From Verrucomicrobiota bacterium (GTDB lineage Bacteria > Verrucomicrobiota > Verrucomicrobiia > Limisphaerales > JAEYXS01), in the NCBI GenBank assembly GCA_030834415.1, contig JAURFH010000003.1:1-44665 (forward strand): 44,665 bases of DNA, read 5' to 3'. Under the pieces are notes generated by a model. The model did no database searches. It saw only the letters and a program-made list of their open reading frames with translations, and had not been told where the DNA came from. Made by a program: the position numbers and the translations under genes. Below, piece after piece: positions 1 to 44,665 of this stretch (position 1 is the stretch's first letter; each line of letters begins with the position of its first letter).

Positions 1-224
1 AATATCAAGATGTCATCAGCGACGAAAGCATCGCCAAACTCTCCATCGTGGGTGTGGGTATGCGCAGCCATTCCGGTATCGCCGCGCGCATGTTCGAGAC
101 GCTCGCTACTGAAGCGGTGAACATCCAGATGATCTCAACCAGCGAGATCAAGGTCTCCGTGGTCATCGACCTCGCGAAAGGTGAAGACGCCTTGCGCGCC
201 TTGCACAAAGCCTTCATCGGCTAA
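1..224 (+). CDS. lysC: Aspartate kinase, 3' end (C-terminal ACT domain); 5' truncated by the window
   Basis: Frame from nt 3 reads [73 protein letters not shown] (TAA 222-224). [10 protein letters not shown] and [10 protein letters not shown] are typical aspartokinase ACT2 motifs. Not in the ORF track because it has no start. Confidence 0.93.
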
Positions 225-249
225 GCGACATCTGTCGTCATCCTTTGAG

Positions 250-283
250 AAGGCTGGTCATCATGACCGGCCTTTTTCTTTTT
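250..283 (+). terminator. Rho-independent terminator after aspartokinase
   Basis: AAGGCTGGTCA-TCA-TGACCGGCCTT stem-loop (one G-U pair) followed by TTTCTTTTT. Confidence 0.8.
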
Positions 284-375
284 CGTGGTCGCCCAAGCTA
301 TGCAATATAGTTGAGCATGGAATACTTTCCGCTATGTTACCCGCGTCAGCTATCCGTAAAGCAAAACTTTCAGCT

Positions 376-1140
376 ATGAAATTCCGTCATCTGTTTTCCT
401 CCTTGGCCGGCGTCACTTTTCTGGCATTGGTGACTTCCGCCGCCGCCCAGTTCGCAGGCCCGGGTCGCGGCAGTGGCACCTCTCCCGCGGCAAACCCTGC
501 ACTGGCCAAAGTCTTCGGCCAGCACACCTCCTTTTCCGCCAACGCCCAGATGAAAGTGATGGATGCTTCCGGTAAAGAGACCATGAGCGGACCCATCACT
601 TACAAACTGCTGGAAGGCAACACTTATTGGAGCATGGACATGAGCCAGATGAAAAGTGACCAGCTTCCTCCGCAAGCCCTCGCAGGCATGAAACAGATGG
701 GTATGACGGAAATGGTGATGGTGAGCAAATCAGACGCGAAGACCATGTTACTCATCTACCCAGGCTTGAGTGCCTACGCAGAGGTTCCCGTCCCGAACGA
801 AATCCCCTCCAAAGAAAAGACGGATATCAAGGTCGAAGCGTTGGAAGAGGAGACGGTGAGCGGCCACAAATGCCAAAAGAACAAAGTCACCGTCACCCAC
901 GCTGGTAAGAGCCAGCTCTTTTACACTTGGGCAGCGAAGGATTTGAAAGACTTTCCTGTCCGTGTGGAATTCTCGGATGCCAACACCAAGGTCCAGATGG
1001 ATTATACTGATATCAAATTGGAAAAGCCCGATGCCAAACTTTTTGCCCCCCCCACTGGTTTCACGCGCTATCCCAATCTGCAAGCCATGATGCAAGGTGA
1101 GATGATGAAGCGCATGGGCACTCCACCTGCCCCCAAATAA
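376..1140 (+). CDS. Secreted DUF4412-like protein
   Basis: ATG at 376 gives a signal peptide (MKFRHLFSSLAGVTFLALVTSAAAQ). Contains EETVSGHKCQKNKVT, W-A-DLKDFPVR and a C-terminal LFAPPTGFTRY, typical of DUF4412/GLPGLI-like proteins. The ORF-track start at 181 overlaps lysC and the terminator. Confidence 0.7.
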   Translation: MKFRHLFSSLAGVTFLALVTSAAAQFAGPGRGSGTSPAANPALAKVFGQHTSFSANAQMKVMDASGKETMSGPITYKLLEGNTYWSMDMSQMKSDQLPPQALAGMKQMGMTEMVMVSKSDAKTMLLIYPGLSAYAEVPVPNEIPSKEKTDIKVEALEEETVSGHKCQKNKVTVTHAGKSQLFYTWAAKDLKDFPVRVEFSDANTKVQMDYTDIKLEKPDAKLFAPPTGFTRYPNLQAMMQGEMMKRMGTPPAPK

Positions 1141-1182
1141 ATCCACACGTGAGCCCGGCGCTGTAGCCCGGTCTAAATACTC

Positions 1183-1968
1183 ATGCACCGGCAAACCCTC
1201 TATTGGTTGATTTTGCTCGGGGCACTGCTGATCAATCGACCAGCCAGTGCCCAGAGCGTCAACGCTCTTAGCCAGCAGGTGCCTTGGGTGGCAGCAGCCC
1301 TGTCGGAATTCTTGAGTGATTCGCGCTCCCTCGTAGCGCGCATGGAGGTGCAGCTGCCAGCTGAACCCGGCGAGAAACCCATCGCCTTGCCCTTCACCAT
1401 CGCGATGGATCAAGGTCAGATGCGCCTCGATCTACGACTGGCGGATATCGGACAGGACTTGCTGCCGTCCGAATTCTTGGCCCCCTTGAAACAAGCCGGC
1501 TGGGATCGCGTCCAGATGATTTACCACCCCCAAGCCCCCACCCGTATCGTGATTCCCGCGGAGAAGGCTTACGTGGAGTTCCCCAAATCGACCGACAGTC
1601 CATCTAAGACTGAAAACGAAGCCATGCTGAAACTGGGGCGCATGGAAAAAAAGCTCCTCAATATCGAGTCCGTAGACGGTCACCCCTGCCGAAAATATCG
1701 CCTGACCAGTAAGGAGGGTGCGCAAGTGGAAGAAGCCTATGTTTGGGAAGCCACTGATTTGAATTCGTTACCGATAAAGTTGTCCGTGAAGACGGAAGGC
1801 CAGCTTTACACTTTTCAGTTCCGGCAAGTCCGCATGGGTCGCCCTGATCCTCGTGTGTTCGGTATCCCGACCACCTATCGGAAGGCATCCAGCGCTCAGG
1901 AACTGCTTGCCGGCGTGCTACTTAAGTCGATTGGCTCGGGCCAGTCCCCTTTCTCCCTCGCGGAGTAA
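1183..1968 (+). CDS. Secreted DUF4412-like protein, paralog of the upstream gene
   Basis: Signal peptide; ESVDGHPCRKYRL, WEATDLNSLPIK and VFGIPTTYRK mirror the motifs of 376..1140. Confidence 0.7.
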   Translation: MHRQTLYWLILLGALLINRPASAQSVNALSQQVPWVAAALSEFLSDSRSLVARMEVQLPAEPGEKPIALPFTIAMDQGQMRLDLRLADIGQDLLPSEFLAPLKQAGWDRVQMIYHPQAPTRIVIPAEKAYVEFPKSTDSPSKTENEAMLKLGRMEKKLLNIESVDGHPCRKYRLTSKEGAQVEEAYVWEATDLNSLPIKLSVKTEGQLYTFQFRQVRMGRPDPRVFGIPTTYRKASSAQELLAGVLLKSIGSGQSPFSLAE

Positions 1969-1997
1969 AAAAGAACGGGCACCGCCACCGGTGCCCG
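1967..1997 (-). terminator. Rho-independent terminator in minus orientation
   Basis: Perfect 9-bp stem CGGGCACCG(1976-1984)/CGGTGCCCG(1989-1997) with a 4-nt loop. The U-tract (UUCUUUUUU) follows only on the minus strand. Confidence 0.75.
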
Positions 1998-2046
1998 CCC
2001 AACCAACCAACCTATTTTCCAACCAAACCAACTAACGATAACTATG
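1967..2046 (-). ncRNA. Candidate small RNA (~80 nt) with GGUU/GUU repeats
   Basis: Minus-strand terminator with no minus-strand gene to terminate; G/U-repeat body AUAGUUAUCGUUAGUUGGUUUGGUUGGAAAAUAGGUUGGUUGGUUGGG; possible promoter TTTATT(2081-2076)-17-TACTTA(2058-2053). Confidence 0.5.
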
Positions 2047-2210
2047 ACGCCCTAAGTAAGGTTTTCATTCGAAGAAATAAAAAATAGTGGCCGCTCCCTC
2101 AGTTTGTCCCCTCTGTTCGCCTTTTCCAACCCGTTGTCTCTTTTTGCAATTTGCTCCCTCGCAAGATTTTCCATTCCACTACCGGTCAGCTTGGGTTAGC
2201 CTGTTAAGCA

Positions 2211-3587
2211 ATGCGTATTCAGAACCTGAATCCTGACCGAAACATTGGCGCGAGCTCGTGGTTTGTTGAGTTTGAAAACCACAACCTCTTGCTGGATGCC
2301 GGCACGCACCCCAAGTTCGAGGGCAAAGAATCCCTCCCGCTCTACAATCTTTTGCAAGGCAAGAAGTTGGATGCCATCGCCATCAGCCATTGCCACCATG
2401 ATCACGTCGGCTCCTTGCCTGTCGCTTTAAAGCACTTTCCGGACGCCCACGTGTTGATGACCGAGTTGAGCTATTTCCTCGTGGAACGCGTGCTCCACAA
2501 TTCCGTTAACGTGATGATGCGTCAGAAGGAAGAACTCGGCATCCGCGAATATCCGCTCTTCACGCACGATTACTTGGACGAGATCGCTTCCGTGTTCCAA
2601 GGCTTCAAATACAACCGCGCGATTGAGTGGGCTTCCTTCCAGAAGACCCGCTCGGGCTTCACCTCGCCGACCCTAGAATTTTACGATGCAGGTCACACGC
2701 TCGGCTCTGCTGGCGTCATGGTCCGCGGTGCCAAGGAAACCCTCTTCTTCACCGGTGACGTCTGCTTCCAAGATCAGACCATCCTCAAAGGCGCTCGCTT
2801 CGAGGATATCAAAGCCGATGTGCTCATTCTCGAGACCACGCGCGGTAACCGCGATGTCCCTGCAGGCATGACCCGAGAGACCGAGCTCAAACGCCTTGGT
2901 GAAGCAATCATTAAAGTCCAGGAACGCAAAGGCTCCGTCCTGCTCCCCACCTTTGCCCTTGGCCGCACGCAAGAGATTCTCGCTTTCCTCGCCCTCCTGA
3001 TGAAGGAAGGAAAACTCAAGCACCAGCCCATCTATATCGGTGGTTTAGGCCGCGTGTTCACCGAGATCTACGATTTAGAAGCCCACCGCGCCCATCGCAA
3101 TCACAGCAACCTGCAACTGCGCGAAACGCTCAACCTGAACGTGCTCGACCGGAAACAGATCGATAAGATGAAGAACATCGGCAGCCGCATCTATGTGGTG
3201 ACCGCCGGCATGATGAGCGAGAACACCGCCGCTCACGATCTCGCCATGCGCATGGCTGGCCAGGAAAACGACGCCATCTTCTTTGTCGGTTACGCGGACC
3301 CTGATACCCCCGGTGGCCGTATGCGCGCCGCTCCAAAAGGCGAACCGTTCTTATTCAGCCCCAGCGGCGGCGAACTGACAGTGAACTGCGAATTGGAATC
3401 TTTTGACCTGACCGCTCACGCCAATCGCGATGAACTGTTGGATTTCGTGGGTGAAGTGGAGCCACACACCGTCATCCTCGCCCACGGCGATGACGAATCC
3501 CGCGCTTGGTTCGCCCAAGCCATTAACCAACGCCACCCCAAGATCAAGGTTTTGCAGCCTAGCCCCGGTGAGGCGGTTGAAGTCTGA
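2211..3587 (+). CDS. MBL-fold beta-CASP metallo-hydrolase (CPSF-73/YSH1-like RNase)
   Basis: LDAG, SHCHHDH (HxHxDH), DAGHTLGS, TGD, P-FALGRTQE, GY..P.TPG, AHA and AHGD motifs. Confidence 0.9.
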   Translation: MRIQNLNPDRNIGASSWFVEFENHNLLLDAGTHPKFEGKESLPLYNLLQGKKLDAIAISHCHHDHVGSLPVALKHFPDAHVLMTELSYFLVERVLHNSVNVMMRQKEELGIREYPLFTHDYLDEIASVFQGFKYNRAIEWASFQKTRSGFTSPTLEFYDAGHTLGSAGVMVRGAKETLFFTGDVCFQDQTILKGARFEDIKADVLILETTRGNRDVPAGMTRETELKRLGEAIIKVQERKGSVLLPTFALGRTQEILAFLALLMKEGKLKHQPIYIGGLGRVFTEIYDLEAHRAHRNHSNLQLRETLNLNVLDRKQIDKMKNIGSRIYVVTAGMMSENTAAHDLAMRMAGQENDAIFFVGYADPDTPGGRMRAAPKGEPFLFSPSGGELTVNCELESFDLTAHANRDELLDFVGEVEPHTVILAHGDDESRAWFAQAINQRHPKIKVLQPSPGEAVEV

Positions 3588-3726
3588 TTAGAGCCACCCT
3601 ACTTTTCCTATACAAACCGCCGGCCAAAAGCGGGATAGGCAATTTCTGTTGTATCCACAGCAAAAGAGTGCCTTCTAAAACTCTGAACGCTTTGGCAGAT
3701 TACGTGTCATAGTCATCAGCAATTAG

Positions 3727-4251
3727 ATGAAATCCGAGCACCATGCCAAAGACAAACCAGCGCCGAAATGGCGTTTGTGGGTCGTGCTGGCTTTGTTGGT
3801 CGCCCAGATTCCTGGCTTGATACCCCTAGTATGCGCTAGTGTTGCTTGGATTGATGGTGAGCATCGGGTGGAACTTGATTCAGGCAGTGAAGGTTACCAA
3901 CTCGTATTGCACCATGATGCCAATGCTGCTCCTGGCTCAGAGTATTATTATCGGCACCAGCATTGCTTGCTGAGCCGTGCTTTGGTGGCCTTGGCCAATC
4001 CGGACTCCTCCAATACACCCGATCATATCCTGTCTTTTCAGAGTGGTTCCCAAACCGAAAACCTCAGCCAGCTAAAGCTGCTGCCAGAAACCAGCTTGGC
4101 AGCACTGCTGCCGGAGATGGTTTTAGTCGGTGAAGTGGCTCTGGGTGACGAAGCCAAAGCATTGGTCCGCTCGCAACCTCCCTGCTTTAGTCGGCCGCCG
4201 CCCTCAGCTGCCGCCACCGCTTTCATCGGTCAAACGGTTCTCTTGATCTGA
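3727..4251 (+). CDS. His-containing exported/membrane-anchored leader protein upstream of the metal efflux genes (DUF2946/CruR-like architecture)
   Basis: N-terminal hydrophobic segment, His/Cys patches (LHHD, RHQHC, PDH), C-terminal RSQPP..SRPPP followed by a short tail ending TVLLI. Confidence 0.6.
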   Translation: MKSEHHAKDKPAPKWRLWVVLALLVAQIPGLIPLVCASVAWIDGEHRVELDSGSEGYQLVLHHDANAAPGSEYYYRHQHCLLSRALVALANPDSSNTPDHILSFQSGSQTENLSQLKLLPETSLAALLPEMVLVGEVALGDEAKALVRSQPPCFSRPPPSAAATAFIGQTVLLI

Positions 4252-4271
4252 TTCCCCTCCGCTTCTCTACC

Positions 4272-4315
4272 AGCCGGACAGGCATGGTGTTAGCGGGCCC
4301 TCATGTCTTCCGGCT
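4272..4315 (+). promoter_or_regulatory. Intergenic RNA stem-loop between the leader ORF and czcC
   Basis: AGCCGGA-C-AGGCATG ... CATGTCT-TCCGGCT pair (14 bp, one G-U, one bulge) inside a C/pyrimidine-rich 134-nt spacer; no clean U-tract. Confidence 0.55.
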
Positions 4316-4385
4316 TCCTGTTCCTCAGGTGAATCCCTCGCGATTCCCAGCTCCGCAAAAAACTTGAACCATTTCGTTTGCCGGT

Positions 4386-5678
4386 ATGAAAAAACTTTTA
4401 TTGCCACTACTTGGAATCTGCCTGTCCGGGCTGTGTCTCCCCGCCGTTTTTGCAGAGGCTCCGACCACTTCCATCACCACCCTCATCACGGAAGCGGTGA
4501 AAGACAATCCTGAGATCCAATACTACCAAGCAGGGATAACCTCCGCCCAGGCTGGTCTGAAATCAGCCACTCAACTTGCCCAGCCGGAACTGAACGCCGA
4601 ATTGGGCTATAAACACTCTCGCGATAACACCGGCATAAGCGGTGATGGCGTCGCCTGGTCTGTCTCGGTGATGCAAACCTTTGAATGGCCTGGTCGCATG
4701 GGACTGCGCAAAGCCATTGCCAACTACGACATCACTCTCGCCGAACTGGGGCTGGCACAATTCCGCTCCGAACTCGCCAACCGGGTACGCCTGACCGCCT
4801 GGAATCTCTGGGCCGCCCGTCAAAAACTCGATACCGCCCGTACCGTTCAGCAACGTTTCAGCGACCTTCGCGATGTCTTGATCCAACGAGATCCCGCCGG
4901 CATCACCCCCGCCTTGGAACTCCGCGTGATCGAGGCCACCGAACTGATGCTGCGCAAGCGCGTCACCGATGCGGAAGTCACGTTACATTCCCTGCGCACA
5001 GAACTGAACCTGCTCCGGGGCAAACCGGCCGCTGAAGAGATCGCCATCGAAAACGCCGCGGTAGCCTTGCAGACATTGCCACCGCTGGGTGATCTCCTCG
5101 CTCAGGCACGTACCAATAATTTTGAGCTCCTGCTCAAACGCGCCGAACTGGTTCAACAAGGCTTCAAAGTCGATTTGGCCCGCAATGAACGCTACCCGGC
5201 CGTTTCCTTCGGCCCGGTCATGTCCGAGGAACATTCACTGGGTCGCGACCGCATCATCGGCATCGGTCTCACCATGCCGCTGCCCATCTGGCGACGTAAC
5301 GCCGCCAATGTGGACGCTGCCACCGCCCGACGCACCCAGGCAGAGGCCCTGCTGAATGTCACTGTCAGGGATATCGAGCAACGCTTGACGCGTTACTCCC
5401 AATCCTACGCGGCCAGATACGCCGAGATACATCTCTGGGCCGAGAACTCCATCACCGAGTTCGAGAAAGCTGCCGCGCAAGCGGACCGCCATTACCAGCT
5501 CGGAGCCGTCCCGGTCACGACCTATGTAGAGTTGCAGAAACAATACGTAGATGCAGTGGATTCCCTCTTGGACCTACAAGCTGAAGCGATGCAATCCGCC
5601 AGCGAACTGGAACGCGTGACCGGAGCCGAACTCCATCTGGTCAGCATCAAGTCCCCCGTGTCATCAACTCGCAAATAA
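4386..5678 (+). CDS. czcC: TolC-family outer membrane factor (CzcC-like)
   Basis: Signal peptide, A..DNPE motif, Q.FEWPGR, LPIW.RN, Y.LG motifs of OEP repeats; directly upstream of an HME-RND gene. Confidence 0.85.
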   Translation: MKKLLLPLLGICLSGLCLPAVFAEAPTTSITTLITEAVKDNPEIQYYQAGITSAQAGLKSATQLAQPELNAELGYKHSRDNTGISGDGVAWSVSVMQTFEWPGRMGLRKAIANYDITLAELGLAQFRSELANRVRLTAWNLWAARQKLDTARTVQQRFSDLRDVLIQRDPAGITPALELRVIEATELMLRKRVTDAEVTLHSLRTELNLLRGKPAAEEIAIENAAVALQTLPPLGDLLAQARTNNFELLLKRAELVQQGFKVDLARNERYPAVSFGPVMSEEHSLGRDRIIGIGLTMPLPIWRRNAANVDAATARRTQAEALLNVTVRDIEQRLTRYSQSYAARYAEIHLWAENSITEFEKAAAQADRHYQLGAVPVTTYVELQKQYVDAVDSLLDLQAEAMQSASELERVTGAELHLVSIKSPVSSTRK

Positions 5679-5687
5679 GGGAAGACC

Positions 5688-8600
5688 ATGATCGATCGCA
5701 TCCTAGAGTTTTCCCTGCGCCAGCGCGTTTTCGTGCTGCTGGCCACCGCAACATTGCTGGGCGTGGGCATCTACTATGCCCGCGAACTGCCCATCGACGC
5801 CGTACCGGACATCACCAGCCCACAAGTACAGGTCAACACGGAGGTAGATGTATTGGCTCCAGAGGAAGCGGAGAATCTGGTCACCCGGGTCATCGAGCAG
5901 GAACTGGCCGGTCTCCCGGGCGTCACTGATCTGCGTTCGCTGACCAAATACGGACTCTCCCAAGTGACTCTCCAGTTTGAAGATGGTGAGGATATCTACC
6001 GCAGCCGCCAGCTGGTTGCCGAGCGCCTGCAAAATATCCGCCAGCAACTCCCCGCTGGTGCCGAGCCACGGCTGGCGCCGATCAGCACCGGTTTGGGCGA
6101 GATCTTCTATTACACCCTGTCGTGGCAAAAGGGTGCCACCAACCGGCCTCCTGATGAATCCGAGTCCTTGATGCAGCTTTTCGAGGCCCAAGAATACGTG
6201 GCCAAGCCATTCCTGCGCAGCACACCGGGCGTCGCGGAAGTGAACGCCATCGGCGGTCTGGTCAGGCAGTACATCATTGAGCCTGATCCGGAGAAACTTT
6301 TCGCCGCCAACGTCACCTTTGAAGAACTGGCTGAGACCATCAGCCGAAATACCTCCAACGGTGGCGGTGGGATCATCAATCAAGACGGACGCAAGATGAT
6401 CGTCCGCTCCGTGAGCAAGGCCCAGACAGGTGAAGAGCTGGGCGCCCTGCCTGTGAAATTCGCTGGCGGTGTCCGTCCGGTTCTCGTCAAAGACCTGGCC
6501 GCAATACGCATCGGCGCCGCTCCGCGGATGGGTGCCGCCACCTCAAATGGCGAAGAAGCCGTCATCGGCTCGGTGATGATGCTCGCGGGCGAGAACAGCC
6601 GCGTGATCGCCCACCGCGTTCAACAACGTTTACAAACCCTGATCGAACGCCTGCCGCAAGGCATCACCGCCGAAGTGCAGTACGACCGCTCCGATCTCGT
6701 GGACCGCACGGTCGCCACAGTGAAGAAGAACCTGTTTGAGGGCGCCATCTTCGTCGTCGTGGTCCTCCTGTTGCTCTTGGGCAATGTTCGCGCGGCTCTC
6801 ATTGTCGCCGCCGCCATCCCGTTGAGTTTCCTCTGCGCCATCATCGGCATGAACCGCCTCGGCATCTCCGGCAATCTCATGAGTCTGGGTGCAGTGGACT
6901 TCGGTCTGATCATCGATGGTGCCGTGGTGATCGTGGAGAACATCGTCCGTCAGATGGCCCATCGACAGCAGCACTTGGGTCGCGCCCTCACTCATGAGGA
7001 ACGCATGCACACCGTCCTTTCGGCCAGCAAGCAGGTCGCCAGCCCCATGTTCTTCGGCGTCATCATCATCACCATTGTCTACGTGCCCATCCTCGCACTC
7101 ACCGGTGTCGAAGGTAAGATGTTCAAGCCCATGGCCGTCACGGTCATGCTCGCACTCGGTGGAGCGTTAGTCTTGGCGCTCACCCTGATGCCAGCGCTCT
7201 GCTCGTTTCTGCTGCGCGGCAAAGTAAGCGAGAGTGAGAATTTCCTGCTCCGCTTCGCCAAGCGCGTTTACGAGCCCACCTTGAACTGGGTGCTGCGGTG
7301 GCGCTGGCTGGTGTTCGGTGGTGCTTTGGCTCTGTTCCTATTTTCCGTGAACATCTTCAACCGTCTGGGTGCAGAGTTCTCGCCCAAACTCGACGAAGGT
7401 GCGACGACCATGATGCTCTACCGTCCCGTGGGGCAAAGTCTGGAAGCCTCCCTCGCCGCTCAAAAGCAGATCGATCATCTCATCCTGGAAAAATATCCAG
7501 AGGTATCCCGCGTGTTCTCCCGTATCGGCACCGCAGAGGTTGCGACCGACCCGATGGCTCCTAACGAAGCGGATTTCTACGTCTTCTACCATCCCACCAA
7601 AGAGTGGCAGCCGCGCAATGGCCGCGTTCCCACCAAACCCGAGCTGGCTGATATGATCGGCGAGACCATCAAGCAAGGCGCTTTTGAGTGCGATGTCATG
7701 GTCGCCCAGCCGATTGAGATGCGGTTCAACGAGATGTTGGAAGGCATTCGCGCCGATCTCGCCGTCAAAGTGTTCGGGCCAGATTTCGATGTACTCGAGA
7801 AAACCGCCGCCGAGATGAAGACCGTGCTCGAAGGTCTGCCCGGCGCTACCAGCGTGGAGTTTGAGACCGAAGGTCGCCCACCCATCCTTACTCTAGCAGT
7901 AAAACGGGATGAACTGGCCCGGCGCGGCATCAATAGTGACGCCGTGAACGCCGCCCTTGCGACTGCGGTTGCCGGCCAACCGGTCGGCACTCTTCAGCAT
8001 GGTTTGCGGATCCATGATGTCATCGTCCGTTTGCCCGGCGAATTGCGCGAACGAGTGGACCGCATCAAGGAACTTCCCGTCAGGGTGGGAGAATACGGTC
8101 TCTTGAAACTGGGCGATCTCGTCCAGTTCGAGACGATTGAAGCCGTGGAACCCATCCGCCGTGATGATGCCAAACGTCGTGCCGCTCTGATGGTCAATCT
8201 GCGCACCAAGGATATTGAAGGCTGGGTGCGCGATGCCCGCCGCCTCGTGAAGGAAAAGATCACCGTGCCAGATGGATACACCATCGAGTTCGGCGGCCAG
8301 TTTCAACGACTGGAAGCAGCTCGCGCCCGCCTCATGATTGTAGTCCCGGCTGCTCTCACCTTGATCTTCATCCTGATCTTCATGGCCTTCGGCAGTATCC
8401 GCCAAGCCGCCATCGTTTACACTGCTATCCCGCTAGCACTGACTGGCGGCATCTTTGCCTTGTGGTTTCGGGATATGCCCTTCAGCATCACTGCCGCCAT
8501 TGGTTTTATCGCCTTGAGCGGTGTCGCCGTTCTCAATGGTGTCGTTCTGGTCAGTTATTTTAATGAACTGCGCGAACAAACCAGTGATGACGTGAGGACT

Positions 8601-8840
8601 TCCGTGATTGAAGGATCACTGACCCGCCTACGTCCGGTCTTGATGACGGCGATGGTGGCCGCCTTGGGCTTCTTCCCCATGGCCATCAGCACCGGTGCAG
8701 GCGCCGAGGTCCAGCAACCGCTCGCGACCGTCGTCATCGGCGGCATTATCAGCAGCACCTTCCTCACCCTGATCGTCCTCCCCGCCCTTTATTGGACCGT
8801 GGAGCGTGAAAAAAACGCCCCCACCTCCACCAAGAACTAA
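5688..8840 (+). CDS. czcA: CusA/CzcA-family heavy-metal efflux RND transporter
   Basis: 1050 aa; LPIDAVPDIT, PISTGLGEIF, NLMSLGAVDFGLIIDGAVVIVEN (proton-relay D/D/E intact), GVEGKMFKPMA, RLRPVLMTA, GAEVQQPLATVVIGG. Confidence 0.95.
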   Translation: MIDRILEFSLRQRVFVLLATATLLGVGIYYARELPIDAVPDITSPQVQVNTEVDVLAPEEAENLVTRVIEQELAGLPGVTDLRSLTKYGLSQVTLQFEDGEDIYRSRQLVAERLQNIRQQLPAGAEPRLAPISTGLGEIFYYTLSWQKGATNRPPDESESLMQLFEAQEYVAKPFLRSTPGVAEVNAIGGLVRQYIIEPDPEKLFAANVTFEELAETISRNTSNGGGGIINQDGRKMIVRSVSKAQTGEELGALPVKFAGGVRPVLVKDLAAIRIGAAPRMGAATSNGEEAVIGSVMMLAGENSRVIAHRVQQRLQTLIERLPQGITAEVQYDRSDLVDRTVATVKKNLFEGAIFVVVVLLLLLGNVRAALIVAAAIPLSFLCAIIGMNRLGISGNLMSLGAVDFGLIIDGAVVIVENIVRQMAHRQQHLGRALTHEERMHTVLSASKQVASPMFFGVIIITIVYVPILALTGVEGKMFKPMAVTVMLALGGALVLALTLMPALCSFLLRGKVSESENFLLRFAKRVYEPTLNWVLRWRWLVFGGALALFLFSVNIFNRLGAEFSPKLDEGATTMMLYRPVGQSLEASLAAQKQIDHLILEKYPEVSRVFSRIGTAEVATDPMAPNEADFYVFYHPTKEWQPRNGRVPTKPELADMIGETIKQGAFECDVMVAQPIEMRFNEMLEGIRADLAVKVFGPDFDVLEKTAAEMKTVLEGLPGATSVEFETEGRPPILTLAVKRDELARRGINSDAVNAALATAVAGQPVGTLQHGLRIHDVIVRLPGELRERVDRIKELPVRVGEYGLLKLGDLVQFETIEAVEPIRRDDAKRRAALMVNLRTKDIEGWVRDARRLVKEKITVPDGYTIEFGGQFQRLEAARARLMIVVPAALTLIFILIFMAFGSIRQAAIVYTAIPLALTGGIFALWFRDMPFSITAAIGFIALSGVAVLNGVVLVSYFNELREQTSDDVRTSVIEGSLTRLRPVLMTAMVAALGFFPMAISTGAGAEVQQPLATVVIGGIISSTFLTLIVLPALYWTVEREKNAPTSTKN

Positions 8841-8851
8841 GTATTACCATA

Positions 8852-10804
8852 ATGAACTTGATTAAGAAACTTCTCCTTAAGCGACCGCGCCTAGCCATGT
8901 CCTTGGCCAGCGCACTGGTCCTGCTGGTCGCATTTACCATATTACGCATGGCACTGGCGCTCATGTTCCCACCCGCCACACCGGTTTCGGCGGGGGCCTG
9001 GGTGCTCACTTTTATTGTGGGGTTGCATCTGGATGTGGTCATGACCGCCATCCTGCTCCTACCGCTGGCCATCTGGACCACCATGTTGGCTAAGCGCGAT
9101 TGGTCCACTGGCTGGCGGCGTATACTGATGCTCATTGCATTCAGCCTGGGCTGGAGCATCCTGATCTTCAACCTGGCTGCCGAAGGCTTCTTCTTTGAGG
9201 AATTCCAATCGCGCTACAACACCGTGGCCATTGATTATCTCATCTATCCGCATGAAGTGTTCGTCAATATCTGGGAGAGCTACCCAGTGGTTTGGATTGT
9301 TTCTGCGTGCTTGATCGCAGGCATCTCCGTTACCCTATTTATCACCCGTCTGGCCAAACCCGGTTGGTCAACTCCTAAGGATTACCGCGCTGGCATCGGT
9401 TGGGCTCTGGCCGCCGTGGTCTTGGGCTTCAGTGCCGGCCGACAGGAAAGTCATGTCAGCGATGAACGCTCCGTCAATGAACTTGCCGGCAATACGTTCT
9501 CTTCGCTCCTCTACGCCGCCACCACGCGGAATCTCGATTACGCCGCCTTTTATCCCACCATGGAGCGTGATGAGGCATTTCGTCGCGCCAAAAAGATCGT
9601 CCTTAATCCCGGCGAATCCTACACCGGCGGAACCCATGATCTCTGGCGCAAAGTTCCCGGCGATCCGTCTCGCCCCAAGCTCAATGTCTGCCTGTTGCTC
9701 GAGGAAAGTCTCGGCTCTGAGTTTTGGGGCGCTTTGGGACGTAAGGAACCTTCCCTAATGCCACTCATGGACGAAGTGGCCACCAAGGAAGGCTGGCTCT
9801 TTGATAACATCTATGCCGATGGCAACCGCACTATCCGTGGTTACGAAGGTGTCTTCAGCAGCTTCCCGCCATTACCTGGAGATTCCATCGTCGCCCGCGA
9901 CCGCACGGAGAATGTCGAGACCATCGCGCAAGTGCTGGGCCGCGACGGTTACGAGACCATGTTCGTCTATGCCGGCCGCGGGGTGTTTGATGGCACTGGC
10001 AAATTCGCGAAATCCAATGGCTGGAAGAGTTTCTTGGAGCTGAAAGATTTCAAAGAACCCACCTTCACGACCGTCTGGGGCGTATGCAATGAAGACCTCT
10101 ATGATCGTCTGCTCGTGGAGATGCGGGGCTATCACGATGCAGGCAAGCCCTTCCTCATGACCAGCATGTCCGTCTCCAATCACAAGCCCTACACCTATCC
10201 CGCCGGGCGTATCCCCGAGGCCCCGAACCGCACGCGCACGAACGCCGTGAAGTATTCCGACTACGCCCTTGCTCGCTTTTTTGAGCAGGCCAAAAAAGAA
10301 CCGTTCTGGAAAGACACCATCTTCGTGGTCGTGGGCGATCACGGCGCTCGTGTGTATGGCAGCCAAAGCATTCCCATCCGCTCCTATGAAGTGCCCTTCC
10401 TTGTTTTGGGACCCGCCGTAGTCTCCGAGCCGAAACGCACCTCCACACTGGGTTGCCAACTCGACATCATGCCGACAGTTCTGGGCATGATCGGTCGCCC
10501 CTATGAGACATCGTTCTTCGGTCACGACCTGCTCAAGGTGCAACCCGAGCATGAGCGCGTATTACTGAATCATAACCGCTCAGTCGGCATCTATGCCGAC
10601 CAACGACTGGTGGTGTTCAGCCTGAACAAACAGGTGGAGTATTTCACCGGCGATCCCAAAACCGGCCAGATGCAACCGACCACGGTGACAGATGAGAAGA
10701 TGAAAGAACTCGAACTGGATGCCACCGCCTTGTTTCAGGCCGGGGATGATCTCTATATGAACCGCCGCTACACTTACGGTGGCTCGGGCACTAAGGCGCC
10801 TTAG
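8852..10804 (+). CDS. LTA synthase-family (alkaline phosphatase superfamily) membrane sulfatase/phosphotransferase
   Basis: About 5 N-terminal TM helices, then LEES, GNRTIRG (Thr nucleophile), SVSNHKPY, VGDHG and Q.DIMPT motifs. Confidence 0.85.
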   Translation: MNLIKKLLLKRPRLAMSLASALVLLVAFTILRMALALMFPPATPVSAGAWVLTFIVGLHLDVVMTAILLLPLAIWTTMLAKRDWSTGWRRILMLIAFSLGWSILIFNLAAEGFFFEEFQSRYNTVAIDYLIYPHEVFVNIWESYPVVWIVSACLIAGISVTLFITRLAKPGWSTPKDYRAGIGWALAAVVLGFSAGRQESHVSDERSVNELAGNTFSSLLYAATTRNLDYAAFYPTMERDEAFRRAKKIVLNPGESYTGGTHDLWRKVPGDPSRPKLNVCLLLEESLGSEFWGALGRKEPSLMPLMDEVATKEGWLFDNIYADGNRTIRGYEGVFSSFPPLPGDSIVARDRTENVETIAQVLGRDGYETMFVYAGRGVFDGTGKFAKSNGWKSFLELKDFKEPTFTTVWGVCNEDLYDRLLVEMRGYHDAGKPFLMTSMSVSNHKPYTYPAGRIPEAPNRTRTNAVKYSDYALARFFEQAKKEPFWKDTIFVVVGDHGARVYGSQSIPIRSYEVPFLVLGPAVVSEPKRTSTLGCQLDIMPTVLGMIGRPYETSFFGHDLLKVQPEHERVLLNHNRSVGIYADQRLVVFSLNKQVEYFTGDPKTGQMQPTTVTDEKMKELELDATALFQAGDDLYMNRRYTYGGSGTKAP

Positions 10805-12131
10805 CTGTATTCCGCCAGTAATCCGGCAGGTCTTTCTTGGTCTCGAGCAGTATCTCCAAGATAGCTTGCCGCGATTCCTTGCTGACCCGCGCATAAGCCT
10901 CTCCGGTCTCAGCCCCGGTGAGGACATCATACATCCGTCGATAGACGAGTTCTTTGGCTTCCGGCGGTAATTGCTCAAAGACATCCGAGTAGATCAGATA
11001 ACTGCACGGATACTTCAACAATCGCGTCTGCAGATCCAAGTCCCGGAAAGATCGGCCCTTGCTGTCACGCGGGCCTTGCTTTTGGAATTCTTCCGCGAAC
11101 TCGCTGGTTCCTTTCACCGGACTAGGCAACGGGACTTCATCCGCAAAGAGCAGGTAACGCACAAACCCATCCACGATCTGGCCGAGATGCCTCGTGTGTT
11201 GATACATATAGAGATGGATGCGCGTCTCGTAATTCAACCGCGTGATGTAATTGTGCAGATGCGCCTGATGTTCAAACGTCATCAAGGCCACGATATCGCT
11301 CCCGGGCTCCGGATATTTTGATACATCGAAGAACTGGTCCAATTGCTGGAGACTGCTCATGTACCCGGGCGTTTCCTCCTGTTTCTTGAACGCAGCTTCA
11401 CCCATCAGATTACCGTTGTGCACCATCTTGCCCGCTAAACCGGAAACATACCAACCAGCCCAGCGCTTTTCGAATGACGTTTTATGGCTCACCATCATCG
11501 AGCCGTTGAACATATCCACCTTGCCTTCTTCATCCGGGATGAAAGAGCGCGCCAAGTGCCCCGGCACGCCCATGTTCCGCGTGGAGGCGTGACACTCCAG
11601 ACATTGATTGTCTCGCCGCATGCGCGGATTCTTCAAATCACTCTGGTCCAAAGTATAGAACACCCCGCCCAGTTTCGGATCAGACGAGGCGATCTCGATG
11701 ATGGGCGATCCCGGCACATAGCCCACATAGACATCGTCATTGAAGAACAAAGCCCTTGGATTCTTCGGCCCGATGAGATGCCGCTGCAAAGAAGTCTTCG
11801 AGAACACCAGCATCTGGGAAGATACGGGTATGTTCAGCTCCTTCAATAACGACGGCAGCAGCCCGAACTTCTCATCCGCCTTCAACCGTATCTCTTCGTA
11901 GTCCAGCTTGCGCTTGAGCACCGCCACAGGATCCGTGGCTCTCACATGCGGGTAATCGATGATCTCCTCATCGAAGGGCATCATCTGATACGACCCCTGA
12001 AAATCCACCGGCTCTCCCGCCATCGCACCAATCGCCGACACACTGAAGAATAACCTCACTAACACCCCTCGCCATATCTGCCAGCGGTGCAATCTGCCTG
12101 CTAATATTTTAAAGGAGTATTTCAGATACAT
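10791..12131 (-). CDS. Exported hypothetical protein with a single CxxCH (putative c-type cytochrome); start uncertain
   Basis: CLECH motif; SQMLVFSKTSLQ..I.P.NPRALFFNDDVYVG segment and hydrophobic N-terminus. Confidence 0.65.
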   Translation of the reverse strand: MYLKYSFKILAGRLHRWQIWRGVLVRLFFSVSAIGAMAGEPVDFQGSYQMMPFDEEIIDYPHVRATDPVAVLKRKLDYEEIRLKADEKFGLLPSLLKELNIPVSSQMLVFSKTSLQRHLIGPKNPRALFFNDDVYVGYVPGSPIIEIASSDPKLGGVFYTLDQSDLKNPRMRRDNQCLECHASTRNMGVPGHLARSFIPDEEGKVDMFNGSMMVSHKTSFEKRWAGWYVSGLAGKMVHNGNLMGEAAFKKQEETPGYMSSLQQLDQFFDVSKYPEPGSDIVALMTFEHQAHLHNYITRLNYETRIHLYMYQHTRHLGQIVDGFVRYLLFADEVPLPSPVKGTSEFAEEFQKQGPRDSKGRSFRDLDLQTRLLKYPCSYLIYSDVFEQLPPEAKELVYRRMYDVLTGAETGEAYARVSKESRQAILEILLETKKDLPDYWRNTAKAP

Positions 12132-12211
12132 CTATTAAGACTCAATTGCCCGCTCTTGCCAACCCTCTATTGCTGGGATTGCACCGTAGGCTGACCTGCA
12201 TGCGGTCGTGG

Positions 12212-14833
12212 TTATACTTTGACCTTTAGCTTCTCTTTATTACCCGAAGCGGCCGCCAATCCCTTAACCTGCTTGCTCTTACCGCTTTCCGGATCGGAAA
12301 CCTTGACCGTATAGCTGCCGTTCGCAAAGATATGCGGCTGGAATTTGGTGGACTGTAAGCGCAAGGCGTAGACCAGTTCACCGGTCTTCTCCTCGAACAC
12401 CTCCACCAGCGGCTGTTTCACGCCCTCGATATCCAAGGTCGGCAAGTGTGCCGTAGCTTTGCGTGCATAGTTCTCCGTGACATCCACCACCACCGGCCAG
12501 CCAGGGAATTGCCCACCCGGCTTTGTCGGGTCCGTCGTGTATGGCCAACAATCGATGGTGATCTTCCGCTTCTTTTTATCGAAGCGCACTAAACCCAAAC
12601 CGCTCGTCTTGGCCACCACTTGTTCCATGACCGGCTTCGGCGGCTGATCTGGTCCATTCACGAACGCACGCACCGTCATCGGATTATCAAAATGATCTAA
12701 GAAATCACCCAGTTCACCTTTGGTGCCCGTCTTGGCATTTCGACCGGTCTTAGCGGGACGCCACCACCGGGGATAACCCACATTCACCGCCGGACCGGCA
12801 AAGGCTAAGCCCGCATCCTTGTGCGTATCCACGCCATAATGCACCACCGCCGGGAGATGTTGATCCCCCGCGATGTGAAACGCGAACGCCTTACGGATGA
12901 TCGCAAGCGCTTCATTACGCGGCGTCTGTGGCCAACCATTTGCATCATAATCTGCGCGCAATTCACCATCCGGCCCGCCATGCGTAGTGGCCATGGCCGT
13001 GAAGATGGTCTGCGAGATGATCGATTTCATCTCCGCATCCTTCCAATCCGTCACCCAGTCACGCAGGAACTGCATCTGTTTGTCGCCCAGCAATTGCAGT
13101 CCTGGCAGATCAGCCGTCTTGGGATCGAAGTTCAGCCCCAGCACATGATCACCGCGGGATGTATCTGTCTTGGGCACCTTGCCTTCAGGTCCGGACTTGT
13201 ATTGCCGGTCGGCCAGCACCGCGAAACTCACACCGCCATAGGTAAGCGGTCCGTAATAATTCGTCGTGCCACGCTTGCAGGGCGTGGGGTCATACGGGTC
13301 CGGATGATGCGAGGCTTGCGTGCGATGCACCACATTCACCCACGTCGCTTCCATGTCGTAACCGCCCGCTTCCTGAGTGGTCTTGCGCCCGTCACCGGCT
13401 TCACCCCAGAGATTGCCCTGATAGACATCATGATCATCCGGCAAGGAGATGCTCGGACGGTCCTTCGTCAATTCACGCCAGGTCCAACCGTGGAAATACC
13501 ATTTGCGAAGATAATCAATGATGGCGGGCTCCAATGGCGCACGCTGCACGCCATATCCACCGCAGCTCTCGTAGAACTGATCACCCACAAATGCCAACAG
13601 GTCCGGATCCAGTTTCGCCATGTTCCCCACCAACTCTGTGTTCGGGAAGATGGCATGGATATTACACGACACATCGCCCACCGTCAGCACGGGCTTGTCT
13701 TTCGGATCTTTGCGGATCAAACCCGCCCATTGATGCAAGGTATCGCGACCGCGCGTCTTGAAAACATATTGCAGACGATAAGGCACTTCCTTGTTCCCAT
13801 CCCAATTCTCGATGCGGAACGTGACCGTGCGCGCTTCCGGATGGATGGTTTCCTCGCCCGCCGTCTTCCACGCTTTGCCCTGCTTGAATTGCAGTCGGAC
13901 AGTCTGTGAATCATCCGCGCCGATCGGCGGCATCTGGGCCGTGAGCTTCATTACCCCTTTGCTCAACGTATACTGCGAGAAAAGAATGGGCCCAAAAGTC
14001 TGCGACTCATTCACCGTCAGCTTCGTGCCGCTGACCTGCCAGTCGCTGAACCAAAACTCGCCCGTGCCAAAGCTCGCCTCGGCTGCCTTGCCCTTGGCTT
14101 TGCCGCCGCCTCGTGCTGCGACCGAGCCGAAATTACTGATGAGCGCGATGTTACCATTGAGTTGGTTGCTGCTGATCTTGTCTACCTCAGATTGACCTAG
14201 CTGCTTACGCGTGGCGGCATCAAACACCGTCAGCTTCACCTTGTAAGCATCCCCATCCGGCACCACCTGCACACTCAACTCAACTGCTTCCCGGTCTAGA
14301 TCTACTAGCACACGACTGTTGGCCGCAGAACCCAAAGAACCAGTGAACATTCCACCCTCGGAATTGACCCCGATATGAAACCCGCTGTTCGGTGCCGGCC
14401 AGAGATTGTTCCGGAAATCATGCCGCTCCGGGTAATCCTTCAACGTACCCAGAATCCCCAAACGCAAACCGAATGAACCCTTGCCGGCTTTCAACTTGCC
14501 ACCGCCTACGCGACCGATCTTCACGCTCATCTCGATGGTGCCACGCTGCGGACCCACTTGCCGGGTGAGCAGATGCAATTGGCGGTCCATCGCGGCCTTC
14601 ACGCACTCCACACGACCGTTCTTTACCTGCCAGTCCTGCATCGGGTTTGCCCAATACTCAGGTCCGATCCAGACCCGGTCCAGGCTCTCCTGCCATTTGC
14701 TCTTGAATGCAGCCGTCGCATCGGCTGCCTGTGCCAGTTGGGGCAGCACTTTGACGGCCACCACGGTGCCGGCTGTGGCAGCTGCCGAGTGGGCGATAAA
14801 TTTGCGGCGCGTTACTTTCCGTGGGGATTTCAT
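12212..14833 (-). CDS. Tat-exported PhoD-like (alkaline phosphatase D family) metallophosphoesterase
   Basis: Twin-arginine TRRKFI signal; GDQFYE, PDDHDVYQGN, DANGWPQ and AGDQH motifs; extra N- and C-terminal beta-rich domains. Confidence 0.8.
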   Translation of the reverse strand: MKSPRKVTRRKFIAHSAAATAGTVVAVKVLPQLAQAADATAAFKSKWQESLDRVWIGPEYWANPMQDWQVKNGRVECVKAAMDRQLHLLTRQVGPQRGTIEMSVKIGRVGGGKLKAGKGSFGLRLGILGTLKDYPERHDFRNNLWPAPNSGFHIGVNSEGGMFTGSLGSAANSRVLVDLDREAVELSVQVVPDGDAYKVKLTVFDAATRKQLGQSEVDKISSNQLNGNIALISNFGSVAARGGGKAKGKAAEASFGTGEFWFSDWQVSGTKLTVNESQTFGPILFSQYTLSKGVMKLTAQMPPIGADDSQTVRLQFKQGKAWKTAGEETIHPEARTVTFRIENWDGNKEVPYRLQYVFKTRGRDTLHQWAGLIRKDPKDKPVLTVGDVSCNIHAIFPNTELVGNMAKLDPDLLAFVGDQFYESCGGYGVQRAPLEPAIIDYLRKWYFHGWTWRELTKDRPSISLPDDHDVYQGNLWGEAGDGRKTTQEAGGYDMEATWVNVVHRTQASHHPDPYDPTPCKRGTTNYYGPLTYGGVSFAVLADRQYKSGPEGKVPKTDTSRGDHVLGLNFDPKTADLPGLQLLGDKQMQFLRDWVTDWKDAEMKSIISQTIFTAMATTHGGPDGELRADYDANGWPQTPRNEALAIIRKAFAFHIAGDQHLPAVVHYGVDTHKDAGLAFAGPAVNVGYPRWWRPAKTGRNAKTGTKGELGDFLDHFDNPMTVRAFVNGPDQPPKPVMEQVVAKTSGLGLVRFDKKKRKITIDCWPYTTDPTKPGGQFPGWPVVVDVTENYARKATAHLPTLDIEGVKQPLVEVFEEKTGELVYALRLQSTKFQPHIFANGSYTVKVSDPESGKSKQVKGLAAASGNKEKLKVKV

Positions 14834-14904
14834 AGGCAGATTAAAATACGAAGTGAACGAAACGAAAAGTATTAGTTCGCAAGGATTGGTGGCTCCTACA
14901 GCCC

Positions 14905-15846
14905 CTAGCGCAACTGCACTTTCAGAAAATCAGCGATCTCTTCCACAAACGGAGTGGACCAAGGATTACTGCCCCAGCAGCCGTGCTTGCCTCCTTGCAC
15001 GATGACCAACCGGTTCGGCACCTTCAATGCATCCAACTGCTTGCGGAACTCGACATAACGTTCGCCCGGTGAATCAAATTCACCTTCGATCAACAGTATC
15101 GGCGGCGTGTCCTTGGAAAGATGCGTGATAGGTGAACCTGCTACATACAATTCCTTCTTCTCCGCATACGTCCCGCCAAAAAACACCAATTGGTTCTGGA
15201 TCGGATTCTTAGTCTCTGCCGCTCGCGTAGCCTGATCCACGCCCGCCCCCATCATCACGCATGCTTGTATTGCGCTGGATTGCTTTTCGTTTCCGCCAGC
15301 GCCCTCGAATAACTTGCTCTTGCCCGTGCCTGCCAGCATACCGACCAAATGCCCACCGGCCGAACCACCCACACCCCCGATGCGTTTCGGATCGATATGA
15401 TACTTCTTCGCATTCGCGCGCATCCAGCGCACGGCCGCTTTGCAATCTTCCACCGCGCCCGGGAACTTCGCCTCACCGGCCAGGCGATAATCGATCGTCA
15501 CTGCCACAAAACCCTTCACGGCGAGCTGCTGGGCCATGGATCGGAATGCTTCCTTGTTGCCACCCGTCCAGCCACCACCATGCACGACCACCACTCCGGG
15601 AAACGGGCCATCTCCCTTCGGAGCGTATAGATCCAGTTTCAGCTCTCGCCCTCCACCCGTGCCGAAGACCAAGTTCTCATGCGCCACCACGCCCTCTGGA
15701 ACCTTGTCAGACGCCTTGGATGGTTTCACATCTTTCGGCACTTCTACGAATTTATCCACCTTCACACCCGGCGCGGGTTTGAACGACGCGGCGTGCAAAT
15801 TGAAAATCCCCAATGAAATGGCGGTCAATATAACTGCTGTTCTCAT
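14905..15846 (-). CDS. Secreted alpha/beta hydrolase (HSL/BD-FAE-like esterase)
   Basis: LDLY.P, VHGGGW, DYRL, GGSAGGHL nucleophile elbow, GKHG. ATG at 15846 gives a signal peptide and avoids overlap with the upstream gene. Confidence 0.88.
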   Translation of the reverse strand: MRTAVILTAISLGIFNLHAASFKPAPGVKVDKFVEVPKDVKPSKASDKVPEGVVAHENLVFGTGGGRELKLDLYAPKGDGPFPGVVVVHGGGWTGGNKEAFRSMAQQLAVKGFVAVTIDYRLAGEAKFPGAVEDCKAAVRWMRANAKKYHIDPKRIGGVGGSAGGHLVGMLAGTGKSKLFEGAGGNEKQSSAIQACVMMGAGVDQATRAAETKNPIQNQLVFFGGTYAEKKELYVAGSPITHLSKDTPPILLIEGEFDSPGERYVEFRKQLDALKVPNRLVIVQGGKHGCWGSNPWSTPFVEEIADFLKVQLR

Positions 15847-15886
15847 GTCTAAAGATAGACGGGCCCAAGCACCCGCTACGTTACGA

Positions 15887-17389
15887 TTAACTGATGATTT
15901 CTTTGATGATGTGCCCATGCACATCGGTGAGACGGCGATCAATGCCGTTGTGCCGGAATGTCAGCTTGGTGTGTTCCATGCCTAACAGACGCAATACCGT
16001 GGCGTGGATGTCATACACCAGCGTAGGGTTATCGCGATCCAACGGCTTGTAACCCCACTCATCGCTCTCCCCATGTGTGACGCCTCCCTTGATGCCGCCA
16101 CCGCAAAGCCAGTTCGTGAAGCAATACGGGTTGTGATCGCGGCCTTTTCCACCTTGGGTCGAAGGCATGCGTCCGAACTCGGTCGTCCACAGGATGATGG
16201 TGTCGTCCAGCAAGCCACGCTGTTTCAGATCTTGGATGAGTGCCGCCGCCCCTTGCGCCATGCCCCGCGCCAAGGGACCGTGATCGCGCTCCACATCTTC
16301 ATGCGAATCCCAGTTGCGCCGCGGAAAACCATTGTCATTGCCCGACCAGATCTGCACAAAGCGCACGCCACGCTCCAACAGCCGACGCGCCACCAGACAT
16401 TTGCGCCCGAAATAATCTGCCTCCTCGCGGGCATTGATCTCCTTCGGCCACTCCTTCGTCGTCCGGTCGACGCCATACATATCGAGGATGTAGTCCGGCT
16501 CTTTGGTGATATCAAGCGCCTCCGGTGCGCTCAATTGCATGCGAGCCGCCAACTCATAGCTACGGATACGCGATTCCAGCCGTCCATCCCCCTCGCGGTG
16601 TGCCGCATACTCTTCATTGAGTGAAGCCAACAAGCGATGCGCCTCGGCCTCACTGGCAGGGGTGATGTAATTCCCGTTCTTATGCGGATACAGGTCTGCG
16701 ATGGGATTTTCCGCTCCCGGATAGATCACCGTGCCGCTGTGTTGCGAGGGCAGGAACGCCGCGCCCCAATTCTTCACCCCATTCGAAGCCAGCCCCCGAT
16801 GATCTGGCAACACGACAAATGTCGGCAGATTTTCGTTCTCACTTCCCAAGCCGTAACTGATCCAGCTCCCCATCCCCGGAAACCCCGGCAATTGAAAACC
16901 TGTCGCTTGCAGCAAAGTTGCTGCGCTGTGCACACCCGACTTACCGACGAGATTGTGGATGAACGCGATGTCATCCACACACGGCCCCAAGGCAGACACT
17001 GCCTCGCTGATCTGCTTGCCGGATTGCCCGTATGGTTTGAAATCCCAGACCGGCTTCTTCCACGGGCCCAGACCGTTCTGAAACGCTTCGACCTTCTCAC
17101 CGAAATCCGACACCTTGCCGTCTTGCTTCACCAACTCCTGTTTGAAGTCCCACAAGTCGATATGACTGGCGGCACCCGCCATGAAGAGTTGCACGACGCG
17201 TTTGGCCTTGGGTGGGAAATGCGGCAGTAACTTCTTCTCATTCGAACTCGCATCTGCAGCCAACAATCGCTCTTGCCCTAACAAACCCGCCAGCGCGATA
17301 CCACCAAGCCCACCACCACTCGACCACAAAAACTCGCGACGGCTCATCGGCCGACGAGCTGATACTTTATGCCAGGGTGATTGGTTCAT
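15887..17389 (-). CDS. DUF1501 domain protein (Tat signal), copy B
   Basis: MSRREFL, PKAKRVVQLFMAGAASHIDLWD, YELAARMQ, ARRLLERGVRFVQ, WDSH, TEFGRMP, GRDHNP, RRLTDVHG. Confidence 0.92.
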   Translation of the reverse strand: MNQSPWHKVSARRPMSRREFLWSSGGGLGGIALAGLLGQERLLAADASSNEKKLLPHFPPKAKRVVQLFMAGAASHIDLWDFKQELVKQDGKVSDFGEKVEAFQNGLGPWKKPVWDFKPYGQSGKQISEAVSALGPCVDDIAFIHNLVGKSGVHSAATLLQATGFQLPGFPGMGSWISYGLGSENENLPTFVVLPDHRGLASNGVKNWGAAFLPSQHSGTVIYPGAENPIADLYPHKNGNYITPASEAEAHRLLASLNEEYAAHREGDGRLESRIRSYELAARMQLSAPEALDITKEPDYILDMYGVDRTTKEWPKEINAREEADYFGRKCLVARRLLERGVRFVQIWSGNDNGFPRRNWDSHEDVERDHGPLARGMAQGAAALIQDLKQRGLLDDTIILWTTEFGRMPSTQGGKGRDHNPYCFTNWLCGGGIKGGVTHGESDEWGYKPLDRDNPTLVYDIHATVLRLLGMEHTKLTFRHNGIDRRLTDVHGHIIKEIIS

Positions 17390-18447
17390 GGCTTTGCCTT
17401 CGCGTTGATCCCTGAGCGGATCTGCTGCACAAACTCAGACACTGCCTTGGTCGTGTTTCCTTCATTGCGCAATGGAGAAAGTTTTTTGATATGCCGCGGA
17501 TAGCTCGCCGGATTATCGCGCTGTTCGGGTCTCAAAAGTTTCCGTGCCGCCAGATTCGGATTGGTATAGGGATACTCCGCGCTGATGAGCAAGCTGACCT
17601 TGGGCTCAAGGCAGTGATTGATGAACGCTTCCGCCAGTTCTTTAGCAGGTGCCGCTTTCGGCATCGCCAAACTGTCCACAAACATATGCGCACCTTCCTT
17701 GGGCATCACATACTGATACTTCCGATCTTTCAACCAGAGCGCCGCCGCTTCGCCACTCCACACGATACCGATATCCGCCTTGCCACTAAGCAAAGCATCT
17801 TTCGGACTATCCGAATCGAACACCGCAACCTGCGGCAGCCATTTCTCCAATACCGGTTTCACCTTCTTCAAAGCACCATCGCTGACATCGGTGATGGGCA
17901 TGCCGAGCGATGCCAGCGCCCAAGCCGCTATCTCGCGATTGTCATCCACCACCACGATGCGCCCGGAATACTTGCCCTTAAAGACATCAGCCCATGTGCG
18001 AATCGGCTCCTTGATGCGCCCGGTGTTCACCACGATCCCCATCGTGCCCACCAGCCAGGGAACGCTATAACGATTCTCGGGATCGTGGCTCAGTCCACGA
18101 TATTGCGGATCAAGATGGCGTGCATTCGGTATGCGCTGGTAATCCAAAAGGGCTAGGTCTCCTTGTTTTGCCAAAGTCTCCACATAGGCGCCGCTTGGTT
18201 GGATGAGGTCGTAATACCCCGGCTTGGCCCGCAGCTTTTCCAGCATCTGTTCGTTCGAGTTGTAATACTCGACCAAAACTTTCGCCCCTGAGGTTTTCTC
18301 AAATCCTTGGATGACTGACTTCGGCACATACTCCGTCCAACAGAGCAGGTGAAGTTCACGTGCCTCAGCCGCAGGCAATAGACACGCAAAACTCATCATC
18401 CAGAGCATGAGCCAGCGGTGCCATTGTGTTTTGAGCTTAGTCGACAA
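17386..18447 (-). CDS. PotD/PotF-family polyamine ABC substrate-binding protein (orphan); alternative start ATG 18408
   Basis: WTEYVP, Y.SNEQM..KL, YDLIQPS, DP.NRYSVPW..GT.GI, WSGEA, PKEG...FVD motifs. Confidence 0.85.
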   Translation of the reverse strand: MSTKLKTQWHRWLMLWMMSFACLLPAAEARELHLLCWTEYVPKSVIQGFEKTSGAKVLVEYYNSNEQMLEKLRAKPGYYDLIQPSGAYVETLAKQGDLALLDYQRIPNARHLDPQYRGLSHDPENRYSVPWLVGTMGIVVNTGRIKEPIRTWADVFKGKYSGRIVVVDDNREIAAWALASLGMPITDVSDGALKKVKPVLEKWLPQVAVFDSDSPKDALLSGKADIGIVWSGEAAALWLKDRKYQYVMPKEGAHMFVDSLAMPKAAPAKELAEAFINHCLEPKVSLLISAEYPYTNPNLAARKLLRPEQRDNPASYPRHIKKLSPLRNEGNTTKAVSEFVQQIRSGINAKAKP

Positions 18448-21400
18448 AAGTGAATTCGTTGAGGTTCAACATGAGCCGGCAAGTATTCACCAGGCCGAAC
18501 TGTTTGGCGTAAGCGGCCAGTTTTTTACTTTCTGCAGCTGTGAGTTCGCGCCCGGTGGCGGCATAGAAACCGCGCTCGACCTGCGCAGTGATGTCGCCGC
18601 CTTCCGCTTCAAGCTTTTCCGCGAAGTGCTTCGCCATGGTCACCATCAAGCAGTTATTCAACAGCGCCAGCGCTTGCAACGGAGAGAGGCTTTCATTGCG
18701 TTTGCCGACTTGGATGGACGGATCGGCGCAATCCAGCGTGGTCATGAACGGCTGCATCTGTGAACGCACGATGAACCGATAGATGGAACGGCGGTGTGAT
18801 TTCGGGTCTTCAGGGTCGTGCAGTTGATACTGGTAGTGCGGTGAATGCTCCGGCTTCTCGATCACAAAATCCTGAAAGGCCGGGCCGCCCATTTTCAAAT
18901 CCAGCTTGCCGCTCACCAGCAGCACACTGTCTCGGATACTTTCCGCATCCAGCTTGCGCCGGTTCATGTGCCACAAGTAGCGGTTATCCGCATCGATCTG
19001 CGCGGCTGTCGGATGGTCTGCATTTGAGACCTGACGGTATGTGGCACTCGTCATGATGAGCTTATGCAAACGCTTCAGCGACTGCCCGCCATCGCGGAAC
19101 TCCACCGCCAACCAATCGATCAGCTCGGCATTGCTAGGTTCGACACCCATGTGGCCGAAATCATTCGGGGTCTCTGCCAACCCTTTGCCGAAATGATACA
19201 ACCAAACACGGTTCACAATGCTCCGCCAGGTGAGCGGGTTATTCTCATCTGACAGCCACTTGGCCAATTCAGCCCGCCGTTCGCCTTCCGGTCTCTCCAC
19301 CGTATCCTCAAATCTTCCCGGCAACCAGGAGATGGCTTGCACCGCCCCCGGTATGACTTCTTGCCCCGGTGTCAGCACACTGCCGCGGTTCAGCAATTGG
19401 ATGGGGCGCGGCTTGCCACCATTGGCACCTGTCCCGGCAAAATTTCCCGAACCGTAATGGACCGTTCCGGCATAGACCACATCGGGCTTGGGAAAGGCCG
19501 TCAACTCAACTTTGACCCTTTTCAGCTCTTGCTCGATATCAGCTTTCTCTTTCTTTGTGCTGGCAACCAGCAGACTCCCCACCAGTTTTTCGCGTTGAGC
19601 TTGCAGCTCGGCCAGTTGCCCCGAAGAGATCGGGTCTGGCTGAGGTGCGATGGCATCCACAAGGTTCGCCTTTCGCCAACGCGGTGGTGCTTCGATAGAA
19701 TCCAGTGCCGTGACGGGAGCATTGGCTGAGAGGTTGTGTCCCGTGCTGTCGTAGACTTCCAGTTCGGCCAGCGCCAAGATGTAATCATCCTTACGCAGCG
19801 CGAGCTTGGTTGCCGTCACTCGTACATAGCGCCCGGTCGCGCCTGACGATGTGAAGGCTTGCGGTGTCGTGCCGGGATTGCGCACATCGGACTTGTCTTG
19901 CGTAGTGATGATTACGCGTCCGGTCTTGAACTCAGGATCATCCGAAGTCTCGATCTTGAAGCGTAGGGGATAGCCAAAGCCCGCCCCGATTTTATTGTAA
20001 TCATCGTAGCACGGCTGCAGCACCACTTTCTCGATGACCACACTCTTGCCTAAATCAACCTGCACCCACTTCACCGCATCCTGCACCTTCGAGATCGCGC
20101 TGTGATAGCCGAATTCCGAACGCGTGTTGCCCTGGCCTTTCTTGGATGCTGCCGCGATCTGCTTGTCCAGTGCAGCCAATCCCTCTCCGCCGAGTTTCTT
20201 GATCTGCTCATCGATGAGCTTCTTGCGTGCCAACAGACCACGTTGCTGATTCTCCAAATCGTTGAAACGCTTGGTGAGTTCTGTATCCGCGAAGTATTTC
20301 TTGTCCGTCCGGTCCAACGCAGCGAACACCGCCTGCAATGAGTAGTAATCCTCCTGTGAGATGGGATCGAACTTGTGGTTGTGACATTGCGCACAGCCGA
20401 CGGTGAGGCTGTTAAAGGTCTGCATGGTGTTCGCCACCATGTCATCGCGATCCAAGTGACGCGCGATTTTGCCATCCGTCTTGCTCTCGGGCACTTCGGC
20501 GTGACCGATGTAATCCCACGGCCCGGCGGCGATGAACCCCAAGGCCTCGATGCCATCTCTCGTATCCGGATAAAGGACATCGCCCGCGATCTGCTCCTGC
20601 GCAAAAAGGCTGTAAGGTTTGTCTTCGTTGAAAGCCCGGATGACGTAATCCCGATACGGCCAGGCATTAGGCCGTGGCTTGTCTTTGTCATACCCGTGCG
20701 TGTCACCGTAATGCACCACATCCAGCCAATGACGTGCCCAGCGTTCACCGTAGTGAGGCGAGGCAAGCAGGCGGTCCACGAGCTTCTCGTACGCTTGCGG
20801 GTCTTTGTCCGCGAGAAACGCCTCAATCTCTTCAGGTTTCGGCGGCAGACCGATGAGGTCAAAGTAAACACGCCGTATCAAGGTGCGGCGATCCGCTTCC
20901 TTGGACTGCGGCAAGCCCTTCTCCTGCAATTTCGCAACGATGAAAGCATCGACCGGGTTCTGGACATTAAGTTTAGGATCAGAAATCTTTGGAACTGCTG
21001 GTCGTGATAGTCGCTTGAAGGACCACCAATCCATCCGGTCCGCCAGTCTCAGGCTCGCACTTTCCGGCCACACTGCCCCTTGATCAATCCAGGCACGCAA
21101 CAAGCCGATCTGCTTCTCCGTCAACGGCTCCCCTTTGGGCGGCATCTTGATCTTTTCATCCTGTCCGCTGACAAAACGGATAAGCGGACTCTCGCTGCTC
21201 TTGCCCGGGATGATGTTGGGGGCGTGATAGTCGCCGCCATGCAACGCGCTGGCTTTTGCATCCAGCCGGTAACTGTTCTTCTGCTTCTCCGGCCCGTGGC
21301 AATCCAGACACGCCTGCTGAAATATCGGCTGGATGTCGCGGACGAAATCGATCTTCGTGCCTTCAGCCGCTGAACAGACACCGGCAAAGCATACTGACAG

Positions 21401-21478
21401 CATTGCGCTCAATACTGCCCCACAGCGCCACTGAGGCATCATCGATTTAGGGTGTATGGCGCAACTGAACCGCATCAC
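18437..21478 (-). CDS. PSD1/DUF1553 + DUF1549 + planctomycete cytochrome c protein with discoidin-like insert, copy B
   Basis: CLDCHG, MPP, W..QGA; GERWARHWLD, AWPYRDYVIRAFNEDKPY, CAQCHNHKFDPI; IVNRVW..HFG.G, RRSIY, LQALALLN. Confidence 0.92.
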   Translation of the reverse strand: MMRFSCAIHPKSMMPQWRCGAVLSAMLSVCFAGVCSAAEGTKIDFVRDIQPIFQQACLDCHGPEKQKNSYRLDAKASALHGGDYHAPNIIPGKSSESPLIRFVSGQDEKIKMPPKGEPLTEKQIGLLRAWIDQGAVWPESASLRLADRMDWWSFKRLSRPAVPKISDPKLNVQNPVDAFIVAKLQEKGLPQSKEADRRTLIRRVYFDLIGLPPKPEEIEAFLADKDPQAYEKLVDRLLASPHYGERWARHWLDVVHYGDTHGYDKDKPRPNAWPYRDYVIRAFNEDKPYSLFAQEQIAGDVLYPDTRDGIEALGFIAAGPWDYIGHAEVPESKTDGKIARHLDRDDMVANTMQTFNSLTVGCAQCHNHKFDPISQEDYYSLQAVFAALDRTDKKYFADTELTKRFNDLENQQRGLLARKKLIDEQIKKLGGEGLAALDKQIAAASKKGQGNTRSEFGYHSAISKVQDAVKWVQVDLGKSVVIEKVVLQPCYDDYNKIGAGFGYPLRFKIETSDDPEFKTGRVIITTQDKSDVRNPGTTPQAFTSSGATGRYVRVTATKLALRKDDYILALAELEVYDSTGHNLSANAPVTALDSIEAPPRWRKANLVDAIAPQPDPISSGQLAELQAQREKLVGSLLVASTKKEKADIEQELKRVKVELTAFPKPDVVYAGTVHYGSGNFAGTGANGGKPRPIQLLNRGSVLTPGQEVIPGAVQAISWLPGRFEDTVERPEGERRAELAKWLSDENNPLTWRSIVNRVWLYHFGKGLAETPNDFGHMGVEPSNAELIDWLAVEFRDGGQSLKRLHKLIMTSATYRQVSNADHPTAAQIDADNRYLWHMNRRKLDAESIRDSVLLVSGKLDLKMGGPAFQDFVIEKPEHSPHYQYQLHDPEDPKSHRRSIYRFIVRSQMQPFMTTLDCADPSIQVGKRNESLSPLQALALLNNCLMVTMAKHFAEKLEAEGGDITAQVERGFYAATGRELTAAESKKLAAYAKQFGLVNTCRLMLNLNEFTFVD

Positions 21479-21571
21479 CAGGTCTTTCTGGAGGCAAAGA
21501 TTGCTTCGGATGGATTCATGGTAATGTGATGATTCTAAAGCCTCTTCACATCCGCTGCCATGTCAATTTGC

Positions 21572-23026
21572 TCACGCCAGGATATTCTTAAGGAGGTGCC
21601 CGTGCACATCCGTGAGACGACGCTCGGCACCGTTGTGGTAGTACGTCAGCTTTTCATGGTCCAAACCCAGCAGATGCAAGACAGTGGCGTAGAAGTCATA
21701 GACGCTGGTGATATCCTCGGCCGCACGACGGCCAAACTCATCGGTCGCCCCGTAGCTTACGCCGCCTTTGATACCTGCGCCCATCATCCAAGTGGTGAAT
21801 GCATCGGGATTGTGATCGCGACCATCAGTGCCTTCCTGGCGCGTGGGCATACGACCGAACTCAGAAGTCCACAGCACCAAGGTATCTTCCAACATACCTC
21901 GTTGTTTCATATCAGTGAGCAAGGCCGCCGTCGGTTGATCGAAGATGGGGCAATGGCGCTCGTAATCTGCCTTGAGCGTCTTATGTGCATCCCAATTCAG
22001 GAGGCCATCCACCGCTGAGGCGCGTGAGGCACAATAAAGACTCACGTAACGCACGCCTTGCTCCAAGAATCTCCGCGAGAGCAGGCAATTGCGTGCATAC
22101 GCCGCCAGCAACGGGTTCTTGCTGTCCGTTCCATACAGGCGATGCAAGTGAGCCGGTTCCCTGGAGATGTCAGCGATTTCCGGCGCGGTGAGTTGCATGC
22201 GCGCCGCCAGCTCATAAGCAGCCATGCGGGCCTTTAATTCACTCTCACCCGGATGCCGCTCGGCATGCTCGCGATTGATCGTCTTCAGGAAATCACGCGT
22301 CGCCTGTTCCTCGCTCACACTGATGGAAGCCGGACGGGCGAGATTACGGAGCGGTTGCTGGGCGGACATGGCCACCGCTTGATAATCAGCGGGTAAGAAG
22401 CCGTTCGACCAATTCGCCTTACCGTTGGGCGGTTCACCGCGCACATCTTGGATGGCCACATAGGTCGGCAGGTTGCGATTCAAGCTGCCGAGCGCATAAC
22501 TGGTCCACGCGCCAGCCGCCGGAAAGCCTTCACGGACAAAACCACTGTTCATGAAGATGCAGCCGGGACCATGTGTATTCGTGCGGGACATCATGCCGTG
22601 CAGGAACGCGATATCATCCACATGCTGGCTCATGTGCGGCAACATGGAGGAGATCATCTTGCCGCTCTGGCCACCGGGTTTGAAGGCCCACGGCGATTTC
22701 ATCAAGGGACCATTCTTCCCTTGGAAGCTCACCATGTTCTCTTCCCCGGGCAAAGGCTTGCCATCGTATTTCTCTAACGACGGTTTGTAGTCCCACAAGT
22801 CCACATGCGAGGCCGCACCTGGGCAGAAGATGTGTAGCACTTGCTTGGCCTTCGGCGCGTATTGCGGCACACCTGGCTTCCAACCCGCCGGGGCGGTGGC
22901 AAGAGTGGAGGCAAAGAGCTCATCCGCCAATAAACTGGTCAGCGCGACGCCCGTCAGCCCGCCACTCAGGCGCCCGAGGAAATTTCGGCGGGTCAATGAC
23001 AGCAGTTCGTTTGATTTCGTATTCAT
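21572..23026 (-). CDS. DUF1501 domain protein (Tat signal), copy A
   Basis: LTRRNFL, PKAKQVLHIFCPGAASHVDLWD, YELAARMQ, WDAH, SEFGRMP, GRDHNP, RRLTDVHG. Confidence 0.92.
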   Translation of the reverse strand: MNTKSNELLSLTRRNFLGRLSGGLTGVALTSLLADELFASTLATAPAGWKPGVPQYAPKAKQVLHIFCPGAASHVDLWDYKPSLEKYDGKPLPGEENMVSFQGKNGPLMKSPWAFKPGGQSGKMISSMLPHMSQHVDDIAFLHGMMSRTNTHGPGCIFMNSGFVREGFPAAGAWTSYALGSLNRNLPTYVAIQDVRGEPPNGKANWSNGFLPADYQAVAMSAQQPLRNLARPASISVSEEQATRDFLKTINREHAERHPGESELKARMAAYELAARMQLTAPEIADISREPAHLHRLYGTDSKNPLLAAYARNCLLSRRFLEQGVRYVSLYCASRASAVDGLLNWDAHKTLKADYERHCPIFDQPTAALLTDMKQRGMLEDTLVLWTSEFGRMPTRQEGTDGRDHNPDAFTTWMMGAGIKGGVSYGATDEFGRRAAEDITSVYDFYATVLHLLGLDHEKLTYYHNGAERRLTDVHGHLLKNILA

Positions 23027-23041
23027 GTGCTGTGCGATGAG

Positions 23042-25996
23042 TTACTCCAGATAAATCAATTCGTTGGCATTCAGCAACGCACGACAAAACGCGTTGATTC
23101 CGTGGGCTTCGATCAAGGCCACGGCAGTCTTGAGTTCGTGTTTGCTGGGCTGTCGCTGGAAAGCCAACGTGTAAGCCCGTTGCACGGCTTCAACGGCATC
23201 GTTGCTGCCACCTTCTTTTTCGATTCGCTCCGCGAGTGCGGCGGCCATGTCCAAAGTGAAGCTGTAGTTCAGAAGTGTGAGCGCCTGCAATGGAGTCGTC
23301 GTCTTCGCCCGACGCGGCACGCCGAAGGCATTGTCCGGTAGATCGAAATCACTCAGCACATCCACCACGGACGCGCGCGCGCTTTGATGATATACCGCCC
23401 GGCGATAGGTCTCCGGGCCGACCTTGTCGAGCGGCGCGTAGGTGGAGACGTTGTCGGACTTGTATTCGTAGAGACGGAAACCCGGCCCGCCCATGCGTTC
23501 ATCCAACTTACCAGTCAGTAACAGAATCGTGTCGCGCACCTCTTCAGCACTCAAACGGCGTGTAGGGAAGCGCCAGAGGAAACGCGAATCTTTATCCACC
23601 CGGGCGGCCGATTCGCGGAACTCGGCAGACTGCTGGTATGTCTGTGAAAGCAGTATCTCGCGATGCAAGGCTTTGAGTTTCCATCCGCTCGCATGCAATC
23701 GGTTAGCGAGGTAATCGAGCAACTCCGGATGCGTGGGCAAGCCGCCAAGGAAGCCGAAATCACTGGGCGTATCCACGATGCCGGTGCCGAAGTGGTAGTG
23801 CCACACGCGATTCACCAGCACGCGGGCGGTGAGCGGGTTCTCATCGCTCACGATCCATTTGGCGAGTTCAAGACGGCGTGCACCTTCCGGCGCCTTGGCA
23901 TCCAGCTCATAAGACTTGGTCACCTGCTCGAGCACGTTGAGACTGGAGGGCTTCACGATGTCGCCGGGCTTCATCGGGTCACCGCCCTTCTGCACCACGG
24001 TTGGTTCATCCGGTTGCCGGAAACTACCGACCCAAGCCGTGGGCAACGGCGGGATGGCGCGAAGTTTACGATCCACTTGCGCGATGGCCTGATTCAACTC
24101 CGCAAGCTGTTTGCGATCTTCATCGGTCGTTGCGCGACGCGTGATGCGCTCATTAGCCAGGGCGGATGTGAAGGGCTTGCGATCAAAAGAATCTGCGGCC
24201 TTGTGCCAGTCCTTGCCATCCAGCGAGGTGAAGACCTCATACTCGATGACCGCCGGAGCGGCTCCGGCAATCACGCGATCATCCGGGCCGGTGTAATTGT
24301 TGAAAAGCGTGATGCGGTCGATGTCCTCAGCTTTCGCCAACGTGATGGTGAGCTGGGCGGGTGAGCCGATGAACCAGCGCGCGCCGAATTTGCCGTCATT
24401 CACCAGATTCACATCATAGGCGTTGGCGAAATCCTTCGCATCCCGGCTCTTGGTGCCTTCTGCTTTCGCCCCGTTAATGGCGAGGGCGACATTGCGTTCG
24501 CCAGACCAAATCTGCACCTCTTCCAATTTGCCGCCGACTCCGCTGGCGGGATTGCTGGAGGTAGCGAGAAATTCAAAGCGCACATAGCGCGCTTTGACCG
24601 GCGCAAAGCCCTCATCCGTCTTCCGCGGACTGGGCGCGGGACGAGGCATCGCGACGGCTTCCAGCTTTTTACCACGCTCGACAATCTCTTTCTCCACTTT
24701 GGTTTTTGCCGCGATGAGGCGCCCGCGTTCTTCATTCAGCGGCTTGACCGCTTCCGCATGTTCCTTGCGTTGCTCCGCCGTGGTCAGCACGCGAGCCCCG
24801 TGTTTCGCTCCCTCGAACACGGACTTTATACGGTAATAATCTTCTGTGGGGATGGGATCGAACTTGTGGTTATGGCAACGGGCGCAATTGATTGTAAGCC
24901 CTAGGAAGGCAGAGCCAGTCGCCGTGACCATGTCATCAAGCGTGGCCGCGCGGATATTGGCGGCAGCCACTTTATCCTGATTCCCCACATCGTCGTAAGG
25001 ACCGAGCGTGACGAAGGCAACACCGACTTCAGTATCCGGCTTATCTTTCCCAACGACATCACCGGCAAGGTGCTCGATGATGAACTGGTTGAAAGGCTTG
25101 TCCTCATTGATCGAGCGGATGACGTAGTCGCGGAAGGGCCACGCGTTATCGATGATAAAATTACGTTCAAATCCATTACTCTCACCAAAGCGGACGATGT
25201 CCAGCCAATGACGACCCCAGCGTTCGCCGTAGTGCGGCGAGGCCAGTAAACGATCTACGAGTTTGGCGTAGGCATCCGGTGATTTGTCACCTTCGAAAGC
25301 AGCCACTTCCTCAGGCGTGGGCGGCAGACCAGTAAGGTCGTATGTAATTCTCCGGATGAGTGCGCGGCGTTCGGCGGGCGGATTGGGTTGCAGATCTTTT
25401 TTGGCAAGCTCGGCGAGGATATAGCGGTCGATGGGATTCTCCTGCCACGCTTTGAGATCAAACTGGGTGCGATTGGCTTTGGAAACTTGCTTGAGCTTGG
25501 ACTTCAACTCACTGACTTCAGGCGGTTGCGCCTTGCTCAAAGGTTGCAAGGACCACCAAGTCTTGTCGGCTCGCTTGGCTTCGATGACCACGCCTTCACG
25601 CGGGTCAGGAGCACCGAGCTTCACCCAGGTCGTGAGATTGGCGATCTCTTCGGCCGTGAGCTTTTTCTTCGGTGGCATCTCCTCATCTTCGATCTCGTGG
25701 CGCACGAGTTTCAGCAGCAGGCTGTTCTCAGGATTGCCGGAATCGAAAAGGGGCTTGCCGGATTCGCCGCCTTTGGCGATGCCCGCTTTGGAATCGAGAT
25801 ACAGACCTCCTTTAAGTTTCTTGGCCGTGGCGCTATGGCATTCGTAGCATTCTTTGACCAACAGGGGACGGATCTTTTGCTCGAAGAACTTGAGATGTTC
25901 AGCAGGAATCGTTGCGGCCTGTAAAGTCGGGCTCGACGCTGATGTGATCGCGGCAACAGTCAGCAAGAACCAGCCAAGTAGTGAACGTTTGCTCAT
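23042..25996 (-). CDS. PSD1/DUF1553 + DUF1549 + planctomycete cytochrome c protein with discoidin-like insert, copy A
   Basis: FFEQKIRPLL..CYECHS, GAPDPR; GERWGRHWLD, CARCHNHKFDPI; ARVLVNRVWHYHFG.G, PTHPELLD, TPLQALTLLN. Confidence 0.92.
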   Translation of the reverse strand: MSKRSLLGWFLLTVAAITSASSPTLQAATIPAEHLKFFEQKIRPLLVKECYECHSATAKKLKGGLYLDSKAGIAKGGESGKPLFDSGNPENSLLLKLVRHEIEDEEMPPKKKLTAEEIANLTTWVKLGAPDPREGVVIEAKRADKTWWSLQPLSKAQPPEVSELKSKLKQVSKANRTQFDLKAWQENPIDRYILAELAKKDLQPNPPAERRALIRRITYDLTGLPPTPEEVAAFEGDKSPDAYAKLVDRLLASPHYGERWGRHWLDIVRFGESNGFERNFIIDNAWPFRDYVIRSINEDKPFNQFIIEHLAGDVVGKDKPDTEVGVAFVTLGPYDDVGNQDKVAAANIRAATLDDMVTATGSAFLGLTINCARCHNHKFDPIPTEDYYRIKSVFEGAKHGARVLTTAEQRKEHAEAVKPLNEERGRLIAAKTKVEKEIVERGKKLEAVAMPRPAPSPRKTDEGFAPVKARYVRFEFLATSSNPASGVGGKLEEVQIWSGERNVALAINGAKAEGTKSRDAKDFANAYDVNLVNDGKFGARWFIGSPAQLTITLAKAEDIDRITLFNNYTGPDDRVIAGAAPAVIEYEVFTSLDGKDWHKAADSFDRKPFTSALANERITRRATTDEDRKQLAELNQAIAQVDRKLRAIPPLPTAWVGSFRQPDEPTVVQKGGDPMKPGDIVKPSSLNVLEQVTKSYELDAKAPEGARRLELAKWIVSDENPLTARVLVNRVWHYHFGTGIVDTPSDFGFLGGLPTHPELLDYLANRLHASGWKLKALHREILLSQTYQQSAEFRESAARVDKDSRFLWRFPTRRLSAEEVRDTILLLTGKLDERMGGPGFRLYEYKSDNVSTYAPLDKVGPETYRRAVYHQSARASVVDVLSDFDLPDNAFGVPRRAKTTTPLQALTLLNYSFTLDMAAALAERIEKEGGSNDAVEAVQRAYTLAFQRQPSKHELKTAVALIEAHGINAFCRALLNANELIYLE

Positions 25997-26712
25997 GCTG
26001 AAGCCCTCCCTTTCCCACGTTGCTTCAGCGCTTTGGCAATATCGAGGGCAGCAGCTTCCAGATGCATCTTCATCGCAGCGACTGCTTTCTCTGGCTGCTT
26101 CGCCTCGATGGCGGCCAGGATTTGACCGTGATGATCGACGGCGACTTCATTCCCCGCGGCAGCCAGCGTGGTCTTGCGGCTGACACGACCCAAGTCGGCC
26201 AAGGAATCGAGGAGCAAGGTGCAGATCTCATTCCCGGCGGCAACGGCGATGAGGCGATGAAATTCCAGATCGGCCTCGATGGAATCTTCATCCGTCTCCG
26301 CAGCGGCAAGACGGGCATGATTTTGCCGCAGAGCCCGCAGATCGGCTGTTGTGGCCTTGCTCGCGGCGATACGTGCCAGACCGGGCTCGATGAGCAGACG
26401 CGCCTCAGTCAGTTGACGAAGGCGCTCGGCGGTATCCGGGATAAGCAGGGAGACGGAGCCATTCAGCGGCTTGTGCAGCTTATCCACCACCTTGATACCC
26501 ACACCATGGCGGATTTCCAGCAACCCTTGTTGCTCCAAGCGCTTGGTCGCCTCACGGACGACCGGGCGGCTGACGCCCAAGCGCTCGGCCAGTTCACGCT
26601 CTGACATCAGCCAGCCATCATTGGCGAACCCCTCATCACGAATCTGGCCGGAAATCTGACGGCACACCTCTTCCACCAGAGACGCCGGGCGTTCGATAGT
26701 TTGCAGGGACAT
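25993..26712 (-). CDS. GntR/FadR-family transcriptional regulator
   Basis: wHTH SERELAERLGVSRPVVREA...GLLEIRHG.G; FCD domain with D.EFH..I..AAGN and H..IL.AI. ATG 26712 preferred over GTG 26730. Confidence 0.93.
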   Translation of the reverse strand: MSLQTIERPASLVEEVCRQISGQIRDEGFANDGWLMSERELAERLGVSRPVVREATKRLEQQGLLEIRHGVGIKVVDKLHKPLNGSVSLLIPDTAERLRQLTEARLLIEPGLARIAASKATTADLRALRQNHARLAAAETDEDSIEADLEFHRLIAVAAGNEICTLLLDSLADLGRVSRKTTLAAAGNEVAVDHHGQILAAIEAKQPEKAVAAMKMHLEAAALDIAKALKQRGKGRASA

Positions 26713-26748
26713 GGTAAGAGGTCTTACCACTACCTGCTAAGGCGTCAA
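26712..26748 (-). promoter_or_regulatory. Sigma70-type promoter with overlapping FadR-type palindromic operator
   Basis: TTGACG(26748-26743)-16-TAAGAC(26726-26721) with an extended TG. Perfect inverted repeat TGGTAAGA-GG-TCTTACCA (26712-26729) covers the -10 and reaches the ATG. Confidence 0.75.
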
Positions 26749-26855
26749 GTCTGGATTGTTGATGAAGGTGAGAGCATTACTCAGGCACGCATTGATTCCA
26801 GCTGTTGATTAGGGCATCGTGGTGATTGAAAAACAAAGGTGATAAAGCATCGTCT

Positions 26856-27341
26856 ATGCAAAAAGTAAACCTGTCCGCCATTCCGGAAACCGAGGACAAA
26901 TCGCCCAAGGGGAAGTATAACTCGTTTTACAAAGGTATCTCGGAGGCTTTGGGCCGGGAGTATGCTTCTACGGACATGCTCAAACGGCATCCGTTTGATC
27001 TGGAATGGAATCGCCTACCACCAGGGGCGACGCATTGCCCGTATCATTTCCACTCGGCGCAGTGGGAGCTTTATTTCGTGCTGTCCGGAGTAGGCACCAT
27101 CCGCGATGAGGAAGGTGTCACGGAGGTCGTCGCGGGGGATGCGTTTCTGTTCAAGCCGGGTGAGGCGCATCAGCTCAGCAACCGGGGCACGGAAGATTTT
27201 GTTTATCTGCTCGTGGCCGACAACCCGATCGGTGAAAGCTGCTACTATCCTGACAGCAACAAGTGGCTCGTAGGCCACAGCACGAAACGGCGCAAGATCG
27301 TGCATGAGCAACCGGCGGAGTATTACGATGGGGAGGAGTAA
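26856..27341 (+). CDS. Cupin domain protein (COG3837-like)
   Basis: PYHFHSAQWELYFVLSG.G, GEAHQL.N and CYYPDSNK motifs. Confidence 0.85.
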   Translation: MQKVNLSAIPETEDKSPKGKYNSFYKGISEALGREYASTDMLKRHPFDLEWNRLPPGATHCPYHFHSAQWELYFVLSGVGTIRDEEGVTEVVAGDAFLFKPGEAHQLSNRGTEDFVYLLVADNPIGESCYYPDSNKWLVGHSTKRRKIVHEQPAEYYDGEE

Positions 27342-27343
27342 GA

Positions 27344-27625
27344 ATGAATAGCGACCGTCATAAAGATATGGCAGCAGCATTCAAACAGGACTCGGACACA
27401 TCCCCATTAGGGGCGAAACCCTCATGGCCCAGAAAGCAAATTCATTTGCCCCAGAAACTGACCGTTACTCAACTGGCTGAAATCTCTGGACTTAAAAGAT
27501 TTCAGATTATCGCTCGGTTGATGGATCTTGGCATCTTTACGAACGTGGACTACGTCATGGATTTCGCTACGGCTGAAAAAGCGATTCGCTATTACAACAT
27601 GACGGCCGAGCTTCAAAAGGAATGA
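27344..27625 (+). CDS. Stand-alone IF2 N-terminal (IF2_N)-like domain protein
   Basis: IHLPQKLTVTQLAEISGLKRFQIIARLMDLGIFTNVDYVMDFATAEKA resembles the IF2_N repeat (I.lP..iTV.eLA......viiK.Lm.lG........lD.dtA); GGAGGAG Shine-Dalgarno just upstream. Confidence 0.6.
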   Translation: MNSDRHKDMAAAFKQDSDTSPLGAKPSWPRKQIHLPQKLTVTQLAEISGLKRFQIIARLMDLGIFTNVDYVMDFATAEKAIRYYNMTAELQKE

Positions 27626-27660
27626 TTCTCTCGCCGGGCCGGAGACCGGCGTTCCCTCTC

Positions 27661-28134
27661 CTACTTAATCTCCGAACCCTGCTGCTTCTCCAGAATCTTA
27701 TCAATCGTCTTGTCCAACAGGTCGCGGTAGGTCTTCACGTCGAGGCAGCGGGTATCGGGTGTGCCTTTCACTTCGTAGAGCCAGCCGGTGCCGAAGGAGT
27801 CTTTGTGGATGAGATTGATCTTTTCCTTGAGCACGGGATTCACACCGAGGAATTCGCCTTCCGCGATGCAGTAGATGTCGGAGATGGCCTTGAACCCCTC
27901 CACCCAGCCGACGATCTGGCCGGGCTTCACGGCGGCACCGGGCTGCACTTCCCACCCGTGATCCACCATCTCACCGAGCATGCGCGTGGCGAACTTCGTG
28001 AGGCCGATGCGCCAGATGCCTTCGCGGTCGGTCTTCGCGATCCAGCAATGTGACGGGCTGTAGAGATACTCCACCGGCATGTGGGTCACGAAGTGTGACC
28101 GTTTGTAGTAGAGTTTGTCGGTGCCCGTATTCAT
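27661..28134 (-). CDS. Glycine cleavage H-protein-like lipoyl-carrier protein
   Basis: YSPSHCWI, RIGLTKFA..LGE, VEGFKAISDIY (lipoyl-Lys retained), G....VNP.L, GWLY motifs. Confidence 0.85.
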   Translation of the reverse strand: MNTGTDKLYYKRSHFVTHMPVEYLYSPSHCWIAKTDREGIWRIGLTKFATRMLGEMVDHGWEVQPGAAVKPGQIVGWVEGFKAISDIYCIAEGEFLGVNPVLKEKINLIHKDSFGTGWLYEVKGTPDTRCLDVKTYRDLLDKTIDKILEKQQGSEIK

Positions 28135-28288
28135 GTGTCGTGTCGCGCAAAGGATGGGAACGAAGGGACGTTTGGCAAGCCTGTTAAGAGATTATCCGGA
28201 AAAACCTTCTTTAATCGTCATGCAATCGTAGAAGAATTGCGCAGTGACGCGGCGGACGGCTTGCGCTATCTAAGGCGCTGAACAAGAC

Positions 28289-29419
28289 GTGATCTACTTC
28301 GACCATAACGCGACGACACCTCTGAGCGCGACGGCCCGGGAAGCCTGGCTGCGCGCGAGCGAGGAGTTCATCGGCAATCCCTCGAGCCCACATCGCCTCG
28401 GCAGCCGTGCGGACCGGGCCTTGACGGAAGCGCGTGAGGAACTGGCGGCTATCCTGGGCTGCGATGCGTTGGATATCGTGTGGACCTCAGGCGCAACGGA
28501 GTCAAACAACCTGGTGCTGCATCACATCGCCCAGACTCTTCCGGAGTGTGCGGAGGTATGGGTATCTGCCATCGAGCATCCGTGTGTGCTGGCCGCTGCG
28601 CAGAAGTGGTTACCCGGAAGAGATAGCCTCATCCCGGTGACGCGCGAGGGCATGGTGGATAGTGGATGGATACGAAGCGAACTGGCCAAGACGCGCCCGG
28701 CACTCATCGCCATGATGGCGGCGAATAACGAAACCGGCATCCTGCAACCTTGGCGCGAAGTATCTGAGATGTGTCGCGATGCGGGCGTACCATTCTTTTG
28801 CGATGCCGCGCAGTGGCTGGGAAAATTGCCGGGCAAGGGTCTCGGTGAAGGCGATTTTGTCAGTGGATGCGCGCATAAGTTTGGCGGACCGAAGGGCGTC
28901 GGCTTCTTGAAATGCCCGGGCAAAGGGAAGGTTCATCCCTTGATCGTAGGCGGACCGCAAGAAGAGGAACGCCGCGCGGGCACGGAGAATGTGGCGGGCG
29001 TGATCGCGATGATGGCCGCGCTGCGCGAGCGCGAGGCAGCCCTGTCACGCGGCGAGCATATCGCATTGCATAATGCCAAGTTGGCGTTTGAAGCAGAGCT
29101 GCTGAAAGCCTTGCCGGGCAGTGAAATCGTCGGCGCAGGACAGGAAAGGCTCTGGAATACGGTCTCAGCACTGATGCCAGAGGCGGATTGCCAGCAGCGC
29201 TGGGTGGTGAAATTGGATAAAGCTGGTTTTGCAGTATCCACGGGGTCGGCGTGTTCGAGCGGAAAGGAGGTAGCCTCTCATGTCCTGACTGCACAAGGCT
29301 ACGGGCCGTCCGCCTCTAGCCGCGCTTTGCGTTTTAGCGGCGGCTGGGAAACTTCTCCAGAGGCTTGGAAAGCACTGAATGTCGCTCTGGGATTAGTCCA
29401 TTCCGGGATGAAATCTTGA
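28289..29419 (+). CDS. Cysteine desulfurase (IscS/NifS-like, class V aminotransferase)
   Basis: YFDHNATTP, TSGATESNN, IEHPCV, ANNETG, DAAQ, AHKFGGPKGVG (PLP Lys), RAGTEN and STGSACSS (catalytic Cys). Confidence 0.92.
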   Translation: MIYFDHNATTPLSATAREAWLRASEEFIGNPSSPHRLGSRADRALTEAREELAAILGCDALDIVWTSGATESNNLVLHHIAQTLPECAEVWVSAIEHPCVLAAAQKWLPGRDSLIPVTREGMVDSGWIRSELAKTRPALIAMMAANNETGILQPWREVSEMCRDAGVPFFCDAAQWLGKLPGKGLGEGDFVSGCAHKFGGPKGVGFLKCPGKGKVHPLIVGGPQEEERRAGTENVAGVIAMMAALREREAALSRGEHIALHNAKLAFEAELLKALPGSEIVGAGQERLWNTVSALMPEADCQQRWVVKLDKAGFAVSTGSACSSGKEVASHVLTAQGYGPSASSRALRFSGGWETSPEAWKALNVALGLVHSGMKS

Positions 29420-29589
29420 GCGAAAAGGGCTTTTTCAGGGTGAAAAATAGCCATTTCTTGCCAAAAGACCGCTTTAAAAACAGGTTTTTCGGTAAAGTTA
29501 GCAAAACCAGTTGACGCGACTCGCCCGCCCTGTTTTCCTCCTGACCCTAAGGCGTACCCAGTTTTTCAGACAGAACCTAAATTAGGTCC

Positions 29590-29991
29590 ATGCAGACGCA
29601 GTCAAACAGTTCCAACCGGCCGTTGGTCTTCATCGTAGATGATGAACCGATGATTGGAGAGCTCATCAGCTCGTATCTGCGGGTGGAGGGCCTGCGAGTG
29701 GAGTTCTTCGATCAGCCGCTAGTGGCTTTGGCCGCCTTCGAGCAAGCCAATCCCAAACCAGCCGTCCTGCTGACGGATTATCAGATGCCGGATATGAGCG
29801 GACTGGAGCTGATCCAAGCCTGCCGCGCTCTGTATCCCGACCTGAAAACCATCTCCATCAGCGGGACCATGACGGATTCGGACATGGAAGAAGCTGGTAT
29901 TGCCCCCGACCGCCTCGTCCGCAAGCCCTTCGCCCCGTCTGACTTGCTCCAGCCCATCCGCGAGTTGTTGGGGTTGGTTCTGGTCAAGTAA
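29590..29991 (+). CDS. Single-domain response regulator (receiver)
   Basis: IVDDE, TDYQMPDMSGLEL, SISG and KPF motifs. Confidence 0.9.
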   Translation: MQTQSNSSNRPLVFIVDDEPMIGELISSYLRVEGLRVEFFDQPLVALAAFEQANPKPAVLLTDYQMPDMSGLELIQACRALYPDLKTISISGTMTDSDMEEAGIAPDRLVRKPFAPSDLLQPIRELLGLVLVK

Positions 29992-30107
29992 GCTGACGAT
30001 TCCCCAAGCGTTTCTCCCCTTTTGGACAGTCATCTCCCGCTTGCACGGCATACTTGCCCCCGCCCTGCTAAGTTGCTAGCGTCTCCGTTCCTTTTGATAG
30101 GGTTGCG

Positions 30108-32939
30108 ATGGACTACAAGAATACGTTGAACTTGCCGCAGACGGACTTCTCCATGAAGGCCGATCTGGTGACGCGCGAACCGGAACGCCTGAAAGCCTGG
30201 CAACAAGCCGGGCTCTACGGCCAAATCCAGGCCCGTTGCGCTGGTGCGCCGAAATTTGTGCTGCATGATGGACCGCCCTTCGCCAATGGCGATGTGCACA
30301 TCGGCACCGCGCTCAACAAGATCCTGAAGGACATCATCATCAAACAGCGTACGTTGACGGGATTTGATGCGCCGTATGTGCCGGGCTGGGACTGCCATGG
30401 TCTGCCCATCGAGGCCAAGGTAACGCAGGAACTCCGCAAGGCCGGCAATGATACCGCTGACGCCGCCACCATCCGGACGGCGTGCGATACCTACGCGCGC
30501 AAATACATCGATCTGCAGCGTTCGCAATTCAAGCGCCTCGGTGTGTTCGGTGATTGGGAGAATCCCTACCTCACTCTGAACAAGGAATACGAGGCGGCGG
30601 AGCTGGGTCTCTTTGCCGATATCGTAGCGCAAGGATTTGTGTATCGCGGCAAGAAGCCGGTGTATTGGAGCATCCCTTACAAGACCGCGCTCGCGGAGGC
30701 GGAAGTGGAATACAACGACCACGTGAGCCAGTCTGTGTATGTGAAGTTCCCGGTGGTCGGTGAGCCGGGCTTGAACCTGCTCATCTGGACGACCACGCCG
30801 TGGACGCTGCCCGCAAACCTCGCGGTGGCTTACAATCCGAAACTCATTTACTCCCTCGTGCAGGCGGATGGTGCCGGCTATATCGTGTGTGATGCGCTTC
30901 TCTCCACCGTCGCCTCCAAGTGCGGCTGGAGCAACTGGACCATCGCGCGCACGATGAGTGAGAGCGACTTTGCGTCGATGGAGTATCAGCATCCTTTCTG
31001 CGCGCGCACCGGCAAGCTGTATCCGGCGGACTTCGTGGAAGACACGGCTGGTACCGGCTTCGTGCATATCGCACCCGGCCACGGCACAGAGGATTACAAC
31101 CTTGGCCGCAGTCTGGGTCTGCCAGTGTATTCCCCCGTGGATGATAACGGCTGCCTGGCGCACACGAATGATTTGCCCGCCGAGCAACAAATGCCTGCCG
31201 AACTCATCGGCCTCTCTACGTTGGAGAAGCATGGTGAGAGCGATGCGAATCGCGGCGTACTGCATATTCTGCGCGTGGGCAAATACCTCGCGCATGAGGA
31301 GAAATACCACCACAGCTACCCGCATTGCTGGCGCAGCAAGACGCCAATCATCTTCCGCGCGATGGACCAGTGGTTCATCAAGATCGATCATGAGGTCGGG
31401 ACTGAAGGGAAAACCTTCCGCCAACAAGCGCTCGCCGAGATCGATAATGTCGCGTGGGTGCCCGATTGGGGCGTCAATCGTATCAAGGGCGCAGTGCAAT
31501 CACGTCCGGACTGGTGCATCTCGCGTCAGCGCACATGGGGCGTGCCGATCCCGGCATTCTACGATGCGGAGAAGAATCCCATCCTCGATCCAGTAGTGAT
31601 CCGTAATGTCGCCACCTTGGTGAAAGAGCATGGCTCGAACGTATGGTTTGAAAAATCCGCTGAGGAACTCTGGGCTTTGGTGAAGCCAGCCGATTGGCAA
31701 GGCGCCGATGCGACTGGCAAATCGAACGACACGCTCGATGTGTGGATCGATTCCGGTTCGTCCTCACGCGCGGTCATCGCGGCGCGCGAAGAATTGCGTG
31801 GCAAAGGTGACAAGCCGTTCCAGGCGGATGTGTATCTCGAAGGTTCGGATCAGCATCGCGGCTGGTTCCAGTCCTCTTTGTTGCTCTCGCTCGCGGGCAA
31901 TGGTGCCGCGCCCTACAAGACCGTGCTCACGCATGGCTTCATGGTGGATGCTGATCGTGAGAAGATCTCCAAGAGCAAGCAGGGCGGCTATGAGAAACCC
32001 CAGACCGCCGATGCTTACGTGAAGCAATGGGGTGCGGATGTGGTGCGTCTGTGGGTATCCTCGCAGGATTACCGCAGTGATATCGTGGTCAGCGAAGAGC
32101 GGATCAAGAAAGTTGCCGAGACGTATCGCGGTATCCGCAACTGCCTGCGCTACCAGCTCTCCAATCTGTTCGATTTCAATCCGGCCGCGGATGCCGTTGC
32201 CGATGACCAGCTCACCGGCCTGGACCGCTGGGTGCTCGGTGAGTTCGCGAAGCTGGAGGAGGCTGTGCAAGCCGCTTACAGTGCGTATGAATTCCATGTC
32301 GTTTATCAGAAGCTGAGCCAGTTCGTAGCGGTGGAGCTTTCCTCCATCTACCACGACGTCATCAAAGACCGGCTCTACACGGACCCGGCAAATTCAAACC
32401 GCCGTCGCTCCAGCCAGACCGCGCTCCATCGCATCGTGAGCGGCCTGTGCCAGATGCTCGCGCCGCTGCTCGCCTACACGGCGGATGAGGCGTGGGAATT
32501 CATCCCGGGCAACAAAGGCACTTCGGTGCACGCTTCGGATTGGAAGCCTACGAGCTTTGCCCGCACAGAAGCCGAACAGGAAGCTTGGAAAACCTTGTTC
32601 GCCCTGCGCGTGGAAGCGTTGCCGGAACTCGAGAAGGCGCGCCAATCCAAGTTGATCGGTAAAGCGCTGGAAGCAAATCTGACGGTCACCGGCAAGCCCG
32701 AGTCACTAAAGGCGGCGCAGGAGAATGAAGCGGATTTCCGCGAACTACTGAACGTCTCGCAACTCACCTTTGCCACCAGTGAAGCCGAGCAAATCAGCTA
32801 CACCGTGAGCAAAGCTTCCGGCGAGAAATGCGAACGCTGCTGGCACTGGGAAAATGACATCGGCCAAAACGCAGAACACACGACCTTGTGCGGACGCTGC
32901 GTGGAGGCGGTGAAGGTATCCTTGGCGGGCAAGGCGTAG
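30108..32939 (+). CDS. ileS: Isoleucyl-tRNA synthetase (type 1)
   Basis: DYKNTLNLPQT, LHDGPPFANG, HIGT, GWDCHGLPIE, WTTTPWTLP, GTGFVH, WCISRQR, EGSDQHRGWFQ, KISKS and C-terminal CERCW..CGRC zinc finger. Confidence 0.97.
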   Translation: MDYKNTLNLPQTDFSMKADLVTREPERLKAWQQAGLYGQIQARCAGAPKFVLHDGPPFANGDVHIGTALNKILKDIIIKQRTLTGFDAPYVPGWDCHGLPIEAKVTQELRKAGNDTADAATIRTACDTYARKYIDLQRSQFKRLGVFGDWENPYLTLNKEYEAAELGLFADIVAQGFVYRGKKPVYWSIPYKTALAEAEVEYNDHVSQSVYVKFPVVGEPGLNLLIWTTTPWTLPANLAVAYNPKLIYSLVQADGAGYIVCDALLSTVASKCGWSNWTIARTMSESDFASMEYQHPFCARTGKLYPADFVEDTAGTGFVHIAPGHGTEDYNLGRSLGLPVYSPVDDNGCLAHTNDLPAEQQMPAELIGLSTLEKHGESDANRGVLHILRVGKYLAHEEKYHHSYPHCWRSKTPIIFRAMDQWFIKIDHEVGTEGKTFRQQALAEIDNVAWVPDWGVNRIKGAVQSRPDWCISRQRTWGVPIPAFYDAEKNPILDPVVIRNVATLVKEHGSNVWFEKSAEELWALVKPADWQGADATGKSNDTLDVWIDSGSSSRAVIAAREELRGKGDKPFQADVYLEGSDQHRGWFQSSLLLSLAGNGAAPYKTVLTHGFMVDADREKISKSKQGGYEKPQTADAYVKQWGADVVRLWVSSQDYRSDIVVSEERIKKVAETYRGIRNCLRYQLSNLFDFNPAADAVADDQLTGLDRWVLGEFAKLEEAVQAAYSAYEFHVVYQKLSQFVAVELSSIYHDVIKDRLYTDPANSNRRRSSQTALHRIVSGLCQMLAPLLAYTADEAWEFIPGNKGTSVHASDWKPTSFARTEAEQEAWKTLFALRVEALPELEKARQSKLIGKALEANLTVTGKPESLKAAQENEADFRELLNVSQLTFATSEAEQISYTVSKASGEKCERCWHWENDIGQNAEHTTLCGRCVEAVKVSLAGKA

Positions 32940-32990
32940 CATTTCCTCGGCAAAGATAGCAGCTTGTGCTAAACTAAGCGCAACGAAACT

Positions 32991-33437
32991 GTGAAAGAAT
33001 TCATACAACGCTGGTTGATCACCACGGTAGCTGTGCTCGTGGCGGCGCATATCATTCCCGGCATCGGCTATGACCGCGTGACGGATCTGGTAGTCGCCTC
33101 TTTGCTGCTGGGCGTTTTGAATGCCATCGCGCGGCCCATTCTCATGGTGCTTTCGCTGCCGTTGGTCATCCTCACGCTGGGCTTGTTCCTATTGGTCATC
33201 AATGCCCTGTTGCTCTCCTTCGTCGGCTGGCTGGTGAAAGGCTTTCACGTAGGTGGGTTCTGGTCGGCCTTTTTCGGAGCCCTGGTCATCAGTATCGTGG
33301 GCGTGATCCTGAATACTTTGACCGGCACGGGGAATTCCCGAGTGAAGGTGAACAGCCAGACCAATCAGGGTCAACCACAGCAACGCCGTCGGGATGATGA
33401 TGACAAGGGCGGTGGCGGCCCCATCATCGATGTCTAA
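32991..33437 (+). CDS. 4-TM phage-holin superfamily IV (YvlD-like) membrane protein
   Basis: LLGVLNAIARPIL..LSLP..ILTLGLF..VINA and GF.V.GFWSAF.GAL motifs. Confidence 0.85.
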   Translation: MKEFIQRWLITTVAVLVAAHIIPGIGYDRVTDLVVASLLLGVLNAIARPILMVLSLPLVILTLGLFLLVINALLLSFVGWLVKGFHVGGFWSAFFGALVISIVGVILNTLTGTGNSRVKVNSQTNQGQPQQRRRDDDDKGGGGPIIDV

Positions 33438-33445
33438 GCGGTTTC

Positions 33446-34057
33446 CTACCGCTTCCGGTAGGCGGCGTAATTCGTCGGGATACCCTTCGCGTTGAACTCG
33501 CGCTCGAAATCCGTTTTGACGGCGCTCAACTCTTCCGGAGTCTCCACCTTCTCAAACTTCTGGTTCGCATCGAACACCGTCACCATCTGTTCGAAATAGT
33601 CCGTATCATCCGTGCGCAAGTAAACGATGCCCCGGTCTTTCAAAGCCCGGTGGGCCAGCTCGGTAAAGCGCTCGTTCACCAAGCGGTGACGGCGATGCTT
33701 CTTCTTCGGCCACGGGTCCGCGAAGTAGATATGGATGATATCCACAGAGCCAGCCGGGAGGAGATACTCGGTGAAATAAGCGCCCTCGATGCGTAAGCCA
33801 CGGAGGTTTTTTAAACCCATGCGCAGCGCCTTGCGCTCTACCTTCTTGAGCCGTCCGTAGAGGCGTTCCACGCCCAAGAAATTATGTTCCGGATGCAAGG
33901 CGGCGTAATTCACCAGGAAAGAGCCATCACCAGCGCCGATCTCGACTTCCAGCGGTTGGGGCGTACTGAATATCTGATCGATCTTCAAAGGTTCGAAGAA
34001 CGATTGCGGACGGAAAAGCAGACTGGGGGCCGGAGCGGCGGTCGGAGACTGGCTCAT
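33446..34057 (-). CDS. trmB: tRNA (guanine-N7)-methyltransferase
   Basis: EIGAGDG, FLGVE, FADPWPKKKH.RHRL, RTD and TDFE motifs. Confidence 0.93.
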   Translation of the reverse strand: MSQSPTAAPAPSLLFRPQSFFEPLKIDQIFSTPQPLEVEIGAGDGSFLVNYAALHPEHNFLGVERLYGRLKKVERKALRMGLKNLRGLRIEGAYFTEYLLPAGSVDIIHIYFADPWPKKKHRRHRLVNERFTELAHRALKDRGIVYLRTDDTDYFEQMVTVFDANQKFEKVETPEELSAVKTDFEREFNAKGIPTNYAAYRKR

Positions 34058-35262
34058 GATTTCACTTCTTTCGGGGCACGGCTGACGAAGAGCGCCAAAG
34101 AGGCCGTGTAACCATGGAGAAAATTCTTATCACCCACCGGACCGATCTCCCCGTTGCAGAAGAAACCGGTGAGCGCCACATCACCCAGCTCGCTTTGGAT
34201 CAGGGAGGCATCGTGGTTCGACTCGCCAAAGAGGCCGGTGCCGCGGCCATTGCAGCAATGCAAGGAGCCGCCGTAGATGATGCGCCCGTCGAGATCCGTT
34301 TTCACCCGCTCCAGCAGGGCGGTCATGTCCTCAGTGGCGGCATCCGCATCGCGTCGTTGGAACTGGATGGTCTGGCCGGGGCGAGGATAGGCGGCCACGA
34401 CGAGTACGCCTTTGTTCGGATCACCGCCTACTAGATTACGGATGAGAAAATCACCGCGATGGAATTCTTCCAGATATTCGTTGATGACGAGACCGACGAA
34501 CAGGTTGCCGCGCAAGCGCATCTTGTCCTTGTCCGGCAGTTGCTCAAAAGTCTCGGTGAGGATGGAATACGCAGGCTTGTTGCCGATCTCAAAGATCAGA
34601 TTGCCGTCTGTGCGGGTGATGGTCCAGGTCTCGCCGATGGGTGTGCAGCCTTGGGAGATGACACTGGCGATCTCCACCTCGCCGCCGATGGACAAGGCCA
34701 CGCCGCCTTCATCATAGACCTCGCCGTTCAGGTAGATCTGGGTGCTGCGCTCCTGATAGACGCCGCTGGCCAATCCACCGATGATGGGAGTGGGAGCATA
34801 GGCTTCGTTCCATTGCTTGAGCCATTCTTCGGAATCCAGATTGAAGGGATCGGCAAAGACCAGCCAGCCATTGGTGGCATCAGGGGAAATCCCGGTCTCA
34901 TCATACCAATAATCCGGACTGGTGCAGGCTTCCACCTGGCTTTGGTCAAAATGTTTGGCCGTCAATTTGGCGCCGGGAAGGTAGTAAAGGCCCAAGACCA
35001 AGCCAGGCATTTCCTCAATCTCTTGACCTCCACAGACGAGGCTTTCACTGGAGCATCCGAGCAGCAGCGGCACCCGGGCATGGAGGCGCAAGGTCTCCAG
35101 CACTTGAGCGGCATGCGGGAAATAATGCGGGGTCATGAACACCAGTCCGAGGGTGACTTGCGGGGTCTGCAACTGGCTGCGGAGATTCGCGGCCCAGGCT
35201 TCCAGCCCGTCCTCGTCATACTCTCCGGCCCAGTGACCGCAAACCGCATACGGCGTTCGCAT
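34054..35262 (-). CDS. FIST N/C-domain protein
   Basis: LLGCS, DPF, IIGGLASG, SQGC.PIG, IRNL.G.D, QFQRRD, CCNGRG and GFFCNGEIGP motifs. Confidence 0.9.
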   Translation of the reverse strand: MRTPYAVCGHWAGEYDEDGLEAWAANLRSQLQTPQVTLGLVFMTPHYFPHAAQVLETLRLHARVPLLLGCSSESLVCGGQEIEEMPGLVLGLYYLPGAKLTAKHFDQSQVEACTSPDYWYDETGISPDATNGWLVFADPFNLDSEEWLKQWNEAYAPTPIIGGLASGVYQERSTQIYLNGEVYDEGGVALSIGGEVEIASVISQGCTPIGETWTITRTDGNLIFEIGNKPAYSILTETFEQLPDKDKMRLRGNLFVGLVINEYLEEFHRGDFLIRNLVGGDPNKGVLVVAAYPRPGQTIQFQRRDADAATEDMTALLERVKTDLDGRIIYGGSLHCCNGRGTGLFGESNHDASLIQSELGDVALTGFFCNGEIGPVGDKNFLHGYTASLALFVSRAPKEVKS

Positions 35263-35268
35263 GAGGAA

Positions 35269-35351
35269 AGTCTAACGGCGGATGGCGTGAGAGTAAAATG
35301 GAAGATGCAAAAGCGAAGAGGATTACTTTTTCCAAAATCTTGTGCTATGCT
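35269..35351. promoter_or_regulatory. Divergent sigma70-type promoters for FIST (-) and ald (+), both apparently leaderless
   Basis: Minus: TTTACT(35297-35292)-17-TAGACT(35274-35269)-6 nt-ATG. Plus: TTACTT(35323-35328)-17-TATGCT(35346-35351, extended TG)-6 nt-ATG. Confidence 0.6.
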
Positions 35352-35357
35352 CACAGC

Positions 35358-36458
35358 ATGATCATCGGCGTTCCCCTGGAAATCAAAAATAAGGAGTTCC
35401 GCGTCGGCCTGCTGCCATCAGCCGTTTACCAGTTGATAAAGCGCGGTCATCAAGTGGTCGTAGAGCAAGGTGCCGGAGCGGGCTCTGGGTTCCCCGACAC
35501 CGATTACGAGAAAGCCGGAGCCCGGATGGTGGCGGAACATGCCGCGGTGTTCCAGCAGGCCGAGCTGATCGTGAAGGTAAAGGAACCACAGGCAGCCGAA
35601 CTCCCCTTACTGCAAAGCGGGCAGATGCTGTTCACCTATCTGCATCTGGCGGCGAGCCGGGACTTGACTGAGGGATTGTTGAAATCCGGTGTAACCGGGA
35701 TTGCTTATGAAACGGTGAATGTGCGCGGGCGTTTGCCTTTGCTGGAGCCGATGAGTGAGATCGCCGGGCGGATGTCAGCATTGATGGGCGGGTATTATCT
35801 TTCCAAACATCGCGGCGGCAATGGTGTGCTACTAAGTGGAGTGGCGGGGGTATTACCCGGCAAGGTAGTAGTGATAGGCGGTGGCACGGCAGGCATCAAT
35901 GCCGCGCGCATGGCAGGTGGACTGGGCGCAGACGTGACCATCTTGGAGGTGGATCTGGAGCGGATGCACTATCTGGACATCACACTGCACTCGGCACACA
36001 CGTTGTATTCGAGTGAGGCGCATCTGATGGACCTGTTACCCAGCGTGGACTTGCTGGTGGGAGCGGTGCTGGTGCCAGGAGCGAAGGCGCCCAAATTGAT
36101 CCGGCGCGAAATGCTCCAGCGGATGCGACCGGGCAGTGTATTAGTGGATATCGCCATCGACCAAGGCGGCTGTGCGGAGACTTCACGACCCACGACCCAT
36201 GACGACCCGGTCTTCGTGGAGGAAGAGGTGACGCATTATTGCGTAGCGAATATGCCGGCCGCCTATGCGCGGACCGCCACGCAAGCATTGACCAACGTGA
36301 CCTACCGCTACGTGGAATTGCTGGCCGATCACGGACTCAAAGAAGCCTGTCTGTTGCAACCGGAACTGAAGGGCGGCATCAACATCAAGACTGGCGAGGT
36401 GACCTGCAAAGCGGTGGCCGATGCGCACGGGATGAAGTGGACGGAACTGTCGTTGTGA
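35358..36458 (+). CDS. ald: Alanine dehydrogenase
   Basis: MIIGVP.EIKN.E.RV, KVKEP, FTYLHLAA, PLL.PMSEIAGR, GGGTAG.NAA, AVLVPGAKAP, IDQGGC.ETS and HYCVANMP motifs. Confidence 0.96.
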   Translation: MIIGVPLEIKNKEFRVGLLPSAVYQLIKRGHQVVVEQGAGAGSGFPDTDYEKAGARMVAEHAAVFQQAELIVKVKEPQAAELPLLQSGQMLFTYLHLAASRDLTEGLLKSGVTGIAYETVNVRGRLPLLEPMSEIAGRMSALMGGYYLSKHRGGNGVLLSGVAGVLPGKVVVIGGGTAGINAARMAGGLGADVTILEVDLERMHYLDITLHSAHTLYSSEAHLMDLLPSVDLLVGAVLVPGAKAPKLIRREMLQRMRPGSVLVDIAIDQGGCAETSRPTTHDDPVFVEEEVTHYCVANMPAAYARTATQALTNVTYRYVELLADHGLKEACLLQPELKGGINIKTGEVTCKAVADAHGMKWTELSL

Positions 36459-36522
36459 GCTTTAATGATTCGCAAACCCGTATTCAGCTTGGCTGCGCAA
36501 AATGCTTAACTAGAAACACACT

Positions 36523-37020
36523 ATGAAGTCATCAATGCTACTTTGGACTTTGATTTTCGGCCTATGCCTCCAGCACTCAACCTACTCGCAAGACGCCAAG
36601 AAAACGGAGACTGCTGCACCCGCGAAATCCAAGGCTACCCAGGAAGATTTGGAGGCGAAGTTCAAGACTACGATGACGAAGTGCATCATGGCCGGGCGCT
36701 GGTGTTCCGTGAAAGATGGTGAAATGGGACCGGAGAAGGAGGATAAGTACACCATCCAAAGTGTAGGCAAGGTAAGCGGTGACGATTGGGTGATCACCAC
36801 GCGCATCCAGTATGGCAAGCGCGACATCGTGGCACCCATCCCCATCAAGGTGAAATGGGCAGGAGATACGGCAGTGATCATCGTGGACAACGTGCCGGTG
36901 CCGGGCGGTGGAGTATATTCCGCGCGGGTGATGGTGTTCGGAAACACTTACTCCGGTTCATGGACTGGTGGCGATCACGGTGGACTCTTGAATGGAGTGA
37001 TCTCGCCGCAGAAGGAATAG
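36523..37020 (+). CDS. Secreted hypothetical protein (beta-rich)
   Basis: Signal peptide, fills the gap between ald and arsR, coding-like composition; no recognisable motif. Confidence 0.7.
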   Translation: MKSSMLLWTLIFGLCLQHSTYSQDAKKTETAAPAKSKATQEDLEAKFKTTMTKCIMAGRWCSVKDGEMGPEKEDKYTIQSVGKVSGDDWVITTRIQYGKRDIVAPIPIKVKWAGDTAVIIVDNVPVPGGGVYSARVMVFGNTYSGSWTGGDHGGLLNGVISPQKE

Positions 37021-37028
37021 GCGCGATC

Positions 37029-37358
37029 TCAGCCTTTTTTCTGGTCGAACTGGAAGGAGCAGCAGCCGAGGTCGAGGCAGGTCTTGTCCGATGACATGCG
37101 GCGGCGGAAGTCAGGTGTCACCGTGTATTCATGCACCCGGCCCTGTATGTTTTGCTCCACCAAACCGGCCTCCCGCAGGATGCGCAGGTGCTTGGAGGCA
37201 TTGTATTGCGTCAGGGATAGTTCCGTTGCCACTGCCCCCACGCTGAGCGGCTGCCGCATGAGCAGGCGCACGATGGCAAAGCGCGTTTCATCCGCCAGCG
37301 CCTTGAGCCAAGGCACGCAATCACTGGAACTGGTTTTGCCGGAGTTATCCTTACCCAC
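37029..37358 (-). CDS. ArsR/SmtB-family transcriptional regulator
   Basis: LKALADETR..IV, SVG.V...L.LTQYNASKHLRILREAGLV; C-terminal CLDLGCC. Confidence 0.9.
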   Translation of the reverse strand: MGKDNSGKTSSSDCVPWLKALADETRFAIVRLLMRQPLSVGAVATELSLTQYNASKHLRILREAGLVEQNIQGRVHEYTVTPDFRRRMSSDKTCLDLGCCSFQFDQKKG

Positions 37359-37364
37359 GCGCTG

Positions 37365-37431
37365 AGGTTAAACATTTTTCCGCGCCGAAGCAAATAGGTT
37401 GGTTGAATCTGTATCCTCAGTGAATTAGACT
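37365..37431. promoter_or_regulatory. Back-to-back sigma70-type promoters for arsR (-) and the CobW-like gene (+)
   Basis: Minus: TTGCTT(37393-37388)-17-TAACCT(37370-37365)-6 nt-GTG. Plus: TTGAAT(37403-37408)-17-TAGACT(37426-37431). Confidence 0.6.
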
Positions 37432-37468
37432 GGTAGCAAGTCCGTCAGACAGCTTTGTTTTGAATATT

Positions 37469-38608
37469 ATGGAAACCACTTCAACCGCTCCCGCGCTCAA
37501 GGCACGTTACATCATGATCGGCGGCTTTCTCGGGGCCGGGAAGACCACTTCGGTGCTCAAGCTGGCGCACTGGCTGGACGATAATCTGGGACTACGGGTG
37601 GGGCTGATCGACAACGACCAAGGCAGCCAACTGGTGGATACGGCCTTGCTCGCCTCGCAAGATTTTGAAGTGGAAGAGATCTCGGGCGGATGTTTCTGCT
37701 GCCGGTTCAATTCACTGGTGGAGGCGGCGAACCGCCTGACCGAGCGCACTTTACCGGAGGTTTTCATCGCGGAACCGGTGGGCAGTTGCACCGACCTGGT
37801 AGCCACCGTCACGTATCCGCTGCGCCGCATGTATGGCGAGGATTACACCATCGCCCCGCTCAGTGTGCTAGTGGACCCCATCCGGGCAGCGCGTGTGCTC
37901 GGCCTGGAGCAAGGCAGCCGCTTCTCGGAGAAGGTGGAGTATATCTACCGCAAGCAACTGGAAGAGGCGGACATCATCGTCATCAACAAGAGCGACCTAC
38001 TCTCCCCGGAGAAGCTGGATGTATTGAGCAAAACCCTGGCGGAAAAGTATCCCCTGGCCAAGGTCATGATGATCTCTGCGCGCACGGGAGAAGGACTGGA
38101 AGAATGGTTCAAGGAACTGACGGAGACCACCCAGACACCTCGCGCGGTGATGAGCGTGGACTATGAAGTGTATGCGGATGGGGAAGCGCTCTTGGGCTGG
38201 CTGAATGCCGCCTACACGTTGAAGACCAAGACCGGGGTGGATGCTAACGAATTGCTGCGGCAACTGGCCGAGACAGTGCGCCGGAAACTCATCACGGCCG
38301 GAGGCGAAGTGGCGCATTTCAAGATGACGCTGGAACCGGAGGATGGTCTGGGTGAACTGGCGGTGCTGAATCTGGTACGGAATGATTACGTGCCGGAACT
38401 TTCTATGGAACTGGAGGAGCCGTTCACGGATGCGCACCTGACCATCAATATGCGAGCGGAAGCAGCACCTGAAGCCTTACAATCACTACTGGCCGAAGCG
38501 GTGGCAGAGACATTGGCAGGATTTGCGGGACTGACGAGCACGCAGGAACATCTCGAAGCGTTCCGTCCTGGCAAGCCGCAGCCCACGCACCGGGATACGA
38601 CGATTTAG
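37469..38608 (+). CDS. CobW/COG0523-like G3E P-loop GTPase (metallochaperone)
   Basis: GGFLGAGKTT, NDQG, GGCFCC (CxCC), AEPVGSCTD, KQLEEAD.IVINK.D and SA.TGEG motifs. Confidence 0.88.
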   Translation: METTSTAPALKARYIMIGGFLGAGKTTSVLKLAHWLDDNLGLRVGLIDNDQGSQLVDTALLASQDFEVEEISGGCFCCRFNSLVEAANRLTERTLPEVFIAEPVGSCTDLVATVTYPLRRMYGEDYTIAPLSVLVDPIRAARVLGLEQGSRFSEKVEYIYRKQLEEADIIVINKSDLLSPEKLDVLSKTLAEKYPLAKVMMISARTGEGLEEWFKELTETTQTPRAVMSVDYEVYADGEALLGWLNAAYTLKTKTGVDANELLRQLAETVRRKLITAGGEVAHFKMTLEPEDGLGELAVLNLVRNDYVPELSMELEEPFTDAHLTINMRAEAAPEALQSLLAEAVAETLAGFAGLTSTQEHLEAFRPGKPQPTHRDTTI

Positions 38609-38614
38609 TTCGAC

Positions 38615-39355
38615 TCATTCGCGCTTCTTCTCGGTAGACAGGCCGAGCATCCAGGCCTTCACGAAGAATCCCAATATCACACCGCCCGCGAAGACGAGCC
38701 AGAACACTGCTGGTCCTTTCGCCGGAATGCCTGAGGGGAAGTTCATCCCGAACAGGCTGGTGATGGCGGTCAGCGGCAAAAAGAGCGCCGCCAAGATGTT
38801 CAAGCGGTGACTGGCTTGCAAAGCCTCTTTGCCCAGACGCGCCTGTTCCTCAGATTCCCGGGCCGTCTTGTAATCGATGGCGTTGCGCACGTCTTGCAGG
38901 AGCAGATCCATATTGCGGTCTGATTCATACGCCAGGTCGCGGACATCGATGAGGGCGGTGTCACTCTTCACCGCTTCGCGCGCATGTTGCAAAGCGTGAT
39001 GCATATTCCGCGCGGCGCGAGCGAGCGGAGTGAGGGCTTCCACCAAGTCAAACAACTGCCCGGCACTCATGGCCAGATCATACTCCTTGGACAGCCTGGC
39101 CTCGATATCCATGTAGGATTGGACGTGCGTCTTCAGCGAACCCAGACCCGGACCACCGGTACTGCTCTGCCATTCACCGGCAGGGCTGCGCCAGTAAAGC
39201 ACGCCCTCGCGATTATCCTGATCGGGTCCCGGTGGCTTGTGTAAAACGATGAGCAAGTGTCCCTCCTCCGCGATGGCACGCTGGCGGCCATAGCTGGCCT
39301 GGCCCAGACGTTTACGGATCGATTCCGGCAGCTTCCAATTCGGGGGTGTGATCAT
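38615..39355 (-). CDS. Short CorA-family divalent cation transporter-like protein
   Basis: C-terminal LNILAALFLPLTAITSLFGMNF (GMN signature) plus a second TM helix, preceded by a helical region. Confidence 0.75.
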   Translation of the reverse strand: MITPPNWKLPESIRKRLGQASYGRQRAIAEEGHLLIVLHKPPGPDQDNREGVLYWRSPAGEWQSSTGGPGLGSLKTHVQSYMDIEARLSKEYDLAMSAGQLFDLVEALTPLARAARNMHHALQHAREAVKSDTALIDVRDLAYESDRNMDLLLQDVRNAIDYKTARESEEQARLGKEALQASHRLNILAALFLPLTAITSLFGMNFPSGIPAKGPAVFWLVFAGGVILGFFVKAWMLGLSTEKKRE

Positions 39356-39544
39356 AACCTTGTCTCCATGTTTGATTTACCCCAGTAGAGTGGCCCCTAG
39401 TCTTGTCTGGCGCAATGCGAAAGCAGCTACAACGGCCGTCGGATTGTGTAGTAGCCTGTGAATTCGCGTTGATAGATGCTGAATGAATCATCTGGCCGTT
39501 TTCCACTTGCTCAATCGACCTGCTCCATCTGAAATCAGCGCCGC

Positions 39545-40864
39545 ATGAATCCCACTTCGATCCGTCTGTTCTGTCTGGCCGCCGCGCTGTTTATCGGTGG
39601 CCCATTGAGCCTCAGCGCACAAGACAAGCAACCCGCCACCAAGTATGTCCTGTCGGTGGATACCGATCATCCGAACGCGCTCTATAAACAGGGTGAAACG
39701 GTGTCCTTCAAGCTGGCGTTAGAATTCGCAGAACAGCCGGTCAGTGATGTGGAGATCGCCTGGACCATCAGCAAAGACGGCGTGCCTCCGATCATATCAG
39801 GCAAAGCGAAGTTGGTGAACGGCAAAGCTACCGTCAGCGGGCAATTGGATGAACCGGGCTTCCTCATCTGCCGTGCGACGTATGTGACGAACAAGACCAG
39901 CGTCACAGCTTTGGGCGGAGCCGGTTTCGACCCAGAAAAGATCAAACCCAGCATGCCGGTGCCGGATGATTTCGACACCTTCTGGCAGGCCAAGAAGACG
40001 GAACTGGCGAAAATCCCGATGGACGCCAAGTTGACGCCGGTTAAGTCCACCAGCAAGGACGTGGAGAGCTTCGATCTGCAACTCGGCAGCATCGGCGCTC
40101 CGGTGTCTGGTTACTTCGCACGGCCTATCGGAGCCAAGCCGAAGAGTCTGCCCGTCATCCTCACTGTGCATGGTGCAGGTGTGCGTAGTTCCAGCCTCGG
40201 CGGTCCTGTTGGTTGGGCCAAGCAAGGTTTGCTGGCGTTGGACATCAACGCGCACGGTTTACCTAATGGCAACCCAGATAAGTACTACAGCGATCTCGCC
40301 AATGGAGAGCTGAAAGATTACCGCACGCGTGGTAATGATTCCCGGGACACCATCTATTTCCTTGGCATGTATCTGCGCCTCGTCCGCGCCCTCGATTTCC
40401 TCACCGCCCAGCCAGAATGGGACGGGCGCACAGTGGTGGTGTATGGTAGCAGCCAAGGTGGGGCCCAAGCCATCGCCGCTGCGGGCTTGGACAAGCGGGT
40501 GACCTTCATCGCTGCCGGTGTGCCCGCGATGTGCGATCATACGGGAGCAGTCGTCAATCGTATCAGTGGCTGGCCCAAGATCGTGCCCACTGGCGCCGAT
40601 GGTAAACCCGATGCCAAAGCACTTGCGGCTGCGCGTTATTTTGACGGCATGAATTTCGCCACTCGCACAAAAGCGGGAGCCATCTTCACCGTCGGCTTCA
40701 TCGACAGCACCTGTCCGCCCAGCAGCGTCTTTGCCACCTACAACAATTACAGCGGGAAAAAAGCCATCTACCACGACATCAAGGCCGGACATACCAATAC
40801 CCCCAAGGCTTCGGCAGCAATGCGTAATGCCGTGCTTCAGCACCTGAAGGACCAGCAACACTAA
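39545..40864 (+). CDS. Secreted acetylxylan esterase/cephalosporin deacetylase-like (CE7/AXE1) hydrolase
   Basis: Signal peptide; P.DFD.FW, RALDFL...PEWDG, GSSQGG, GF.D.TCPPSSVFA.YN and GH motifs. Confidence 0.85.
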   Translation: MNPTSIRLFCLAAALFIGGPLSLSAQDKQPATKYVLSVDTDHPNALYKQGETVSFKLALEFAEQPVSDVEIAWTISKDGVPPIISGKAKLVNGKATVSGQLDEPGFLICRATYVTNKTSVTALGGAGFDPEKIKPSMPVPDDFDTFWQAKKTELAKIPMDAKLTPVKSTSKDVESFDLQLGSIGAPVSGYFARPIGAKPKSLPVILTVHGAGVRSSSLGGPVGWAKQGLLALDINAHGLPNGNPDKYYSDLANGELKDYRTRGNDSRDTIYFLGMYLRLVRALDFLTAQPEWDGRTVVVYGSSQGGAQAIAAAGLDKRVTFIAAGVPAMCDHTGAVVNRISGWPKIVPTGADGKPDAKALAAARYFDGMNFATRTKAGAIFTVGFIDSTCPPSSVFATYNNYSGKKAIYHDIKAGHTNTPKASAAMRNAVLQHLKDQQH

Positions 40865-40941
40865 GCCGGAAAGCAGGTCTTTTACACGAAAACATCTTTT
40901 CGGATTGAGCCGGAAGGCCGGAACTGCTAACCGAACCGGCT

Positions 40942-41460
40942 GTGGCGAAGAAAAAGCTCAAACCCATGACGACTGAAACCTCCGTCGATGCCTCCCGGGT
41001 GGAGGTGCGCAAGTCTGGCATCCATGACACCGGCTGCTTTGCCGCCTGCGACATCCGCAAGGGTGAACGCGTGATCGAATACGTCGGCCCCCTCCTCAGC
41101 AAGGCCGAGTCCCTGAACCAGTGCGAGAGCGGCAATGTCTATGTGTTCACCTTGAACGATAAGCATGACATCAACGGCAACGTAGAGTGGAACCCCGCCC
41201 GCTTCATCAACCACAGTTGCGAGCCGAACTGTGAATCAGAGAATGATGATGAGCACATCTGGATTCTGGCCATCAAGGATATCAAGGCCGGGGAGGAGCT
41301 GACTTACAACTACGGCTTTGATCTGGAAGAATACAAGGACTACCCCTGCAACTGCGGTGCCGCGAGCTGTGTGGGTTACATGGTCGCCGTGGAATACTTC
41401 GACCACGCCCGCAAATATCGTGAGCTGCAACGCCAGACCGCAGCGGAAGTGACGGCCTGA
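40942..41460 (+). CDS. SET-domain protein-lysine methyltransferase with post-SET
   Basis: S.IH..G.FA, IEYVG, ARFINHSCEPNC, I.AGEELTYNY and C.CGA..C.G motifs. Confidence 0.92.
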   Translation: MAKKKLKPMTTETSVDASRVEVRKSGIHDTGCFAACDIRKGERVIEYVGPLLSKAESLNQCESGNVYVFTLNDKHDINGNVEWNPARFINHSCEPNCESENDDEHIWILAIKDIKAGEELTYNYGFDLEEYKDYPCNCGAASCVGYMVAVEYFDHARKYRELQRQTAAEVTA

Positions 41461-41467
41461 GCGGAGT

Positions 41468-43831
41468 CTATTCCCCGCCTTCCTTGACCGTAGCCGGACT
41501 GGCCGCAAGCGACGGATTTCGCATCTTACCCAGCAGACGCTGCGCCTCGGCCAACAGGAAATCCGTTTCCGTAAACGGCTCGTAACTGATGTCCTGCCAG
41601 CGGACTTCTCCAGCACCATCGATGAGGAAGGTGCCGTGCAAAGGTTGCGCTTCAAAATCATCGTACGCCCGGTAGGCCTTGAACACCTGCAACGACTTGT
41701 CCGAGAGCAAGGGAAAGGGGAACCCGCCGTTAGTAGAGGCTTTCTTAGCCGTCTCCTTCAGGCCATCCACCGAATCCGTGCTGATGGCCACCAATGAGAT
41801 GCCATGCCGGGCAAACTCTTCGGTCATGGGCGCGAAGGCCACAAGCTGTTCGATGCAATGCGGACAGCCATGTCCCAGATAGAATATGACAATCACCGGC
41901 TTGCCTTTGTAGTGCCGCAACGCCTGCTGCCGGTTCTCGGCATCCGGGAGAGACCATGCTGGGGCCGATGTCGGTTCCCATCGGAATGGCCCGAGTGAAG
42001 CCAGACTTGGACGCTTTCCAAAATCAGCCGGTCGTTTCAGGTCCGGCCGCCAGTCCGTCCCCAGTTTCAAATCTGCCGCCACGGGCTTCAAACGTTGAAA
42101 TACCGGTGCGGTAAGATCGATTTCGGCTCCAAGCTCACGCAGTCGAAAAAACGCGTCGTAGGCTTCTTTCCACTGGCCGTTCCGGTGGGCGATATCCACG
42201 TAATGCGCCAAAGGCTGCACCTGATTGGTCGCTCCCTTCACGGCTTCCAGCGCCAGTTGTTCCGCCTTCTTGGTGTCGCCCAGCAGCCATTCGATCTGGG
42301 ACAGGCGTTCCTTTGGTAAATCTTTTGCCCGGGCGAAAGCCTCGCGAGCCCCTTTGGCATCACCGGCTTTCAAGGCCACCCACCCCTGCAACTCCGCGAT
42401 GGCATTGTCCACGGCGACAATCCGGCTGTCCGCCTTAGGAGCGGCCTTGGCCTTTTGCTTGCCGGCGTCACCCGCTTTTTTCTCCTCTTCCGCGGACGAT
42501 TCGTCCTCCGTTTTCTTGATATCTTTCTTGGCGCTCTTTTTGACCTCGTCTTCGATCTGCGGCTTGAGCCGTTCCAACGCTGCGAGCCGAGCCTTGCCAG
42601 CGGCGATATCATCCAGATTGAACTCCGCTGTGCCCAGTCCGCGCAGACGGCGCACCTCCTGGTCTTTATTATCCAAGGGTTCGAGATAAGTGGTCTGACC
42701 CAAGGAGGCCAGTTCCTTCCACATCTCGTAGCGGACCAGAGTTTCTATCAGCCGCTGGTGGCCGTAATTCGCGCTGCCTTTGCTCAGGGTGTTGTATTTC
42801 GGGTGACGCGGCAGCTCGATCATGTTCTTTGCCAGATCCACGGCCCGGTCCGCAGCGCCGATGAAATTGAGATTGCGGATGAGCCACTCGTTGTTGTGCG
42901 CGAAGTTATGGATCTGATCCGGCATCACGCGGTTTTTCATCATGTAAGCGTGATCCGTCCGTGCGCTGGCCTCCTGCTGCCAGGCCGCATCCGAATAACG
43001 GTGCAGCTTGGAATAGGTGTGACCGCTCATGTGCCACATATGCGCGGTATCCGGCTCCGTGAAGCCGTTGCGCGCCGCAGAGTTCAAGGCATTGGTCGCC
43101 GTCTTGGCGTCATCCCACAAGTGGATGCGGTAGTGGTGCACCGGGTGCAAAGGCTCGGCGGCCAACACAGTGTTGAGCATCTTCTCCACCTTCTGTTTGT
43201 CGCCCATGGGCACACCCTTGCTGTTATTCTCCCAATACTGCAGGGCGCAGAAGGCTTTCGCCTCGATGTCATCCGGCCATTGTGCGACCAGCTTCTCCAG
43301 CGCAGCCTGATAATCTTTCCGGCGCTGCTTGTCATCGCGCTTGTCTTCCTTGCGGTATTCGGCCAGCGCTCCGATCCACTGGCGCTCGCGCTCGCTGACC
43401 AACGGCATAAGAAAAACGGCCTTATCGATGAAGCCACGAGCCCGCTTGGCATTGTTCACATTGGCCATCGCCATACCCCAGTATGCCGTGGCGCAATCTG
43501 GATCCAGCAGCGCTGCCTGCCGGAAAGAACGCTCGGCTTCGAAATACCAAAAGCCGTGCAGTTGCCCGATACCCTGATCAAAAAACTTCTGGGCCTTCGC
43601 AGACTTGGTGGTGATGGGAAAATGGACCCTTCCTGTCTGGCCCATCAAAAATGCCTTCTGCCGTGGTCCCTCGTTGAAGGCATCACCGTGCATGGAGTGA
43701 CCTGCCAGCGGCCCGCTCTCCTCCTCGGCGGCAAATGATGCCACAAGCGGCAGGCACAATACCATGCCGGCCAAAATCACCCGACGACAGAACTTCCCGT
43801 CAAACGCTGAAAAAGGCATATCGCTCATCAT
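41468..43831 (-). CDS. Exported TPR-like protein fused to a C-terminal AhpC/TSA redoxin domain
   Basis: Signal-like N-terminus; AQKFFDQG..LHGFWY.EAERSF, HHYRIH, HMWHMSGH; C-terminal FYLGHGCPHCIEQL, AISTD, FPLLSD and HGTFLID motifs. Confidence 0.85.
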   Translation of the reverse strand: MMSDMPFSAFDGKFCRRVILAGMVLCLPLVASFAAEEESGPLAGHSMHGDAFNEGPRQKAFLMGQTGRVHFPITTKSAKAQKFFDQGIGQLHGFWYFEAERSFRQAALLDPDCATAYWGMAMANVNNAKRARGFIDKAVFLMPLVSERERQWIGALAEYRKEDKRDDKQRRKDYQAALEKLVAQWPDDIEAKAFCALQYWENNSKGVPMGDKQKVEKMLNTVLAAEPLHPVHHYRIHLWDDAKTATNALNSAARNGFTEPDTAHMWHMSGHTYSKLHRYSDAAWQQEASARTDHAYMMKNRVMPDQIHNFAHNNEWLIRNLNFIGAADRAVDLAKNMIELPRHPKYNTLSKGSANYGHQRLIETLVRYEMWKELASLGQTTYLEPLDNKDQEVRRLRGLGTAEFNLDDIAAGKARLAALERLKPQIEDEVKKSAKKDIKKTEDESSAEEEKKAGDAGKQKAKAAPKADSRIVAVDNAIAELQGWVALKAGDAKGAREAFARAKDLPKERLSQIEWLLGDTKKAEQLALEAVKGATNQVQPLAHYVDIAHRNGQWKEAYDAFFRLRELGAEIDLTAPVFQRLKPVAADLKLGTDWRPDLKRPADFGKRPSLASLGPFRWEPTSAPAWSLPDAENRQQALRHYKGKPVIVIFYLGHGCPHCIEQLVAFAPMTEEFARHGISLVAISTDSVDGLKETAKKASTNGGFPFPLLSDKSLQVFKAYRAYDDFEAQPLHGTFLIDGAGEVRWQDISYEPFTETDFLLAEAQRLLGKMRNPSLAASPATVKEGGE

Positions 43832-43979
43832 CCTCCACTTTATCCGCGCAGCAAGCTTGAATCTCCTCCATTCCTGTCTCTACATGAAACACCGGCGGCA
43901 CCGCACTCGCCCTCCTTCTTCTTGGTCTGCATTTGTGATTTCCCTCCTTTCTTTCTGTTTCCTCCAAATTTCAAAACAC

Positions 43980-44665
43980 CTAGCGCGCGGTAGATGTCGG
44001 CCTGGTCGTCGGGGCCAGATTCCGCATCCAGTACCCGCCGCGCGATTGGTAGCTCTTAAACCCTTTTTCACCCAATGTTTCTTGCAGTGTTTTTTCCGCC
44101 AACGTCCTCATCTCGGTCAGTGCCTGTTGCCGGTGTTCGGAGGTGAGGTTTTGATCGTTCCGTACCTGGGTTGCCTGTTTTTCGATGGCTTCCTTCATGT
44201 CATAGACCTTGCCCGCAGTTTCCTTAGGAAGCCCGGAGCGCTGGGCCAGGCGGTAAAGCTCCTGATACTGGTAATCCTTGGCCCGGGTGTATTCCTTGTA
44301 ACGGTCTTCGCCCAGCAGTTTCTTATATTCCTCATCCTTAAGCTTGTTCGCATCGGCCCATCGCTTCTGCTCCACGGGATCATCCGGGTCCGGGCCGCCA
44401 TAGCGGTAACGCCCGATGGTGTCGGCGAACTGGTCTTCCACCTTGAAGAGCGTGCGAAATTCCTGCTCCGAGGGTTCAAAAGCCTGCAAGCTCCACTTCA
44501 TCTGCTGGGCGACCTGTGAATTGCGCAACTTGTATTCTTCCATCTCCTGCGGCGTCAGTAACTTCGCCAGTTCCGCCTCGCGCTGCTTGTTGATGGCCTC
44601 CATCTCAGCCATGCGTTCTTCCCCATAGTACTCTTTGTATTTCTGATACATGGCCTGTTCCATAT
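43980..44665 (-). CDS. Hypothetical helical protein, 3' part (probably starts outside the window)
   Basis: Open frame runs to the window edge; E/K/Q/R-rich helices with repeated LLT.QE.EEY.LR / LLGEDRY.EY.R / LGE.GF..Y units. Confidence 0.7.
   Translation of the reverse strand, partial: MEQAMYQKYKEYYGEERMAEMEAINKQREAELAKLLTPQEMEEYKLRNSQVAQQMKWSLQAFEPSEQEFRTLFKVEDQFADTIGRYRYGGPDPDDPVEQKRWADANKLKDEEYKKLLGEDRYKEYTRAKDYQYQELYRLAQRSGLPKETAGKVYDMKEAIEKQATQVRNDQNLTSEHRQQALTEMRTLAEKTLQETLGEKGFKSYQSRGGYWMRNLAPTTRPTSTAR

Follow-up and report, generated by a model that had tools for sequence, protein, structure and literature searches.

What does the small open reading frame directly ahead of czcC do in this Verrucomicrobiota genome: does it encode a peptide that governs the pump genes while being translated, or an exported protein that works beside the pump? 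The first-pass annotation of the window (the whole 44,665-nt stretch of contig JAURFH010000003.1 analysed here) had taken it for a metal-sensing ribosome-arrest leader, an interpretation that our analysis partly supports. The frame is a real gene and one of a large family that has no name yet; that its product is exported, binds metal and stalls ribosomes, and in which direction and by what means it would act, is what we infer from sequence. The gene and the unit that it heads comprise:

3727..4251, forward strand: the upstream gene, 174 codons, first gene of the unit (reading of the frame and homologues)
3775..3849, forward strand: hydrophobic predicted export or anchor segment, residues 17–41, behind a basic N-terminus (inspection; conserved in family alignments)
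3862..4026, forward strand: core domain in which H46, H63, H79, D99 and H100 are invariant and H77 is 97% conserved (alignment and AlphaFold2)
4042..4191, forward strand: linker, residues 106–155, variable in sequence and kept in length (alignment, model and spacing counts)
4192..4203, forward strand: RPPP, of which the family keeps only the two central prolines (Pro column frequencies and motif counts)
4225..4251, forward strand: C-terminal IGQTVLLI and UGA stop, family consensus LR[ST]TVLLI (alignment counts)
4386..5678, forward strand: czcC-type outer-membrane factor (PF02321, E 6.4e-36)
5688..8840, forward strand: CzcA/CusA-family heavy-metal RND pump, without an adjoining membrane-fusion gene (TIGR00914 at 1176.6 bits, and PF00873)

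In the sequence, the gene runs from an ATG at 3727 to the TGA at 4249–4251 and encodes 174 amino acids. Some 25 hydrophobic residues come after its N-terminus, MKSEHHAKDKPAPKWRLW, and AlphaFold2 places helices at residues 14–26 and 31–43 of this N-terminal segment with pLDDT above 90; by inspection and by the model, the protein would thus start with an export signal or an N-in/C-out anchor. Beyond this segment lie His/Cys clusters (LHHD at residues 61–64, RHQHC at 76–80 and PDH at 98–100), and near the C-terminus come RSQPP and then SRPPP, the codons CGG CCG CCG CCC spelling an RPPP that has 15 residues behind it. The hydrophobic N-terminus, the His clusters and the RPPP at 4192–4203 are thus all present as first described.

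The reading that we pursue is that the gene may work as a CutF/CruR-like, cis-acting co-translational metal sensor, to which we would give a little less than an even chance. The His/Asp domain would emerge on the periplasmic side while the ribosome remained on the last ~20 codons, and metal binding or folding of the emerged domain would alter the tension on the nascent chain, which in turn would alter ribosome dwell at the Pro-Pro motif and/or at the terminal octapeptide and its UGA. Whether ribosomes sit near the 3′ end of the frame would then settle what becomes of the 134-nt spacer ahead of czcC, which is C-rich and structured: transcription would either read through it or be attenuated, by way of Rho or of a hairpin, and/or the start region of czcC would open; expression of czcC–czcA would be set by this outcome. 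Genes for EF-P and Rho were found in the genome, which we count in favour of such a leader.

The family to which the gene belongs is sizeable. Besides five close proteins, homologues occur in 15 of 61 related genomes and in 49 of 401 genomes sampled from the order (one genome may have as many as five copies), and the family as a whole comprises 680 cluster representatives (E ≤ 0.001), from Verrucomicrobiota and probably other PVC phyla. Pfam and NCBIfam held no family for the protein (Pfam, E ≤ 0.1) or for 18 of its relatives (E ≤ 10). The ESM Atlas returned only unnamed clusters, mostly from Planctomycetota, and in addition one cluster that is 33% DUF6769 (score 0.93). A text search of the literature yielded the CruR and CutF papers and unrelated work but no description of the family; His-only clusters related to it may figure in File S1 and Fig. 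S6 of the CutF survey.

Among 132 aligned sequences, H46, H63, H79, D99 and H100 are unchanged throughout and H77 is kept in 128. The single cysteine of the protein, Cys80 of HQHC, falls in a column that holds Gly in 73 of the 132 and Cys in 38; neither the protein nor the 132-sequence alignment has a CXXC or CxxxC metal motif or a second Cys beside Cys80. AlphaFold2 builds the core from strands 46–53, 56–63 and 100–105 and a helix at 81–89, with block-mean pLDDT values of 73–95 over residues 41–110. A PDB profile search with the family gave no match at E ≤ 10, Foldseek gave none against the PDB at E ≤ 0.001 with the model, and the best hit of a VIA wide structure search (Z 4.9) was a generic alpha/beta arrangement. 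The model is accordingly that of a confidently predicted domain without a clear structural relative.

Strict conservation of a confidently folded N-terminal domain with six ligand residues is what one would expect of a stable functional protein, and this counts against a leader. The main rival reading is that the product is a lasting, exported, His-rich metal binder, membrane-anchored or periplasmic, with a part in metal flux (as a buffer, chaperone or gate) like that of CzcI beside CzcCBA or CusF beside CusCBA; its C-terminal strand would dock on a partner, its linker of fixed length would span an envelope distance, and its upstream position would reflect ordinary co-expression. We regard this as somewhat doubtful, yet a serious possibility. 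The lack of a structural relative speaks against it, as does the predicted model, in which the tail is not docked on the protein's own domain.

The linker bears on both readings. Residues 106–155 have no consensus residues and a pLDDT of 53–57. The distance from H100 to the C-terminus has a median of 69 residues (sd 2.3; 102 of 132 sequences within ±2), and that from H100 to the Pro-Pro motif a median of 53 (sd 3.3; 70 of 103 within ±2), so that the spacing of metal motif and proline motif is fixed across the family. Such spacing, kept despite an unconserved linker, favours the co-translational sensor and parallels CruR. For a stable binder, on the other hand, some 50 extended residues could, by our estimate, roughly span the periplasm.

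Prolines occupy reference positions 156–158 in 40%, 80% and 71% of the 132 sequences, as compared with 1–20% in most linker columns and lesser peaks of 22–30% at positions 119–121 and 55% at position 139. A PP lies within the last 30 residues of 103 of the 132 members; its absence there from the other 29 weighs against a leader. Counted by motif, RPPP occurs in 28 of the 132, PPP in 56, and PP[PDEGAS] in 94 tails, with Arg directly ahead of PPP in about half of the PPP-bearing members (27 of 56). The first-pass annotation had asked whether R-x-P-P and the histidines are conserved across homologues: the five-residue His/Asp set and the two central prolines are, the arginine is not. The RPPP tail is nevertheless more than chance, because PPP and PP are far rarer in the genome's long open reading frames, where PPP occurs within the last 30 residues of 31 of 3264 (0.95%) and PP in 7.7%, than in the family. 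In position the motif departs from CruR and CutF, where it stands at the very C-terminus: the family conserves its PP 15–17 residues from the stop rather than within a few residues of it (13–16 residues ahead of the C-terminus in 50 of 56 PPP-bearing members); only two residues are reported behind the CutF motif and three behind the RAPP of CruR.

The strongest C-terminal feature of the family, missed in the first-pass annotation, is the tail LR[ST]TVLLI. In the 132-sequence set, whose rows had been pre-selected for a hydrophobic tail, R is found in 111, T in 113, V in 104, the two leucines in 114 and 104, and I in 104. TGA is the stop of 35 of 35 family genes, as against 109 of 178 (61%) background frames. 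The tail and its UGA, which lie behind the prolines, are better conserved than RPPP; a stall at PPP would not account for this, and it counts against a leader. The tail is kept as amino acids while synonymous codons vary, a pattern that would suit a stable protein; an invariant UGA followed by a conserved long C-rich spacer would be unexpected for a simple co-expressed partner. The motif is found in no other frame of the genome (a loose pattern fits two of 34,829, one of them the gene itself), and because of this absence the tail is not a general sorting signal. A PEP-CTERM-type signal was rejected on the same ground and for want of a transmembrane-plus-basic tail. Selenocysteine insertion or read-through at the UGA was likewise discarded, the in-frame continuation being unconserved and one locus having TGA immediately before TAG.

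A bolder version of the co-translational sensor would move the stall from RPPP to termination. An element of ~18 residues, PP-x(7–9)-LR[ST]TVLLI with an obligatory UGA (read by RF2), would then be a new arrest peptide, coupled by a ruler of ~69 residues, spanning exit tunnel and translocon, to a periplasmic site of five His and one Asp, and the family would constitute a second class of nascent-chain metal sensors working across the membrane, with an evolutionary origin of its own. We consider this unlikely as a whole. If true, the class would extend through Verrucomicrobiota and probably into Planctomycetota, standing ahead of genes for efflux pumps, cytochromes, outer-membrane barrels and secreted proteins.

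Alternatively, the tail may act in the envelope. A C-terminal LLI-COOH could be recognised, as a ligand or as a degron, by a periplasmic PDZ protease or by some housekeeping partner; the tail would become exposed in response to metal, with a signal or self-destruction as the result. The downstream genes would then be controlled indirectly, and the spacer would contain an ordinary site for a promoter or for processing. The tail is hydrophobic and its motif always stands at the very C-terminus, no extended member occurring among the tails listed, and CutF is reported to be quickly degraded after export (PMC9973294), all of which would agree with such a scheme. It is built, however, on general properties of PDZ proteases, the predicted cytoplasmic part of only ~16 residues leaves no output domain, a scan of the spacer showed no promoter-like site, and the invariance of the UGA is left unexplained. 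We hold it to be quite improbable.

The RNA elements at the 3′ end of the gene and in the spacer are:

4252..4385, forward strand: 134-nt C-rich spacer, kept in the close clade (nucleotide identity comparisons)
4272..4315, forward strand: hairpin 1, 13–14 bp with one bulge (−22.4 kcal/mol, z −2.42)
4328..4348, forward strand: hairpin 2, 7–8 bp (−6.8 kcal/mol, 8 pairs)
4222..4240, forward strand: 5′ strand of a tentative long-range helix, over codons F-I-G-Q-T-V (RNAalifold consensus)
4366..4390, forward strand: 3′ strand of the same tentative helix, over the czcC AUG at 4386–4388 (RNAalifold consensus)

The C-rich spacer ahead of czcC and its stem-loop of 14 bp, both claimed at the outset, are borne out. 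The spacer contains 35% C and 22% G; in 20 of 20 family spacers C is more frequent than G, and the length is 123–149 nt in 16 of 21 loci, with the start codon judged by eye. Its identity to the corresponding spacers of genomes G005, G001 and G035 is 76.5%, 78.7% and 67.6%, respectively, as compared with 50–57% for the upstream gene and 72–79% for czcA, a degree of conservation that, within the close clade, equals that of czcA. In genome G003, which lacks czcCA and has a different next gene, the spacer still stands behind the upstream gene.

Hairpin 1 is matched in stability by 3 of 200 dinucleotide shuffles; 11+3 of its pairs are retained in six genomes, with G-U/G-C and U-A/U-G changes. In hairpin 2, 95.7% of cells are paired and one pair is altered on both sides; together, the two hairpins have 91.6% of cells paired, as against 36–52% in slid controls. 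Hairpin 1 is followed by UUCCUGUUCCUC, without a U-tract, a terminator scan gave no call and the hairpin does not qualify as an intrinsic terminator; since it also lies 70 nt ahead of the czcC start codon, neither the role of a classic terminator nor that of a mask of the start site fits it, which counts against a leader. Over the wider family, the best hairpin behind the stop at 33 loci is no stabler than dinucleotide shuffles (68 of 132 shuffles equal it), and hairpins of −15 kcal/mol or below occur at 12 of 33 loci and in 31 of 132 shuffles; these statistics tell against a leader. When whole spacers are folded, 13 of 16 z-scores fall below zero, and the mean is near −1.

The long-range helix would comprise 16 pairs, of which two are altered on both sides. 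Its UUCAU/AUGAA pairing is found in six of six sequences, both sides being otherwise constrained. The energy of this duplex is unexceptional (rank 14 of 70 windows of the gene; in most of 20 loci, too, such duplexes do no better than other windows), and the helix is absent from distant loci; both points tell against a leader.

It could also be that the spacer RNA regulates alone, as a riboswitch-like or protein-bound element, and that the upstream frame is functionally unrelated. A spacer conserved to the level of czcA in the close clade, with consistent substitutions in two hairpins, is what such an RNA might look like. The element is, however, limited to one genus plus G035: a covariance model built on the spacer matched nothing at 31 other loci, which also weighs against a leader, and spacer-pattern scans of metagenome and genome collections recovered the same clade only (two and four loci). 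The gene family is far wider, and in G003 the element accompanies the gene and not czcC. Searched with Rfam 15, positions 3550–4500 gave three chance-level rows (E 6–9), far below gathering scores, and no NiCo or czcD metal riboswitch at E ≤ 10. Regulation by the RNA alone is very improbable in our judgement.

What lies downstream was compared across the family. In a search confined to the same strand, a frame of at least 100 amino acids followed the gene at 34 of 34 loci with a downstream call: OEP/RND at 13, Ig-like secreted proteins at six, DUF3570 at three, LtaS-like proteins at two, and others, with one cytochrome seen. The same-strand position and the 13 OEP/RND loci are as one would expect of an operon head of exported metal-related proteins. 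No Sec or YidC gene was found downstream at the loci examined, which sets the family apart from SecM, VemP, MifM, Apd and Apc. Downstream genes as different as RND, DUF3570, Ig-like secreted, cytochrome and LtaS-like ones speak against a stable protein devoted to one partner, and a portable regulatory module fits better. The czcC–czcA units behind the gene lack a membrane-fusion gene, such genes sitting elsewhere in the present genome, and this makes an extra periplasmic component, as the stable binder would be, conceivable. The upstream protein was rejected as the missing membrane-fusion protein, as it is too small, is disordered beyond residue 110 and also precedes non-RND genes. A homologous TolC–CzcA pair on a Sphingomonas plasmid has a divergent two-component system just upstream, so that in this relative a regulator adjoins the pair.

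If the gene is indeed a co-translational sensor, sensing of extracytoplasmic metals by a nascent, half-exported chain would have arisen, or diverged beyond recognition, outside Proteobacteria, in a second, sequence-unrelated example of the CutF/CruR principle, and a regulator could be named for those czcC–czcA pumps of PVC bacteria beside which no two-component system is encoded. If it is a stable periplasmic binder, it would represent a new metal-binding family beside an unusual pump type without an adjoining membrane-fusion gene. Its 680 clusters and invariant features provide experimental handles that separate ligand site, ruler and arrest element, and they also allow one to ask whether arrest can act at termination.

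In this last respect the family resembles termination-stage arrest peptides such as TnaC, whose C-terminal peptide is conserved up to a fixed UGA stop, with one or more further residues ~12–17 positions upstream and a controlled spacer downstream. The likeness is purely an analogy from the invariant UGA: the two share no sequence, and TnaC responds to a small molecule in the tunnel, whereas the present family would use an exported metal-binding domain far upstream.

By position, the closest analogue is CzcI of Cupriavidus metallidurans pMOL30 (czcICBA), also a small exported His/Cys-bearing protein directly upstream of czcC. It differs in having 115 amino acids, a CGVCHL motif, the end ...ARAPDRPQWQRLA and a 75-nt spacer, and in that its operon includes czcB, while the unit described here has no adjoining membrane-fusion gene. 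The family alignment and CzcI gave an hhalign probability of 0.25%, so that homology is not indicated. CzcI is reported to quench the pump from the periplasm, as a protein (PMC10127602), which counts against a leader, and the CutF survey places it among CutF-like proteins as SSN cluster 20 (PMC9973294).

CruR (Bp2923 of Bordetella pertussis; DUF2946/PF11162) is likewise an upstream frame with an export signal, which for the present family is predicted. In both, the distance from metal motif to proline motif is conserved; in CruR the CXXC–RAPP spacing is 45, and five added residues abolish regulation (PMC9426467). The intergenic regions measure 162 nt and 134 nt, and CruR acts through Rho-dependent termination, with which the C-rich spacer described here would be compatible (PMC9426467). 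CruR has a CXXC motif and a TonB-dependent importer downstream, as against no such motif and an efflux pump. The kinship to DUF2946 suggested earlier found no backing: PF11162 did not match the protein, a six-frame search of the genome gave only sub-threshold matches elsewhere, and hhalign against seven Verrucomicrobial DUF2946 proteins gave probabilities of about 2% (1.9–2.2%). The missing homology to DUF2946 and CzcI is a further count against a leader.

CutF of Rhodobacter capsulatus (cutFOG) comes nearest in design. According to the published survey, it is a small exported protein, first in a metal-homeostasis operon, with a metal-ligand motif in its exported part and a PPP close to its end, and its gene is separated from the following one by a structured spacer (PMC9973294). 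The same source includes His-only clusters among CutF-like proteins and names OEP/RND as their commonest neighbours (PMC9973294), so that a His-based variant in front of an RND system, put forward as new by the first-pass annotation, was already in print on bioinformatic grounds. The survey criteria were a length below 150 amino acids and a PP within the last 15 residues (PMC9973294; bioRxiv 10.1101/2025.02.05.636593). CutF has no sequence similarity to the present family; it is a protein of Pseudomonadota, not of the PVC group, it has 118 amino acids as against 160–175, and CxxxC in place of five His and one Asp, and it ends in PPPRL-stop rather than in a PP 15–17 residues from the end followed by LR[ST]TVLLI-UGA. 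Unlike in CutF, there is no Shine–Dalgarno sequence to shield. A CruR/CutF-like design fails on the Pfam model, on the CXXC or CxxxC motif and on the position of the proline motif, which is not terminal, and is matched in the export-like N-terminus, the ligand residues, the Pro-Pro motif, the spacing, the upstream position and the conserved hairpin, features reported as typical of CruR and CutF (PMC9426467; PMC9973294).

The leader ORF ahead of czcC is a real gene and belongs to a large unnamed protein family. The first-pass annotation had proposed a putative metal-sensing ribosome-arrest leader (RPPP) with an RNA hairpin, controlling a heavy-metal pump; its account of the ORF, the His clusters, RPPP and the stem-loop was correct to the base. 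The genes concerned are as follows.

3727 (ATG) to 4249–4251 (TGA), plus strand: leader ORF, 174 aa, read from the sequence
Next gene 3′ of the spacer, first of the two genes after the leader ORF: outer-membrane factor (PF02321), czcC
After the outer-membrane factor gene: CzcA/CusA-family RND pump (TIGR00914, 1177 bits)

As read from the sequence, the leader protein starts with a basic stretch and about 25 hydrophobic residues. His clusters follow at residues 61–64 (LHHD), 76–80 (RHQHC) and 98–100 (PDH), then RSQPP and SRPPP; RPPP is encoded by CGG CCG CCG CCC at 4192–4203 and 15 residues remain 3′ of it. The gene on the 5′ side of the leader ORF (2211–3587) encodes an RNA-processing nuclease of the RNase J/CPSF-like type, a beta-CASP metallo-beta-lactamase carrying an RMMBL domain; the two genes are syntenic in genomes G001 and G007.

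No Pfam or NCBIfam model matches the leader protein. A word-indexed search returned five close proteins (94–41% identity), a six-frame search found homologues in 15 of 61 related genomes, and an 18-sequence profile run against 1.84 billion cluster representatives matched 680 at E ≤ 0.001, of which 426 reached E ≤ 1e-10; almost all are 145–200 aa long and align through their last residue. With a 132-sequence profile, the family was detected in 49 of 401 sampled genomes of the window's order (31 of 166 genera), in up to five copies per genome; a phylum-wide sample of 401 genomes had it in only 5. Verrucomicrobiota is named in the titles of four matching records, while the look-alikes in ESM-Atlas are unnamed clusters, most of them labelled Planctomycetota. 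One genome, G460, holds five copies, three of them within 18 kb (contig C44, 338–356 kb), which suggests a module used repeatedly before several operons.

Conservation was assessed on an alignment of the window protein with 131 of 153 family proteins, picked for a length of 140–200 aa and a hydrophobic tail, so that its figures for tail conservation are inflated. Residues H46, H63, H79, D99 and H100 are invariant and H77 is kept in 128 of the 132 sequences; the Cys of HQHC is unconserved, its column holding Gly 73 times and Cys 38 times. Past residue 105 there is no consensus until proline rises sharply at reference positions 156–158 (40%, 80% and 71% Pro), against a linker background of 1–20% in most columns, with lesser peaks of 22–30% at 119–121 and 55% at 139. 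Within the last 30 residues, PPP occurs in 56 sequences, 47 have PP but no PPP, and 29 have neither; a minority of members thus shows the conserved Pro-Pro as a triple proline. Among 3264 long ORFs of the genome, by comparison, the same interval contains PPP in 31 and PP in 251. The expectation that the Arg of R-x-P-P would be conserved was not borne out: RPPP is present in 28 of 132 sequences, and of the 56 with PPP, 27 have Arg directly before it, so Arg is no feature of the family.

The strongest C-terminal feature, not singled out by the first-pass annotation, is a terminal LR[ST]TVLLI (R 111, T 113, V 104, L 114, L 104 and I 104 of the 132 sequences). A loose version of this tail is present in only 2 of the 34,829 ORFs of the genome, the leader gene being one of them, and a shared sorting signal was rejected on this account. 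Upstream of the tail, the linker drifts in sequence and is modelled as disordered (pLDDT 53–57), but its length is held: H100 lies a median of 69 residues from the C-terminus (sd 2.3; 102/132 within ±2) and 53 residues from the last PP (sd 3.3; 70/103 within ±2). The stop codon is TGA in all 35 family genes for which DNA was examined (31/31 plus four more), a set of relatives that are not independent yet span more than 20 genera, as compared with 109 of 178 long ORFs (61%) at the same loci; TAA ends one weak match whose membership in the family is doubtful.

We favour, at somewhat short of an even chance, the reading that the leader gene is a cis-acting co-translational sensor, the steps of which we infer as follows. 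With a ribosome on the last ~20 codons, some 50–70 residues would lie between the peptidyl-transferase centre and the last ligand residue, roughly the content of exit tunnel plus translocon, and the His/Asp domain would at that stage be just free on the periplasmic side. Metal bound there would alter the pull on the chain and, with it, how long the ribosome pauses at PP and/or at LR[ST]TVLLI-UGA. The extent to which ribosomes occupy the region near the stop would in turn settle what becomes of the C-rich, structured spacer, through attenuation or through accessibility of the czcC start. An octapeptide found obligatorily at the C-terminus, a UGA that never varies and a spacing to the end that is tighter than that to PP point to the stop codon, and not RPPP, as the critical site, a bolder reading that we regard as rather unlikely. 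Several observations count against a leader. The published mechanism leaves the octapeptide unexplained, PP is missing from 22% of members, the domain resembles a stable folded protein (block-mean pLDDT 73–95 over residues 11–110), and CzcI is reported to act as a protein (PMC10127602). These same points give weight to the main rival, a putative metal-binding or modulating protein that is stable in the periplasm and has a tail that would dock on a partner, which we hold to be possible but on the doubtful side.

Downstream genes were called at 34 loci (the window, 12, and 21 further), two further loci running into a contig edge. A same-strand ORF of at least 100 aa follows the family gene at all 34, in a search of that strand only, and Pfam assigns these ORFs as follows.

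OEP and/or RND: 13 loci (in genome G014, OEP was recognised by eye against an alignment consensus and RND by Pfam)
Ig-like secreted proteins (Flg_new_2, He_PIG, DUF7901): 6 loci
DUF3570: 3 loci
LtaS-like sulfatase-family proteins: 2 loci
Dus, ~480 nt off: 2 loci
Multihaem cytochrome: 1 locus
OmpR-type regulator: 1 locus
DUF3466: 1 locus
No family: 5 loci

The spacer measures 123–149 nt at 16 of 21 loci, with start codons picked by eye (MK plus a signal-like segment), and 20 of 20 spacers contain more C than G, the mean excess being 9.4 points (gene, 4.2; downstream, 2.0). That of the window has 134 nt, with 35% C and 22% G. Its candidate structures are listed below, all three of them present in an RNAalifold consensus of six related sequences.

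4272–4315, plus strand: hairpin 1, −22.4 kcal/mol, z −2.42, 3 of 200 shuffles equally stable
4328–4348, plus strand: hairpin 2
4222–4240 (last codons of the ORF) with 4366–4390 (czcC AUG included), plus strand: interrupted long-range helix

Conservation of pairing in these six sequences lends the spacer structure modest support: 91.6% of cells pair, against 36–52% with slid partners, three pairs are changed on both sides, and the observed measures are reached by 3–20 of 500 shuffles. A weak candidate is the long-range helix, whose duplex energy takes rank 14 of 70 when set beside other windows of the gene and whose signal is absent from distant loci. Hairpin 1 lacks a U-run and was not called as a terminator. 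Rfam gave no match for the spacer region, a covariance model found no copy in 31 other loci, and pattern scans returned the same clade only. In a set of 33 loci, the strongest hairpin past the stop does not exceed its dinucleotide shuffles in stability; z-scores of the whole spacer fall below zero in 13 of 16 loci, and very strong hairpins are carried by single loci. In one of these, G457 (L062), the first 50 nt past the stop hold a classic hairpin followed by UUUUUUU, with an OEP gene next: an intrinsic-terminator-like attenuator, unlike the window spacer.

The spacer is 76.5% and 78.7% identical to that of the window in G005 and G001 (same genus) and 67.6% in G035 (another family), as compared with 50–57% for the leader gene, 65–69% for czcC and 72–79% for czcA. 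It also lies 3′ of the leader gene in two species of the same genus, G003 and, in diverged form, G007, neither of which has czcC–czcA there; the element therefore travels with the ORF and not with the pump. In both, leader gene and spacer directly abut an LtaS/EptA-like gene (L029, 6139–8109, minus strand; L031, 3727–5676), and for this reason the czcC–czcA pair resembles a cassette that was either inserted or lost exactly at the start codon. In the window, a 650-aa LtaS/EptA-like sulfatase-family membrane protein is encoded 3′ of czcA (8852–10804). The pair itself (4386–8840) is adjacent and has no membrane-fusion (CzcB/HlyD) gene, as in G005, G001 and G035 (among loci L027, L028, L030 and L033); in G045 a NicO-like gene separates the two. 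At least 13 membrane-fusion genes lie elsewhere in the window genome, one beside another CzcA-family pump on contig C108. The best plasmid relatives of the window CzcA (52% identity; Sphingomonas, Polymorphobacter) have the same TolC–CzcA pair with a divergent two-component system (L088).

Comparison with known systems upholds part of the original interpretation, namely the CruR/CutF-like anatomy; the unconserved Arg, a hairpin 1 not called as a terminator and a family that is not DUF2946 weigh against the rest. CruR and CutF are DUF2946 proteins, first genes of metal operons, with an export signal and a Cys motif (PMC9426467; PMC9973294; bioRxiv 10.1101/2025.02.05.636593). CruR has RAPP 3 residues from its end and a 45-residue spacing conserved to within 1–2 residues, five added residues breaking regulation (PMC9426467), and CutF has a C-terminal PPP, as PPPRL-stop (PMC9973294; bioRxiv 10.1101/2025.02.05.636593). 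Our family shares the export-like N-terminus, a ligand set, fixed spacing, Pro-Pro, first place in the operon and a long spacer, but differs in sequence: the DUF2946 model PF11162 does not match it, and hhalign gave ~2% probability against seven Verrucomicrobial DUF2946 proteins and 0.25% against CzcI of pMOL30. DUF2946 proteins of the same phylum have 115–133 aa, CxxC and an end within 0–6 residues of RAPP or RGPP. True DUF2946 genes are rare in Verrucomicrobiota (4 of 201 genomes above cut-off; L020–L026); at L021 and L026 the next gene encodes a 421–455 aa protein with a His/Asp-rich N-terminal part, ending GAHGAH[SD]F. The criteria of the published CutF-like survey (<150 aa, PP within the last 15 residues; PMC9973294) would exclude the window's family. 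In that survey the most frequent neighbours are already OEP/RND genes, and it includes His-only clusters (14 and 17, adjoining HupE/UreJ) and CzcI before czcCBA, so that neither the proposed His-only variant nor control of an RND pump is a new idea. The novelty lies in the family itself and in the additional module at its C-terminus. The family comprises putative operon-leading metal-sensor genes of the CutF/CruR kind, unrelated to these in sequence and differing from the known systems in ways that can be tested.
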